Source of the DNA: Escherichia phage mEp013
Length of the DNA: 52,961 nucleotides
Sequence record: PP180002
Strand: one strand, 5' to 3'
The notes beneath the pieces were generated by a model, which saw nothing but the letters and a program-made list of their open reading frames with translations, was not told the DNA's origin and did not search any database. How positions within the stretch are numbered: position 1 is the stretch's first letter; the number at the start of each line of letters is the position of its first letter. The translations under genes were made by a program, and so were the position numbers. Shown here one piece after another: positions 1 through 52,961 of the stretch.

Positions 1-60
1 GTTTTTCGTCAGTCTACCCATTCAAAAGATAAGTAGGTAACGCCATTTCTATCATTTCAC

Positions 61-129
61 ATCGTGTCACATCGTTACCGCTTCACCTTGATTTTAAAAG
101 AAATATTTATTCTATCGTGTCATATCGTT
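61..129. repeat. two 16-bp direct repeats ATCGTGTCA(C/T)ATCGTT (61-76 and 114-129) upstream of int; candidate Int arm-type or regulatory sites
   Basis: Read directly; 15/16 identical copies 53 bp apart, related TCACATCGTG at 57-66. Confidence 0.35.
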
Positions 130-160
130 CCCCATTGTGTTACTATCCATGCGTAAAATG

Positions 161-182
161 TGTGTACCAAATAGTGACCAAA
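161..182. repeat. left copy of 22-bp direct repeat TGTGTACCAAATAGTGACCAAA (att-associated: core or Int arm site)
   Basis: 21/22 identical to 52891-52912; ends 3 nt before int ATG; itself two tandem ~11-mers GTG(T)ACCAAA. Confidence 0.45.
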
Positions 183-185
183 ATT

Positions 186-1385
186 ATGCTTACAGATACC
201 AAATTACGAAACATTCACGGCAAGCCATACGATGGCCCGGAAGAAGTACCGGACGCTGGCGGATTGTCTGCCAGGATAAGCCCGCGCGGAGTTATATCTT
301 TCCAGTACCGCTACCGATTCAACGGCAAGCCTCGACGGATGAAGATCGGCACATACGGAGAAATAACACTCAAGGAAGCGCGGGCGGCGGTGGCGGAGCA
401 TAAGGAAGTTCTAAACTCAGGTCGAGATCCATCGGTAGCAAAAAGAATGCGCCTTTCCCGCGTTACGACACGGGCAACGGTTGAGGATATTGTAATGGAG
501 TACATGGGATCGCCGCAGGCAAGGAACATGGTCAATTATAAGCAGGTTGAGGCCATGCTAGATAAGCACGTCATAAAACCATACGGTGGCTATATAGTCG
601 ATGATATGGACGCTATGATGTGGGAAGGTGTTTTTAGAAGGGTTGCTAATGGTGGCGCACCAGTTCAGGCAGGTATAGTTCTCAACAGAATGAAGGCCGT
701 AATAAAATACGCCATGCGCCGCCGCCGCGTGGATCGTGACGACATATCATTACTGTGCGTTAAAGACGTTGGCAAAAAACCAGCGCAAGGCAAGCGCGTT
801 TTGTCAATACAGGAGATCCACCATCTAATTAGCCTTGTAGACAGTTCAAAAATGGCGAGGCTGAATCAGATATTGATGAAGCTGATTATATTTACCGGGT
901 GCAGGACAAGCGAACTAACAAACGCAAGGCGAGAGCATTTCGATCTTGATAGCTGTGTGTGGACGGTTCCGGGTGCATTAAGTAAGAACAGGAATGAGTT
1001 TAAACGCGGCTTATCCGACGTTAGCGTGGCTTTATTGCGTGAGGCTATGGATCTGCATAGCTTTGATTTTGTCTTCGTTCCTGTGCTTTCTGGAAGGGAT
1101 GAAGCGGTGGACAGGAGCGTTCCTAAAACAGCAGCAAGGGATTTAATGATGAGGATGTGCGGCGAGCCGTGGTCGTGTCACGATCTACGCCGCACCGTGA
1201 GGACAAACCTTTCAGCGCTTGGCGTTGCGCCTCACGTCGCGGAAAAGGTTTTGGGGCATAAGCTGGCGGGGATGTTGGCTATATACGATCAGTATGACTA
1301 TGTGAGGGAACAAATAGAGGCGATGAATAAACTGGCTGATTATTACATGAAGCCCATTGATTTACAAAATGAAATAACGTCCTGA
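186..1385 (+). CDS. int: tyrosine recombinase, P4-type phage integrase
   Basis: N-terminus MLTDTKLRN..GGL and C-terminal HxLRRT-type region typical of P4-like integrases; ATG at 186 chosen inside longer ORF 117..1385. Confidence 0.9.
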   Translation: MLTDTKLRNIHGKPYDGPEEVPDAGGLSARISPRGVISFQYRYRFNGKPRRMKIGTYGEITLKEARAAVAEHKEVLNSGRDPSVAKRMRLSRVTTRATVEDIVMEYMGSPQARNMVNYKQVEAMLDKHVIKPYGGYIVDDMDAMMWEGVFRRVANGGAPVQAGIVLNRMKAVIKYAMRRRRVDRDDISLLCVKDVGKKPAQGKRVLSIQEIHHLISLVDSSKMARLNQILMKLIIFTGCRTSELTNARREHFDLDSCVWTVPGALSKNRNEFKRGLSDVSVALLREAMDLHSFDFVFVPVLSGRDEAVDRSVPKTAARDLMMRMCGEPWSCHDLRRTVRTNLSALGVAPHVAEKVLGHKLAGMLAIYDQYDYVREQIEAMNKLADYYMKPIDLQNEITS

Positions 1386-1561
1386 TAACGGTAAAGAGAG
1401 CCGCCGCGCTTTAACGCTGGCATTCCCTTAACAGGTTCCGGAAAAGGAGTTCCGGAATCTTTCCATTTTTTAACCAGTTTAAAAAATGCTGACTTACTAA
1501 GCCCGCCTAACATTTTTTGCACTTGCTCGCGATTAATAAGTATTGTGCCGATTTTATCCAT
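1343..1561 (-). CDS. putative excisionase / AlpA-like HTH protein
   Basis: 72 aa, Xis/AlpA-like pattern (LINREQVQKMLG..FPEPVK..RGGSLYRYQDV); RBS GGGGA; TAATG coupling with upstream gene; convergent overlap with int 3' end lowers confidence. Confidence 0.4.
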   Translation of the reverse strand: MDKIGTILINREQVQKMLGGLSKSAFFKLVKKWKDSGTPFPEPVKGMPALKRGGSLYRYQDVISFCKSMGFM

Positions 1562-2208
1562 TATCTTTTCCCCGTGTATTCAACGTGTCCGATACATCCA
1601 TCAATAATAGCTTGCGCCATATTGCGGTAGTCGCACGAAAAATCGTTGTCGCGGTTAAAGTTAATCTCTTTCGCCGCATCTTCACCGATAACCTTAGTGG
1701 CCAGTGCGAAAGCAATTTCAGCAAGTGCTTTTTCTTTCGGATCTATCCAGCGACGATACCTAAAACTACTCCATCTTGCTGTTTCTTCACATTTTCCATT
1801 CCTTCTAACAAATATCCCTAATTCATCGCCAGTAAAAATATATTTAGCCACGCAGTATACAGGGGCAAATTCTCCTGGGTAAAATTCTAGCCATACATCT
1901 AATGGTGGTCTTTCCCCTTGCTGCCATTCCTCGGCTTTTGGTTTATCGCAATCATGTCGCTCATCTTCGATTAATTCATCAATAATCTTACTTTCTTTAT
2001 TCATACCGTCATCATCCTTTTCATGGAAACGTATAAAGCGCCACGTATTAGCCATCAACGTATAAGATTCGCCACCAACCTTAGATCCTGCGTAATACTC
2101 CGTACCAAAATCGTAATAACTAGAAAACGTTGTTACTTCAAAAGGCGGAATATCAACACGGAAGCGGTGGATCATTGTTCCTATTGCAGAAGGTGTTTTG
2201 CTTGTCAT
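1561..2208 (-). CDS. hypothetical protein (215 aa), cargo next to int/xis
   Basis: Long ORF with RBS GGTGG; no recognisable motif. Confidence 0.6.
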   Translation of the reverse strand: MTSKTPSAIGTMIHRFRVDIPPFEVTTFSSYYDFGTEYYAGSKVGGESYTLMANTWRFIRFHEKDDDGMNKESKIIDELIEDERHDCDKPKAEEWQQGERPPLDVWLEFYPGEFAPVYCVAKYIFTGDELGIFVRRNGKCEETARWSSFRYRRWIDPKEKALAEIAFALATKVIGEDAAKEINFNRDNDFSCDYRNMAQAIIDGCIGHVEYTGKR

Positions 2209-2209
2209 G

Positions 2210-2371
2210 TTACGCCACCGTTACATTGTCAACTTTGATAAAGTATTCAGGGTGATTTTCTATTTCGTGCTTGAAGTGCGCGTGACACAGTCGCCAATCA
2301 CGCGCCTGATTGTGAAAATAGTAAACGTATTCGCCATCAATCTTGTATAAAATGCCTGTAGGTTTAGCCAT
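2210..2371 (-). CDS. hypothetical small protein (53 aa)
   Basis: Hand-translated MAKPTGILYKIDGEYVYYFHNQARDWRLCHAHF...; fills gap between NinB and next gene; no clear SD. Confidence 0.3.
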   Translation of the reverse strand: MAKPTGILYKIDGEYVYYFHNQARDWRLCHAHFKHEIENHPEYFIKVDNVTVA

Positions 2372-2378
2372 GTAATAA

Positions 2379-2816
2379 TTAACCATTATTGCCCCAGCGT
2401 TTTATAAATTCCTCGTTTAACTTCGTATCGCCAGACCACTGAACACCATGTTCAGCGCCGAACGAGTAGATCAGTTCGATTAATTCGCTAAATTCTGCTT
2501 TACTCATCCGGCTGGTTGACGTACCCAGCACAACAAACCCTGATTTATCCAGGTTAGGGACAACGCCATATTTCTTAAGTCCGGCAGTAAATACCGCTTT
2601 CCAATCTTCCGGTGACAGCTTTTTGCCGTACCAATTAACCTGATCGCTAACGTCTGTCAGCAGCGCCCAAAGCAACGCGTTTTGACTCAGTGAGCGTGTT
2701 TTCTCCTTGATGGTAATTACCAGTGGGCTTTTGCTATCAGGCTGGATCTCCTTTATCTGCCTGATAGCGTTTTCTTTTACGGCGTCGTTTACTATTTCAA
2801 ATCTTATCTGCCTCAT
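2379..2816 (-). CDS. ninB: NinB-family recombination protein
   Basis: 145 aa; close match in length and motifs to lambda NinB as recalled (SLSQNALLWALLTDVS, VVPNLDKSGFVVLG). Confidence 0.8.
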   Translation of the reverse strand: MRQIRFEIVNDAVKENAIRQIKEIQPDSKSPLVITIKEKTRSLSQNALLWALLTDVSDQVNWYGKKLSPEDWKAVFTAGLKKYGVVPNLDKSGFVVLGTSTSRMSKAEFSELIELIYSFGAEHGVQWSGDTKLNEEFIKRWGNNG

Positions 2817-3010
2817 AATACACCGTTGCTATTTTTCCACTGTGCCCGCGCATACATGATCGCCCGCAAAGAAATTAGGCGCGAGCTTGTCATAAAAGCG
2901 CTTTTTAAGTACCTCATATCAACCACAACAGGTTTATCAGGATCGTCGCCGCGCATGTATTCCGCAATTGTGCTTAAGTCTTCAACGGTTAAATCTAACT
3001 CTTTATTCAT
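2813..3010 (-). CDS. hypothetical protein (65 aa)
   Basis: ORF with RBS AAGGGG; ATGA-type overlap with ninB. Confidence 0.5.
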   Translation of the reverse strand: MNKELDLTVEDLSTIAEYMRGDDPDKPVVVDMRYLKSAFMTSSRLISLRAIMYARAQWKNSNGVL

Positions 3011-3019
3011 GATCGCCCC

Positions 3020-3226
3020 TTACACAATCCGCATTGTGTTTCGTAATTCACCGCGCAACGCCTGCAAAGCGTAACTAATTGGCACAAAAGCACGGTTAAA
3101 TTTTACGTGCCTGTACTTGCGCATAAGTGGAGGTGTATAAACCATCGCACCGCAAGAATTGCATGGAAATGTAAAGTGAGATTCGTCAATGAATGTTTCA
3201 ACTGAATAAAAAATTACCCGTCTCAT
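3020..3226 (-). CDS. hypothetical protein (68 aa)
   Basis: ORF in operon context; start overlaps upstream gene end. Confidence 0.45.
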   Translation of the reverse strand: MRRVIFYSVETFIDESHFTFPCNSCGAMVYTPPLMRKYRHVKFNRAFVPISYALQALRGELRNTMRIV

Positions 3227-3780
3227 AATTCCAACCCCGTTTCGCCGTTAAGTTTTTCAATCTCAAATACTGGTTTATCAGGTAGCAGGCCGTTATTTTT
3301 CCGGTATTCGTTCAGACGGCTGTCAAAGTCAAACGCCAAATCATTGGCGTGACCAAATCGACCAGGTTTAAACAGTGAGTAAAAATTAACCCCGTGTCTA
3401 TTTGGATCAACGCAAAGCGTTTCATCAATCACCATTAAACGCAGAGTACGAGAAAGATAATTCCACGGTATTCCCGTTTCAGCGCTAATGTCGCGCATAC
3501 GCTTTTTAACGCTGTAGTCACCAAATAACGACGCGACACGCTCACGACGTTCAGCATATAACTGTTTGATACGATAACCCAGCAGACGGCGGCGGCGTCC
3601 AAAACATGTATACACGCGCTCGACGATACCGTTTTTTATTAAGTGTTTAATTGTCTCAGGCAGTAACCCGTCTTTGTCATATCCAGCCAATAACCCCGTT
3701 TTATTGCGTAACTGGTGCATTGTTGCGATGCCATCAAGTTCAAGGATATTGATAACTTTTGTTTCAAGTTCAGCGCTCAT
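3223..3780 (-). CDS. hypothetical protein (~185 aa; start uncertain, ORF extends to 3816)
   Basis: ATG at 3780 has GAGG RBS; GTG at 3816 lacks one. Confidence 0.55.
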   Translation of the reverse strand: MSAELETKVINILELDGIATMHQLRNKTGLLAGYDKDGLLPETIKHLIKNGIVERVYTCFGRRRRLLGYRIKQLYAERRERVASLFGDYSVKKRMRDISAETGIPWNYLSRTLRLMVIDETLCVDPNRHGVNFYSLFKPGRFGHANDLAFDFDSRLNEYRKNNGLLPDKPVFEIEKLNGETGLEL

Positions 3781-3859
3781 TGCTTTTAGCCTCATTAAAA
3801 ACGCGATAACAGCCACCAGAAAGCGGTAAACTTTCCGGTAAGCCGTTTGCTCATATTGA

Positions 3860-5275
3860 TTAAAAAGATGCGTTATTCTGATTGTTTCGTTGGTTAAAAC
3901 GGCTTGTGCGATGATTCATTGACTGAATGCACGCGGCAGCGGCCCTGCCCTGGTCGCATGGTATGATGTTGCCGTTATCGTCAAACCGCTGGTAGACAGT
4001 CCCCGTTTTCCCGTGACGGTTTTTCGATACAATGATTTCCATATATTCGCGGGCAACAGACTGCTCATCGTAGTAGCCATCGCGGTACACCATGATGATC
4101 CTGTCAGCGTCCTGTTCAAGATTGCCGGAATCACGAAGATCCGAATTGTTAGGACGCTTGTTCGGTCGTTCCTCAACGCGGCGGGATAATTGCGCCAGCG
4201 CCAGCACCGGTACGCGCAATTCTTTCGCCATCATCTTCAACGACCATGACAATTGCCCTACGGCGAGATCATGACGTTCAGCCTTAGCCAGCTTCATCAA
4301 CCCGATGTAGTCAATCATTACCATACCCATGTTGGGATGTTCCTGTTTCATCCGTTCCGTGGTGGCGCGTATTTCCTCAACCGTTAACTGCGACGCGTCA
4401 ACGATCCACACATCAAGATTAGCAAGTGCGCTCATACCCTGGCCGACATGCGCCCACCCCTCATCATCAAGTTTTACCGGATTGCGCAGGCAGTCAGTTG
4501 ATAAATTTCCAGCGCCAGCTATGGCGCGCTCAGTCATCTGATCGAGCGACATTTCAAGCGTGAAGAACAAAACGCCAACCCGCTGATCCTTGCTGCCAGG
4601 GTAAGGGCGTTCAGCAGCAGCGCGGGCAATTGCCAGCGCCAACGCAGATTTACCAGACCCAGGGCGTCCGGCGAGAAGCACCAGATCAGTAGCGTTAATG
4701 CCGCCTAACATTTCGTCGAGTGGTTCTATCCCTGTTTTGATGTTGTCAGAATTGACACCGCACTCCATGCGCTTACTTAAAACTTCTGTGTACTCCTGGA
4801 CAGCATCGCGCAACAGAACAGGGATAATCTTGTCTTTAGTTACCTTTAATTTTGAATACCGGGAATCAAAATCTTTCATCGTCTCTTTGACGACCTCAAG
4901 CGTCCCCGTCTCCAGTTTGTAGCGCATATCGTCGATGAGTTCTAACATCTGCCGACGCTGGTGCTCTTCACGTAATAGCTGTGCGTATCCCTTCAGGTTG
5001 GCAGCAGAAGGACACGATCGCGCCGTTTGCATCAGCGGTACAAAATTTTCGTTGCCAATCTCATCACCAACCAGCAAGGCGTCGATAAGATTCCTGTTTC
5101 TGGCTTGCGCCCTGATAATTTCAAACGCACGTTTATACAGCGGAATCGTGAACACTTCAGGATCAAGAGTGGCGAGAACATCTTGCGCGTTAGGAGTTAG
5201 GCCGCCTAACAGCAGCCCGCCGATAACTGACGCTTCACGTTCCTGCCGTAGTGAGTTTATTTGCTCAGTTACCAT
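3860..5275 (-). CDS. replicative DNA helicase, DnaB family
   Basis: 471 aa; DnaB N-terminal signature SVIGGLLLG and Walker A GRPGSGKS. Confidence 0.9.
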   Translation of the reverse strand: MVTEQINSLRQEREASVIGGLLLGGLTPNAQDVLATLDPEVFTIPLYKRAFEIIRAQARNRNLIDALLVGDEIGNENFVPLMQTARSCPSAANLKGYAQLLREEHQRRQMLELIDDMRYKLETGTLEVVKETMKDFDSRYSKLKVTKDKIIPVLLRDAVQEYTEVLSKRMECGVNSDNIKTGIEPLDEMLGGINATDLVLLAGRPGSGKSALALAIARAAAERPYPGSKDQRVGVLFFTLEMSLDQMTERAIAGAGNLSTDCLRNPVKLDDEGWAHVGQGMSALANLDVWIVDASQLTVEEIRATTERMKQEHPNMGMVMIDYIGLMKLAKAERHDLAVGQLSWSLKMMAKELRVPVLALAQLSRRVEERPNKRPNNSDLRDSGNLEQDADRIIMVYRDGYYDEQSVAREYMEIIVSKNRHGKTGTVYQRFDDNGNIIPCDQGRAAAACIQSMNHRTSRFNQRNNQNNASF

Positions 5276-5293
5276 TATGTCATTACCTCATGT

Positions 5294-6412
5294 TTACAAA
5301 ATGGAAAATTCAGGGTAATAAACAAAGCGCCCGATCTCCCCATGATCCGGGCTGTAAATAATAACCGCTGCCAGACGCCGCGACCGCCAGCCGCCATTAG
5401 TTGAGTAAGCGTCTTTACCCGCTAACGTGCCGTGATACTCAACAACGCCTAACGATGATTCGATTAGCCGTTGATGGTGCCAGTGCCCGCAATGAGCGTA
5501 AACCGCCGCAGACTTGCCAAAATCCTCACGCCAGTCAGCTACGCAAGCAGACAATAAATTTTCCGGCTTTTTGATAGTGTGCCCGTGGTGGTAAGCAAGG
5601 AATGTTTTTCCGTACTGTGTGTGGTGGACGATGGCAGGGGACACATCAACCGTCACGCGCGGTTCATCTTCGTAAAAAGCAGCCAGCGCCGCACGTAGCC
5701 AGATCATTCCTGACTGGTCGTGATTGCCGGATAACACCTGGATTTCAACATCCTTATGATTTAATAACATCTTCCCTACCGCCCGCCGGACCGACCGGAT
5801 CGCTACATAAACAAGTTTTGCGTAGCGACTATCTTGATCAAGAATGTGCCCGCTTGTTGGAGTCACCGGGACCATGCCGTCAGAGTGAAGCAGATCCCCA
5901 CCGAGAAGCAATACAGCTTTTTCAGACATCGGCGCAGCGCCTACAGCGTAGTCAAAGAAGTCATTCAACACGCGCTCAGCAATCCCAGTGTCGTAGCTCT
6001 CGCCACATTCGGCTTTATGAGCAAGCGCCCCGATATGCAGATCAAATACCGGATAAAGGGCCAGGCTTTTTTGAAAATCAATTTCAGGCACTGGCACGGC
6101 ATCCGCGCGTGGTATTTCCTCCGTGAATGCGTCGCAGGCAGCTTCCATTAGCCTTTCCATTTCATCACGGTCACGGGCTGTTTTAATCCAGCGCATGATC
6201 ACATTGCCGTTCTTATCGACTAGTAACGACTCGCCATTGACGCCAAAACCAGGCGCGCGGCGTGTTGACAATAAACCGCGTTTAGCCAGCTTTGCGCCAA
6301 GACGCTCGACGTTGCGTTTTGACATGCCATATTTTTCGGCGATCTGTTTATACGTTAAACCATTGTTATATTCAGCGATCAATTGCTCATCGCTGATTTT
6401 TCTTTGTGACAT
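5294..6412 (-). CDS. HTH domain fused to calcineurin-like metallophosphoesterase
   Basis: N-terminal HTH (LTYKQIAEKYGMSKRNVERL); phosphoesterase motifs GDLLHSD, SGNHD, GHWHH; RBS GAGGA. Confidence 0.75.
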   Translation of the reverse strand: MSQRKISDEQLIAEYNNGLTYKQIAEKYGMSKRNVERLGAKLAKRGLLSTRRAPGFGVNGESLLVDKNGNVIMRWIKTARDRDEMERLMEAACDAFTEEIPRADAVPVPEIDFQKSLALYPVFDLHIGALAHKAECGESYDTGIAERVLNDFFDYAVGAAPMSEKAVLLLGGDLLHSDGMVPVTPTSGHILDQDSRYAKLVYVAIRSVRRAVGKMLLNHKDVEIQVLSGNHDQSGMIWLRAALAAFYEDEPRVTVDVSPAIVHHTQYGKTFLAYHHGHTIKKPENLLSACVADWREDFGKSAAVYAHCGHWHHQRLIESSLGVVEYHGTLAGKDAYSTNGGWRSRRLAAVIIYSPDHGEIGRFVYYPEFSIL

Positions 6413-6445
6413 AGTGTTATTTCCTCTGGTTTACATTTTGTATAT

Positions 6446-6982
6446 TCATTGACAGCAAACAATCTCTTTATATGCCTCTTCTACCATGTCGAATACTTCC
6501 GGCCTGTAATAGAAAAACTCATTGCTGCCATCAAATTTTACAGGAAAGTTAATTTTATAATTGCTGAAATATTTATGCATCGTGCTTTCTAGTTTATGTA
6601 TATTTTCGGTTGACCCTTCTAACGTTTTCACGATACACAAATCAGGGATTCTAACGCCTGCTTTATGTGCGCTTTTTAATATTTCATTTCTTCGCTCGTT
6701 ATCCTTAACGCTTACACCGATTTTCATTTGTGTAGGTAATTCCAGATCATCAACCATGATGTAAAGTTTGCCATACTCATAACTAAGGAAACCGTATTTC
6801 GCGCATTTTGGGCAGCCGCGCCCGCGCTTAAGGTCGCTAGGAGTAGCCGACCACTCATGATCACAAACCTTACAGCGGCATGATACTTTTGTTTTGCAAT
6901 TGATAATTTCTCCCAACACTTCAACATTGGGGTTAATTCTTGAGATAGCGGCAACTTGCTCCTTATGAGTTAACTTGCGCAT
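6446..6982 (-). CDS. zinc-ribbon plus GIY-YIG-like (T5orf172/MUG113-type) protein, single-repeat paralog of 39479..40789
   Basis: One LTHKEQVAAI..C.C..C.HEW..GCPKC repeat then GKLYIMVDD..KIGVS..ERRN..EFFYY domain shared with the 436-aa protein; ATG at 6982 has RBS AGGAG. Confidence 0.7.
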   Translation of the reverse strand: MRKLTHKEQVAAISRINPNVEVLGEIINCKTKVSCRCKVCDHEWSATPSDLKRGRGCPKCAKYGFLSYEYGKLYIMVDDLELPTQMKIGVSVKDNERRNEILKSAHKAGVRIPDLCIVKTLEGSTENIHKLESTMHKYFSNYKINFPVKFDGSNEFFYYRPEVFDMVEEAYKEIVCCQ

Positions 6983-7115
6983 TGTCATAGCTCCTAAAAA
7001 CGCATCAGACGCGCTACAACGCAAAAAATCCCACCGCGTAACCCACTTGTAAGGGTGCAGTGTCTTTTTTGCGCCAGAAGCGCAATCAGGTGGCTAATTT
7101 TTGATTTACAGACTG

Positions 7116-7217
7116 GTAGGTATGTTATGGATTGACTAGAAGGAACAAACCGCCGAACAAAGCGACGTTAACAGCAATTGCCGCAGCGATGGCAAAAGCC
7201 AGGGCGAAAACGTGTTT
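7116..7217 (-). CDS. small hydrophobic membrane peptide (33 aa)
   Basis: Hand-translated MDGKHVFALAFAIAAAIAVNVALFGGLFLLVNP; RBS GAGAGGA; below the 60-aa ORF-track cutoff. Confidence 0.4.
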
Positions 7218-7359
7218 ACCGTCCATTTTTAAATCCTCTCTGTAACGCTCTATAACGAGCTAATCGCAAAAAGGTATGCAAGTGTAGCACCCAATGCTTT
7301 TTAGCTCGCTGGTGAGCTTGTTTTGTGGGTAATTTTGGATTTTTGTGTATTGTGGTTGG

Positions 7360-8358
7360 TCAAAGAGCGCCAGCGCGTGTATCACGTAGCGTTTTTGGTT
7401 TAAGCAGGAAATCAAGTGTCGCAGTAAAGCCATTGCCGAAGTAAAAATCTGAAGCCGTGTTTTTGAACGTTTCGAAGTAGGCAACAAAGCCGTTAATGCT
7501 TTTATCTTTCAGGTAGTCAGTGAACGCATAGATCTTTCGTTCAAGATCCCGATCCAGTTCAGCAGGTGGCAACAGGCCATCAAACGTGATGTTAAACTCT
7601 TCCACCACATCGGCAGCGCTTACAGTAGCTGTAACTCTTCGCCATTGTTCAGCCTTTGCCCGGTATTCATCAAAGCGGCTTACCCTGGCGATCTTTATCG
7701 GTTCCGGTTTAAACGACCATGTTTCCGCTATCCAGTCGATAACCATGATCAAATCTTCTTCAGTATATGCGCCTCGTGTTTTTGTTTTCTTCAGTAGGTT
7801 AACAAAGTATTTTTTCTCCTTATGCTTGCTATTAAACTTGTTGTTATAGTGATCGAGTACGCGCGACGCTGCCAAATCAGCCGCCCGATCTTCTTCGCTG
7901 ATAGACTCGTCTTTTTCCAATACACGAAGTGTATTGTTTTTAATGTTCTCTTTACTGGTTATATATGACTGGTTAGGGTGACTCTGTGACACTACCCCCG
8001 GTGACTCTGTGTCACTACCCTGGTGACTCTGTGACACTACCCCCGGTGTCACAGTGACACTACCATGTAATGACGGGAGGACTATTACATAGAAATTACT
8101 AGTTTGCTCTTTTCCTCCGATCAAGTATCTTGGTTGTTTAATCAACAACCCTTTTTCACAAAGTGAGTCTACAGCCCTCATAGCTGTTCTTTTGCTGATC
8201 TCACACTCCTTTGCTATGTGATGGTAAGAAGGGTAACACTCGCCGTTATCATTAGCGTTATCAGCTAACTTCAACAGCACTAGTTTGTGCATTGGGTCGC
8301 CGACCTCAGTATGGAAGACTTCTACCATTAGCCGCATACTCATAAGCATTAACCTCAT
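7360..8358 (-). CDS. replication initiator, lambda O-like (phage replisome organiser N-terminal domain) with internal iterons
   Basis: N-terminal wHTH (ISKRTAMRAVDSLCEKGLLIK); in-frame repeated GVVSQSH peptide encoded by four 22-bp iterons; start not resolved (8358 vs downstream ATGs). Confidence 0.75.
   Translation of the reverse strand: MRLMLMSMRLMVEVFHTEVGDPMHKLVLLKLADNANDNGECYPSYHHIAKECEISKRTAMRAVDSLCEKGLLIKQPRYLIGGKEQTSNFYVIVLPSLHGSVTVTPGVVSQSHQGSDTESPGVVSQSHPNQSYITSKENIKNNTLRVLEKDESISEEDRAADLAASRVLDHYNNKFNSKHKEKKYFVNLLKKTKTRGAYTEEDLIMVIDWIAETWSFKPEPIKIARVSRFDEYRAKAEQWRRVTATVSAADVVEEFNITFDGLLPPAELDRDLERKIYAFTDYLKDKSINGFVAYFETFKNTASDFYFGNGFTATLDFLLKPKTLRDTRAGAL
7977..8066. repeat. four ~22-bp iterons GGTGACTCTGTGACACTACCC inside the O-like gene (candidate origin of replication)
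   Basis: Direct repeats at 7977, 8000, 8022, 8045, each with an internal inverted GTGAC/GTCAC; mirrors lambda ori inside O. Confidence 0.7.
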
Positions 8359-8364
8359 GACGAA

Positions 8365-8610
8365 CTAAAACATTAACTGATAAACACAGAAGAAACCTGG
8401 CAGCTGACTGATTAGGCCGCTTCTTTTCAGTTGATGCAGTGCAGAGATAGTGTCACGTAACGAAATTTCGCACATTTCAGCGATTTCTTCCGGCGTTACT
8501 TCGCTTTTGCCGTTGCATCCGGCCTTTGTTGCCAGTGCAATTAAGATGAGTTTTTGCGTCGGATCATTGTTATTCAGGCGAATATCAAAAGCCTTGCGAA
8601 CGTAATACAT
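8365..8610 (-). CDS. Cro-position winged-HTH DNA-binding protein (81 aa)
   Basis: First gene divergent from cI; RBS AGGAGAAAG; aligns with N-terminal domain of the O-like protein (DP.QKLILI..EISLRD); may be Cro- or CII-like. Confidence 0.55.
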   Translation of the reverse strand: MYYVRKAFDIRLNNNDPTQKLILIALATKAGCNGKSEVTPEEIAEMCEISLRDTISALHQLKRSGLISQLPGFFCVYQLMF

Positions 8611-8915
8611 GTTTCTTTCTCCTATGGTTAGGTGAACGCGCGGGCGGGTATCCAATTAGCATTAGATAGCAGTGACTGACCGCTGAACAGATCCCGCCGT
8701 TGCGTGATATTTGTTTTTCGCTTCGCAGCGACACCGGGTTTTTAAAGAGCTTTTAAGGTATGTGCCTTTTGTGCTTTCCCTTATCTCTTTCCTTGCATCA
8801 TTGCAAGTTCGGCTTTACCTTGTCTGTAAGTTTACAGAATGGCGTTAACAGATCAAGGATTGAAAATTACATTTTGTGACTTGCATCAAAATTTTTTAGG
8901 TTATAGGGTAGCGAC

Positions 8916-9563
8916 ATGAAAACAAAATGGTATGACCTGGCAAAACAACTCATGCGGGCGCAGGGCATGAGTCAAGATTCATTGGCAGATCTCATGGGGA
9001 TCACTAAAGGCGGCTTGTCACACTGGCTTAACGGTCGCCGCGAGCCAAATCTTGAAGACATTGCGCGGATTATGCGGGCGCTTGGGCGTCGGCAGTTCAC
9101 TGTCACACATGATGGAATGGTCATTGATGACTCTGTTTCTAACACGTTGCCGGGAGCGCCACCGCGTGATTTAGGCAGTTACCCGGTTGTTGACTGGAAG
9201 GATGTAGTAAACAATATGGAAGATGCAAGGCGATCAACATTACCACACGTTACGACTAGCGTTATTTGTTCAGATGATAGTTATTGGCTGGTAGCTAAAG
9301 GCGAATCAATGAACGCGCCGCAAGGATTGAGTATACCAGCGGGGACGATGATACTTGTCGATCCGCACGCGCCAGCTATTGACGGAAAACTGGTTATAGC
9401 CCAACTGGAGGAGGGGCAGATACCGACGTTTAAACAGTTGATTATTGATGGAGGCAGAAAACTTTTGCGTTCACTGAATCCGTTGTATCCGCCAATCCCT
9501 ATGAATCCAGAATCTAAAATCATAGGCGTGGTAGTGGATGCGAAGATCGTAAACCTGCCATAA
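8916..9563 (+). CDS. cI: CI-type repressor (HTH_XRE plus S24 LexA-like peptidase domain)
   Basis: N-terminal HTH (MSQDSLADLMGITKGGLSHWLNG); C-terminal autocleavage domain with GESM Ser and downstream Lys. Confidence 0.85.
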   Translation: MKTKWYDLAKQLMRAQGMSQDSLADLMGITKGGLSHWLNGRREPNLEDIARIMRALGRRQFTVTHDGMVIDDSVSNTLPGAPPRDLGSYPVVDWKDVVNNMEDARRSTLPHVTTSVICSDDSYWLVAKGESMNAPQGLSIPAGTMILVDPHAPAIDGKLVIAQLEEGQIPTFKQLIIDGGRKLLRSLNPLYPPIPMNPESKIIGVVVDAKIVNLP

Positions 9564-9568
9564 ACACT

Positions 9569-9593
9569 AGCCGCCTGATGGCGGCTTTTCTTT
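9569..9593 (+). terminator. rho-independent terminator after cI
   Basis: AGCCGCC-TGAT-GGCGGCT hairpin followed by TTTTCTTT. Confidence 0.7.
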
Positions 9594-9686
9594 GCCGGAA
9601 AAACACCAAAACGTAAACAGAAAACGTTATTTATTGTTTAAATATCAATAACATATAAAATATTTTAAAAAAGTATACAAAATGGA

Positions 9687-9715
9687 TTGACTCGGTGTTT
9701 TACGGGGCGTATATT
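9687..9715 (+). promoter_or_regulatory. PL-like sigma70 promoter (TTGACT-17-TATATT)
   Basis: Near-consensus hexamers with 17-nt spacer; flanked by 8-bp inverted repeat TTGACTCG/CGAGTCAA; TATACAAAATGG motif directly upstream. Confidence 0.65.
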
Positions 9716-9756
9716 GCGAGTCAAAGGAGGAAGCAAGGCAGGGAAAGAAGGTTACT

Positions 9757-9794
9757 TGCTCTTTAATAATCTGGTCAGCCGCTGGAAGTGCGGC
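9757..9794 (+). promoter_or_regulatory. nutL-like site: boxA (TGCTCTTTAATAA) plus boxB hairpin (GCCGC-TGGAAGT-GCGGC)
   Basis: boxA nearly identical to rrn/lambda boxA consensus; 5-bp stem 7-nt loop hairpin 8 nt downstream; sits between promoter and N-like gene. Confidence 0.55.
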
Positions 9795-9850
9795 AATTAA
9801 CGAAGATGATTTTTTATTAAGTATCATCAAGGATATAAGGAGATCAGATC

Positions 9851-10141
9851 ATGACAGTTACAATCATGTATGGCAAATGTGACAGTAAACTGAATGCCAG
9901 GGAACGCAGAAGAATAAAAAGAGAAAACGAAAGAAAATCATCACCTGCAATCAATAAAACGGACAATGTGGATAAAGCCATTCGCTTTGCAAACGAGGAA
10001 AGATGCAAACCCAATGGCATTAAAGAACGTCGCAAAGGATCAGTTAAATGGTATAAGGAAAACGAAAGCGGCAACTACTACCACGCAACGCAACCACGCC
10101 AGTTAGGGGAAAAACCCCTTGATAAAGTCCGTTACCATTAA
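9851..10141 (+). CDS. N-like antitermination protein (arginine-rich motif)
   Basis: 96 aa, basic; N-terminal ARM NARERRRIKRENERK; first gene after PL/nutL; strong RBS TAAGGAG. Confidence 0.5.
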   Translation: MTVTIMYGKCDSKLNARERRRIKRENERKSSPAINKTDNVDKAIRFANEERCKPNGIKERRKGSVKWYKENESGNYYHATQPRQLGEKPLDKVRYH

Positions 10142-10171
10142 TACAAAATGTAAATAATCGGAGGTGACATT

Positions 10172-10294
10172 ATGGTTATTCATGCGCTCCAATTCAAACT
10201 GGCGGTAGCGGAAATGCTTCATGATGCCGAAATGTGGAGCGCCGCGAATAAAGCCTTGTATGTAGTGTTAACAGCGAAGGAGATCAAAGAGTGA
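10172..10294 (+). CDS. hypothetical small protein (40 aa)
   Basis: Hand-translated; strong RBS GGAGGTG; stop overlaps erf GTG start. Confidence 0.45.
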   Translation: MVIHALQFKLAVAEMLHDAEMWSAANKALYVVLTAKEIKE

Positions 10295-10932
10295 AAACAG
10301 AGTTACACAAAAAACTGTGGACGATTCAGCAAACGCTGAATGCACCAAAAGGGCAATACAATAAATTCGGTGGATATTCATACAGATCTGCGGAGGATAT
10401 TTTAGAGGCAGTTAAGCCACTTCTACAGAATGTCACGTTAATGGTTAGCGATGAAATTGTTTTAATCGGTGATCGCTATTATGTGAAAGCAACGGCAACG
10501 CTAAGCGACGGCGAGGATTCAATTTCAGCCACTGCGTTCGCGCGTGAGGAAAAAGAGCAAAAAGGAATGACGGCAGGGCAGCTAACTGGCGCGACATCAA
10601 GTTACGCGCGGAAATATGCCCTGAACGGTCTGTTCTGTATAGACGATGCGAAAGATTTAGACACTGACGCTTACGCGAAGCAGACAGGCCAGCAGCCTCG
10701 CCAGCAGAAAAACACACCAAAACAACAACCACAGCAGCAGAAAGCGCAGCCAAATCCTGATGAAGTATTAGCACGTTTCTGTGATGCAGCAGCGAAAGCG
10801 CCTGATGCTAATAAGTTACGCGAGATCTTCGGCAAGTGCTGGAAGCTGTTACCTGAAAATTCAGAGCAACGAGTCAAAGCAAAAGATATTTACCAAATAA
10901 GGCTTGAGGAGTTAAATGGAAGTATTAACTAA
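10291..10932 (+). CDS. erf: Erf-family single-strand annealing protein
   Basis: LNAPK.QYN.FG.Y.YRS.EDILE.VKPLL N-terminal pattern as in P22 Erf (from memory); Q/P-rich C-terminus; RBS AAGGAG with GTG start. Confidence 0.75.
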   Translation: MKTELHKKLWTIQQTLNAPKGQYNKFGGYSYRSAEDILEAVKPLLQNVTLMVSDEIVLIGDRYYVKATATLSDGEDSISATAFAREEKEQKGMTAGQLTGATSSYARKYALNGLFCIDDAKDLDTDAYAKQTGQQPRQQKNTPKQQPQQQKAQPNPDEVLARFCDAAAKAPDANKLREIFGKCWKLLPENSEQRVKAKDIYQIRLEELNGSIN

Positions 10933-11524
10933 GACATGTAATAAATGCGGTAGGCGACTACCGCTTGATTGTTTTCCTAAACATAAAGGCTGCAAATATG
11001 GTGTTACTAGCACATGCGTTGAGTGCACTAAAATAAGCGTGAAAGCATTTAGGGAAAGGAATAAAGATAAAATAGCTGAACGAAATAGAAAATGGAGGGA
11101 AGAACATAAGGAAGAGATACGAGAGAAAGATAAGAAATACTACGAAGAACATAAGAAAGAATGTAATGATCGCGCGAAAAAATATAGAGAAAACAACAGG
11201 AAGAAAATTATAGAATATAAAAATGATTGGGTTAAAAGAAACGAAGAAAGATTGAAGGAGTACCGGAGAATATATCACGAAGATTATAAAGAAAGAAATA
11301 AGGCTGAACTAAAAGCAAGAACAAAACTAAGTAACGCCATTAGAGATGGCAAGATATTTAGGCCTGATAGGTGTGATCGTTGCGGAAATAAATGTACTCC
11401 TGATGGTCATCACTGGAATTATGCGTTTCCGCTTAACGTTATTTGGTTATGTAGATCTTGTCACAAAATAGTTCATGTTAAATTCGGGTGTATCCACGAA
11501 GATATTAACGGGGAGATCAATTAA
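10916..11524 (+). CDS. HNH endonuclease-like protein
   Basis: Cys-rich N-terminus; lysine-rich centre; C-terminal CDRCG..HHWNY..WLCRSCH HNH-type motif. Confidence 0.6.
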   Translation: MEVLTKTCNKCGRRLPLDCFPKHKGCKYGVTSTCVECTKISVKAFRERNKDKIAERNRKWREEHKEEIREKDKKYYEEHKKECNDRAKKYRENNRKKIIEYKNDWVKRNEERLKEYRRIYHEDYKERNKAELKARTKLSNAIRDGKIFRPDRCDRCGNKCTPDGHHWNYAFPLNVIWLCRSCHKIVHVKFGCIHEDINGEIN

Positions 11525-11988
11525 TGAGCTTAAATTCAATCACGCTGGGTGGTAACGTTGGTAACGATCTTGAAGTGCGCTACACGCAAAACGGGAAGGC
11601 GATTGGTAGTTTTCCGTTAGCTGTAACGAATGGCTACGGTGATAATAAGCGGACAATGTGGATCACTTGCCTGGTATTTGGTGAGCGTGCGGAAAAATTA
11701 GCTCCACATATCCGCAAGGGTGGAAAAATAGTGGTAAGCGGTCGCCTGGATGTTCGGCAATATGACCGGAACGACGGCACGAAGGGGACTGCGGTAGAAG
11801 TGGCGGTTAACGAATTTGAATTCATGAATGTTAACCAACAAGGCCAGCAGCAAGGACAGCAGCAGAAAGCGCCGCCGCAGCAGCATAATAATAACGGGAA
11901 TAATGTTCCTCCTGATTTCGATGACGACATCCCATTTGCTCCTATGGGGTTACAATATGGCAAAAGCAGGATCTACGCGCTATCTTGA
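11524..11988 (+). CDS. ssb: single-stranded DNA-binding protein
   Basis: OB-fold SSB pattern, Gln/Gly linker, acidic tail DDDIPF. Confidence 0.9.
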   Translation: MSLNSITLGGNVGNDLEVRYTQNGKAIGSFPLAVTNGYGDNKRTMWITCLVFGERAEKLAPHIRKGGKIVVSGRLDVRQYDRNDGTKGTAVEVAVNEFEFMNVNQQGQQQGQQQKAPPQQHNNNGNNVPPDFDDDIPFAPMGLQYGKSRIYALS

Positions 11989-12250
11989 TGCGCCGCCGAT
12001 TCCGCGAACAAAAGAGCAAGTATTAAAAGAAGCCCGTGATCAAATCGATCATGGGCTTTTTTTATGCGGCACGGCAGCGGAACGGATGGCGAAAAGATTT
12101 AGTGACCTGTACGCAAAACAAATATGGTTCGACAACTGGCAGGCAAGTTTTTATCCACTGCAAAGAAAACCGGATATGCACTGGCCTGAATATGTCGATC
12201 CACGTATGCGCAAATATCGCGGGCGTATGGGCCAGGTCATTAACGATTAA
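11957..12250 (+). CDS. hypothetical protein (97 aa)
   Basis: ATG at 11957 inside ORF 11828..12250; overlaps ssb 3' end. Confidence 0.5.
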   Translation: MAKAGSTRYLDAPPIPRTKEQVLKEARDQIDHGLFLCGTAAERMAKRFSDLYAKQIWFDNWQASFYPLQRKPDMHWPEYVDPRMRKYRGRMGQVIND

Positions 12251-12264
12251 TGAGGTATCAAATC

Positions 12265-12489
12265 ATGATCGAAGAAAAAGAAGTTGATAAAGAAATGCCT
12301 AACTCATCTGATGACTATGTCACTTTTAACGGCGGCCTGTATGAGTTCGAAACGTCTGCAGGCTGGCACGATAAATGGCCTATGCCAACGCGCAAGGAAT
12401 TAAGCGAACGTAAAACATTTGGCGAAGATGCCGAACGCCTGGCTAATAACAAATGGCTTGATAAGTTCATTGCGGAGGGTGGCAAATGA
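12265..12489 (+). CDS. hypothetical protein (74 aa)
   Basis: ATG at 12265 with GAGG RBS (alternative 12250). Confidence 0.5.
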   Translation: MIEEKEVDKEMPNSSDDYVTFNGGLYEFETSAGWHDKWPMPTRKELSERKTFGEDAERLANNKWLDKFIAEGGK

Positions 12490-12599
12490 ACCTTGCAAAA
12501 ATTGCCGCATTGCTTGCGGCTTTGTCTATCGCTGTGCTGTATCTCAGCGTATCGCTTTATATCACGGTAGCGATCATTAAACTCATTGCTAACATGTGA
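12486..12599 (+). CDS. small hydrophobic membrane peptide (37 aa)
   Basis: MNLAKIAALLAALSIAVLYLSVSLYITVAIIKLIANM; ATGA overlap with upstream stop. Confidence 0.45.
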   Translation: MNLAKIAALLAALSIAVLYLSVSLYITVAIIKLIANM

Positions 12600-12607
12600 G
12601 GTTAATC

Positions 12608-12730
12608 ATGAAAGTCGGTAAGGATATTGTGACGGTCGCGTTTTGCATTATTTGCTTCCTGTTTTCGGTTGTATTTTGTGGCGCACTTGCGGCGGTGATC
12701 AGCTTTATTGGTAAAGGGGTGATATTATGA
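12608..12730 (+). CDS. small hydrophobic membrane peptide (40 aa)
   Basis: MKVGKDIVTVAFCIICFLFSVVFCGALAAVISFIGKGVIL; ATGA overlap with next gene start. Confidence 0.45.
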   Translation: MKVGKDIVTVAFCIICFLFSVVFCGALAAVISFIGKGVIL

Positions 12731-12999
12731 TTCCGTGGAATGCAAAAGCTGGTGATCTGGTTGTTTTGCCTGCATATCGTAGTGATCCTGGTCTTGTGGT
12801 GCTGAATAAAGCATGTATAGAAATTGAGCGCCCGATCCTTGTCAAATACCTGGACGGAACAATTATAGAGCCTATTTTCTTCGACAAGATTGAGCTGAAA
12901 GCCCGTAATGTTCGCGTTAAGCCGTTCCGGGCTTATGTTGAAGACCACTGGCGGAAATTGTTCGCCGGACTGAATGGGATGTACGGCGTATGGCTATAA
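12727..12999 (+). CDS. hypothetical protein (90 aa)
   Basis: ORF in tightly packed early operon. Confidence 0.5.
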   Translation: MIPWNAKAGDLVVLPAYRSDPGLVVLNKACIEIERPILVKYLDGTIIEPIFFDKIELKARNVRVKPFRAYVEDHWRKLFAGLNGMYGVWL

Positions 13000-13181
13000 A
13001 ATTGGTGAAAGTTAAAGATTTAAAAGGCGGCGAAAAACTCCGCGCATGGTTCGGATATGAATTTATTGCTACTGCCTTTCATTTCGGGAAAGGGGGCCAG
13101 GTAACAATTTTTGATGAAGATTACGACGAAGTTGGGCAATGGCATCTTGAGCAATATATCGAGGTGTTAAATGAAAATTAA
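12990..13181 (+). CDS. hypothetical protein (63 aa)
   Basis: ORF in tightly packed early operon. Confidence 0.45.
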   Translation: MAIKLVKVKDLKGGEKLRAWFGYEFIATAFHFGKGGQVTIFDEDYDEVGQWHLEQYIEVLNEN

Positions 13182-13503
13182 ATTCCATAAAGCATATGAT
13201 AGCCAGACAAACAAGCTATCACTATTTATTGAGTTCGAACGCCGGATCGTGGTTGTTCCTTATTCTCGGCGCTTTAATGATGCAGCAGGGCGGAGACAGT
13301 TCGCGTTAGATATGTTGTTACGCGGTTGCGGCCTTATGCGCCCGCTATCTGATTTAAAACGGATGATGCCTGGATCGTTCGGTCAGATTGATGAAATTGA
13401 AGTAAGCCAGGAAGAGCTAAAACGGGCGCGTGATTTGTTCCTTTCAAGCGAAGGAAACCCGTTTAATCCAGAAACTGAAATGAAATGGCATCACCCACTA
13501 TAA
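13171..13503 (+). CDS. hypothetical protein (110 aa)
   Basis: ORF in tightly packed early operon. Confidence 0.5.
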   Translation: MKIKFHKAYDSQTNKLSLFIEFERRIVVVPYSRRFNDAAGRRQFALDMLLRGCGLMRPLSDLKRMMPGSFGQIDEIEVSQEELKRARDLFLSSEGNPFNPETEMKWHHPL

Positions 13504-13516
13504 AAGGATAAATATC

Positions 13517-14137
13517 ATGAACGACATCAAAACAGCTTATTCACTCGGCAGCGAAGGCATGTTAATCACTCGCTATACTGAAGATGCAAGTTTTCATGAA
13601 GTGGAAATTAAAGATTATCACGAAGTATTGAAAGATATGGAGGCTGGCAAGTATGACGCTGATTTGAATCTGGCGTTACAGATTGTTGATATTGTGATGG
13701 ACGCGTCGATCCGTGATTATGTGTCTTTAGACGCTGAAGAAAAAACGGCTGTAGCTCGTTATGTCTTCTGCCTTACTTTCGTGAAACGCATGGAAGAGGA
13801 ATTTGGTCGCGTGCCAGTTCCGGAAGAAATTGACCCGCTGGCGTTCGGAAGCGCTGTTATTTTCCCGTTAGATGAAAATCATACTGGTAGCGTTGCGCTG
13901 CATTCTATGCGCGGCGTAATGAAAAGCGTCTTTGAGGCTAAGGCGCTACAGAAGTGCGTTGATGAAGGGCACAACGAGGAAGACGTAAAGGAGATCATGC
14001 CGTTGTTTTATGGCGAAATGGTTGGTAATAACATGCGTGCAAATGATTTAGGTGTGCAGGCGGCCATATCCGTTCTTAATGAAGTACGGAAAATGGCACA
14101 GCCAATGCCTGAACAGGGAAAACGTGTACTGCATTAA
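13517..14137 (+). CDS. hypothetical protein (206 aa)
   Basis: Long ORF, acidic; no recognisable motif. Confidence 0.6.
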   Translation: MNDIKTAYSLGSEGMLITRYTEDASFHEVEIKDYHEVLKDMEAGKYDADLNLALQIVDIVMDASIRDYVSLDAEEKTAVARYVFCLTFVKRMEEEFGRVPVPEEIDPLAFGSAVIFPLDENHTGSVALHSMRGVMKSVFEAKALQKCVDEGHNEEDVKEIMPLFYGEMVGNNMRANDLGVQAAISVLNEVRKMAQPMPEQGKRVLH

Positions 14138-14235
14138 CATCGTGATTGCTATCACATGAATATACATTTTGTGTTGTGATCGCATATCCGTTTTGTAAAC
14201 TGAAATTAAAGGTTTACAGCGCGGAGGAAAGCAAG

Positions 14236-14454
14236 ATGGAACGTGAATACATGCTTTATTGCGTTGAGGGTGGCGTAGGTAGCGATGCCTACGTCGCAGG
14301 GAAAAGCTATCCAGCCGATGAAGTGCTTTCTAATATGCACTTCCGGGAAAATGAAAACCAGGTGTCTGTGTGGAAGCGATGCGTTGATGGTATTGAAGTC
14401 GTTAGCCTTGAAAGATATTTGGGTAAATTTGACTACGCATTGATCGAGGCTTAA
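14236..14454 (+). CDS. hypothetical protein (72 aa)
   Basis: ATG at 14236 with RBS GGAGGA; promoter-like TTGTGA-16-TAAACT at 14174-14201 upstream. Confidence 0.45.
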   Translation: MEREYMLYCVEGGVGSDAYVAGKSYPADEVLSNMHFRENENQVSVWKRCVDGIEVVSLERYLGKFDYALIEA

Positions 14455-14456
14455 CT

Positions 14457-14549
14457 ATGGACGAATCATTGCTATTCATGTGCATTTGCTGGGGTTTTAT
14501 TGCCTTATGCCTGTTTATCAGGTGGTTTATTGAATACCATATGAGGTGA
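14457..14549 (+). CDS. small hydrophobic membrane peptide (30 aa)
   Basis: MDESLLFMCICWGFIALCLFIRWFIEYHMR; follows upstream stop by 2 nt. Confidence 0.4.
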   Translation: MDESLLFMCICWGFIALCLFIRWFIEYHMR

Positions 14550-14553
14550 TTTT

Positions 14554-14745
14554 ATGAAAAAGGTTGGCGAATACATGATACCGGATAACGCTAAATTAGC
14601 CGGGATAGGTCAATTTGGTTGTTATTACTATAACTGTGTCGGTGATATTTATCAGGTCAGTATTGTTGGTGGTGTACAGCATTTTCGTCTTATGCACTTT
14701 GAATTAAGCGCACTTAAAAAGGCGGTGTTAATGTATGAAGTTTAA
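14554..14745 (+). CDS. hypothetical protein (63 aa)
   Basis: RBS GAGGTG. Confidence 0.5.
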   Translation: MKKVGEYMIPDNAKLAGIGQFGCYYYNCVGDIYQVSIVGGVQHFRLMHFELSALKKAVLMYEV

Positions 14746-14938
14746 ACAGTATAAAGAATGGAAGATTCCAGAAGAAGCAACAAAGGCAGCGCCCGGAAGT
14801 TTTTCGGGCGTTTACTTTTATATGGAAGGTAAATGGTATTTCGGCAGCAGGCCGGATCACTATTATCAAGAAGTATGCAAATCTCACACATGGGACATTA
14901 AGGAACGCGTGCAAGGTGGTGTAATAGACGAGGTTTAA
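14735..14938 (+). CDS. hypothetical protein (67 aa)
   Basis: ORF overlapping neighbours. Confidence 0.45.
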   Translation: MKFKQYKEWKIPEEATKAAPGSFSGVYFYMEGKWYFGSRPDHYYQEVCKSHTWDIKERVQGGVIDEV

Positions 14939-14939
14939 A

Positions 14940-15176
14940 ATGGTTAAGAGCTTTTTTAACTGGTTGTGTGCGTGGCTTTTGGCTACGATTTTTGTTTTCC
15001 TGGCGGCCCTGACTGTTATCGTTGTTATCATGCTGGGGGCTATGTTTATTACGTGGTCGCTGCCTGAATTTAACGACATTGGGAATATTCTTTTTGCAGC
15101 CCGCGCTTTATTGGCTGTTAGCGCATTCATTGGTTTTTGCTGGACTGTGGCGCCTGATTGGGGTGATGAATGGTGA
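14940..15176 (+). CDS. hypothetical membrane protein (78 aa, two predicted TM helices)
   Basis: Two hydrophobic stretches. Confidence 0.5.
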   Translation: MVKSFFNWLCAWLLATIFVFLAALTVIVVIMLGAMFITWSLPEFNDIGNILFAARALLAVSAFIGFCWTVAPDWGDEW

Positions 15177-15180
15177 TCAT

Positions 15181-15414
15181 ATGGCTTTGTTCAATATGTC
15201 AGAACTGCAATTTAATGCCGTAAAAGCAGCCGCCCGCGCTGCACTTTCTGCTTGCAAAGCGGAGGTAGAGAAAAACGGCTACAGCGATAAAGCTACGCGG
15301 CTGATATTAGAAAAGCATTATCGCAAGGTTGCCCCGCTAATCAGCATTGAGCGTTTTGTCTGGTTGGTTGGGTATCTCAATAACCGATGGGGGACTGACC
15401 AGGATTATTTTTAG
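15181..15414 (+). CDS. hypothetical protein (77 aa)
   Basis: ATG at 15181 inside ORF 15022..15414. Confidence 0.45.
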   Translation: MALFNMSELQFNAVKAAARAALSACKAEVEKNGYSDKATRLILEKHYRKVAPLISIERFVWLVGYLNNRWGTDQDYF

Positions 15415-15426
15415 TGGGGGATAGCA

Positions 15427-15966
15427 ATGAAAAATGATTTTGGAGGCAGTAATACGCCAAAAGAGATTAAAGACCTGTGGCAGACGCCGAAACCAGTTTT
15501 CAGGGGAATGGATCGTGAATTTGAATTTGTCGCTGACGTTGCGGCAAATAAGGAAAATGCGCTAATTCCGCGATATATAACCGAAGAAATGGACACGCTA
15601 CATTATCCGTGGGGAGCGGTGGCAATGCCTGGTGAATATGTATGGATGAATCCGCCATATTCGAATCCTGGGCCATTCGTTGACAAGGCGGCGCTAGAAC
15701 ATCAACGGAATCACATCGGTTGCGTAATGTTATTGCCCGCTGACGTTTCTGTTAGCTGGTTCATGAACGGCGTGGAGACTGCAAACGAATGCCGATTAAT
15801 CACGCGCGGGCGTCTGGCGTTTATCAATGCTGCGACTGGTAAGCCAGTAAGCGGAAACAACAAAGGCAGCTTGTTTTTGATCTGGCATCCACGGTGCAGA
15901 CATGAATGTATTTTTACACACATAACGCGTAAAGAGCTATATGCAAGAGGTGCAGAAAATGACTAG
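15427..15966 (+). CDS. phage Dam-like DNA N6-adenine methyltransferase
   Basis: 179 aa; catalytic NPPY-type motif (WMNPPYS); RBS GGGGG. Confidence 0.75.
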   Translation: MKNDFGGSNTPKEIKDLWQTPKPVFRGMDREFEFVADVAANKENALIPRYITEEMDTLHYPWGAVAMPGEYVWMNPPYSNPGPFVDKAALEHQRNHIGCVMLLPADVSVSWFMNGVETANECRLITRGRLAFINAATGKPVSGNNKGSLFLIWHPRCRHECIFTHITRKELYARGAEND

Positions 15967-16456
15967 TGCAGCAGATTTATTACGACTTGCAGCGGAAACA
16001 ATAGAGCAAAGGGGTAAACAAAACGGCTACGACAGAAAAGAGGAAAAATCGGCGCCCAAAATAGCCACTATATACAACGCTAAGAAGGGGGCAAATTTAA
16101 CACCACTTGATGTATGGGATCTAATGATTTGCCTTAAGGAGGCGCGATTAGAGGCCATTTTGGTTAATGGAAGCGATCCGACAGACACCCTGATAGATTT
16201 AATTAGCTACAGCGCACTGAAAGCGGAACAAATATTAACGGAGCGCGAGAAAGAGCAAAAGAAAAAACAGGACGCTTTTGATCTCCCTGTTGGTGGACTA
16301 GTTAAAGGTGAGGCGATAACCAGTTGTAAGGGATTGCCACCTTCTATGCTTGCACCTCAATGTGGCTGCATTCCAACTAGTGTTGGCGTGAAGTTTAATA
16401 GGGAAAATGCTATTCGTGACAAGAGGTATGACCCAAATGAAAAAGGTGGCAATTGA
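15959..16456 (+). CDS. conserved phage protein (LTP.DVW..M..LK.ARL family; function unknown)
   Basis: Recurring phage pattern RGK..GY...LTPLDVWDLMICLKEARL...DLISYSALKAE; RBS AAGAGG. Confidence 0.55.
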   Translation: MTSAADLLRLAAETIEQRGKQNGYDRKEEKSAPKIATIYNAKKGANLTPLDVWDLMICLKEARLEAILVNGSDPTDTLIDLISYSALKAEQILTEREKEQKKKQDAFDLPVGGLVKGEAITSCKGLPPSMLAPQCGCIPTSVGVKFNRENAIRDKRYDPNEKGGN

Positions 16457-16940
16457 CAGGTTACTGGCCTGCGTTTATGTCGCCGTTTTCGTGATCATCA
16501 ACCTTATTGTTAACCATTGCGGCCCGTGGGTGATTCCGATCACTACGGTAGCCGCTGTGTGTGTCAATATGATGATCCGTGACTTCCTGTTGTATGACGG
16601 CGGCCTTAAATGGTCGGCTACAACATGCGCAGCCGCTGGCGCAATTACGGTGCTGATAAATTACGATGCCGGTATGGTGGCGATAGCGTCATTAGTTGCG
16701 GTTGTTTCCGGTGCGCTTATTTCTGGCGGCGTTTACCGGGTTTTACCTGATGATTTCGATTCTAAGCGCTGGCCTGCAAATATAGCGTCCGCCATTGGCG
16801 ATGCGTTAATTTTCCCGACGCTATCGTTTATGGCATTTATGCCTGAAATATCAGCTATGCAATTCATCTCAAAAATGGCAGCGGTAACGGTGATCACGAT
16901 CATTATGCGCCGCTATTTCACGTTTGAGGGCAAAAAATGA
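16437..16940 (+). CDS. YhhQ/DUF165 (VUT-family) queuosine-precursor transporter-like membrane protein
   Basis: Polytopic; motifs resemble YhhQ family (IPITTVAAVCVNMMIRDFLLYDGG, RWPANIASAIGDALIFPTLSF); family call from memory. Confidence 0.5.
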   Translation: MKKVAIDRLLACVYVAVFVIINLIVNHCGPWVIPITTVAAVCVNMMIRDFLLYDGGLKWSATTCAAAGAITVLINYDAGMVAIASLVAVVSGALISGGVYRVLPDDFDSKRWPANIASAIGDALIFPTLSFMAFMPEISAMQFISKMAAVTVITIIMRRYFTFEGKK

Positions 16941-17701
16941 GCAAGGCTAAACACTGGTTAAATAACTGGCTTAGAAGTTGGGTTGTATGGTCGCTGTACG
17001 ACGGCAGCGGGTACGCCGTTAAAGATTGGGCGGAGGCTGGATATAAGTGCTATTGCTTCAACTATGACGGCGCAAATCACGGCGATTATGACGGGGTAAA
17101 AATAATTCATCCAAATATTGAATACGTTAACGTCTGGATTGATAGCCACTTCCTGGTAATGTTCTCCCCTGAATTGTCTGTTTATCCAGAGCCTGACATC
17201 ATCATTGGCTTTCCTCCATGCGACGATCTCGCTGTTTCTGGTGCTGCCTGGTTTTCTGTTAAGCGTGAAAAAGATCCTAACTTCCAGGTGAAGGCGGCGA
17301 ATAGCGCCAAACTGGTAGAAAAACTGGCGAATATGTATAACGTGCCGTGGATGGTGGAAAATCCGGTTGGCGTACTGTCAACGTTATGGCGCAAACCTGA
17401 TTTTATTTTCAACCCGTGCGCTTACGGTGGCTACCTGCCGGAAGATGACAAACATCCCGCTTTCCCTGAATACATCGCCGACCGCGACGCGTACACGAAG
17501 AAAACTTGTATCTGGTGTGGTAACGGATTTAAACAGCCGATTTTTAGACCTGTATCACTGACTGACGAACCTGGTAACAGTCAACAGCACAGAAAGTTAG
17601 GTGGCAAAAGCAAGCGCACTAAGATGATCCGCTCACTAACGCCGCGCGGCTTTGCCCGTGCTGTATTCCTTGCTAACCATGACCGCGCTTTACCGGACTG
17701 A
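16937..17701 (+). CDS. compact C5-cytosine methyltransferase-like protein (254 aa)
   Basis: Motif I-like LYDGSG, IV-like GFPPCDDLAVSG, VI-like ENPVG, C-terminal LTPRGFARA; ATGA coupling to YhhQ-like gene; short for a canonical enzyme. Confidence 0.5.
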   Translation: MSKAKHWLNNWLRSWVVWSLYDGSGYAVKDWAEAGYKCYCFNYDGANHGDYDGVKIIHPNIEYVNVWIDSHFLVMFSPELSVYPEPDIIIGFPPCDDLAVSGAAWFSVKREKDPNFQVKAANSAKLVEKLANMYNVPWMVENPVGVLSTLWRKPDFIFNPCAYGGYLPEDDKHPAFPEYIADRDAYTKKTCIWCGNGFKQPIFRPVSLTDEPGNSQQHRKLGGKSKRTKMIRSLTPRGFARAVFLANHDRALPD

Positions 17702-17860
17702 AATTTACAAAATGGCGTCATTGCGTGATGTGGATCACATAATGGCGCTTTTCACCTTGTTCTGACGTATCCATTTTGTATACTTCAATCAAGCAAAATG
17801 CTCTTTAAAAATCCGGCAGCGCTGAAATGCGTAGAAATCACCTGAAAAGGAGAGAGCATT

Positions 17861-18037
17861 ATGCCTTTTGATAATTACCAATGGCATGACGACTATGAAC
17901 GAGAAAGCGTCATGCGTGCAATGTGCAATGTATGCAGCACGAAGAAAGGAGACTGCAACGAGTGCAACGAATGTTTAGATCATTGGCTAAGGGCCGGACA
18001 CGCCGAAAGGCTGAACGAAACAGAGAATCAAAAATAA
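17861..18037 (+). CDS. small Cys-rich protein (58 aa)
   Basis: Hand-translated; CNVCSTKKGDCNECNEC cluster; RBS AAAGGAG. Confidence 0.4.
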   Translation: MPFDNYQWHDDYERESVMRAMCNVCSTKKGDCNECNECLDHWLRAGHAERLNETENQK

Positions 18038-18051
18038 TCGGGGTGGTTTTT

Positions 18052-18657
18052 ATGCAGAACCCTAAAAAACCCATAAGACGCCGTTGCAAGTGCTGCGGCG
18101 TTTTTTTTGAGCCTAAATATCATAATCAAACGTGGTGCAGTGATGAATGTCTGGAGGAACTGAAGTTTGACCAGTTATGCCGCGACCGAGAAAAGGCTAT
18201 GAAGGCTATGGAGCGGAAGAAACGCCGTGATAGCCAGCGTGAAGAACGCAACCGGAAGCGTAAACAGTTAAATCCGCGTAGTTATTGGATCAAACAAGTT
18301 CAAAATGTATTTAACGCCTATATTCGAGAACGTGACGCGCGCTTGCCGTGTATATCTTGCGGGACTTACTACGGTGAGCAATGCGGGTGGGATGCAGGCC
18401 ATTACAGGACGGTAGCCGCCGCCGGACACCTTCGCTTCAACGAGGATAATTGCCATAAGCAATGTAGGCACTGCAACCAGACACTAGACGGCAATATCGG
18501 AGGGTATCGCCCGGCACTGATTCGAAAAATTGGCCTCGCCAGGGTGGTAGCTCTGGAGAACAACAACGAAACTCACAAATGGACGATTGCAGAATGTAAG
18601 GAGCTAATAAACATCTATCAGGCTAAATTGGACGCCTTAAGGAGAAAGGCAGCATGA
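18052..18657 (+). CDS. ninG: NinG/Rap-family recombination protein
   Basis: Strong resemblance to lambda NinG as recalled (RRRCK, PRSYWIKQ, LPCISCGT, WDAGHYRT, HKQC..CN); ATG at 18052 with RBS. Confidence 0.8.
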   Translation: MQNPKKPIRRRCKCCGVFFEPKYHNQTWCSDECLEELKFDQLCRDREKAMKAMERKKRRDSQREERNRKRKQLNPRSYWIKQVQNVFNAYIRERDARLPCISCGTYYGEQCGWDAGHYRTVAAAGHLRFNEDNCHKQCRHCNQTLDGNIGGYRPALIRKIGLARVVALENNNETHKWTIAECKELINIYQAKLDALRRKAA

Positions 18658-19061
18658 ACGAATATACATTTAGCCTACCTTACCCGCCATCGAATAATCG
18701 CTATTACCGACATTCGCGCGGTTTTCACTATATCAGCAAAGTGGGGAAGGAATACAGGGAACAAGTAAGAGACATCATTGAGCTATTAAATTTAAATATT
18801 AACCTGCCTTGCCGACTGGCAATTGCAATTTACGCCGCGCCGCCGGATAACCGGATCAGAGATCTGGATAATATCCCTAAATGCCTTTTTGATAGCCTTA
18901 CTTATGCCGGATTCTGGATGGATGACGGGCAAATTGACTCAATAAAAATTGTCCGCTGCCGGAAGATAAAAGGCGGACGCTTGTTTATTAAGATCCGCGA
19001 ACGCGGCGACCTACTACCGGATATTGACGAATACGCGACTAATATGTGGGGTGAGCAATGA
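18654..19061 (+). CDS. rusA: RusA-family Holliday junction resolvase
   Basis: 135 aa; N-terminal LPYPPSNNRYYR signature; position after ninG. Confidence 0.75.
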   Translation: MNEYTFSLPYPPSNNRYYRHSRGFHYISKVGKEYREQVRDIIELLNLNINLPCRLAIAIYAAPPDNRIRDLDNIPKCLFDSLTYAGFWMDDGQIDSIKIVRCRKIKGGRLFIKIRERGDLLPDIDEYATNMWGEQ

Positions 19062-19240
19062 AAAACGAAATTAAAGATCTGCAAATAGATATTCAGCGCG
19101 ATGAGCATGATTTAGCTACAGTCAGACAAATCCAGGCTTTCCACATGAGAGAACTGCTTGCGCTGAAAGAGCTTGAAAGAAAGTTGGTCCAATCAATATC
19201 TGATCGTAAACGTCTGGTTGCTCGTTACGGGGGCAAATAA
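19058..19240 (+). CDS. hypothetical protein (60 aa, coiled-coil)
   Basis: ORF coupled between rusA and Q. Confidence 0.45.
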   Translation: MKNEIKDLQIDIQRDEHDLATVRQIQAFHMRELLALKELERKLVQSISDRKRLVARYGGK

Positions 19241-19962
19241 TGAATCTGGAATCAATTCTTAAATTCCACTTCCCAAAATCACCGCGTTTGTCAGATGAAA
19301 GCCGTGGCACGTCCCCGGATGCTCTTAATACTACTGATGCACTAACTGCCGCAGGTATGGCGCAATCGCGCGTAGAGCTTGGTTACAGCGCTTTTTTAGG
19401 GAAGATGGAACTATCACAAGCCGAAAAGCACAGGGCCGTAGTTTTGCTTACAGAGCGTTTAATGGCTATGGCAAAAGATTATGAATACGTTATGGAACTG
19501 GACGAGGCCAAACGCAATGATCTCATTATTCTTATTGCCGTTTTCGCGTTTCGGGATTATTGCCAGAGCGCCGCGACGGAAAAAACTTGTATGGAGTGCG
19601 GCGGATATAAATTTACGTTTGACGAATACGGGGAAAAACACCTTTGCAAAAAATGTAAGGGGCATGGGAAAGTTCTTAATCATTGCAAACAATGCAAGGG
19701 CCGTGGCGAAGTACCGGATAAAGCAGCCAGTGAAGCGGCGGAAATGCCAGTGTTCAAAACGTGCCAGCACTGCGGCGGGCGAGGGTACTCGCGTTTCCCT
19801 GTAGATCTTGTCCGGCAGGCTGTTAATCAGCTTGTTTTTCCGGTAAGCCGATCAACATGGTGGAAAAAATACCGGGTTTTCTATGAAGACGCCATTGCTG
19901 AATTGTTCAAAGAAGAGGCGCGGGCTGATAACGAAATTAAGCAGGTGACGCGGGGTGAATGA
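19240..19962 (+). CDS. Q: late antiterminator Q (lambda-type)
   Basis: Matches lambda Q as recalled (LESILKFHFPKSP, AAGMAQS, CQSAAT, zinc-finger CxxC..CxxC, GYSRFP). Confidence 0.8.
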   Translation: MNLESILKFHFPKSPRLSDESRGTSPDALNTTDALTAAGMAQSRVELGYSAFLGKMELSQAEKHRAVVLLTERLMAMAKDYEYVMELDEAKRNDLIILIAVFAFRDYCQSAATEKTCMECGGYKFTFDEYGEKHLCKKCKGHGKVLNHCKQCKGRGEVPDKAASEAAEMPVFKTCQHCGGRGYSRFPVDLVRQAVNQLVFPVSRSTWWKKYRVFYEDAIAELFKEEARADNEIKQVTRGE

Positions 19963-20162
19963 TGGATAAGCTGGAAATAAACGATCAGTTTGCTGTTATC
20001 TTGTTCGAAGATAAAACAGGCGGTGCATGGTGTAAGAAGGTCACTGGTGCGGAAGCGCGTTTAATATTAGGCATGGCAAGCGCGTTAAACGAAGGCGAAT
20101 TGCCAGCCATCCCTATTAAGCCTGTCAAAATTTACAAGCGTGGTGACGATGATGAAGCCTAA
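19959..20162 (+). CDS. hypothetical protein (67 aa)
   Basis: RBS GGGGTG; overlaps Q stop. Confidence 0.45.
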   Translation: MMDKLEINDQFAVILFEDKTGGAWCKKVTGAEARLILGMASALNEGELPAIPIKPVKIYKRGDDDEA

Positions 20163-20421
20163 ATTAAAAGAACATCTATTTGCAAAGCTGGTTAATGACC
20201 TGACATTATCCGCGCGGTTGTGCCGTGATACACAACAATTAAGGGCGTGGATAGCAAGGGATTTAAAAAAATATATTGAGCCTGGCGTGCCAGGTGGCGA
20301 AATCACAATGGACGAGGCCATCAAACGCCGTTCGGCTGATTGGTCGGTGAGTAACACCGGATTAACCGGATACATTGAAGGCTATAACGACTGTTTACAG
20401 GATCATAGCAATGAAAAGTAA
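20149..20421 (+). CDS. hypothetical protein (~90 aa)
   Basis: ORF 20140..20421; first ATG at 20149. Confidence 0.45.
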   Translation: MMKPKLKEHLFAKLVNDLTLSARLCRDTQQLRAWIARDLKKYIEPGVPGGEITMDEAIKRRSADWSVSNTGLTGYIEGYNDCLQDHSNEK

Positions 20422-20623
20422 CCGTAAGCGCATTGTAAGGGCATACGATAAAGCATTAAAGGCTTTTGATGATCTGCGACGCAATAAGCGCCAGCGCCGT
20501 AAATGGGCGCGGATGCTTGTAAGGGAATGGCATGGCGAGGACTATTTCCTTGATGCCAAGCACATGACGCAGGATGTAGCTGACATGTTAGCTGACGAGA
20601 ACGTTTATTATATGATGTGGTGA
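20411..20623 (+). CDS. hypothetical basic protein (70 aa)
   Basis: ATG at 20411 inside ORF 20375..20623. Confidence 0.45.
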   Translation: MKSNRKRIVRAYDKALKAFDDLRRNKRQRRKWARMLVREWHGEDYFLDAKHMTQDVADMLADENVYYMMW

Positions 20624-20627
20624 TAAT

Positions 20628-20993
20628 ATGCAAATAATCATTGATTATCTCTGCCATGCTGTGAATACGCTTTTTGGTTTTTATCAACAACCATTCCTCA
20701 AAGAATGGGATGAAATGCTTAATGACATCATCGACAAAGGGTTAATAGTTGAAGTAGGCGAGCTAACGATAAAATTCAATTACGAAGGAAAAGAATATGA
20801 AATATGGGTAGGGAATAGATGGTACTCGTACGGTCATATCTATTCAATTGGCGGTAAGTACATTAAACGCAGCCAGGAGTTCAGGCCGCGATTCCGCACA
20901 ATGCGCCGCCTGCGTGACCTGCATATGAATATATTTGAAAATCAGGAAACGTGTGAACTATTCAAGATCTACGGGGATAAATCATGGAATTAA
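20628..20993 (+). CDS. hypothetical protein (121 aa)
   Basis: ORF with RBS. Confidence 0.5.
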   Translation: MQIIIDYLCHAVNTLFGFYQQPFLKEWDEMLNDIIDKGLIVEVGELTIKFNYEGKEYEIWVGNRWYSYGHIYSIGGKYIKRSQEFRPRFRTMRRLRDLHMNIFENQETCELFKIYGDKSWN

Positions 20994-21214
20994 AAATCTG
21001 GCAGGCTATCGACGTAGTTGATAATGAATTGTCTATGTTCGCCACTAACGGGAAGCGCGTTGTGATCGCTACATGGACACGTAACCATGATGATATTGCT
21101 TTTCGTCGCGCTGCGGCGGAATTGCTTTTCTCTGATGGCGGCTACACGATGAACATCGCACAGCTTGCCAGAATGAAAGATGAAAAGCTGGTGGACAGCT
21201 ACACAACTGCATAA
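20984..21214 (+). CDS. hypothetical protein (76 aa)
   Basis: RBS GGGGA. Confidence 0.45.
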   Translation: MELKIWQAIDVVDNELSMFATNGKRVVIATWTRNHDDIAFRRAAAELLFSDGGYTMNIAQLARMKDEKLVDSYTTA

Positions 21215-21224
21215 CGGGGTGAAT

Positions 21225-21458
21225 ATGCGTATCTATGAGCACAAGCGGGATAAAACCCGCTTTTTTGTTCGTGCTGGCGTAGCGTACCAGTATCACGAAT
21301 GCGGATATATTGAGGCGCTTGCTTACGACCTGGATTTTGAGCAGGAAAAAGAATGGTTCGATTTTAAAATTTACCGGAAACGCAAACCAACTCGCGACGA
21401 ACGCCACGCTATCAGGGATTTTTTAATCAGTATTGAGCGATGGGAGACAGAGGAATGA
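21225..21458 (+). CDS. hypothetical protein (77 aa)
   Basis: ATG at 21225 with RBS GGGGTG. Confidence 0.45.
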   Translation: MRIYEHKRDKTRFFVRAGVAYQYHECGYIEALAYDLDFEQEKEWFDFKIYRKRKPTRDERHAIRDFLISIERWETEE

Positions 21459-21679
21459 GAACTAAGAAAGCTGCAGATCAGAAAGCGTTGGTTATAGCAA
21501 CAAGGGATGTCTCGTTATTCACTAAGGGTGAAGAGATAGATCTTAAATTGCTTTGGGGCATGTTTGAACCACACGAAAAACCGTGGTTCGTGCATGAAGA
21601 TAAGCAAGGAAATATGCGCGTAGTCGTGCCTGACAGTAAAAGCGATATATTTTTTTGGCATTCCAGATCCGTTACATGA
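21455..21679 (+). CDS. hypothetical protein (74 aa)
   Basis: ATG at 21455 with RBS GAGGA. Confidence 0.45.
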   Translation: MRTKKAADQKALVIATRDVSLFTKGEEIDLKLLWGMFEPHEKPWFVHEDKQGNMRVVVPDSKSDIFFWHSRSVT

Positions 21680-21736
21680 CGGTGAGTTGTTGGCTGTATT
21701 GTTGATTTCTGATGCTGTTACTTATAAGGGTTAAAG

Positions 21737-21964
21737 ATGAAAGTAAAATTCTTGCACGATCACGGTTATCCGTCACTGAAACAGGTTGTTGGCAAGGTCG
21801 TTAACGTCGTTCATAGTGATAATGTCACATGTATGATTAACGGTGCTGACCTAATTGCCGCTGGCGCTGATGACCATTACATCAATCAGGAATGGTCGTA
21901 TACGTTCAGCCTGGGCGACTTCGTTGGCGACAAGGGGCGCGGGCTGGAAGTAGTCGAGGGTTAA
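21737..21964 (+). CDS. hypothetical protein (75 aa)
   Basis: RBS AAGGG. Confidence 0.45.
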   Translation: MKVKFLHDHGYPSLKQVVGKVVNVVHSDNVTCMINGADLIAAGADDHYINQEWSYTFSLGDFVGDKGRGLEVVEG

Positions 21965-21968
21965 CATC

Positions 21969-22217
21969 ATGGACGTTTACGAAGATCTATACCTCCAGAC
22001 AAACACATGCACTTTTTATTTTGTTAAAAACGGCGTCGTATATCGCAGTGATGACGGGATAGTAATAAAGGAGTGGCTATTTAAAAGCAAAGACCTACTT
22101 GAAGATCTTGTCTTCGCTGGTGTGTTCCGTAAACGTCCTGCCAACCTGGAAGAAGAAATGTTGATAGAGGTATATCAAAATGAAAATCAGGGTAAGTTAT
22201 TTCCGGGCGAAAGATAA
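21969..22217 (+). CDS. hypothetical protein (82 aa)
   Basis: RBS GAGGG. Confidence 0.45.
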   Translation: MDVYEDLYLQTNTCTFYFVKNGVVYRSDDGIVIKEWLFKSKDLLEDLVFAGVFRKRPANLEEEMLIEVYQNENQGKLFPGER

Positions 22218-22431
22218 GGCAACAGGAAAGCAGATGGCGATCCTGGTTAACGAGGCGCGTTACATGTTTGTGCTTCAGCCGTGGTGTGTTGTAGACCTTA
22301 ACGACAATTGCCGCCGTCACGCTGCGCGGAGTGCGGTAGGCATGAAAGGCTGGCAACCGCGCGACATGGAAAGCTATTGTGAATGGAAGCTGATAGCAAA
22401 ATACACGGTCGATTATAAGGGGGTTTTCTGA
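22180..22431 (+). CDS. hypothetical protein (83 aa)
   Basis: ORF overlapping upstream gene. Confidence 0.4.
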   Translation: MKIRVSYFRAKDKATGKQMAILVNEARYMFVLQPWCVVDLNDNCRRHAARSAVGMKGWQPRDMESYCEWKLIAKYTVDYKGVF

Positions 22432-22433
22432 TT

Positions 22434-22649
22434 ATGTTTGCAAGGTGCGTTTATTCTGACACTTCGTGCTTTACTGTTGGGGAATTATATAGCGTTGACC
22501 TTCTTAACGGGTGTAAGCGCGGCGCTGGCGGTATTCATTATGTAAAAGATAATGATGGCGATGCGTGGCAATTTTACGGCGATTATGCAAAAGGGGTTGT
22601 TAAGGGTAGTTTTGATAATCGTGTAATGGCGCGTTTCGTTAAGTGGTGA
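22434..22649 (+). CDS. hypothetical protein (71 aa)
   Basis: RBS AAGGGGG. Confidence 0.45.
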   Translation: MFARCVYSDTSCFTVGELYSVDLLNGCKRGAGGIHYVKDNDGDAWQFYGDYAKGVVKGSFDNRVMARFVKW

Positions 22650-22658
22650 GGTAGTGTC

Positions 22659-22955
22659 ATGAGCCGGAATCAGAGATACCAGTGCACATATTCACGATGT
22701 AGCGCGTTTTTTAAGAATGGCAAGATCTACGAAGTCGGCGCGGCATTGGTTGACGCAAAGAATCAGGAATATATTCACGCCATTACTGACGACCAGGGCC
22801 AGTTATGGCGATTTTATAAGATGGGGTGTGGCACGGCGCTTGTTTATGCGCGTGCTGGTGGTGGCGAGTGGGTAGCGCCAATCATTAAGACGACGCGAGA
22901 AACAATTAAAATATTTCTTGATGCTGGTGAACTGGTAAAGGTTAGCGACCTATGA
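22659..22955 (+). CDS. hypothetical protein (98 aa)
   Basis: RBS GTGGTGAGG. Confidence 0.45.
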   Translation: MSRNQRYQCTYSRCSAFFKNGKIYEVGAALVDAKNQEYIHAITDDQGQLWRFYKMGCGTALVYARAGGGEWVAPIIKTTRETIKIFLDAGELVKVSDL

Positions 22956-23128
22956 ACGAGATCGAAGATGGCATCTATTTGCATAAGGTATTTGACATCG
23001 CCTATTTGGTAAGAGGCGAAGAGGTGATGATAAGGAATGAAGATGTTCCTTATTGGGAATTAAGCGACATGGATCGCGAACACATGCAAACATTGCTTGA
23101 TAACGGACTGATATACAGAACTGCGTAA
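22952..23128 (+). CDS. hypothetical protein (58 aa)
   Basis: Hand-translated; ATGA overlap with upstream gene. Confidence 0.4.
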   Translation: MNEIEDGIYLHKVFDIAYLVRGEEVMIRNEDVPYWELSDMDREHMQTLLDNGLIYRTA

Positions 23129-23136
23129 AGCCGTAT

Positions 23137-23165
23137 TTGTGGGTCGAAAACAAACAGATTAAAAT
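23137..23165 (+). promoter_or_regulatory. candidate late promoter (PR'-like), TTGTGG-17-TAAAAT
   Basis: Hexamers with 17-nt spacer ~30 nt upstream of a strong terminator and the holin gene; lambda PR'-qut-tR' style. Confidence 0.45.
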
Positions 23166-23193
23166 ATTACCTAACAATGCGAAACTGTAACTA

Positions 23194-23217
23194 CCCGGCC
23201 CCGCGCCGGGTTTTTGC
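23194..23217 (+). terminator. rho-independent terminator (tR'-like) before the lysis cassette
   Basis: CCCGGC-CCCGC-GCCGGG 6-bp GC stem followed by TTTTTGCTTT. Confidence 0.7.
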
Positions 23218-23235
23218 TTTGTTGGAGGAAAATCT

Positions 23236-23436
23236 ATGTTCGACAGAATACGGGAGGCGTGTGCGTATGTGACTGGGGCCGTAACTGCTTTTTTCGGCGC
23301 TATAACCATCAATGACGTCGCTGTTTTCGTTGGTATCTTATCAACCATAGGCACATTTGCCGTTAATTATTACTTCAAATCACAGGAGAACAAGCGAGCG
23401 CAAGAGGAACACGACGCGCGAATGGGGAATAAGTAA
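23236..23436 (+). CDS. holin
   Basis: 66 aa, two hydrophobic TM segments and charged C-terminus; directly precedes endolysin; RBS GGAGGA. Confidence 0.7.
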
Positions 23437-23437
23437 A

Positions 23438-23929
23438 ATGATTAGCCAATCGCTGAAAAACAAGATTGTTGCGGCGGCGGCTGGTGGGGCGATCGCTATT
23501 GCGGCGGTGATGATTAAGCCATTAGAGGGCGTGGAATACGATCCTTATCGTGATGTTGTTGGTGTATGGACTGTTTGCTATGGTCACACAGGAAAAGACA
23601 TTATGTTGGGCAAGACATACACGCAATCAGAATGCGATGCTTTGTTAAATAAAGATCTACACAAGACCGCAAAAGCGATTGACCCATATATCAAAGTTGA
23701 AATATCAGATTTTACCCGCGCTGCACTTTATTCATTCGCCTATAACGTAGGCGCGACCAACTTCAAAACATCAACCTTATTAAAACTGCTCAATGACGGC
23801 AAGAAATCAGAGGCGTGCGCACAGCTTAAGCGCTGGGTATACGCTGGCGGTAAGAAGTGGCAAGGCCTGGTAAACCGCCGCGAGGTTGAATATGCCGTTT
23901 GCGAATGGGGGGAAACGTGGACAAGGTGA
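23438..23929 (+). CDS. SAR endolysin (T4-lysozyme-like muramidase with signal-anchor-release domain)
   Basis: N-terminal Gly/Ala-rich weakly hydrophobic segment then lysozyme-like catalytic region ([21 protein letters not shown]); ATG at 23438 two nt after holin stop. Confidence 0.8.
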
Positions 23930-24387
23930 AGGCGTTAATTATCGCCGCTGTTGTTTGCATCATTGCCAGCCTTACCGCAGTAACATGCCATTACCAGAGT
24001 GAGGCGACAAGGTTACAGGAAGAATTAACGACCACGCAAGGCGCACTGAAAACGGCAAGTAACACTATTCAGCAGATGAAGGAGCGAAACGCCGAACTGT
24101 CAAAACTTGATAAGAGGTATCACGATGAGATTAAAGCAATCAGATCTGACATTGCCGATCTGCGCACTGGTATTGATAACGGCACTATCAGGCTGCGCGT
24201 CAACGCAATACCCGTGCGAGTGTCCGACTCCACCGGATCCGCCAGCACCATTAATGGAGCCTCCTGTAGACTCACTCCCGACGCTGAATCGGCTTATCTA
24301 TCCCTCAGAGAACAACTAAAAGAGAAAGACGCGAAGATAACCGCGCTTCAGGGATACATCAAAACGCAGTGCTTACGCAAAGAATAA
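23905..24387 (+). CDS. Rz-like i-spanin
   Basis: N-terminal TM helix then coiled-coil; overlaps endolysin 3' end; contains embedded Rz1 frame. Confidence 0.7.
24125..24319 (+). CDS. Rz1-like o-spanin lipoprotein, embedded in Rz in +1 frame
   Basis: Lipobox LSGC; proline-rich mature region ([16 protein letters not shown]). Confidence 0.7.
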   Translation: MRLKQSDLTLPICALVLITALSGCASTQYPCECPTPPDPPAPLMEPPVDSLPTLNRLIYPSENN

Positions 24388-24723
24388 CAGTGCGTTGACG
24401 TGTCGCCGTTTCCTCCAGCCAGCCATAACCGGGCCAATCCTTCCCGCGAGCGACGGCGGAAATTCAAAAACACGTAATACCGGGTAAACAACCTCATTAA
24501 CAGGTCCGGCGCTACCTGGGTAGAAGAAAGCGCCATTACTCACCTGCCATGAGTAGGAAGAGCGTTCGGATCTGTTTATCAGAGATGTTGAGCAGGTCCA
24601 GTTTTATAAAATTCCAAAAACGGTACTAACTCAGCGCCGTTTTTAGTGTTTTATAGCTGTTTTCACTCCCTGCGGTGTCCAGTTTTGCGGGGGTTATATT
24701 TTTCAGGATAGAGGAATATTCTG

Positions 24724-25257
24724 ATGGCTAAGGCTAAAGGCATTAAGTTGCCTCAATTCAAAGTCCCGCTCTTTGAGCATACAACAGTTTTCTTTTGCCC
24801 GACCCGCGAGATGTTCTATGAATTTTGCGAAAAGGCAGGGATCCCAATCGAACCTGATTTCGAACTGGCAGGAGGATTGACGCTTACTTGCACGGGTGAG
24901 AAAGGCGGTAACTTCTACGTGATCGCAGTATTCGATAATGAGTTAGGAACGCTAACACATGAAGTGGCACATGCTACATTTCATTGTTTAAGTGATGTTG
25001 GCGTAATGGCTGCAACAGATCCCAGCCATCCAGCCAATGAGACTTACGCTTATATGATTGGGCGCATGTTTGATGCTTTTTATCCTGTACTACTTGAAAG
25101 CATAGACGCACAAGCCGCAGCTATCCGGGCGCAACAAGCGCTAGAAGAAGCTGAAAGAAAAAAAGAAGCCAAAAGAAAAGCAAAAGCAAAAGCAAAAGAG
25201 CCGCCAAAAGTGGAAAAATACATTGTTGCGTGGCGTAGCCGTTATGCAATGGGATGA
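24724..25257 (+). CDS. HExxH-motif protein (putative zinc metallopeptidase-like), lysine-rich C-terminus
   Basis: HEVAH motif; KAKAKAK tail; RBS GAGGAA. Confidence 0.5.
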   Translation: MAKAKGIKLPQFKVPLFEHTTVFFCPTREMFYEFCEKAGIPIEPDFELAGGLTLTCTGEKGGNFYVIAVFDNELGTLTHEVAHATFHCLSDVGVMAATDPSHPANETYAYMIGRMFDAFYPVLLESIDAQAAAIRAQQALEEAERKKEAKRKAKAKAKEPPKVEKYIVAWRSRYAMG

Positions 25258-25729
25258 TTATTTCAGTTATAACCAAGAAACAGGGGATCTAATGTGGAAG
25301 GTGTACAGATCGCCAAACGCAAAGCCAGGTGACATTATCAGAGGGACTAAATCAAGAAACAAGCATTTGCGAGTGAATTTAAACAGAAAATGTTATCAAG
25401 TTCATTGCATTATTTGGGAAATGCACAACGGCCCAATCCCTGAAGGTTATGAGATAGACCATATTGACCATGATAGATGGAATAACAGGTTATCTAATTT
25501 GAGGCTTGTTGATGATGAAGGCAATGCGCACAATATGAGTTTGTTTAAAACCAATACAAGCGGTGTTTCCGGGGTGGGCTGGCATAGTCAACGTAAAAAA
25601 TGGCGTGCAACAATATGGCATAAATGCAAACAAGTATCACTTGGTTTGTTTGACAATTTTGATGATGCTGTAATGGCACGGCGTGAAGCCGAGATTAAAT
25701 ATGGCTATCACCCAAATCATGGTCATTAA
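25244..25729 (+). CDS. HNH endonuclease with AP2-like DNA-binding domain (terminase-associated)
   Basis: HNH motif YEIDHIDHDRWNNRLSNL; AP2-like SGVSGVGWHSQRKKWRATIW; upstream of terS. Confidence 0.75.
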   Translation: MQWDDYFSYNQETGDLMWKVYRSPNAKPGDIIRGTKSRNKHLRVNLNRKCYQVHCIIWEMHNGPIPEGYEIDHIDHDRWNNRLSNLRLVDDEGNAHNMSLFKTNTSGVSGVGWHSQRKKWRATIWHKCKQVSLGLFDNFDDAVMARREAEIKYGYHPNHGH

Positions 25730-25746
25730 TTTAAACGAGGCTGATT

Positions 25747-35792: not shown

Positions 35793-35820
35793 AAAGGGGC
35801 TATTTAGCCCCTTCCTTTTA
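35793..35820 (+). terminator. rho-independent terminator/attenuator after major tail gene
   Basis: AAAGGGGC-TATTTA-GCCCCTT then CCTTTTAG. Confidence 0.6.
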
Positions 35821-35831
35821 GGGTGAATACT

Positions 35832-36512
35832 ATGATCCATGTTCGTACCGGACAATTTGCGGCTGTGGTGAACGGTAAGCGCTATAAATTTAACCCGTGT
35901 TTCGCTGCGATGGCTAAAATCGGTAATGACAGGGAGCTTGTGGAATGTTTCGCAACCATCCACGGTAGCAAATACCCTTCACGATTACCTACAGATCCAG
36001 ACCTCCGCAATCGCATTATGGCGCGGTGTTATGGTGAGATAGTGCAAACGTCTATACACATCCTGAAATGTTGCTCAGACGACGAAACAGGCCCGTTATT
36101 AGGCGAATGCTGGTTCACTCCTTCGGGTAAATTGAGATTAAAACCGGGAATAATGCCAGTTGATGATGTTATTACGCTGGCGCAACACTGCATGTACCAC
36201 GGTTTAATTGGTGACAGCCCTGAAGAGGTCGCAAGCGATAGACGGGAAGGTGAATACAAACCAACGTTCGACATACTGGAGTTTGTTTATTCTGCCGTTG
36301 CTCACCTGGGGTTATCAGAATCAGAAGCGTGGAATATGACAATGACCGGATATAGGGCCGCTGTGCGTGCTAAAACGCCACCAGAAGCAAGAAGCAAACA
36401 AAAACGACCAAATGTATTGCTTGATAAAAAGGCTTATGACGATGGAATGAGGGAGGCTATGGAGGTGCTGGAAAGACTAAAAAAATCCAAAGAACAAAAA
36501 GCCCGGAATTAG
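35832..36512 (+). CDS. tail assembly chaperone (G/GT-like)
   Basis: Position immediately upstream of tape measure region; RBS AGGG. Confidence 0.55.
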   Translation: MIHVRTGQFAAVVNGKRYKFNPCFAAMAKIGNDRELVECFATIHGSKYPSRLPTDPDLRNRIMARCYGEIVQTSIHILKCCSDDETGPLLGECWFTPSGKLRLKPGIMPVDDVITLAQHCMYHGLIGDSPEEVASDRREGEYKPTFDILEFVYSAVAHLGLSESEAWNMTMTGYRAAVRAKTPPEARSKQKRPNVLLDKKAYDDGMREAMEVLERLKKSKEQKARN

Positions 36513-36526
36513 CCGGGCCTTTCTTT
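36496..36526. terminator. bidirectional terminator between convergent genes
   Basis: GCCCGG-AATTA-GCCGGGC flanked by A-run and T-run. Confidence 0.6.
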
Positions 36527-36899
36527 AATTGAAATCTTTGACGGCAGCGCCTGGTGAGCTGTGATTAATTGTGCCATATACAGTCTTCGCCTTGCTGCGA
36601 TCTTTCCATTCTTTCAGAATACAATTATCAAACTTCGCTATAACCCTTGAAGGGGATAACTCTTCAACATCCATGTATGTAAAACCTACCGTACTTGTTA
36701 CCGACCACCATACGTGATAGCTGTACTTGCCGTCATACTCAATCCTTTGAGGCTCACCCATGATTTTAGTAACCTGCTCGCAAGTCATTCCAGCCTGCAA
36801 CTTGTTATCAGCCAACCTAACAAAATCAGTTGATCTTGCACACCCAGCGATCGACAGAGCAATAACACCAATCAGCGCGGCTTTTAATACGTTTTTCAT
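36525..36899 (-). CDS. lipoprotein with BamE/SmpA-OmlA-like domain (moron)
   Basis: Signal peptide with lipobox LSIAGC; LQAGMTCEQVTKIMGEPQ BamE-like motif; ATG at 36899 inside ORF 36525..37097. Confidence 0.6.
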   Translation of the reverse strand: MKNVLKAALIGVIALSIAGCARSTDFVRLADNKLQAGMTCEQVTKIMGEPQRIEYDGKYSYHVWWSVTSTVGFTYMDVEELSPSRVIAKFDNCILKEWKDRSKAKTVYGTINHSSPGAAVKDFN

Positions 36900-36910
36900 A
36901 ATTAGCACAT

Positions 36911-37090
36911 TTAAGCCATAAACCAGCGGATTAAAGCATCCAGCGCACCCCAGCCAGGGATGAACGCCTTTTGACCTGCGATCTGCATCATGAGCATTGC
37001 ATTTGGAGCTTGCCAGTAAAGCACGGTCATGTGCACACAGATTGCAAGAGCAATGGCAACCACCAGGATTTTGTTGATTAAACTTTTCAT
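36911..37090 (-). CDS. small membrane protein (59 aa, moron)
   Basis: Hand-translated MKSLINKILVVAIALAICVHMTVLYWQ...; RBS GAGGTG; 11 nt upstream of lipoprotein gene. Confidence 0.45.
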   Translation of the reverse strand: MKSLINKILVVAIALAICVHMTVLYWQAPNAMLMMQIAGQKAFIPGWGALDALIRWFMA

Positions 37091-37216
37091 AATTCACCTC
37101 GTTTTTGTTTGATTTCTTAACTGTTCCCTATGGCTTCTTTATACAAAATGGAGTCGCTGAAGTAAAGCCATTTTGTATAAAATAGAGACACAGATCACAA
37201 AACCGGAGTAGCAATC

Positions 37217-39424
37217 ATGACCACAAATGTAGGCACGATCGAATATACCGTTGATGCAAAAACCGAACGGTTGCTCGTAGCTCAACGCAAGGCGGAAGAC
37301 TCGTTTGATAAAATCGAGCAGGGCGCTAAACGTACCGATAAATCAGTTCGGTCACTTAACACCACGATAAGTAATTTATCCAAAGCTGTGAACATTGGAA
37401 TGATGGTCATGGCTGCAAAAAAATTCCTGGAGATCGCAGATAACGTGAATCTGCTACGCGCCAGGGTGACGCGACTATCGAGTGGCATTGCTGACGCAAA
37501 ATCGAATTTTGACGGGATTATTCAGATATCGAATCGCACAGGGATGAGTGTTCAAAGCACCGGGAAGCTGTGGGAAAGCCTAAAGGCCAGCCTACAGGAT
37601 ACCAGTGCGACAAGTCAGCAGGTATTGCAACTTACCGACTCGCTTCAGAAAATAGGCCGTATCGGAGGTAGCTCCTCAGATGAAATGTCAAACGCACTTC
37701 GCCAGTTAGGACAATCCCTGACGGGTGGCATTGTTCGCGCGGAAGAATACAACTCTGTGCTTGAAAACATGCCCGAAGTATGGCGACGCGTCGCTAAACA
37801 AATGGGGATCTCGATGGGTGAACTTCGCGCAAGAATGCTTGATGGTAAGCTCACCGCCGAGGATGTTACCAACTCAATTCTTGCTGGCGCAGAAGATATA
37901 GAGAAGGACTTCGCACAGCTGCCAACAACAACAGATCAGGCATTTAACGAGCTAAAAAACAACTTCGATCTGTTAATTGACACGCTAAACCAAACGCTTG
38001 GAGTGTCTGATTTGGTAGTTGCTGGTATACAGGCTGTTTCTAGTGAAGTTCAGATATTATCAGGTTGGTTTAAGTCCCTGGCGAGCGATAGCACGTCATT
38101 AACTGATAAATTGTGGCTATTGGCTGGGGCGTTCGAGGGTATAGTACCTGGGCTTAGTTTGTTCCGCTCTCAAGCGAAACAGGTTGGATGGTTTGGCGAT
38201 GGAGATCAGGAGTTTGTTTCTACGCTTCCCACGGGGCAAGCTGGTGTAAGTCGCATAACATTTAAGCCTCAACCTGGTGGTAGAGGTAAGAACGGAAAAG
38301 GTAAAAAATCCGGCAAGTCAGAAGCCGAACGCCTTGCGGAACAGGGTGTACGCGTTTCAGATACATATAACGAAGATTCAGCAGCAATGCGTAAAGCGCT
38401 TGAGTCACAAAAAGCTCTGGATGCTGCATTTAAAGCCGGGAAAATAACCATGCTTGAATACAAAGGCGCAATGAAGGGAATTGGTGATGAATTGCGCGAA
38501 ACTCTAGCAGAAATTAACGACCCGATCAATAGTCTGCAAGAAAAATGGGACAAAATGATTCCATCACTGGATCAGAAACGCGGCGAGCTGGACCCAATAC
38601 AGCAGGCGCAAAATGAATGGACCATACGCAAGCAAATGCTGGAAGATCTTGGCGCTACCGAGCAATACATGAAGGAGCAAGAAAGAGCGCACGCACAAGA
38701 AATGCTATCCCTTGAATGGGAGCGATATAAAGCACAGTCAATGAGCTACAAACTATTGGGTGATACCGTTGATGCAATGGGAGGATCTGCAACAAATGCG
38801 CTTGTGGGCCTGGTTAACGGCACTCAAAGTTGGCAGCAGGCGCTGGCTAACATTGGCAATACAATCCTTTCCTCCGTTATCGGTACACTTGTTCAAATGG
38901 GTGCTGAATGGGTTAAACAGCAATTGATCGGTGAGGCCGCCAGCGCTGCGGCAACAGCTAAAGCACTAGCCGAGGCTACTGCATTAGGATCTGCGTGGGC
39001 CACTCCTGCATACCTGGCAAACGTTGCCACGATGGGCGGAGCGGCGACCGTGGGGGGCACGAGTCTTGCCACTGGTGTGGCTGGGGCTAAGGCGCTTGGG
39101 CTTGCTGGCGCTCGTTATAACGGCGGTGCGGTTAATGGTGGCAATCTTTATAGGGTCGGGGAAGGTGGAAAAATGGAGCTGTTCACCACTACTGACGGGA
39201 AACAGTACATGATCCCCGGAGAAAACGGGCGTATCACTCCTAATCGCGACCTTGTCAGCGGTGGTGGCGTCACAATCAATAGTCCGATCACCATTAACAC
39301 TACGAATGGCTTCAGTGAGGAAGACTCAAGACGTCTGGAAGACACCATGAAGCGCGTTGCTATGGGAGTAGTTAGAGAGCAAAGTTCAAGGCCCGGAGGA
39401 CTTATCCAACCGCGAAGAAAATAA
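37217..39424 (+). CDS. H: tail tape measure protein
   Basis: 735 aa, Gly/Ala-rich C-terminal region, position before M/L/K/I/J. Confidence 0.85.
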   Translation: MTTNVGTIEYTVDAKTERLLVAQRKAEDSFDKIEQGAKRTDKSVRSLNTTISNLSKAVNIGMMVMAAKKFLEIADNVNLLRARVTRLSSGIADAKSNFDGIIQISNRTGMSVQSTGKLWESLKASLQDTSATSQQVLQLTDSLQKIGRIGGSSSDEMSNALRQLGQSLTGGIVRAEEYNSVLENMPEVWRRVAKQMGISMGELRARMLDGKLTAEDVTNSILAGAEDIEKDFAQLPTTTDQAFNELKNNFDLLIDTLNQTLGVSDLVVAGIQAVSSEVQILSGWFKSLASDSTSLTDKLWLLAGAFEGIVPGLSLFRSQAKQVGWFGDGDQEFVSTLPTGQAGVSRITFKPQPGGRGKNGKGKKSGKSEAERLAEQGVRVSDTYNEDSAAMRKALESQKALDAAFKAGKITMLEYKGAMKGIGDELRETLAEINDPINSLQEKWDKMIPSLDQKRGELDPIQQAQNEWTIRKQMLEDLGATEQYMKEQERAHAQEMLSLEWERYKAQSMSYKLLGDTVDAMGGSATNALVGLVNGTQSWQQALANIGNTILSSVIGTLVQMGAEWVKQQLIGEAASAAATAKALAEATALGSAWATPAYLANVATMGGAATVGGTSLATGVAGAKALGLAGARYNGGAVNGGNLYRVGEGGKMELFTTTDGKQYMIPGENGRITPNRDLVSGGGVTINSPITINTTNGFSEEDSRRLEDTMKRVAMGVVREQSSRPGGLIQPRRK

Positions 39425-39478
39425 TTTATTAATTTGATCTTACGCCCGCAAGATAATGATGTATCCTGCGGGCTTTGC

Positions 39479-40789
39479 TTACGCTGCTTTTATAATTTCT
39501 TCATACTTATCTTCCACCATGCTAAAAACTTCTGGTCTATAGTAGAAAAATTCGCAACTACCATCAAATTTTACGGGGAAGTTAATTTTGTAATTACTAA
39601 GTTTTTTGTGTATCGCGCCCTCTAGTTCAAAGATATTTTGTGTCGGACCTTCTAATGTTTTTACGATATGTAAATCAGGAATTGTCACACCAGCCTTATG
39701 TGCACTGCTTAGTATTCTATTCCTTCGTTCGTTTTCCTTAACACTTACCCCTACTTTCATTAGCGTTGGCACTTCCATATCGTCAACCATGATATAAAGT
39801 TTGCCGCGTTCGTAGGATAAAAAACCTTTTTTCGCACATTTTAAACATCCGCTACCTCCTTTAAGTTTTTGCGGCGTGGTTCTCCACTTATAGCCACACA
39901 CTTTACATAGACACGATACTTTGGTTTTGTTTCCTGTTATCTTACCAACAACTTTGATATTAGGGTTGATGTTGGCAATGGCTTTTATTTGTTCTTCATG
40001 CGATATTCTTCGCGCTTGTGCTCTTTTTGATGCCGCGCACTTCGGGCAACCAGTGCCTTTTTTAAGGCTGGCTGGAGTAGTTAACCATTCATGACCGCAA
40101 TACTTACAGCTGCATAACGTCCTTGTAGTATTGCTAATAATTTTCCCTAACACCTCAACGCCAGGGCTAGTTTTCGCAATAGCTGTAACCTGTTCTTTGT
40201 GTGATAATTTCATCTTCCCTGAACATTTCGGGCAGCCAGTACCATGCTTGAGATTATTTGGAGTGGCTGACCATTCATAATTGCAAATCTTACATTTGCA
40301 TAATACGTTTTTTAAACTTGAAGTAATTTTTCCCAAGATTTCAATATTGCTGTTAACCTTCGCAATGGATGCAACTTGTTCTTCATGCGTTAATCTTCTA
40401 TCTGTACATTTCGGGCAACCTTGCCCGATTTTAAGTGTTTCAGGTCTAGCCATCCATTCGTGATTACAAACCTTGCAATGGCATAATACTTTTGTTTTAT
40501 TATTAATAATTTTCCCTAATACCTTAACATCAGGATTAACTTTAGCAATAATTGCAATCTGTTCTTCATGTGGTAATGCTCGTTTTTGCGCTCTTTTTGA
40601 TGCCGCGCACTTCGGGCAACCAATACCACGCTTAAGATCAGCAGGTCTACCAAACCATTCGTGATTACAAGTTTTGCAGCAGCATGATACTTTTTCCATA
40701 TTCCCGGTAATTACCCCTATCACCTCGATGTTGGGGTTAACTTTTGCAATGGCGGCAACTTGTTCTTCGTGTGTTAATTTTTTTGTCAT
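39479..40789 (-). CDS. five tandem zinc-ribbon repeats plus GIY-YIG-like (T5orf172/MUG113-type) C-terminal domain
   Basis: Five ~62-aa repeats (L.HEEQ.A.IAKVNP...C.C..C.HEW...GCPKC) then GKLYIMVDD..KVGVS..ERRN..EFFYY domain; paralog of 6446..6982. Confidence 0.7.
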   Translation of the reverse strand: MTKKLTHEEQVAAIAKVNPNIEVIGVITGNMEKVSCCCKTCNHEWFGRPADLKRGIGCPKCAASKRAQKRALPHEEQIAIIAKVNPDVKVLGKIINNKTKVLCHCKVCNHEWMARPETLKIGQGCPKCTDRRLTHEEQVASIAKVNSNIEILGKITSSLKNVLCKCKICNYEWSATPNNLKHGTGCPKCSGKMKLSHKEQVTAIAKTSPGVEVLGKIISNTTRTLCSCKYCGHEWLTTPASLKKGTGCPKCAASKRAQARRISHEEQIKAIANINPNIKVVGKITGNKTKVSCLCKVCGYKWRTTPQKLKGGSGCLKCAKKGFLSYERGKLYIMVDDMEVPTLMKVGVSVKENERRNRILSSAHKAGVTIPDLHIVKTLEGPTQNIFELEGAIHKKLSNYKINFPVKFDGSCEFFYYRPEVFSMVEDKYEEIIKAA

Positions 40790-40866
40790 AATACCGCTCC
40801 TACATTATTCCGTTTCATGAATAATCATTACTAACCACAATTGTGTTATTAATTACATGAATAAAT

Positions 40867-41037
40867 TTACTCAAATCTTGTATATCCTCTTTCAATTTTC
40901 CCTCCGTGTACACTTCTTGCAAACACCGCGTCAGTATACCTGAAAAATGGACATGTATATGTATCCACTTTGCTATCCATATATTTTAGCACCCATGCCA
41001 TGCGTTTTACATTGCTTTTATTTGCCTGGCTTTTCAT
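40867..41037 (-). CDS. hypothetical protein (56 aa)
   Basis: Hand-translated MKSQANKSNVKRMAWVLKYMD...; RBS GGAGGAAAA. Confidence 0.4.
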   Translation of the reverse strand: MKSQANKSNVKRMAWVLKYMDSKVDTYTCPFFRYTDAVFARSVHGGKIERGYTRFE

Positions 41038-41055
41038 TTTATTTTCCTCCGCAAA

Positions 41056-41148
41056 TCACAACCTGCCGTTTCTTGCTATGTAGCTGCGAGCAAACATCAC
41101 CTGCCAGATGTTCCAGATCTCCCTCCAGGTGAATTTATCGTCATCCAT
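41056..41148 (-). CDS. hypothetical small protein (30 aa)
   Basis: Hand-translated MDDDKFTWREIWNIWQVMFARSYIARNGRL; RBS GAGGTG. Confidence 0.3.
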   Translation of the reverse strand: MDDDKFTWREIWNIWQVMFARSYIARNGRL

Positions 41149-41156
41149 ATTTCACC

Positions 41157-41411
41157 TCATTTATGTGCCCCTTTTACGCCACAGTGTCGGTTGTATTCCA
41201 GATGGTCAATAATTAACCACATCTTTAAATCTTCGCTGAATAACCGCCAATCTGGGTTGATGTCAAATTTATAACCGTAGCCATCGCGTAATTTTTTGGG
41301 GTTGGCCTCTTTTTTCAGGAAAGCGTTTAATAAGGCTTTGCCCTTTTTGATGATCCGGTCCTGTGCGTTTTTCTGTGCTTTCAGGTTTTTACCAATCGCC
41401 ACCAATTTCAT
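41157..41411 (-). CDS. hypothetical basic protein (84 aa)
   Basis: ATG at 41411 with RBS GGGGTGG inside ORF 41157..41429. Confidence 0.5.
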   Translation of the reverse strand: MKLVAIGKNLKAQKNAQDRIIKKGKALLNAFLKKEANPKKLRDGYGYKFDINPDWRLFSEDLKMWLIIDHLEYNRHCGVKGAHK

Positions 41412-41429
41412 AATCCACCCCGCAATCAA

Positions 41430-41585
41430 TTAGTTGACCACTTTCAGGAAGAAATCACGGTATTCGTCTTCTTTTGCGTTCATCATGAACTGACCGTATT
41501 TGAATGCGTCATCAAAGCCTTTGACTATCGCCACCTCAACCTGCTCGAATGCTTTGTTTAGCATTACCACTACATAGCGTTTCAT
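41430..41585 (-). CDS. hypothetical protein (51 aa)
   Basis: ATG at 41585 with RBS GTGGGG inside ORF 41430..41636. Confidence 0.4.
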   Translation of the reverse strand: MKRYVVVMLNKAFEQVEVAIVKGFDDAFKYGQFMMNAKEDEYRDFFLKVVN

Positions 41586-41754
41586 ATTGTCCCCACTTTG
41601 TTGGTACTGTTTTCTCTTCTTGCTTTCTGTATACATCTTGTTACGTCCTGCGTGAAGCCATTTCGTAAACTGGGTATAATTCTTGTGACGAAGTTCTCAT
41701 TTTCGCGTAGAAGCGCGTAAAGATGTATGCAATATGTAACTTATAGGGGGAATC

Positions 41755-42108
41755 ATGCCGGAAGTTTTCAGATGGACGCCGCAAAGAAGCTACAGCGTGA
41801 CCAGGGAACCAAATGTGTCGGTCGTTAAACTTGGTGATGGTTATGAACAGCGCCAGGCGAAAGGGATTAACACGTTGCTTGATAGCTACACCCTGGTTTT
41901 TAAAGGCAGTAGCGCAGGATGCGGTGATAGTGGGAACGTGGCGATCCAGGCAGAAGCATTCTTGAGGGCGCGCGGCGCTGTCGAGGCTTTTTACTGGTCG
42001 CCGTCTATGGATGGAGTGCAAAGGCTTTTTGTTTGCCGTAGCTGGAGTATGACAAAGGACGGGCCTGTATACACGCTAAACGCAACATTTGAGCAAGTTG
42101 TCAGCTAG
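41755..42108 (+). CDS. M: minor tail protein, lambda gpM-like
   Basis: 117 aa; matches lambda M pattern as recalled (FRWTP, KLGDGY.QR, F..A.GA...FYW.P, FEQVV). Confidence 0.8.
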   Translation: MPEVFRWTPQRSYSVTREPNVSVVKLGDGYEQRQAKGINTLLDSYTLVFKGSSAGCGDSGNVAIQAEAFLRARGAVEAFYWSPSMDGVQRLFVCRSWSMTKDGPVYTLNATFEQVVS

Positions 42109-42119
42109 TGGGGGTTAAT

Positions 42120-42305
42120 ATGTACGGGACTTGTGTAGTGGACAAAACTGACGCTTTTACATTGTTTGACGACTACGAGATCAACGACCTTACTGTAAAG
42201 GCTGACAATGGCGATACCTGGTATCTTCATGATGTTGGTGACGGGTATGTGGGATGCAGATCCAGGGAAGGCAAGGAGGTTTTATTTTTGGTTGATGGCG
42301 TATAA
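42120..42305 (+). CDS. hypothetical protein (61 aa)
   Basis: ATG at 42120 with RBS GTGGGGG. Confidence 0.4.
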   Translation: MYGTCVVDKTDAFTLFDDYEINDLTVKADNGDTWYLHDVGDGYVGCRSREGKEVLFLVDGV

Positions 42306-42308
42306 TAA

Positions 42309-42336
42309 CAACCCCGCTTCGCGCGTGGTTTTCTTT
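42309..42336 (+). terminator. terminator-like hairpin (imperfect copy of the J terminator)
   Basis: AACCCCGC-TTCG-CGCGTGGTT (one stem mismatch) plus TTTTCTTTT; part of 36-bp repeat shared with 49833-49868. Confidence 0.4.
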
Positions 42337-42380
42337 TAGTAGTTAATATGCATCAAACTCATTGGGTGAGCGTGCGCCAT

Positions 42381-42473
42381 ATTATTGGCTATCGCCGCCC
42401 AGTCCCAATCGGCAGCATGAACGCCAAATACTATCAGTCCCATTATTATTAGCGCCAAAACTTCTATTTTCAT
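42381..42473 (-). CDS. hypothetical small hydrophobic peptide (30 aa)
   Basis: Hand-translated MKIEVLALIIMGLIVFGVSCCRLGLGGDSQ; RBS AGGTGA. Confidence 0.3.
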
Positions 42474-42483
42474 AATCTGTCAC

Positions 42484-42732
42484 CTATAAGTTATCACGCA
42501 GGTAATTAACGCCCTTATCAGTGACGAATGAATGGTTGACCTGGTTTTCATCCGTCATGATGACGAATAACTTTTCCTGTAGGTATTTCGCTTTCGGGTA
42601 CAGTGTTAAACAGACCTGGTACAGTATCCCGCGCTCAATCAGCAAATCAATAAATTCGTGCTCATGATAACCGATGAGGCGGGCGGCCTGTTTCAACGTG
42701 TACACATAATCACCGTGATTGCGCCGCGCCAT
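42484..42732 (-). CDS. hypothetical protein (82 aa), possible HTH
   Basis: RBS AGGTGGGA. Confidence 0.5.
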   Translation of the reverse strand: MARRNHGDYVYTLKQAARLIGYHEHEFIDLLIERGILYQVCLTLYPKAKYLQEKLFVIMTDENQVNHSFVTDKGVNYLRDNL

Positions 42733-42741
42733 ACTCCCACC

Positions 42742-43092
42742 TTATTTATCGAAAGCAGATAGGTTGTCTATACAGAAATCTTTTGCAGCTTTTTCGTATT
42801 CGCGTTTTGCTTGCGGATCGTCTGCCGGGAAACCTTTTGCGTGTATTTCACCAGGGCAAGACTGATCCATAGAATCAGCAAATTCAACATTGACGTTAAA
42901 GTTAATATCTTTCGGGTTCATCTCTTCCACCTTATCAGGTACTTGGACCGGAGTAATAACAAAATCACGAGCGTTAGACCAACAGCGAAGTAATTCGCGA
43001 CCTTCATCACGCGCCGCAGTATATGTGTCAAATAGGCCCATGCATTCCCATTCACATTTACCAGTCCACACGTCTAGGCTGTATTTTTGCAT
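42742..43092 (-). CDS. hypothetical protein (116 aa)
   Basis: RBS GAGAGG. Confidence 0.5.
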   Translation of the reverse strand: MQKYSLDVWTGKCEWECMGLFDTYTAARDEGRELLRCWSNARDFVITPVQVPDKVEEMNPKDINFNVNVEFADSMDQSCPGEIHAKGFPADDPQAKREYEKAAKDFCIDNLSAFDK

Positions 43093-43104
43093 TTTGTTAA
43101 CCTC

Positions 43105-43260
43105 TCATTTGACAGGTTCTATCCTGTACCCCAAAACGCGTTCATCTTCAGCAAGTAAAAGCGCGTCATTCAGTGCCTCGCCTTCATCCTTATACAGAGC
43201 TACAGTCATTTCCCTGCCATCCGCAAGGAACACCGTTAACCTCCACACCTTATCAACCAT
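43105..43260 (-). CDS. hypothetical protein (51 aa)
   Basis: ATG at 43260 with strong RBS GGAGGTG inside ORF 43105..43335. Confidence 0.45.
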   Translation of the reverse strand: MVDKVWRLTVFLADGREMTVALYKDEGEALNDALLLAEDERVLGYRIEPVK

Positions 43261-43306
43261 CTCACACCTCCGCGCCATTTTGTTAACCATGCTTCCTTTT
43301 GAGTAC

Positions 43307-43335
43307 AATATACATATTGTAAAAAGCGCTATCAA
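43307..43335 (-). promoter_or_regulatory. sigma70-like promoter for the minus-strand cassette (TTGATA-17-TATATT)
   Basis: On minus strand: TTGATA, 17-nt spacer, TATATT, ~40 nt upstream of the cassette's first start. Confidence 0.55.
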
Positions 43336-43387
43336 CCGTTTTGGTATGATTTAGCGTGACGTCGATCACAAATTACAAGGTGATAAA

Positions 43388-44092
43388 ATGCGCAGCATAC
43401 CTACAGAAATGATTATTGATTCCGTGGATGCCGGAGTCGGCGCGGTAATTGACTTGTTTGAATTAGACCTCACGCCCCTTGGTGGCGAGGTTATCCGCTT
43501 CCATTCCGGCGCTAATGGCTATTACGGCCCGGTTATCTGGAAGGGAGTGGCTTACAACAGCTACCCAATCGAGGCAACTGGCTTCGAAATGAAAAACGAA
43601 GGCGTTTACTCACGCCCCCAAATGGTAGTAGCCAACATTGGCGGGCTAATCACCGGGATGAACAACGATTTCAATGACCTGCGAGGAATGAAGGTTACGC
43701 GCCGCCAGGTGGAAGTAAAATACCTGGATGCCATCAATTTCCCCAACGGCAACCCGGATGCAGATCCATCTATCGAGGCAGTATCTTTTTACGTCGTTGA
43801 GGCGATGAGCGAAGAAACAGCCGACCAGGTGCAATATGAACTGTCAACGCCAATTGATGCTGACAAGGCGGTTATCCCGGGGCGCACAATTCTCGCTGAC
43901 GTTTGCCAGTGGCAATATCGCGGCGACGGTTGCAGATACAGTGGCGGCCCCGTAGCTACTGACAAAGACGAGCCAACAAGTGATCCAAAGCTGGATAAAT
44001 GCAGCCACCGCCTGAGCGGTTGCCGTTTGCGTTTTCCGCGTCCTAATCCGTTACCAATTTCCTGTTTCCCAGGATCTAGTAAGGTAGGTTGA
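43388..44092 (+). CDS. L: minor tail protein, lambda gpL-like
   Basis: Matches lambda L as recalled (TGM..D...L.G..V.RR, YRGD.C.YSG, DKCS..LSGC..RF). Confidence 0.85.
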   Translation: MRSIPTEMIIDSVDAGVGAVIDLFELDLTPLGGEVIRFHSGANGYYGPVIWKGVAYNSYPIEATGFEMKNEGVYSRPQMVVANIGGLITGMNNDFNDLRGMKVTRRQVEVKYLDAINFPNGNPDADPSIEAVSFYVVEAMSEETADQVQYELSTPIDADKAVIPGRTILADVCQWQYRGDGCRYSGGPVATDKDEPTSDPKLDKCSHRLSGCRLRFPRPNPLPISCFPGSSKVG

Positions 44093-44094
44093 TT

Positions 44095-52961: not shown

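What the first reader, a model, noticed from the sequence alone, without database searches (positions are those of the whole stretch)
39479..40789. Protein of five tandem zinc-ribbon repeats fused to a GIY-YIG-like domain, on the opposite strand inside the tail operon
The 436-aa product has five ~62-aa repeats, each with four Cys (L.HEEQ.A.IAKVNP...C.C..C.HEW...GCPKC), followed by a ~110-aa domain (GKLYIMVDD..KVGVS..ERRN..EFFYY) resembling T5orf172/MUG113-type GIY-YIG-like modules. The DNA is correspondingly repetitive (~39823-40780). A shorter paralog with one repeat and the same C-terminal domain lies in the replication operon (6446..6982). Repeat-number variation between paralogs suggests an evolving nucleic-acid-recognition array, possibly a nuclease-based exclusion or homing function.
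Basis: partly seen in the sequence, partly recalled or inferred. Interest (0 to 1): 0.75.

Follow-up and report, generated by a model that had tools for sequence, protein, structure and literature searches.

The report
Zinc-finger-array homing endonuclease gene in coliphage
This phage gene encodes five zinc-finger DNA-reading modules tethered to a DNA-cutting domain; it belongs to an already described class of probably selfish "homing" nuclease genes, so it is a clear but ordinary example.

Summary
Window 39479..40789 (-) is an intact 436-aa ORF with five 57-aa Cys4 zinc-finger repeats (51-65% identical) and a ~115-aa C-terminal domain. A 178-aa paralog at 6446..6982 (-) has one repeat and the same C-terminal domain.

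The window is phage mEp013. Close relatives show presence/absence at both loci:
- mEp010 has a clean empty site.
- The tail-locus copy in mEp021 carries two in-frame stop codons.
- mEp021 has six repeats where mEp013 has one.
- HNH endonuclease genes occupy neighbouring slots.

A 7-codon remnant of a displaced small ORF lies just upstream of the gene, and the last ~50-100 codons of the tape-measure gene are inherited with it.

This architecture, T5orf172 with repeated CapR/DUF723/DUF4379 zinc fingers and variable repeat number, was described as a putative homing endonuclease class by Barth et al. 2023. The verdict is a new member of a known kind. Nuclease activity and homing are untested.

The parts
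39479..40789 (-). 436-aa gene: five zinc-finger repeats plus a T5orf172 nuclease-like domain (putative free-standing homing endonuclease)
   Evidence: ORF. Pfam DUF4379, CapR and T5orf172. phrog_681 'endonuclease' at E 4.7e-83. dN/dS of 0.19 against the mEp021 copy.
40607..40777 (-). Repeat 1 (aa 5-61), Cys4 zinc-finger module
40406..40576 (-). Repeat 2 (aa 72-128)
40223..40393 (-). Repeat 3 (aa 133-189); the mEp021 ortholog carries two in-frame stops in this repeat
40037..40207 (-). Repeat 4 (aa 195-251)
39836..40006 (-). Repeat 5 (aa 262-318)
39482..39835 (-). C-terminal T5orf172 / GIY-YIG-like domain (aa 319-436). Residues invariant among 56 homologs include Y332, K345, G347, R355, E390, H394 and E413.
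40797..40801 (-). AGGAG ribosome-binding site, 7 nt upstream of the ATG
   Evidence: Read directly from the sequence.
40805..40828 (-). 7-codon remnant (MIIHETE*) of the 59-60-aa small ORF that occupies this position in mEp010 and the E. coli M15 prophage. It marks the right-hand junction of the inserted block.
   Evidence: the homology break at window 40797 is seen
39268..40796 (.). Block that distinguishes the gene-carrying allele from the gene-less allele of the M15 prophage. It comprises the last 157 nt of the tape-measure gene, the intergenic hairpin and the endonuclease gene. M15 has 341 nt here instead.
   Evidence: mEp021 shares 39107-40814 with the window
39444..39473 (.). Imperfect GC-rich hairpin between the convergent stop codons of the tape-measure gene and the endonuclease gene. 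It is a candidate bidirectional terminator.
   Evidence: Sequence. The equivalent site is annotated as a terminator in mEp021. The simple terminator scan did not call it.
6446..6982 (-). 178-aa paralog (mEp013_12): one zinc-finger repeat (6803-6973) plus a T5orf172 domain (6449-6802). It lies between the replication initiator gene and the exonuclease/helicase genes.
   Evidence: The AlphaFold model has pLDDT 95.2.
6451..7008 (.). Segment of 558 nt carrying the paralog. mEp010 has 9 nt here (an empty site) and mEp515 has 762 nt carrying an unrelated gene.

Best explanation
The gene is a free-standing homing endonuclease gene of the T5orf172 class, a branch of the GIY-YIG nuclease superfamily. 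The host genome is the temperate coliphage mEp013.

**Shown by computation**
- The protein has five independently folded ~57-aa Cys4 zinc-finger modules of the CapR/DUF4379 type, joined like beads on a string by short or basic helical linkers.
- They are followed by a GIY-YIG-fold domain that keeps the residues expected for catalysis: Tyr332, Arg355 and Glu413.
- The gene and its one-repeat paralog are present, absent, broken or resized at the same two loci in near-identical phages.

**Inferred**
- Each zinc finger contacts a few base pairs, so the array reads a long asymmetric site.
- The tethered nuclease cuts nearby.
- When a related phage or prophage lacking the gene meets mEp013 in one cell, its allele is cut near the 3' end of the tape-measure gene and the small ORF.
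- Recombinational repair from the mEp013 copy then transfers the gene together with the adjacent end of the tape-measure gene.
- Unequal recombination between repeats changes repeat number and so retargets the enzyme.
For: **Domains and fold**
- Pfam, PHROG 681 and PHROG 559 ('endonuclease') matches.
- High-confidence models. The paralog has pLDDT 95.2. The full-length protein has pLDDT 89.3 but pTM 0.36, meaning folded domains with an undefined mutual arrangement.

**Conservation**
- K, G, R, E, H and E columns are invariant in 56 homologs.
- CxxC...CxxC is near-invariant in 557 repeats, with hypervariable positions clustered around the zinc knuckles.
- Purifying selection: dN/dS is 0.19 overall and 0.086 in the nuclease domain.

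**Mobility signatures**
- Clean empty site in mEp010 at the replication locus, 9 nt against 558 nt.
- The tail-locus gene is absent from mEp010, mEp044, mEp554, mEp515 and the M15 prophage, with a sharp junction at 40797 in four of them and at 40870 in mEp554.
- A 7-codon remnant of the displaced ORF.
- A pseudogene copy in mEp021.
- The 3' end of the tape-measure gene is co-inherited with the gene.
- In-register difference of 1 versus 6 repeats at one locus, and a near-identical tandem pair in mEp021_12.
- HNH endonuclease genes sit in neighbouring slots in relatives.
- Homologs occur in other prophage contexts.

**Literature**
- The T5orf172 nuclease Odn cleaves DNA in vitro, and its E180A mutant does not (PMC8263062).
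- The CapR cysteines are required for DNA binding (PMC8096241).
- T5orf172 genes with repeated CapR/DUF723/DUF4379 fingers were described as putative homing endonucleases (PMC10448857).
Against: - No T5orf172 gene has been shown experimentally to home (stated in PMC10448857). Nothing here tests cleavage.
- Both loci are general hot spots. Unrelated cargo occupies the same slots: a 247-aa product in mEp515 whose sequence looks Bro-N/antirepressor-like to me (not searched against any family library), small ORFs, and ParE-like and KilAC genes in prophages. Ordinary modular exchange could therefore produce the same presence/absence pattern.
- The block shared with mEp021 is only ~87% identical, lower than the 92-94% of the flanking tail genes. 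Any transfer is not recent.
- Only 12 of 5426 complete E. coli genomes carry even a distant DNA relative, and none carries a close one. The element is not visibly sweeping.
- Foldseek against the PDB and hhalign against a single I-TevI sequence were not significant.
Confidence: 0.6

Rival explanations
1. The gene is a domesticated nuclease used in competition between phages, or between phage and satellite. The precedent is ICP1 Odn. It would be expressed from the prophage or early in infection. The zinc-finger array would recognise a site in rival phages or satellites and the nuclease would destroy them. The gene would be kept because it benefits the phage, not because it homes.
For: - The nuclease domain is under strong purifying selection, with dN/dS 0.086.
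- The gene sits in a minus-strand cassette of accessory genes inside the tail operon. In related prophages this region carries ParE-like and KilAC genes.
- A T5orf172 nuclease is known to have been co-opted in this way (PMC8263062).
- The paralog has a weak match to a candidate defence protein, PDC-S57, at E 4e-5 (one search is not the source).
Against: - Close relatives lack it or carry it broken, so it is dispensable.
- Odn owes its specificity to a captured RepA_N domain. This protein instead has the standard zinc-finger array of the putative homing class (PMC10448857).
- No target is known.
- The PADLOC match for the 436-aa protein is not significant, at E 0.016.
Confidence: 0.2
2. The gene acts in recombination or repair, as a Holliday-junction-resolvase-like or structure-specific nuclease serving phage replication. 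This role has been proposed for T5orf172 proteins linked to single-strand-binding genes.
For: - The best structural matches are Slx1 structure-specific nucleases.
- The paralog lies in the replication module, next to an exonuclease and a DnaB helicase gene.
- The proposal appears in PMC7824862.
Against: - mEp010 replicates with an empty site at that locus.
- A five-module sequence-reading zinc-finger array with hypervariable positions fits site-specific recognition better than structure-specific recognition.
- The larger copy is in the tail operon, not the replication module.
Confidence: 0.08
3. The protein is a nuclease-dead, sequence-specific DNA-binding regulator, in the manner of PLE CapR. 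The zinc-finger array would repress or tune a promoter.
For: - The CapR family match.
- CapR is a transcriptional repressor derived from this homing endonuclease lineage (PMC8096241).
- The canonical second Tyr of the GIY-YIG motif is replaced by Lys.
Against: - CapR has lost the nuclease domain. Here that domain is retained, is the most constrained part of the protein (dN/dS 0.086), and keeps the invariant Arg and Glu.
- Lys at the YIG position appears general to this subfamily: it is invariant in the 56-homolog alignments here, and my recollection (not checked here) is that the Pfam T5orf172 consensus also has it.
Confidence: 0.05

Closest known systems
T5orf172-family putative homing endonucleases of vibriophage ICP1 and other phages (gp174, gp165, gp121, gp53, gp130; Barth, Dunham & Seed 2023, PMC10448857; Netter et al. 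2021, PMC8096241)
   Same: - N-terminal CapR/DUF723/DUF4379 zinc-finger DNA-binding modules, often repeated, with a C-terminal T5orf172 domain.
- Variable presence between isolates, frameshifted or truncated alleles, and in-frame repeat deletions.
- Location next to essential genes.
- Several paralogs per genome.
   Different: - The host here is a temperate, Nus-dependent coliphage of the mEpimmI group, not a lytic vibriophage.
- Five well-resolved repeats, which score better with DUF4379 than with CapR.
- The paper describing these phages does not mention the genes (PMC11893012).
Odn (ICP1 Gp88), origin-directed nuclease (PMC8263062)
   Same: It has a T5orf172 catalytic domain, and its DNA cleavage depends on the conserved Glu. 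It is the only biochemical proof for this domain that I found.
   Different: Its DNA-binding domain is a captured RepA_N domain, not a zinc-finger array. Its role is anti-satellite defence, not homing.
CapR of the V. cholerae PLE satellite (PMC8096241)
   Same: It has the same zinc-finger domain family (Pfam PF21817), and four Cys are required for DNA binding.
   Different: It has a single domain, no nuclease, and acts as a transcriptional repressor.
CapR-like x3-5 plus EDxHD/Vsr homing endonucleases in phage group I/II introns (PMC12350094)
   Same: A tandem array of three to five ~60-aa CapR/DUF4379/DUF723-like modules is followed by a ~100-aa C-terminal nuclease.
   Different: The nuclease domain is Vsr-like, not GIY-YIG-like, and the genes are intron-encoded rather than free-standing. 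The homologs found here with 7-9 repeats and a different C-terminus may belong to that group.
I-TevI and the Seg free-standing GIY-YIG endonucleases of phage T4
   Different: - The domain order is reversed: the nuclease is N-terminal in I-TevI.
- I-TevI has one zinc finger plus a helix-turn-helix rather than five zinc fingers.
- I-TevI has the canonical GIY...YIG tyrosines, whereas this protein has LYI...KIG.

Membership tests
T5orf172 / MUG113 (Pfam PF10544 / PF13455, GIY-YIG superfamily) | Match to the family profile above Pfam's curated cut-off | tested here: met
   T5orf172 scores 23.8 bits (cut-off 20) for the 436-aa protein and 25.3 bits for the paralog. MUG113 scores 27.5 bits (cut-off 22.3) for the paralog, but only 17.5 bits, below cut-off, for the 436-aa protein.
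T5orf172 / MUG113 (GIY-YIG superfamily) | GIY-YIG alpha/beta fold (beta1-beta2-alpha1-beta3-alpha2-alpha3) | tested here: met
T5orf172 / MUG113 (GIY-YIG superfamily) | Conserved catalytic Arg after the YIG strand and metal-binding Glu near the C-terminus | tested here: met
   R355 and E413 (R97 and E155 in the paralog) are invariant in the 56-sequence alignments. Equivalence to I-TevI R27/E75 and Odn E180 is inferred from motif order. hhalign against I-TevI aligned KIG..R with YVG..R but was not significant.
Canonical GIY-YIG motif | Tyr in both the 'GIY' and 'YIG' strands | tested here: not met
   The first motif is LYI, with Y332 invariant. The second is KVG/KIG, with the invariant Lys K345 in place of Tyr. 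So the protein is a T5orf172-type variant, not a canonical GIY-YIG enzyme.
T5orf172 / GIY-YIG nucleases | DNA endonuclease activity | not testable with these tools
   Shown only for Odn, in the literature (PMC8263062).
CapR / DUF4379 zinc-finger DNA-binding domain (PF21817 / PF14311) | Profile match above the curated cut-off, once per repeat | tested here: met
   DUF4379 scores 92.1 bits (cut-off 24.5) in 5 stretches. CapR scores 69.4 bits (cut-off 24.2) in 5 stretches.
CapR / DUF4379 zinc-finger DNA-binding domain | Two conserved Cys pairs that can bind one zinc ion | tested here: met
   Repeat positions 34, 37, 54 and 57 (CxxC-16-CxxC) have entropy of 0.26 bits or less in 557 unique repeats. 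The only solved relative found is trypanosome mt-SAF33, a DUF4379 protein.
CapR / DUF4379 zinc-finger DNA-binding domain | Zinc-dependent, sequence-specific DNA binding | not testable with these tools
   Shown for CapR only (PMC8096241).
Free-standing homing endonuclease gene | Presence/absence polymorphism at the same locus in closely related genomes, with a defined empty site | tested here: met
   Replication locus: 558 nt in the window against 9 nt in mEp010. Tail locus: the junction is at 40797 against mEp010, mEp515 and M15, with a remnant of the displaced ORF.
Free-standing homing endonuclease gene | Degenerate (pseudogene) alleles in some genomes | tested here: met
   The mEp021 tail-locus copy has two in-frame stops in repeat 3 and is annotated as two ORFs.
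Free-standing homing endonuclease gene | Co-conversion of flanking sequence with the gene | tested here: inconclusive
   The last 157-318 nt of the tape-measure gene are shared only between genomes that carry the gene. Ordinary mosaic recombination would give the same picture.
Free-standing homing endonuclease gene | The enzyme cuts the gene-less allele and the gene is copied in by repair (biased inheritance) | not testable with these tools
This has also not yet been shown for any T5orf172 gene (PMC10448857).
Known anti-phage defence systems (PADLOC-DB) | Significant match to a defence-system protein model | tested here: not met
   The only hit is the candidate single-gene system PDC-S57, at E 0.016 for the 436-aa protein and 4e-5 for the paralog, over the T5orf172 part alone.

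The most novel reading that the evidence does not exclude
The ~57-aa zinc-finger modules may form a modular DNA-recognition code. Each module would read a fixed number of base pairs through the hypervariable positions (repeat positions 26-27, 42-47, 50 and 52). In-register gain, loss and shuffling of modules would then reprogram the nuclease target. The 1-versus-6-repeat difference at one locus, and the near-identical tandem pair in mEp021_12, are examples of such changes. This would be a natural TALE-like or C2H2-like programmable nuclease scaffold in phages. The many pairs of filled and empty sites could allow the code to be deciphered.
Probability: 0.2. Interest if true: 0.7.

Novelty: new member of a known kind. 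Interest (0 to 1): 0.3.

Why it matters
The gene adds a temperate, gut-prevalent coliphage group (mEpimmI) to the phages known to carry T5orf172 zinc-finger-array endonuclease genes. The six sequenced mEp phages and related E. coli prophages supply natural alleles that are filled, empty, broken and resized, at two loci, in a K-12-infecting system that is easy to manipulate. That makes this a practical place to run the first direct test of homing by a T5orf172 enzyme. It is also a practical place to relate repeat composition to target sequence. It does not reveal a new kind of system.

Tried and rejected
- **Tandem Repeats Finder** on 39000-41200 found only an 11-nt array. The 183-201-nt gene repeats are too diverged, so repetition had to be shown at protein/tblastn level.
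- **NCBIfam** gave no meaningful hit.
- **PADLOC** gave only a weak candidate hit, so I did not file the gene as a defence system.
- **Sequence search of the PDB** with the family profile found no nuclease. It found only DUF4379 proteins of trypanosome mitoribosome assembly intermediates.
- **hhalign against the I-TevI catalytic domain** was not significant.
- **Megablast of the gene against 5426 complete E. coli genomes** found nothing. The distant mode found 12 genomes with ~890-nt relatives, probably three-repeat versions.
- **Search for a repeated motif in the gene-less alleles** that a five-module array might read found only short, chance-level repeats. No target site could be inferred.
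- **The simple promoter scan** found no minus-strand promoter for the cassette.
- **Not a real gene** was rejected. The ORF is intact, has its own AGGAG site, dN/dS is 0.19, and the models are confident.

Full report
**What the window is.** The paralog's product is 100% identical to 'hypothetical protein mEp013_12 [Escherichia phage mEp013]', which is encoded on a 52,961-bp contig, the same length as the window. The window is 90-93% identical over most of its length to the mEp010, mEp044, mEp554, mEp515 and mEp021 genomes. These are the Nus-dependent, non-lambdoid temperate 'mEpimmI' coliphages (PMC11893012). That paper does not discuss endonuclease or zinc-finger genes.

**Checking the observation.** The ORF 39479..40789 (-) is intact and encodes 436 aa. 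It lies on the opposite strand between the tape-measure gene (37217..39424, +) and the minor tail protein gene (41755..42108, +; phrog_14). It is the last gene of a minus-strand cassette of small ORFs.

Five repeats with a 57-aa core start at aa 5, 72, 133, 195 and 262.
- Pairwise identity is 51-65% in protein and 55-69% in DNA.
- tblastn of one repeat finds all the others and the paralog's repeat at E 1e-18 to 1e-24. Nothing else in the window scores better than E 0.4.
- Tandem Repeats Finder misses them because they are too diverged.

The paralog at 6446..6982 (-) has one repeat and a C-terminal domain that is 75% identical.

One correction applies. Each repeat has five conserved cysteines (CxCxxC...CxxC). 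In 557 unique repeats from homologs, the four near-invariant ones are CxxC-16-CxxC.

**What the domains are.** Pfam assigns the repeats to DUF4379 'probable treble clef zinc finger' (92 bits, five stretches) and to the CapR homology domain (69 bits, five stretches). The C-terminus matches T5orf172 above its cut-off, and the paralog also matches MUG113. PHROGs places the protein in phrog_681 'endonuclease' (E 4.7e-83) and phrog_559.

An AlphaFold model of the 178-aa paralog is very confident, at pLDDT 95.2.
- Foldseek against the PDB was not significant.
- hhalign against a single I-TevI sequence was not significant either.

In alignments of 56 homologs, the columns corresponding to Y332, K345-x-G347, R355, E390, H394 and E413 are invariant. 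By motif order these correspond to the GIY tyrosine, the YIG strand (with Lys replacing Tyr; my recollection, not checked here, is that this is usual for T5orf172), the catalytic Arg and the metal-binding Glu. The Glu is the residue whose mutation (E180A) abolishes DNA cleavage by the T5orf172 nuclease Odn (PMC8263062).

The full-length model has pLDDT 89.3 but pTM 0.36, with dips at the linkers. The domains are well folded but their mutual arrangement is undefined, like beads on a string.

**Evidence that it is functional.** Against the mEp021 ortholog, dN/dS is 0.19 overall, 0.22 in the repeats and 0.086 in the nuclease domain. Synonymous sites between the two paralogous nuclease domains in the window are saturated, while the proteins remain 75% identical. 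The gene has its own AGGAG site 7 nt upstream of the ATG.

**Comparative anatomy of the two loci.**

*Replication locus.*
- The 558 nt carrying the paralog (6451-7008) are replaced by 9 nt in mEp010, a clean empty site.
- In mEp515 they are replaced by a 762-nt segment with an unrelated 247-aa gene. Its product looks Bro-N/antirepressor-like to me from the sequence; I did not search it against any family library.
- In mEp021 the equivalent gene is a six-repeat, 495-aa version.
- The 1-versus-6 difference is an exact in-register indel of five repeats.
- The last two repeats of mEp021_12 are nearly identical to each other, which indicates a recent tandem duplication.

*Tail locus.*
- mEp021 shares 39107-40814 with the window, but its copy has two in-frame stop codons in repeat 3 and was annotated as two ORFs.
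- mEp010, mEp044, mEp554 and mEp515 lack the gene. mEp515 has an HNH endonuclease gene elsewhere in the same cassette.
- An E. coli M15 prophage has the same tape-measure allele as the window (92% identity) up to 39267. It then switches to the alternative allele: a different tape-measure 3' end, a different terminator and a 59-aa ORF. Homology resumes at 40797.
- Immediately upstream of the endonuclease start codon, the window retains a 7-codon remnant (MIIHETE*) of that 59-60-aa ORF.

The gene therefore arrived as a block. It displaced the body of a small ORF and brought the last ~50-100 codons of the tape-measure gene with it.

*Elsewhere.* Relatives carry an HNH gene between the helicase and exonuclease genes, which the window lacks. 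The window has a homologous HNH gene at 25223..25729 instead.

**Distribution.** More than 1000 proteins match at E 1e-5 or better. Among the best 120, repeat number runs from 2 to 6 with the same C-terminal domain. Proteins with 7-9 repeats have a different C-terminus.
- Homologs sit at the replication locus of other mEpimmI-type prophages.
- One sits next to the integrase of an unrelated prophage beside the eut operon.
- tblastn finds relatives in 577 phage records from many hosts.
- Foldseek finds 267 viral proteins at E 0.001 or better, including giant viruses.
- This particular allele is rare. No close DNA match exists in 5426 complete E. coli genomes, and distant matches occur in 12.

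**Comparison with what is known.** The architecture is published.
- Netter et al. showed that CapR is related to the N-terminal zinc-finger domains of ICP1 T5orf172 proteins, and that its four Cys are needed for DNA binding (PMC8096241).
- Barth et al. showed that a T5orf172 domain is a Glu-dependent DNase (PMC8263062).
- Barth, Dunham and Seed (PMC10448857) described T5orf172 genes as putative homing endonucleases. In their set, 87% carry CapR, DUF723 or DUF4379 zinc fingers, often repeated ('beads on a string'). They also reported in-frame repeat deletions, domain shuffling, frameshifted alleles and locations beside essential genes at boundaries of genetic exchange.
- A 2025 paper describes three to five CapR-like modules fused to a Vsr-like nuclease in intron-encoded homing endonucleases (PMC12350094).

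Every feature seen here fits that description. What is specific to this case is the host, a temperate coliphage group whose describing paper (PMC11893012) does not mention these genes, and an unusually clean set of natural alleles.

**Mechanism and rivals.**
- Best explanation: a free-standing homing endonuclease (confidence 0.6). The zinc-finger array reads a long site, the tethered GIY-YIG-type domain cuts, and repair copies the gene and its flank.
- Shown: domains, fold, conserved residues, selection and polymorphism.
- Inferred: DNA binding, cleavage, target location and biased inheritance.
- Main caveats: homing has never been demonstrated for any T5orf172 gene, and both loci are general cargo hot spots.
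- Rivals: a domesticated exclusion or anti-satellite nuclease like Odn (0.2), a recombination or structure-specific nuclease (0.08), and a nuclease-dead regulator like CapR (0.05).

**Verdict.** The finding is a new member of a known kind, with interest 0.3.

Noticed in passing
window 25223-25729 (+): A 168-aa HNH endonuclease gene lies upstream of a 166-aa ORF at 26393 whose function I did not check. It is 42-49% identical to HNH genes that sit at different loci in relatives: between the helicase and exonuclease genes in mEp010, mEp021 and mEp515, and in the tail minus-strand cassette in mEp515. From its sequence I think it also has an AP2-like C-terminal part; I did not run a domain search on it. 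It looks like a second, independently mobile endonuclease family in this phage group.
   Followed up: partly
window 37217-39424 (+), with breakpoints near 39107 and 39267: The tape-measure gene is mosaic. It is under ~77% identical in DNA to the tape-measure genes of the other mEp phages, but 92% identical to an E. coli M15 prophage up to 39267. Only its last 157-318 nt are shared with mEp021. The recombination boundary falls inside the gene, next to the endonuclease gene.
   Followed up: partly
L006 3268-4755 (mEp021_12): This is a six-repeat, 495-aa version of the replication-locus gene. Its fifth and sixth repeats are nearly identical, which points to a recent tandem duplication. The window's one-repeat gene aligns as a fusion of repeat 1 and repeat 6.
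   Followed up: yes
L007 2068-2811 (mEp515_13): An unrelated 247-aa gene occupies exactly the slot that holds the T5orf172 paralog in the window. Its product looks Bro-N/antirepressor-like from the sequence, but I did not search it against a family library. The slot is therefore a general cargo hot spot, not one specific to endonuclease genes.
   Followed up: partly
window 40867-41037 (-): A 56-aa ORF with no PHROG match. It is homologous to mEp554_95 and is deleted, together with 40815-41092, in mEp021. It is another small presence/absence polymorphism in the minus-strand cassette.
   Followed up: no
window 41157-41636 (-): Two small minus-strand genes (90 aa, phrog_1525; 68 aa, phrog_29810) of unknown function are conserved across the mEp group. 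They lie upstream of the endonuclease gene in the same cassette. No promoter for the cassette was found by the simple scan.
   Followed up: no
PDB entries 6sga_Fd and 6yxx_E2 (not in the window): The only solved structures related to the zinc-finger repeat are DUF4379 proteins of Trypanosoma brucei mitoribosome assembly intermediates (mt-SAF33). This is an unexpected home for a domain otherwise associated with viral nucleases.
   Followed up: no
homologs P0028, P0079, P0082, P0094 and others (635-756 aa): Relatives with 8-9 of the same repeats lack the T5orf172 C-terminus. They may carry a different nuclease domain, possibly the Vsr-like one described in PMC12350094. This was not checked.
   Followed up: no

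Follow-up and report, generated by a model that had tools for sequence, protein, structure and literature searches.

The block of minus-strand genes that separates the tape-measure gene from gpM in Escherichia phage mEp013 is probably a long-lived accessory ('moron') slot shared by the temperate E. coli siphophages of the mEpimmI group, filled by a five-gene minus-strand operon with a conserved core and a homing-endonuclease end. To judge from its sequence, the slot would combine one selfish gene, for a homing endonuclease, with a pair of small, toxin-like genes; nothing in it is recognisable as a defence system. The window is the whole stretch of DNA that was analysed (52,961 nucleotides, record PP180002). 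Its relevant features are collected in Table 1.

Table 1. Coordinates of the tail-operon block and its surroundings in the window
Feature	Position	Strand	Basis
Tape-measure ORF, 735 aa	37217-39424	+	ORF list
Tape-measure 3′ end co-inherited with the 436-aa gene	39107-39424	+	
Hairpin resembling a bidirectional terminator, where the tape-measure and 436-aa genes converge	39444-39473		
Putative free-standing homing endonuclease, 436 aa	39479-40789	-	ORF list; Pfam, PHROGs
Predicted T5orf172 / GIY-YIG-fold nuclease domain, C-terminal, residues 327-436	39482-39811	-	
Five tandem zinc-ribbon repeats, residues 3-322, predicted DNA-binding array	39824-40783	-	
56-aa gene, basic, pI 9.8	40867-41037	-	ORF list
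30-aa gene	41056-41148	-	ORF list
Putative RelE/ParE-superfamily toxin-like protein, 84 aa from ATG 41411, basic, pI 9.9, slot core gene (ORF of 90 aa from TTG, 41157-41429)	41157-41411	-	ORF list; Pfam ParE_like PF24732
51-aa gene from ATG 41585, first of the operon, very highly conserved, candidate partner/antitoxin (ORF of 68 aa, 41430-41636)	41430-41585	-	ORF list; phrog_29810
Conserved divergent control region, 169 bp, between the 51-aa gene and gpM	41586-41754		
gpM, minor tail protein	41755-42108	+	Pfam PF05939

Coding evidence and control regions

The five minus-strand ORFs are genuine genes, because each has a Shine-Dalgarno sequence 5-9 nt 5′ of its ATG, the gaps between them are short and all five are under purifying selection in the minus-strand frame. 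The Shine-Dalgarno sequence is GGGGA for the 51-aa gene, GAGGTGA for the 30-aa gene and GGAGGA for the 56-aa gene, and the gaps measure 18, 8, 18 and 77 nt from the 51-aa to the 436-aa gene. In comparisons with up to 10 related genomes, pN/pS was 0.02-0.06 for the 51-aa ORF (pS up to 0.70), 0.03-0.29 for the 84-aa ORF, 0-0.15 for the 30-aa ORF (nine relatives, pS up to 0.97), 0.08-0.39 for the 56-aa ORF (eight relatives) and 0.22 for the 436-aa ORF; gpM gave 0-0.11 for comparison. All plus-strand ORFs listed across the region are 63 aa or shorter. The five-gene cassette between tape measure (H) and gpM that a sequence-only reading had described is thus confirmed by ORF list, selection and Shine-Dalgarno sequences. 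The outcome that would have refuted that reading, ORFs that are antisense artefacts of a tail gene on the plus strand, is incompatible with pN/pS and Shine-Dalgarno sequences. The broader idea of chance antisense ORFs, in a spacer without coding function or over a stretch of some plus-strand gene, is refuted by the same two lines of evidence together with the Pfam and PHROG matches and the >1,000 homologs (in >1,000 clusters) of the 436-aa protein.

Two variants of the gene models were ruled out. A 68-aa start of the first gene is incompatible with relatives that carry 1-2 nt indels within 41586-41636, so the gene starts at the 51-aa ATG. In the window, mEp021 and mEp515, a single TAA separates the 51-aa and 84-aa ORFs, which share a frame; read-through of this TAA to fuse the two fails in MagusPhagus and mEp044, where the gap is 17 or 20 nt. 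An Rfam scan of 36000-44000 returned only sub-threshold noise, and a tandem-repeat finder nothing relevant.

The cassette was also described as bounded by hairpins, which holds at one end. On the tape-measure side, the hairpin has 12-nt arms with 92% complementarity and a 6-nt loop, and folds as RNA with -18.2 kcal/mol on the plus strand (z = -3.5) and -23.2 kcal/mol on the minus strand (z = -5.4). Genomes without the 436-aa gene have a different hairpin there, AAAACCCCGG...CCGGGGTT. The gpM side has no significant hairpin (z = +0.6 to +0.7). The cassette core is presumably transcribed from the strongly conserved divergent region on that side. Compared with the most diverged relatives, this region keeps an identity of 0.81-0.83, with flanking-gene synonymous divergence of up to 0.6-0.7, and 75 of the 115 positions in 41640-41754 are invariant among 11 genomes. 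It contains a palindrome, TTTTCGCG-N6-CGCGTAAA, at 41700-41721. The TATAAT box noted earlier upstream of gpM is indeed found at 41675-41680 (+) and is invariant in the same number of genomes (11); its -35 element is poor (GTGAAG), and the lone copy is not statistically significant (15 TATAAT observed in the window, 39 expected). A promoter scan and manual inspection of 41586-41754 found no consensus minus-strand sigma-70 promoter, an absence that counts against the moron-slot reading.

An accessory slot with a conserved core

The tape-measure gene H of lambda is adjacent to M. Measured against this order, the cassette is an insertion, as had been proposed; among its own relatives that description fails, since the slot is filled in every one examined. 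A minus-strand cassette occupies the tape-measure/gpM junction in all six related phages and all four prophages of the mEpimmI group that were inspected, a synteny result that overturns the idea of an insertion particular to this phage. The 84-aa gene is present in 10 of 10 relatives and the 51+84 core in nine, the UMNK88 prophage being the relative without a 51-aa gene. This core, to which the small 30-aa and 56-aa genes are added, lies on the gpM side of the slot and the variable end on the tape-measure side. Salmonella phage S135 and Erwinia phage Eho49, whose tail modules are more distant, carry one unrelated minus-strand ORF at the same junction. The cassette is not discussed in the paper on the mEpimmI group (PMC11893012).

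The block bears the marks of a moron: it lies between genes adjacent in lambda, has a lower GC content (0.36-0.42 by one tally and 0.37-0.48 by another, versus about 0.49-0.52 in the flanking genes) and ends in its own terminator hairpin. These features and its opposite orientation support the earlier description of an accessory island within a structural (tail) operon. The familiar morons of lambdoid phages, such as lom and bor of lambda or gp15 of HK97, are likewise extra transcription units that split lambda-adjacent genes, with lower GC and a terminator of their own. Unlike these, the cassette is a multi-gene, opposite-strand operon kept across a whole phage group; its variable end gathers nuclease genes, and the promoter search was negative.

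Sequence and profile searches of the family of the 84-aa protein against PDB chains gave no significant match, nor did hhalign against RelE, YoeB, YafQ and ParE sequences. An AF2 model from a shallow alignment was poor (pLDDT 51), and no deeper alignment is possible because an exhaustive profile search recovered only 10 representatives. The 51-aa protein has a single match, to phrog_29810 (6e-36), a PHROG with no assigned function. It has no relatives outside the mEpimmI phage group, no match in Pfam, NCBIfam or PADLOC, no recognisable DNA-binding domain and no antitoxin-family match. The 56-aa protein matches nothing in Pfam, PHROG, NCBIfam or PADLOC, and the 30-aa protein no family. Among 5,426 E. 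coli genomes, the 51-aa gene occurs in 33 and the 84-aa gene in 35.

As in RelE/ParE type II systems, the 84-aa protein is small, basic and ParE_like (PF24732), and a small gene of the same operon lies 18 nt upstream. Unlike in those systems, the 51-aa partner resembles no antitoxin family and is dispensable in at least one prophage, and PF24732 members elsewhere lack a conserved partner: distant members have unrelated neighbours, and some members lie within arrays of small genes in virulent phages. No cognate antitoxin that is always present was found, as the 51-, 30- and 56-aa genes are each missing somewhere (the 30-aa gene from prophage PRO_A; the 56-aa gene from mEp021, L018, L019 and LSU61). 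The toxin-antitoxin reading is weak because one prophage, UMNK88, has lost the 51-aa gene by a clean, precise deletion and kept an intact 84-aa gene. Equally weak is the reading that the 84-aa protein acts as an effector of toxin type, whether mRNA interferase or gyrase poison, and that the 51-aa protein may modulate it.

The sequence-only reading had seen in such a location a typical place for defence or exclusion cargo, which was not borne out. PADLOC-DB v2 (E <= 0.01) returned zero families for the five cassette proteins, an NCBIfam scan of all of them gave nothing meaningful, and the largest gene has the architecture of a homing endonuclease. It is therefore unlikely that the whole cassette is anti-phage defence or superinfection-exclusion cargo expressed in lysogeny, for example an abortive-infection 51/84 toxin-antitoxin pair with a nuclease that degrades incoming DNA. 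Its only defence-like element is the ParE_like protein, whose toxin-antitoxin status is doubtful: the supposed antitoxin is dispensable in UMNK88, and PF24732 members occur without a conserved partner in the small-gene arrays of virulent phages. The nuclease, in turn, belongs to a family of patchy distribution that includes many virulent phages.

A putative homing endonuclease at the variable end

By far the largest gene of the cassette encodes the 436-aa protein and makes up 60% of the block. Pfam assigns this protein DUF4379 (2.4e-26, 92 bits, five stretches), CapR (3e-19, 69 bits) and T5orf172 (PF10544; 6.6e-5, 23.8 bits against a cut-off of 20 bits, residues 331-420). Its PHROG matches, phrog_559 (1e-86) and phrog_681 (5e-83), are both annotated as endonucleases, and many of its homologs, in which the number of repeats varies, are named GIY-YIG nuclease family protein. 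The zinc-ribbon repeats are ~62 aa each with the pattern CxCxxC...CxxC and are 49-59% identical pairwise. Each is modelled as a helix, three strands and a helix, with a block pLDDT of ~80-94 within the repeats, and the best match in the PDB by Foldseek is 6yxx_E2, a DUF4379 protein. The protein also has the GIY-YIG alpha/beta nuclease fold. Y332 (in GKLYIM), R355 and E413 (in EFF) would be the catalytic Tyr, Arg and Glu, roles assigned from the motif pattern only; across 36 homologs, the most distant with 34% identity, each of the three shows a conservation of 90% or more.

The 436-aa protein has the architecture of a published type of selfish homing endonuclease. CapR-type repeats are described as the DNA-binding modules of T5orf172 homing endonucleases, and enzymes with repeated CapR/DUF723/DUF4379 zinc fingers adjoin essential genes, including the tape-measure gene, and co-locate with other homing-endonuclease classes (PMC10448857). 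ICP1 gp174 and its relatives (Barth, Dunham & Seed 2023, PMC10448857) share with the 436-aa protein a C-terminal T5orf172 domain and N-terminal tandem zinc fingers arranged as 'beads on a string'. They are also free-standing, adjoin an essential (tape-measure) gene, vary in repeat number between homologs and share their locus with another homing-endonuclease class, here an HNH enzyme in mEp515. In contrast to the gene of this vibriophage, that of the putative 436-aa enzyme belongs to a temperate coliphage and lies inside a pre-existing accessory operon that runs against the tail operon; it also has a second, apparently fixed paralog in the replication module.

Other homing endonucleases are less similar. 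Those of phage group II introns combine 3-5 CapR-like domains, which are proposed to be DNA-binding specificity modules, with an EDxHD/Vsr nuclease (PMC12350094). Their ~60-aa zinc ribbons are related to CapR/DUF4379/DUF723; the 436-aa protein differs in its T5orf172/GIY-YIG nuclease and in being encoded outside any intron, by a free-standing gene. The T4 Seg proteins and I-TevI are GIY-YIG enzymes whose DNA-binding modules are a zinc finger plus helix-turn-helix/NUMOD rather than a zinc-ribbon array, and their sequence similarity to the 436-aa protein is very low (8-16%).

The distribution of the gene also resembles that of a homing-endonuclease gene. Members of the family were counted in 231 phage records, as many as 5 in one genome, and are frequently annotated as homing endonucleases. 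At the tail site, the only carriers found were the window, mEp021, L018 and L019. Five related phages lack the gene, as do all 82 E. coli genomes with matches, and megablast against 5,426 complete genomes of E. coli gave nothing. Presence or absence of the gene is polymorphic between phages that are otherwise 87-93% identical. Where present, it exactly replaces an unrelated ORF of ~60 aa, whose leftover ATG is seen as ATG-TAG at 40805-40800. The mEp021 copy has two in-frame stops and may be decaying.

Genomes with and without the gene differ in the alleles of their tape-measure end and terminator. The boundaries 39107-40814 recur in mEp021, L018 and L019, to which the window is 87-88% identical over this interval, whereas its identity over 39107-39268 to genomes without the gene is only ~70%. 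The tape-measure protein of genomes with the gene ends in ...AMGVV[RK]EQSSRPGGLIQPRR[KR]; that of all nine genomes without it ends in ...SRPGGM/ILQPRRK, with different Arg codons. Between mEp021 and mEp044, homology breaks only 60 nt 5′ of the tape-measure stop codon. A second homing-endonuclease class, HNH_3, occupies the same cassette in mEp515. Such features, and the spread of the family among phages, are what a homing-endonuclease gene would be expected to show.

The following mechanism can be conjectured. The variable, tape-measure-side end of the slot would gather homing-endonuclease genes. In the 436-aa protein, the five CapR/DUF4379 zinc ribbons would read a long DNA site and the C-terminal T5orf172 (GIY-YIG) nuclease would cut. 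When a carrier phage encounters a relative, phage or prophage, without the gene, the enzyme would cut the conserved tape-measure 3′ end or terminator of that relative. Recombinational repair would then install the gene along with the carrier's tape-measure end and terminator, which would resist cutting. The tape-measure end/terminator, conserved in genomes without the gene and diverged in those with it, is thus a candidate homing site. Carriers could also owe their distinct tape-measure end to ordinary mosaic recombination, with a diverged lineage as the source, and not to co-conversion driven by the endonuclease.

A different fate for the enzyme is suggested by its paralog at 6446-7024 (T5orf172, 25.1 bits), which sits stably, and at a fixed site, in the window's replication module as well as in that of many mEpimmI-like prophages; the family may therefore be housekeeping or regulatory and not purely selfish. 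The tail-locus protein would then be a domesticated, non-mobile sequence-specific nuclease or DNA-binding regulator, acting as a replication/recombination accessory or in competition with related phages or satellites, and its patchiness would stem from modular recombination. Relatives of homing endonucleases offer precedents, PLE CapR and ICP1 Odn (PMC10448857), and a role in recombination has been proposed for T5orf172 (PMC7824862). Nevertheless, domestication of the tail-locus copy seems improbable. That copy is rare (four genomes, and 0 of 5,426 complete E. coli genomes), displaces an unrelated ORF, goes with a distinct allele of the essential gene next to it and in mEp021 may be decaying, all of which is typical of the invasion cycle of homing endonucleases.

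A more elaborate proposal, which we regard as a long shot, joins both ends of the slot. The 51/84 genes would be a new phage-borne RelE-fold module, not a classical toxin-antitoxin pair, whose toxin-like protein tolerates loss of its partner. As the module lies antisense in the tail operon, late anti-terminated transcription colliding with it would silence or activate it as lysogeny gives way to lysis, with the palindrome and TATAAT region as the switch. The zinc-ribbon nuclease would be a weapon among gut mEpimmI phages, cutting the end of rivals' tape-measure genes.

Significance for the mEpimmI phages

If the slot is indeed a moron site with a homing-endonuclease end, the tape-measure/gpM junction would be both a stable accessory-gene slot and a homing-endonuclease landing pad in a prevalent group of human-gut coliphages. 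The 51/84-aa pair represents an uncharacterised core gene set of this group. The putative homing endonuclease would add a genetically tractable temperate E. coli phage to the virulent phages, ICP1 among them, in which the T5orf172/CapR-repeat class is found, and the conserved tape-measure 3′ end and terminator supply a concrete, testable candidate for its homing site.

Layout and coding capacity of the tape-measure/gpM junction

Five minus-strand ORFs separate the tape-measure gene from gpM, and this arrangement, already described in the sequence-only reading, is borne out by the ORF list and by Pfam. The GC content of the cassette is 0.36-0.42, against ~0.5 in the neighbouring tail genes. A Shine-Dalgarno sequence precedes the ATG of all five ORFs, and the spacings between them (18, 8, 18 and 77 nt) are, with these sites, as expected for a single operon. 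The tape-measure and 436-aa genes run towards each other and have a strong hairpin between them at 39444-39473 (z = -3.5 on one strand and -5.4 on the other). The earlier description of a cassette bounded by hairpins therefore stands on the tape-measure side, but folding gave nothing significant on the gpM side.

These five ORFs are genes. Nei-Gojobori counts in the minus-strand frame, against ten related genomes, revealed purifying selection in every one, which rules out the possibility that they are antisense artefacts. Because relatives carry 1-2 nt indels in 41586-41636, the first gene of the cassette begins at the 51-aa ATG. The 51-aa and 84-aa ORFs share a frame, with one TAA (41430-41432) between them, in the window, mEp021 and mEp515. 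Read-through joining the two is nonetheless unlikely, since MagusPhagus and mEp044 space the two ORFs by 17 or 20 nt.

Features of the cassette, its surroundings and related loci (window coordinates unless a phage is named)
Feature	Coordinates	Strand	pN/pS	Remarks
Zinc-ribbon/T5orf172 paralog, 192-aa ORF	6446-7024	-		one repeat + T5orf172
Island before the tape-measure gene	36525-37097	-		190-aa ORF (phrog_18614)
Tape-measure ORF, 735 aa	37217-39424	+		
436-aa ORF	39479-40789	-	0.22	against mEp021 only
56-aa ORF	40867-41037	-	0.08-0.39	
30-aa ORF	41056-41148	-	0-0.15	pS up to 0.97
84-aa ORF	41157-41411	-	0.03-0.29	ORF reaches TTG at 41429
51-aa ORF	41430-41585	-	0.02-0.06	pS up to 0.70; ORF reaches ATG at 41636
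gpM, minor tail protein	41755-42108	+	0-0.11	PF05939; for comparison
Island before gpL	42336-43335	-		45-aa hydrophobic ORF; 82-aa KilAC/ANT-domain protein (PF03374); 116-aa protein (phrog_38567); 76/51-aa protein (phrog_29559)
Lone junction ORF, phages S135; Eho49	3676-3915; 3712-3942	-		79 or 76 aa

An old accessory slot with a variable end

The cassette region is 86-93% identical to that of the mEpimmI group (mEp021, mEp515, mEp044, mEp010, mEp554 and MagusPhagus), Nus-dependent temperate E. coli siphophages whose group paper (PMC11893012) does not discuss the cassette. A minus-strand cassette occupies the tape-measure/gpM junction in all six phages and in all four E. coli prophages inspected. 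Its invariant portion is the gpM-proximal 51-aa and 84-aa genes; the cassette of the O157:H7 LSU61 prophage is hardly more than this pair, which is found in 33-35 of 5,426 complete E. coli genomes. The tape-measure-proximal end differs between relatives: it can be empty (mEp554, MagusPhagus), or hold a ~60-aa ORF (mEp044, mEp010, mEp515), a 49-aa ORF, alone or together with an HNH_3 endonuclease gene (mEp554, mEp515), or the 436-aa gene (window, mEp021). The HNH_3 gene of mEp515 (6093-6599; PF13392, 8e-20) lies within the cassette and is absent from the window. Elsewhere, the gpI and gpJ genes of mEp021 flank an HNH endonuclease gene (L001 9976-10542) that is likewise missing from the window, where gpI (44769-45299) directly adjoins gpJ (45313-49827).

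Salmonella phage S135 and Erwinia phage Eho49 have a homologous but more distant tail module (gpM 63-67% identical), and their single junction ORF is unrelated to every protein of the window cassette. With the junction occupied throughout the group and in these two phages, it is an old accessory slot and not a recent insertion in the window phage. Thus the accessory island that had been proposed is real, but it is not particular to this phage; the slot is common to the whole mEpimmI group. The tail operon is broken by two more minus-strand islands, both kept in relatives: one lies just before the tape-measure gene, the other between gpM with a 65-aa ORF and gpL.

The 436-aa gene and its probable mobility

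Pfam places DUF4379 (2.4e-26) in five stretches of the 436-aa protein, along with CapR (3e-19) and, at the C-terminus, T5orf172 (23.8 bits; cut-off 20), while PHROGs returns two 'endonuclease' families (1e-86 and 5e-83). The protein is built of five ~62-aa repeats (49-59% mutual identity), each with CxCxxC...CxxC, and residues kept across homologs include Y332 (GKLYIM), K345/G347, R355, E390/H394 and E413. This is the same architecture as that of the T5orf172 homing endonucleases with repeated CapR/DUF723/DUF4379 zinc fingers, or 'beads on a string', described by Barth, Dunham and Seed (PMC10448857); such genes adjoin essential genes, the tape-measure gene included, and are often accompanied by other homing-endonuclease classes. 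A related set, with a Vsr nuclease instead, is found in phage group II introns (PMC12350094). The family comprises >1,000 homologous clusters, chiefly from E. coli and many named GIY-YIG nuclease family protein, ranging from 240 to ~720 aa according to repeat number. By tblastn it occurs in 231 phage records, many from virulent phages; a single genome can carry as many as five copies, and the annotation is often 'homing endonuclease'. Judged by these matches, the dominant cassette gene is of the selfish, putative homing-endonuclease type.

No more than four genomes were found to have the gene at this locus: the window, mEp021, a metagenomic contig and one draft E. coli genome. Megablast found no match among the 5,426 complete E. 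coli genomes. The mEp021 copy (L001 4145-5479) is collinear and in frame, but two stops fall inside repeat 3 and the annotation splits it into two separate CDS; the stops reflect either incipient decay or an error of SOLiD sequencing or assembly.

All four carriers share a segment with identical boundaries (window 39107-40814). At its right edge, the gene begins exactly at the start of the ~60-aa ORF of mEp044/mEp515, whose ATG remains as ATG-TAG (40805-40800) immediately upstream of the gene's GGAG. At its left edge, the gene goes with its own tape-measure C-terminus and terminator allele. The tape-measure protein of all four carriers ends ...AMGVV[RK]EQSSRPGGLIQPRR[KR]*, followed by GCCCGCAAG...TGCGGGC. 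The nine non-carriers all end instead in ...SRPGGM/ILQPRRK*, with different Arg codons, and have AAAACCCCGG...CCGGGGTT after the stop, whatever comes next. mEp021 and mEp044 lose homology just 60 nt ahead of the tape-measure stop codon. An essential-gene end that is conserved in non-carriers and diverged in carriers looks like a homing site/immune allele pattern; ordinary mosaic recombination could also generate it.

The window's replication module has a shorter paralog, which shares 66% identity with the 436-aa protein over the latter's C-terminal 188 aa and lies upstream of both a 372-aa gene and DnaB (3860-5275). In related prophages, most homologs at 60% identity occupy the same site (L007-L011), and strain 2017C-4173W12 (CP030768) has a homolog there and a tail cassette without the 436-aa gene. 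Given these fixed-site copies, some members of the family may be stable and possibly domesticated.

The conserved 51/84-aa pair and its control region

The 169 bp from the 51-aa ATG to the gpM ATG are constrained. Within 41640-41754, 75 of 115 positions are invariant across 11 genomes, and even the most diverged relatives retain an identity of 0.81-0.83, against a synonymous divergence of up to 0.6-0.7 in neighbouring genes; the region is thus more conserved than the synonymous sites of its flanking genes. Invariant blocks include the palindrome TTTTCGCG-N6-CGCGTAAA (41700-41721) and the TATAAT that had been noted upstream of gpM, which is indeed present at 41675-41680. Its -35 is poor (GTGAAG), the promoter scan made no call there, and the window contains 15 copies of TATAAT against a chance expectation of 39. 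The scan also found no sigma-70 consensus for the cassette on the minus strand, and Rfam gave no match for the control region.

Sequence and profile searches link the 84-aa ParE_like protein (PF24732) to no solved toxin, and an exhaustive profile search recovered only 10 representatives of its family in 1.84 billion proteins. The 51-aa protein is extremely conserved within the phage group, has no relatives beyond it, and matched no antitoxin family in Pfam, PHROGs or NCBIfam. That the two form a classical toxin-antitoxin pair is a minority possibility. The UMNK88 prophage (L015 3365-3790) has lost exactly the 51-aa gene, which joins the upstream region to the 84-aa ATG, yet the 84-aa gene is intact, 92% identical and under selection (pN/pS 0.08). 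Moreover, the 84-aa protein falls into two allelic classes (about 90-99% and 63-67% identity) with no matching split in the 51-aa protein, and PF24732 members of the virulent phages Sortsne and phiKp_21 and of two metagenomic contigs lie in small-gene arrays with unrelated neighbours. For these reasons we treat the 84-aa protein as a putative toxin-like effector. Just downstream of a distant ParE_like homolog, an ORF (L022 2814-3071) has a VHGGK(M)IER motif in common with the window's 56-aa protein, at a non-significant blastp E-value of 0.12.

Defence or exclusion cargo, as had been suggested for this island, is unsupported: the cassette proteins matched no PADLOC defence model, and the dominant gene appears to be a selfish one. 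All components are of known kinds, and public records already list the genes as hypothetical proteins. Part of the value of the cassette lies in its highly conserved, uncharacterised 51/84-aa core pair, and the predicted homing site at the end of the tape-measure gene is testable.

What the first reader, a model, noticed from the sequence alone, without database searches (positions are those of the whole stretch)
42336..43335. Second opposite-strand cassette between gpM and gpL with its own near-consensus promoter
Four minus-strand ORFs (51, 116, 82, ~30 aa), most with strong SD sequences, separate M from L and are preceded on the minus strand by TTGATA-17-TATATT (43307-43335). A constitutive-looking promoter firing antisense into the tail operon implies lysogeny-expressed cargo; the 82-aa product may be a small HTH regulator.
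Basis: seen in the sequence. Interest (0 to 1): 0.6.

Follow-up and report, generated by a model that had tools for sequence, protein, structure and literature searches.

The report
Conserved antisense accessory operon in phage tail genes
Between two tail genes of an mEp021-type temperate E. coli phage sits a real, conserved four-gene operon on the opposite strand, with its own promoter and terminator; this is an ordinary kind of phage accessory ('moron-like') cassette, and the new points are its likely CRP control and a stand-alone KilAC protein.

Summary
Four tightly packed minus-strand genes lie between the M/gp70-like genes and L: orfA 51 aa, orfB 116 aa, orfC 82 aa and orfD 45 aa (not ~30). 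TTGATA-17-TATATT sits exactly at 43335-43307. The window is an mEp021-like (mEpimmI) phage, and GenBank relatives already list the genes as hypothetical, with one 'putative antirepressor'.

All four ORFs are under purifying selection. A 10/12 promoter match alone is no better than chance. What supports it is position and conservation across 41 distinct relatives, about 4-5 times tighter than synonymous sites.

New findings:
- A conserved CRP-like site (TGTGA-N6-TCAC) lies at about -62.5.
- An 8-bp inverted repeat overlaps the -10.
- A bidirectional terminator follows orfD, weakened by a mismatch in this window.
- The promoter resembles the phage's PR-like early promoter and those of two other antisense cassettes.
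- orfC is a stand-alone KilAC/ANT winged-HTH domain.
- orfA and the orfB N-domain are fast-evolving, acidic, probably paralogous mini-domains.
- One relative lacks the cassette, and a sister phage group carries other cargo at the same junction.

Verdict: a moron-like accessory operon. Expression in lysogens and its function remain untested. Moderate-to-low interest.

The parts
43355..43370 (-). CRP-like site TGTGATCGACGTCACG. It matches 9 of 10 core positions of TGTGA-N6-TCACA. Its centre is about -62.5 from the predicted +1.
   Evidence: the window holds only 3 copies of TGTGAN6TCAC against 0.4 expected; the half-sites are 99.5-100% conserved in 41 relatives while the 6-nt spacer is 81% conserved; the site is present once, at the same place, in 48 of the 49 cassette-region loci. 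CRP binding itself was not tested.
43336..43346 (-). TACCAAAACGG block abutting the -35 (TACCAAAATGG in most relatives). It is a copy of a phage-wide TACAAAATGG word and could be a UP-like element or an operator of unknown regulator.
   Evidence: it aligns in register with the same block at the PR-like promoter and at the two other antisense cassettes; the word occurs 25 times against 6 expected.
43330..43335 (-). -35 hexamer TTGATA
   Evidence: Searches show TTGAT[A/C] at 97% column identity.
43307..43312 (-). -10 hexamer TATATT, with a 17-nt spacer. The predicted +1 is near A43300, which is an inference.
   Evidence: Searches show it invariant in 41 distinct sequences.
43304..43321 (.). Perfect 8-bp inverted repeat TACAATAT-gt-ATATTGTA overlapping the -10. 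It is a candidate operator. It also carries a + strand -10-like TACAAT.
   Evidence: One search shows it is unique in the window; about half of the relatives have a 7/8 right arm (ATATTTTA).
43261..43299 (-). Leader with the conserved block GGTTAACAAAATG (43276-43288). The block is repeated at the orfB start (43090-43102). Its ATG is in frame with orfA here but opens a 7-codon uORF in some relatives.
43105..43260 (-). orfA, 51 aa, acidic (pI 4.5), phrog_29559. It evolves fast and is replaced by an unrelated 52-aa allele in some relatives.
   Evidence: hhalign to the orfB N-domain gives probability 69%, E 4e-5.
42742..43092 (-). orfB, 116 aa, acidic, phrog_38567. It has a variable N-terminal beta-beta-alpha-beta domain (residues 1-50) and a conserved C-terminal module that begins at M58.
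42484..42732 (-). orfC, 82 aa, a stand-alone KilAC/ANT domain (winged HTH) with a TDKG motif. It is the most conserved gene of the cassette.
42336..42473 (-). orfD, 45 aa, with a hydrophobic N-terminus (one TM segment or a signal peptide ending VHA|AD). Present in 28 of 41 relatives.
42310..42338 (.). Bidirectional intrinsic terminator shared with the + strand gp70-like gene. In relatives the stem is ACCCCGC-5-GCGGGGT at about -18 kcal/mol. This window has a G-to-T mismatch at 42326 and folds at about -9 kcal/mol.
   Evidence: It is annotated as TERM_11/12 in mEp021 and T16 in mEp515.

Best explanation
This is a moron-like accessory operon of mEpimmI (mEp021-type) temperate coliphages, placed antisense at the M/L junction of the tail gene cluster.

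How it most likely works: host sigma-70 RNA polymerase starts near 43300 at a conserved near-consensus promoter (-35 TTGATA, 17-nt spacer, -10 TATATT). The promoter carries an A-tract block next to the -35 and a CRP-like site at a class-I-like position, so output is probably tied to cAMP-CRP rather than constitutive. One mRNA of about 1 kb encodes orfA to orfD. It ends at a bidirectional terminator that also closes the + strand M/gp70-like unit, so Q-antiterminated late transcription can pass through while cassette transcripts stop.

The products are small host-directed proteins, not virion parts:
- Two paralogous, acidic, fast-evolving beta-beta-alpha-beta mini-proteins (orfA, and the orfB N-domain fused to a conserved tail).
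- A highly conserved stand-alone KilAC winged-HTH protein (orfC).
- A 45-aa membrane or secreted peptide (orfD).

I commit to this reading: the unit is expressed independently of the late operon, most likely including in the lysogen under catabolite control. orfC is the conserved effector or regulator, and orfA and orfB are exchangeable partners.

Shown: the anatomy, coding status, conservation, fold classes and hotspot behaviour. Inferred: the transcription start, CRP dependence, timing and function.
For: - Promoter and Shine-Dalgarno sequences are at the stated positions.
- The control region is 4-5 times more conserved than synonymous sites. The -10 and the CRP half-sites are invariant while the CRP spacer varies.
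- The CRP core is rare in the window (3 copies against 0.4 expected) and occurs once, at the same place, in 48 of the 49 cassette-region loci.
- CRP-like sites also lie at about -60.5 and -70.5 in the two other antisense cassettes, whose promoters align in register with this one.
- All four ORFs are under purifying selection.
- The terminator hairpin is perfect in relatives and annotated in mEp021 and mEp515.
- An L-based sample shows the cassette in 41 of 42 mEpimmI-type contigs and absent in one. In a sister group the same junction holds other minus-strand cargo, including a PD-(D/E)xK NucC-like nuclease.
- The neighbouring antisense cassette, with the same promoter type, carries a ParE-like toxin gene, which is typical prophage-expressed cargo.
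- orfC belongs to Pfam ANT/KilAC and has a winged-HTH fold.
- GC content is slightly lower than in the tail genes (43-45% against 48-52%).
Against: - There are no transcript data. A 10/12 promoter match alone is at chance level.
- The single cassette-less relative (L085) keeps the whole 127-nt control region next to L. A + strand promoter-like TTGTTA-18-TACAAT overlaps it. Part of the conservation may therefore serve L rather than the cassette.
- The promoter is a sequence relative of the PR-like early promoter. It shares the over-represented word TACAAAATGG. If that word is a repressor operator, the cassette would be silent in lysogens.
- Isolated KilAC domains are growth-inhibitory in other systems (10.1101/2024.01.05.574328; PMC5944126), which fits poorly with steady lysogenic expression.
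- The CRP centre is -62.5 or -63.5 from a predicted +1, not the canonical -61.5.
- orfC is near-neutral (pI 6.9), which is unusual for a DNA-binding regulator.
Confidence: 0.5

Rival explanations
1. Prophage-repressed early operon for host takeover or anti-defence. The promoter fires at infection or induction like the PR-like promoter. orfA and orfB are exchangeable small acidic inhibitors. orfC is the conserved HTH protein that shuts the promoter down through the inverted repeat over the -10, the architecture known from acr-aca operons, or is itself a Kil-type inhibitor of cell division or SOS.
For: - The promoter is homologous to the PR-like early promoter. It is the best non-self match in the window, scoring 24.5 against 9.3 +/- 1.5 in shuffles.
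- An inverted repeat overlaps the -10.
- orfA and orfB are acidic (pI 4.5), hypervariable, and replaced by non-homologous alleles, while orfC stays 89-99% identical.
- Published KilAC domains act on FtsZ/cell division or on the SOS response (10.1101/2024.01.05.574328; PMC9043618; PMC5944126).
Against: - No homology to any defence-related family in PADLOC, nor to other families in Pfam or NCBIfam. No anti-defence (Acr/Aca) library was available.
- There is only one inverted repeat, and it is imperfect in about half of the relatives.
- No repressor operator has been identified.
- The neighbouring cassette with the same promoter type carries a ParE-like toxin module, which is usually expressed in lysogens.
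- orfC is not basic.
Confidence: 0.25
2. Induction switch. orfC, or the whole cassette, acts as an antirepressor module whose CRP-dependent promoter couples prophage induction to carbon starvation, in a phage group whose CI-like repressor is not RecA-cleavable.
For: - orfC falls in the 'phage antirepressor' KilAC family. Its nearest other relatives are the C-termini of Rha/Ant proteins.
- There is a conserved CRP-like site.
- mEpimmI lysogens are reported not to be UV-inducible, and Rep021 lacks the Ala-Gly cleavage site (PMC11893012, Discussion).
Against: - The role of the KilAC domain in antirepression is unclear in the papers read here. In AriS this domain damped SOS, while regulation of the phage's own genes was assigned to the N-terminal AntA/AntB domain (PMC9043618).
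- orfC lacks any N-terminal Bro/AntA/Rha domain.
- A natural variant without the cassette exists.
- No interaction data exist.
Confidence: 0.08
3. The conserved 127-nt region exists mainly for the + strand, as a restart promoter and translation signals for L-K-I-J. On this view the minus-strand hexamers are a by-product of an AT-rich palindrome, and the cassette is transcribed weakly or from elsewhere.
For: - A + strand TTGTTA-18-TACAAT (TAAAAT in relatives) lies at 43280-43309.
- Its -35 sits inside the strongly conserved GTTAACAAAATGG block.
- The cassette-less contig L085 keeps the entire region directly between M and L.
Against: - The four genes are under purifying selection and need a promoter. 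No other minus-strand promoter-like site lies between L and orfA.
- The minus-strand hexamers are the better match (10/12 against 9/12) and align in register with three other promoters of the same phage.
- The CRP-like site would lie inside the transcribed leader of the + strand promoter.
Confidence: 0.08
4. Toxin-antitoxin or addiction module, for example a small orfA antitoxin with an orfB or orfC toxin.
For: - A small upstream ORF is followed by larger ORFs with tight spacing.
- KilAC proteins can be bacteriostatic (10.1101/2024.01.05.574328).
- The adjacent cassette holds a 51-aa ORF followed by a ParE-like toxin.
Against: - No toxin or antitoxin family hit for orfA-D in Pfam, NCBIfam or PADLOC.
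- orfA allele types and orfB N-domain types are shuffled among genomes, with no cognate pairing.
- The 51-aa ORF of the neighbouring ParE cassette is unrelated to orfA or orfB.
Confidence: 0.04

Closest known systems
Morons of lambdoid phages, as defined by Hendrix and colleagues (examples: lambda bor and lom, HK97 gp15). Cited from my own knowledge.
   Same: Extra genes sit between conserved morphogenesis genes, with their own sigma-70 promoter and intrinsic terminator. GC content is slightly lower. Content varies between relatives. One relative lacks the unit, and a sister group has other cargo at the same junction.
   Different: It is nearly fixed in its phage group (41 of 42) and has a strongly conserved member, orfC. 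It has four genes. It has probable CRP input, and its promoter is paralogous to the phage's own early promoter. Expression in lysogens has not been shown.
[quoted passage not shown]
   Same: These are the same genes at the same place, at 90-95% DNA identity. The terminator is already annotated. The published study lists a KilAC-like antirepressor protein, taken here to be this gene's homologue, among its 59 manually defined core products (PMC11893012).
   Different: None of the fetched records (mEp021, mEp515, three RefSeq prophages) annotates a promoter or CRP site at this locus, and the mEpimmI paper does not discuss one. Nor do they describe the inverted repeat, the promoter family, the orfA/orfB paralogy or the allele turnover. 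The name 'transporter' for orfA has no support.
Stand-alone or isolated KilAC (Pfam ANT, PF03374) domains: CreP of Acinetobacter baylyi (103 aa), the C-terminal domain of Phi11 Gp07, and the KilAC domain of Listeria AriS.
   Same: orfC is a single KilAC domain above the Pfam gathering score. It has the TxKG motif (TDKG, residues 71-74) and a winged-HTH-like model.
   Different: orfC is only 82 aa, and the Pfam match covers profile positions 23-105 of 108. No activity has been tested: toxicity, filamentation, FtsZ or RecA effects are all unknown here. Its nearest other phage relatives are only 32-38% identical.
Class I CRP-dependent promoters such as lac P1, with the CRP site centred at -61.5. 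Cited from my own knowledge.
   Same: TGTGA-N6-TCAC(G) lies upstream of the -35 on the same face of the helix within about 1 bp. An A-tract sits where the alpha-CTD would bind. The half-sites are conserved and the spacer is free to vary.
   Different: The core promoter is already near-consensus, whereas CRP-dependent promoters usually have a weak -35. The centre is -62.5 or -63.5 from a predicted, not measured, start.
acr-aca anti-CRISPR operons: a strong promoter, variable small inhibitors, and a conserved HTH autorepressor. Cited from my own knowledge.
   Same: The gene order and evolutionary pattern match: a conserved promoter with an inverted repeat, hypervariable small acidic ORFs, then a conserved small HTH protein. 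The operon is embedded in morphogenesis genes.
   Different: There is no sequence or fold link to any known Acr or Aca. There is a single, partly degenerate repeat. The orientation is antisense. orfC belongs to a different HTH family, KilAC.

Membership tests
Moron (autonomous accessory transcription unit in a phage morphogenesis operon) | Own promoter upstream of the extra gene(s) | tested here: met
   TTGATA-17-TATATT is on the correct strand in the 127-nt gap. It is invariant or nearly so in 41 relatives. This is sequence-level evidence only; no transcript data exist.
Moron (autonomous accessory transcription unit in a phage morphogenesis operon) | Own terminator downstream | tested here: met
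   The hairpin at 42310-42330 plus a T-run has a perfect 8-bp GC stem in relatives at about -18 kcal/mol. It is weakened in this window to about -9 kcal/mol.
Moron (autonomous accessory transcription unit in a phage morphogenesis operon) | Present in some related phages and absent from others, between conserved neighbours | tested here: met
   Absent in 1 of 42 mEpimmI-type contigs (L085). In the sister group the junction is tight or filled with other cargo. Within the group, however, the cassette is nearly fixed.
Moron (autonomous accessory transcription unit in a phage morphogenesis operon) | Expressed from the repressed prophage | not testable with these tools
   No transcriptome data were available.
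Pfam ANT / KilAC domain (PF03374) | Score above the curated gathering threshold | tested here: met
   orfC scores 31.4 bits against a cutoff of 25.3, E 2.7e-7, covering profile positions 23-105 of 108. Precomputed PF03374 hits exist on 6 of its 7 close-homologue clusters.
Pfam ANT / KilAC domain (PF03374) | Conserved TxKG motif and helix-turn-helix core reported for KilAC proteins (10.1101/2024.01.05.574328) | tested here: met
Phage antirepressor (functional class) | Binds and inactivates the phage repressor | not testable with these tools
   orfC has no N-terminal Bro-N, AntA or Rha domain. There is no interaction evidence.
Class I CRP-activated promoter | Match to TGTGA-N6-TCACA | tested here: met
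   Nine of 10 core positions match. There are 3 such cores in 53 kb against 0.4 expected. The half-sites are 99.5-100% conserved, and the core is a perfect 10/10 in L003 and L004.
Class I CRP-activated promoter | Site centred near -61.5 (or -71.5, and so on) from the transcription start | tested here: inconclusive
   The centre is -62.5 (-63.5 in relatives with one extra base) from a predicted +1 at A43300. The start has not been measured.
Class I CRP-activated promoter | Activity depends on cAMP-CRP | not testable with these tools
   Requires a reporter assay in a crp deletion strain.
Type II toxin-antitoxin module | Recognisable toxin or antitoxin family, or cognate co-variation of the pair | tested here: not met
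   No hits in Pfam, NCBIfam or PADLOC. orfA and orfB allele types are shuffled among genomes.
acr-aca type anti-defence operon | Homology to a known Acr or Aca family | not tested
   No Acr/Aca library was available. Pfam, PHROGs and NCBIfam gave no such annotation. The resemblance is architectural only.

The most novel reading that the evidence does not exclude
The cassette is a catabolite-gated control module. cAMP-CRP would switch on a stand-alone KilAC protein, together with exchangeable partner proteins orfA and orfB. That protein would antagonise the non-cleavable CI-like repressor, or damp RecA/SOS or cell division. This would give mEpimmI prophages, which are reported not to be UV-inducible, a nutritional route of induction or host control. 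The same CRP/TACAAAATGG promoter design on all three antisense cassettes would then define a phage-wide, host-state-sensing regulon embedded in the tail genes.
Probability: 0.08. Interest if true: 0.7.

Novelty: new member of a known kind. Interest (0 to 1): 0.35.

Why it matters
mEpimmI phages are reported to be as common as lambdoid phages in the Mexican human-faecal E. coli phage collection (PMC11893012), yet their accessory genes are unstudied. This cassette is nearly fixed in the group and evolves quickly at two of its four genes. It carries one of the few stand-alone KilAC proteins, a domain recently tied to cell-division arrest and SOS control. If the CRP link is real, it would show a prophage accessory operon wired to host carbon status. 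As it stands, the finding refines the annotation (promoter, CRP-like site, terminator, gene starts, domain calls). It also flags the M/L junction as an accessory-gene hotspot. It does not reveal a new kind of system.

Tried and rejected
- **Families for orfA, orfB, orfD.** Pfam, NCBIfam and PADLOC gave nothing, and PHROGs gave only 'unknown function' families.
- **'Transporter' name for orfA.** RefSeq uses it, but nothing supports it and orfA is soluble and acidic.
- **Exhaustive profile search with orfB.** The family is confined to E. coli mEpimmI-type phages. The C-terminal module also occurs alone as 56-aa proteins.
- **Paralogy of the two 51-aa first genes.** The first genes of this cassette and the neighbouring one are unrelated by BLASTP and hhalign.
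- **Cognate co-variation of orfA and orfB alleles.** Not seen.
- **Known RNA families.** None in 41000-44000.
- **The inverted repeat as a shared operator.** It has no other copy in the window.
- **Repressor operators.** I compared the PL and PR regions for shared motifs and found nothing clear.
- **LexA box.** None seen by eye in the promoter sequence; no pattern search was run.
- **Nut/boxB reading of the CRP-like palindrome.** Rejected, because the published boxB loops are A-rich.
- **Relatives of orfC in 185,579 species genomes.** None found.
- **Paper supplements.** They hold nothing on these genes.
Full report
**What the window is.** The 1.3 kb around the finding matches six GenBank phages at 90-95% identity: mEp021, mEp515, mEp554, mEp044, mEp010 and MagusPhagus. 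It also matches prophages in 35 of 5,426 complete E. coli genomes, always on the chromosome. These are the Nus-dependent, non-lambdoid 'mEpimmI' temperate siphophages described in PMC11893012. In mEp021 the region is annotated as gp69 (M-like), gp70, a bidirectional terminator, gp71 ('putative antirepressor'), gp72-74 (hypothetical), then L. mEp515 and RefSeq prophages show the same layout. The genes are therefore already in databases, but nothing beyond automatic names has been said about them.

**Observation check.** The + strand carries M (41755-42108; Pfam Phage_min_tail), a 65-aa gp70-like ORF (42108-42305; phrog_3249) and L (43388-44092; Pfam Phage_tail_L). Between them, on the minus strand, lie four genes:
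- orfA: 43105-43260, 51 aa.
- orfB: 42742-43092, 116 aa.
- orfC: 42484-42732, 82 aa.
- orfD: 42336-42473, 45 aa.

Each gene has a Shine-Dalgarno sequence, and the gaps between genes are 9-12 nt. TTGATA-17-TATATT is at 43335-43307 as stated.

A match of this quality is not rare. The window has 8 sites at >=10/12 against 14 expected in composition-matched simulations, and the local scan is also at chance. The evidence that matters comes from comparison with relatives.

**Comparative evidence.** I collected 44 IMG/VR contigs through orfB and later 80 through L.

- *Coding.* All four ORFs are under purifying selection. dN/dS is 0.21, 0.23, 0.10 and 0.12 for A to D, against 0.05 and 0.08 for L and M.
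- *Control region.* The 127-nt gap between L and orfA differs between sequence pairs by only 0.125 on average, and by 0.09 for the promoter-plus-CRP part. Synonymous differences are 0.43-0.50 in the flanking genes and in orfA, orfB and orfD; orfC is lower at 0.27. The -10 is invariant, the -35 is TTGAT[A/C], and the spacer is 17 in 40 of 41.
- *Terminator.* The hairpin just past orfD is a perfect ACCCCGC-5-GCGGGGT stem flanked by T-runs on both strands in relatives, at about -18 kcal/mol. This window carries a G-to-T mismatch and folds at about -9 kcal/mol.

The unit therefore has a conserved start signal and a conserved stop signal. It does not run into M.

**New features of the control region.**
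- *CRP-like site.* TGTGATCGACGTCACG lies at 43370-43355. The core TGTGA-N6-TCAC occurs three times in 53 kb against 0.4 expected. It is found once, at this position, in 48 of the 49 cassette-region loci. Its half-sites are 99.5-100% conserved while the central six bases vary, which is the pattern of a dyad protein-binding site. From a predicted +1 at A43300 the centre is -62.5, or -63.5 in relatives with one extra base. That is close to, but not exactly, the class I position of lac (my own knowledge).
- *Inverted repeat.* A perfect 8-bp repeat, TACAATAT-gt-ATATTGTA, overlaps the -10 and is unique in the window. About half of the relatives have a 7/8 right arm.
- *Leader block.* GGTTAACAAAATG is repeated at the orfB start. 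Its ATG is in frame with orfA here but opens a short uORF in other alleles.
- *Promoter family.* The best match to this control region anywhere else in the window is the promoter downstream of the repressor gene and upstream of nutR1 and the N-like gene (9676-9715). It scores 24.5 against 9.3 +/- 1.5 in shuffles. The control regions of the two other antisense cassettes, upstream of the tape-measure gene and upstream of M, align in the same register. The shared layout is TAC(A/C)AAA(A)YGG, then the -35, 17 nt, the -10, then G. CRP-like sequences sit at about -60.5 and -70.5 in those two.
- *The word TACAAAATGG.* Allowing one mismatch, it occurs 25 times against 6 expected. It fits a proximal UP subsite in these promoters (my own knowledge). 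It also appears as long inverted pairs and over a -10 elsewhere, so it could be an operator. I could not resolve this (notebook, 'unexplained').

**The proteins.**
  - CreP, a 103-aa stand-alone KilAC protein, is bacteriostatic, causes filamentation and co-precipitates FtsZ (bioRxiv 10.1101/2024.01.05.574328).
  - The KilA-type C-terminal domain of Phi11 Gp07 inhibits E. coli growth (PMC5944126).
  - The KilAC domain of Listeria AriS suppresses the SOS response (PMC9043618).
- *orfB.* It has a confidently modelled beta-beta-alpha-beta N-domain (residues 1-50) and a disordered but highly conserved C-terminal module that starts at an almost invariant Met58 and also exists as separate 56-aa proteins. 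The family is confined to these E. coli phages.
- *orfA.* It aligns over its whole length with the orfB N-domain (hhalign probability 69%, E 4e-5), so the two are probably old duplicates.
- *Shared behaviour of orfA and orfB.* Both are acidic, with pI 4.5. Both evolve much faster than their neighbours: orfA is 43-96% identical and orfB 64-94%. Some genomes carry an unrelated 52-aa gene in place of orfA behind the same promoter. Allele types of orfA and orfB are freely recombined.
- *orfD.* It has one hydrophobic segment and is present in 28 of 41 relatives.
- *Extra genes in relatives.* Some have a 79-aa ORF or an HNH/AP2 homing endonuclease between orfB and orfC, or a 67-aa ORF after orfC.

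**Distribution at the junction.** In the sample drawn through L, 41 of 42 informative mEpimmI-type contigs carry orfB and orfC between M and L. One contig (L085) lacks both the gp70-like gene and the cassette. There the M stop codon is joined to the cassette leader, and the complete control region remains next to L.

In a sister group (L about 71% identical) the junction takes one of two forms. Either it is a 45-nt gap holding only a terminator, or it holds 300-1300 nt of other genes. In most of the filled junctions inspected, these are a small + strand ORF followed by a minus-strand ORF. The cargo includes a DUF6602/PD-(D/E)xK NucC-like nuclease and an aspartyl-protease-like protein.

The M/L junction is therefore an accessory-gene hotspot. 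This cassette is one occupant that has become nearly fixed in its lineage.

**Interpretation.** The anatomy fits the moron concept: its own promoter, its own terminator, non-structural small genes, slightly lower GC and presence/absence variation. I commit to an autonomous, host-polymerase-driven accessory operon, probably stimulated by CRP and probably active in lysogens. The neighbouring cassette has the same promoter design and carries a ParE-like toxin gene (Pfam PF24732), the sort of gene prophages usually keep on.

The main rival is that the promoter belongs to the phage's early regulon, silent in the prophage, and that the cassette is a host-takeover or anti-defence operon autoregulated by orfC. 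That rival has real support from three things: the kinship with the PR-like promoter, the inverted repeat, and the known toxicity of KilAC domains.

A further caveat is that part of the control region's conservation may serve L. A + strand promoter-like TTGTTA-18-TACAAT overlaps it, and the region survives in the cassette-less contig.

The most novel reading not excluded is a CRP-gated KilAC module that controls induction or the SOS response in a phage group reported not to be UV-inducible, with a repressor lacking the cleavage site (PMC11893012). It rests on inference alone.

**Verdict.** This is a new, better-described member of a known kind, not a new kind of system. Transcript mapping and reporter assays with and without CRP, Rep021 and orfC would settle the open points.

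Noticed in passing
window 9676-9715 (+), 37098-37216 (-), 41586-41754 (-), 43261-43387 (-): Four promoters align in register as TAC(A/C)AAA(A)YGG, -35, 17 nt, -10, G. They are the PR-like early promoter and the control regions of all three antisense cassettes in the tail region. This looks like a paralogous promoter family.
   Followed up: partly
window-wide; perfect copies at 5295, 9676, 17706, 17771(-), 29638, 37142, 37168(-): The 10-mer TACAAAATGG (one mismatch allowed) occurs 25 times against 6.0 expected, and the 8-mer ACAAAATG occurs 21 times against 4.5. Many copies sit in intergenic control regions. It may be a UP-like element or the operator of an unidentified phage regulator.
   Followed up: partly
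window 37139-37180 and 17706-17780: A 13-bp perfect inverted repeat, TTATACAAAATGG-16-CCATTTTGTATAA, spans the -35 to -10 of the cassette promoter upstream of the tape-measure gene. A 10-bp pair of the same word, 54 nt apart, brackets a CRP-like palindrome just upstream of the likely nutR2 site.
   Followed up: no
window 43280-43309 (+) and about 41670-41680 (+): There are + strand promoter-like elements facing L (TTGTTA-18-TACAAT) and M (a perfect TATAAT), back to back with the cassette promoters. They may be restart promoters for the tail genes after each antisense cassette.
   Followed up: partly
L085 (IMGVR_UViG_3300045988_076424) 2360-2510: A natural mEpimmI-type variant lacks the gp70-like gene and the whole cassette. 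The M stop codon is fused to the cassette leader, and the entire 127-nt control region is retained next to L.
   Followed up: yes
L096-L131 (sister phage group), M/L junction: The same junction is either tight (45 nt, holding a terminator) or holds unrelated cargo. Examples are a 268-aa DUF6602/PD-(D/E)xK NucC-like nuclease (L112) and an aspartyl-protease-like 154-aa protein (L130). In most of the filled junctions inspected a small + strand ORF is followed by a minus-strand ORF.
   Followed up: partly
window 41157-41411 (-) and 41430-41585 (-): The neighbouring antisense cassette encodes a ParE-like toxin domain protein (Pfam PF24732, E 7e-12) preceded by a highly conserved 51-aa ORF. This is probably a toxin-antitoxin pair. 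The 51-aa protein is unrelated to orfA.
   Followed up: partly
window 39479-40789 (-): A 436-aa protein has five DUF4379 treble-clef zinc-finger repeats, CapR homology domains and a C-terminal T5orf172 domain, in a low-GC stretch (35-42%).
   Followed up: no
window 14141-14156, 17724-17739, 41684-41699: Further CRP-like palindromes lie in intergenic positions. The one at 41684-41699 is in the control region of the cassette upstream of M.
   Followed up: no
window 42310-42330 and the same site in L006-L049: The loop of the bidirectional terminator occurs in both orientations among relatives (CCCCGC-TTCGC-GCGGGG against CCCCGC-GCGAA-GCGGGG). The window copy has a stem mismatch at 42326. This suggests the hairpin is a recombination joint.
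   Followed up: no
window 42484-42732: orfC has clearly lower synonymous divergence (pS 0.27) than every neighbouring gene (0.43-0.50). This hints at extra nucleotide-level constraint or a recent sweep.
   Followed up: no
L026 3357-3842; L008 3370-3609; L007 3618-3821: Relatives carry extra genes inside the cassette. These are a split HNH/AP2 homing-endonuclease-like gene or a 79-aa ORF between orfB and orfC, and a 67-aa ORF after orfC. In L004, orfB is truncated to 30 aa.
   Followed up: no
window 8823-8838: A perfect palindrome, TCTGTAAGTTTACAGA, lies in the PL/PRM-side region upstream of the CI-like repressor gene. It is a candidate repressor operator and is absent from the cassette promoter.
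   Followed up: no
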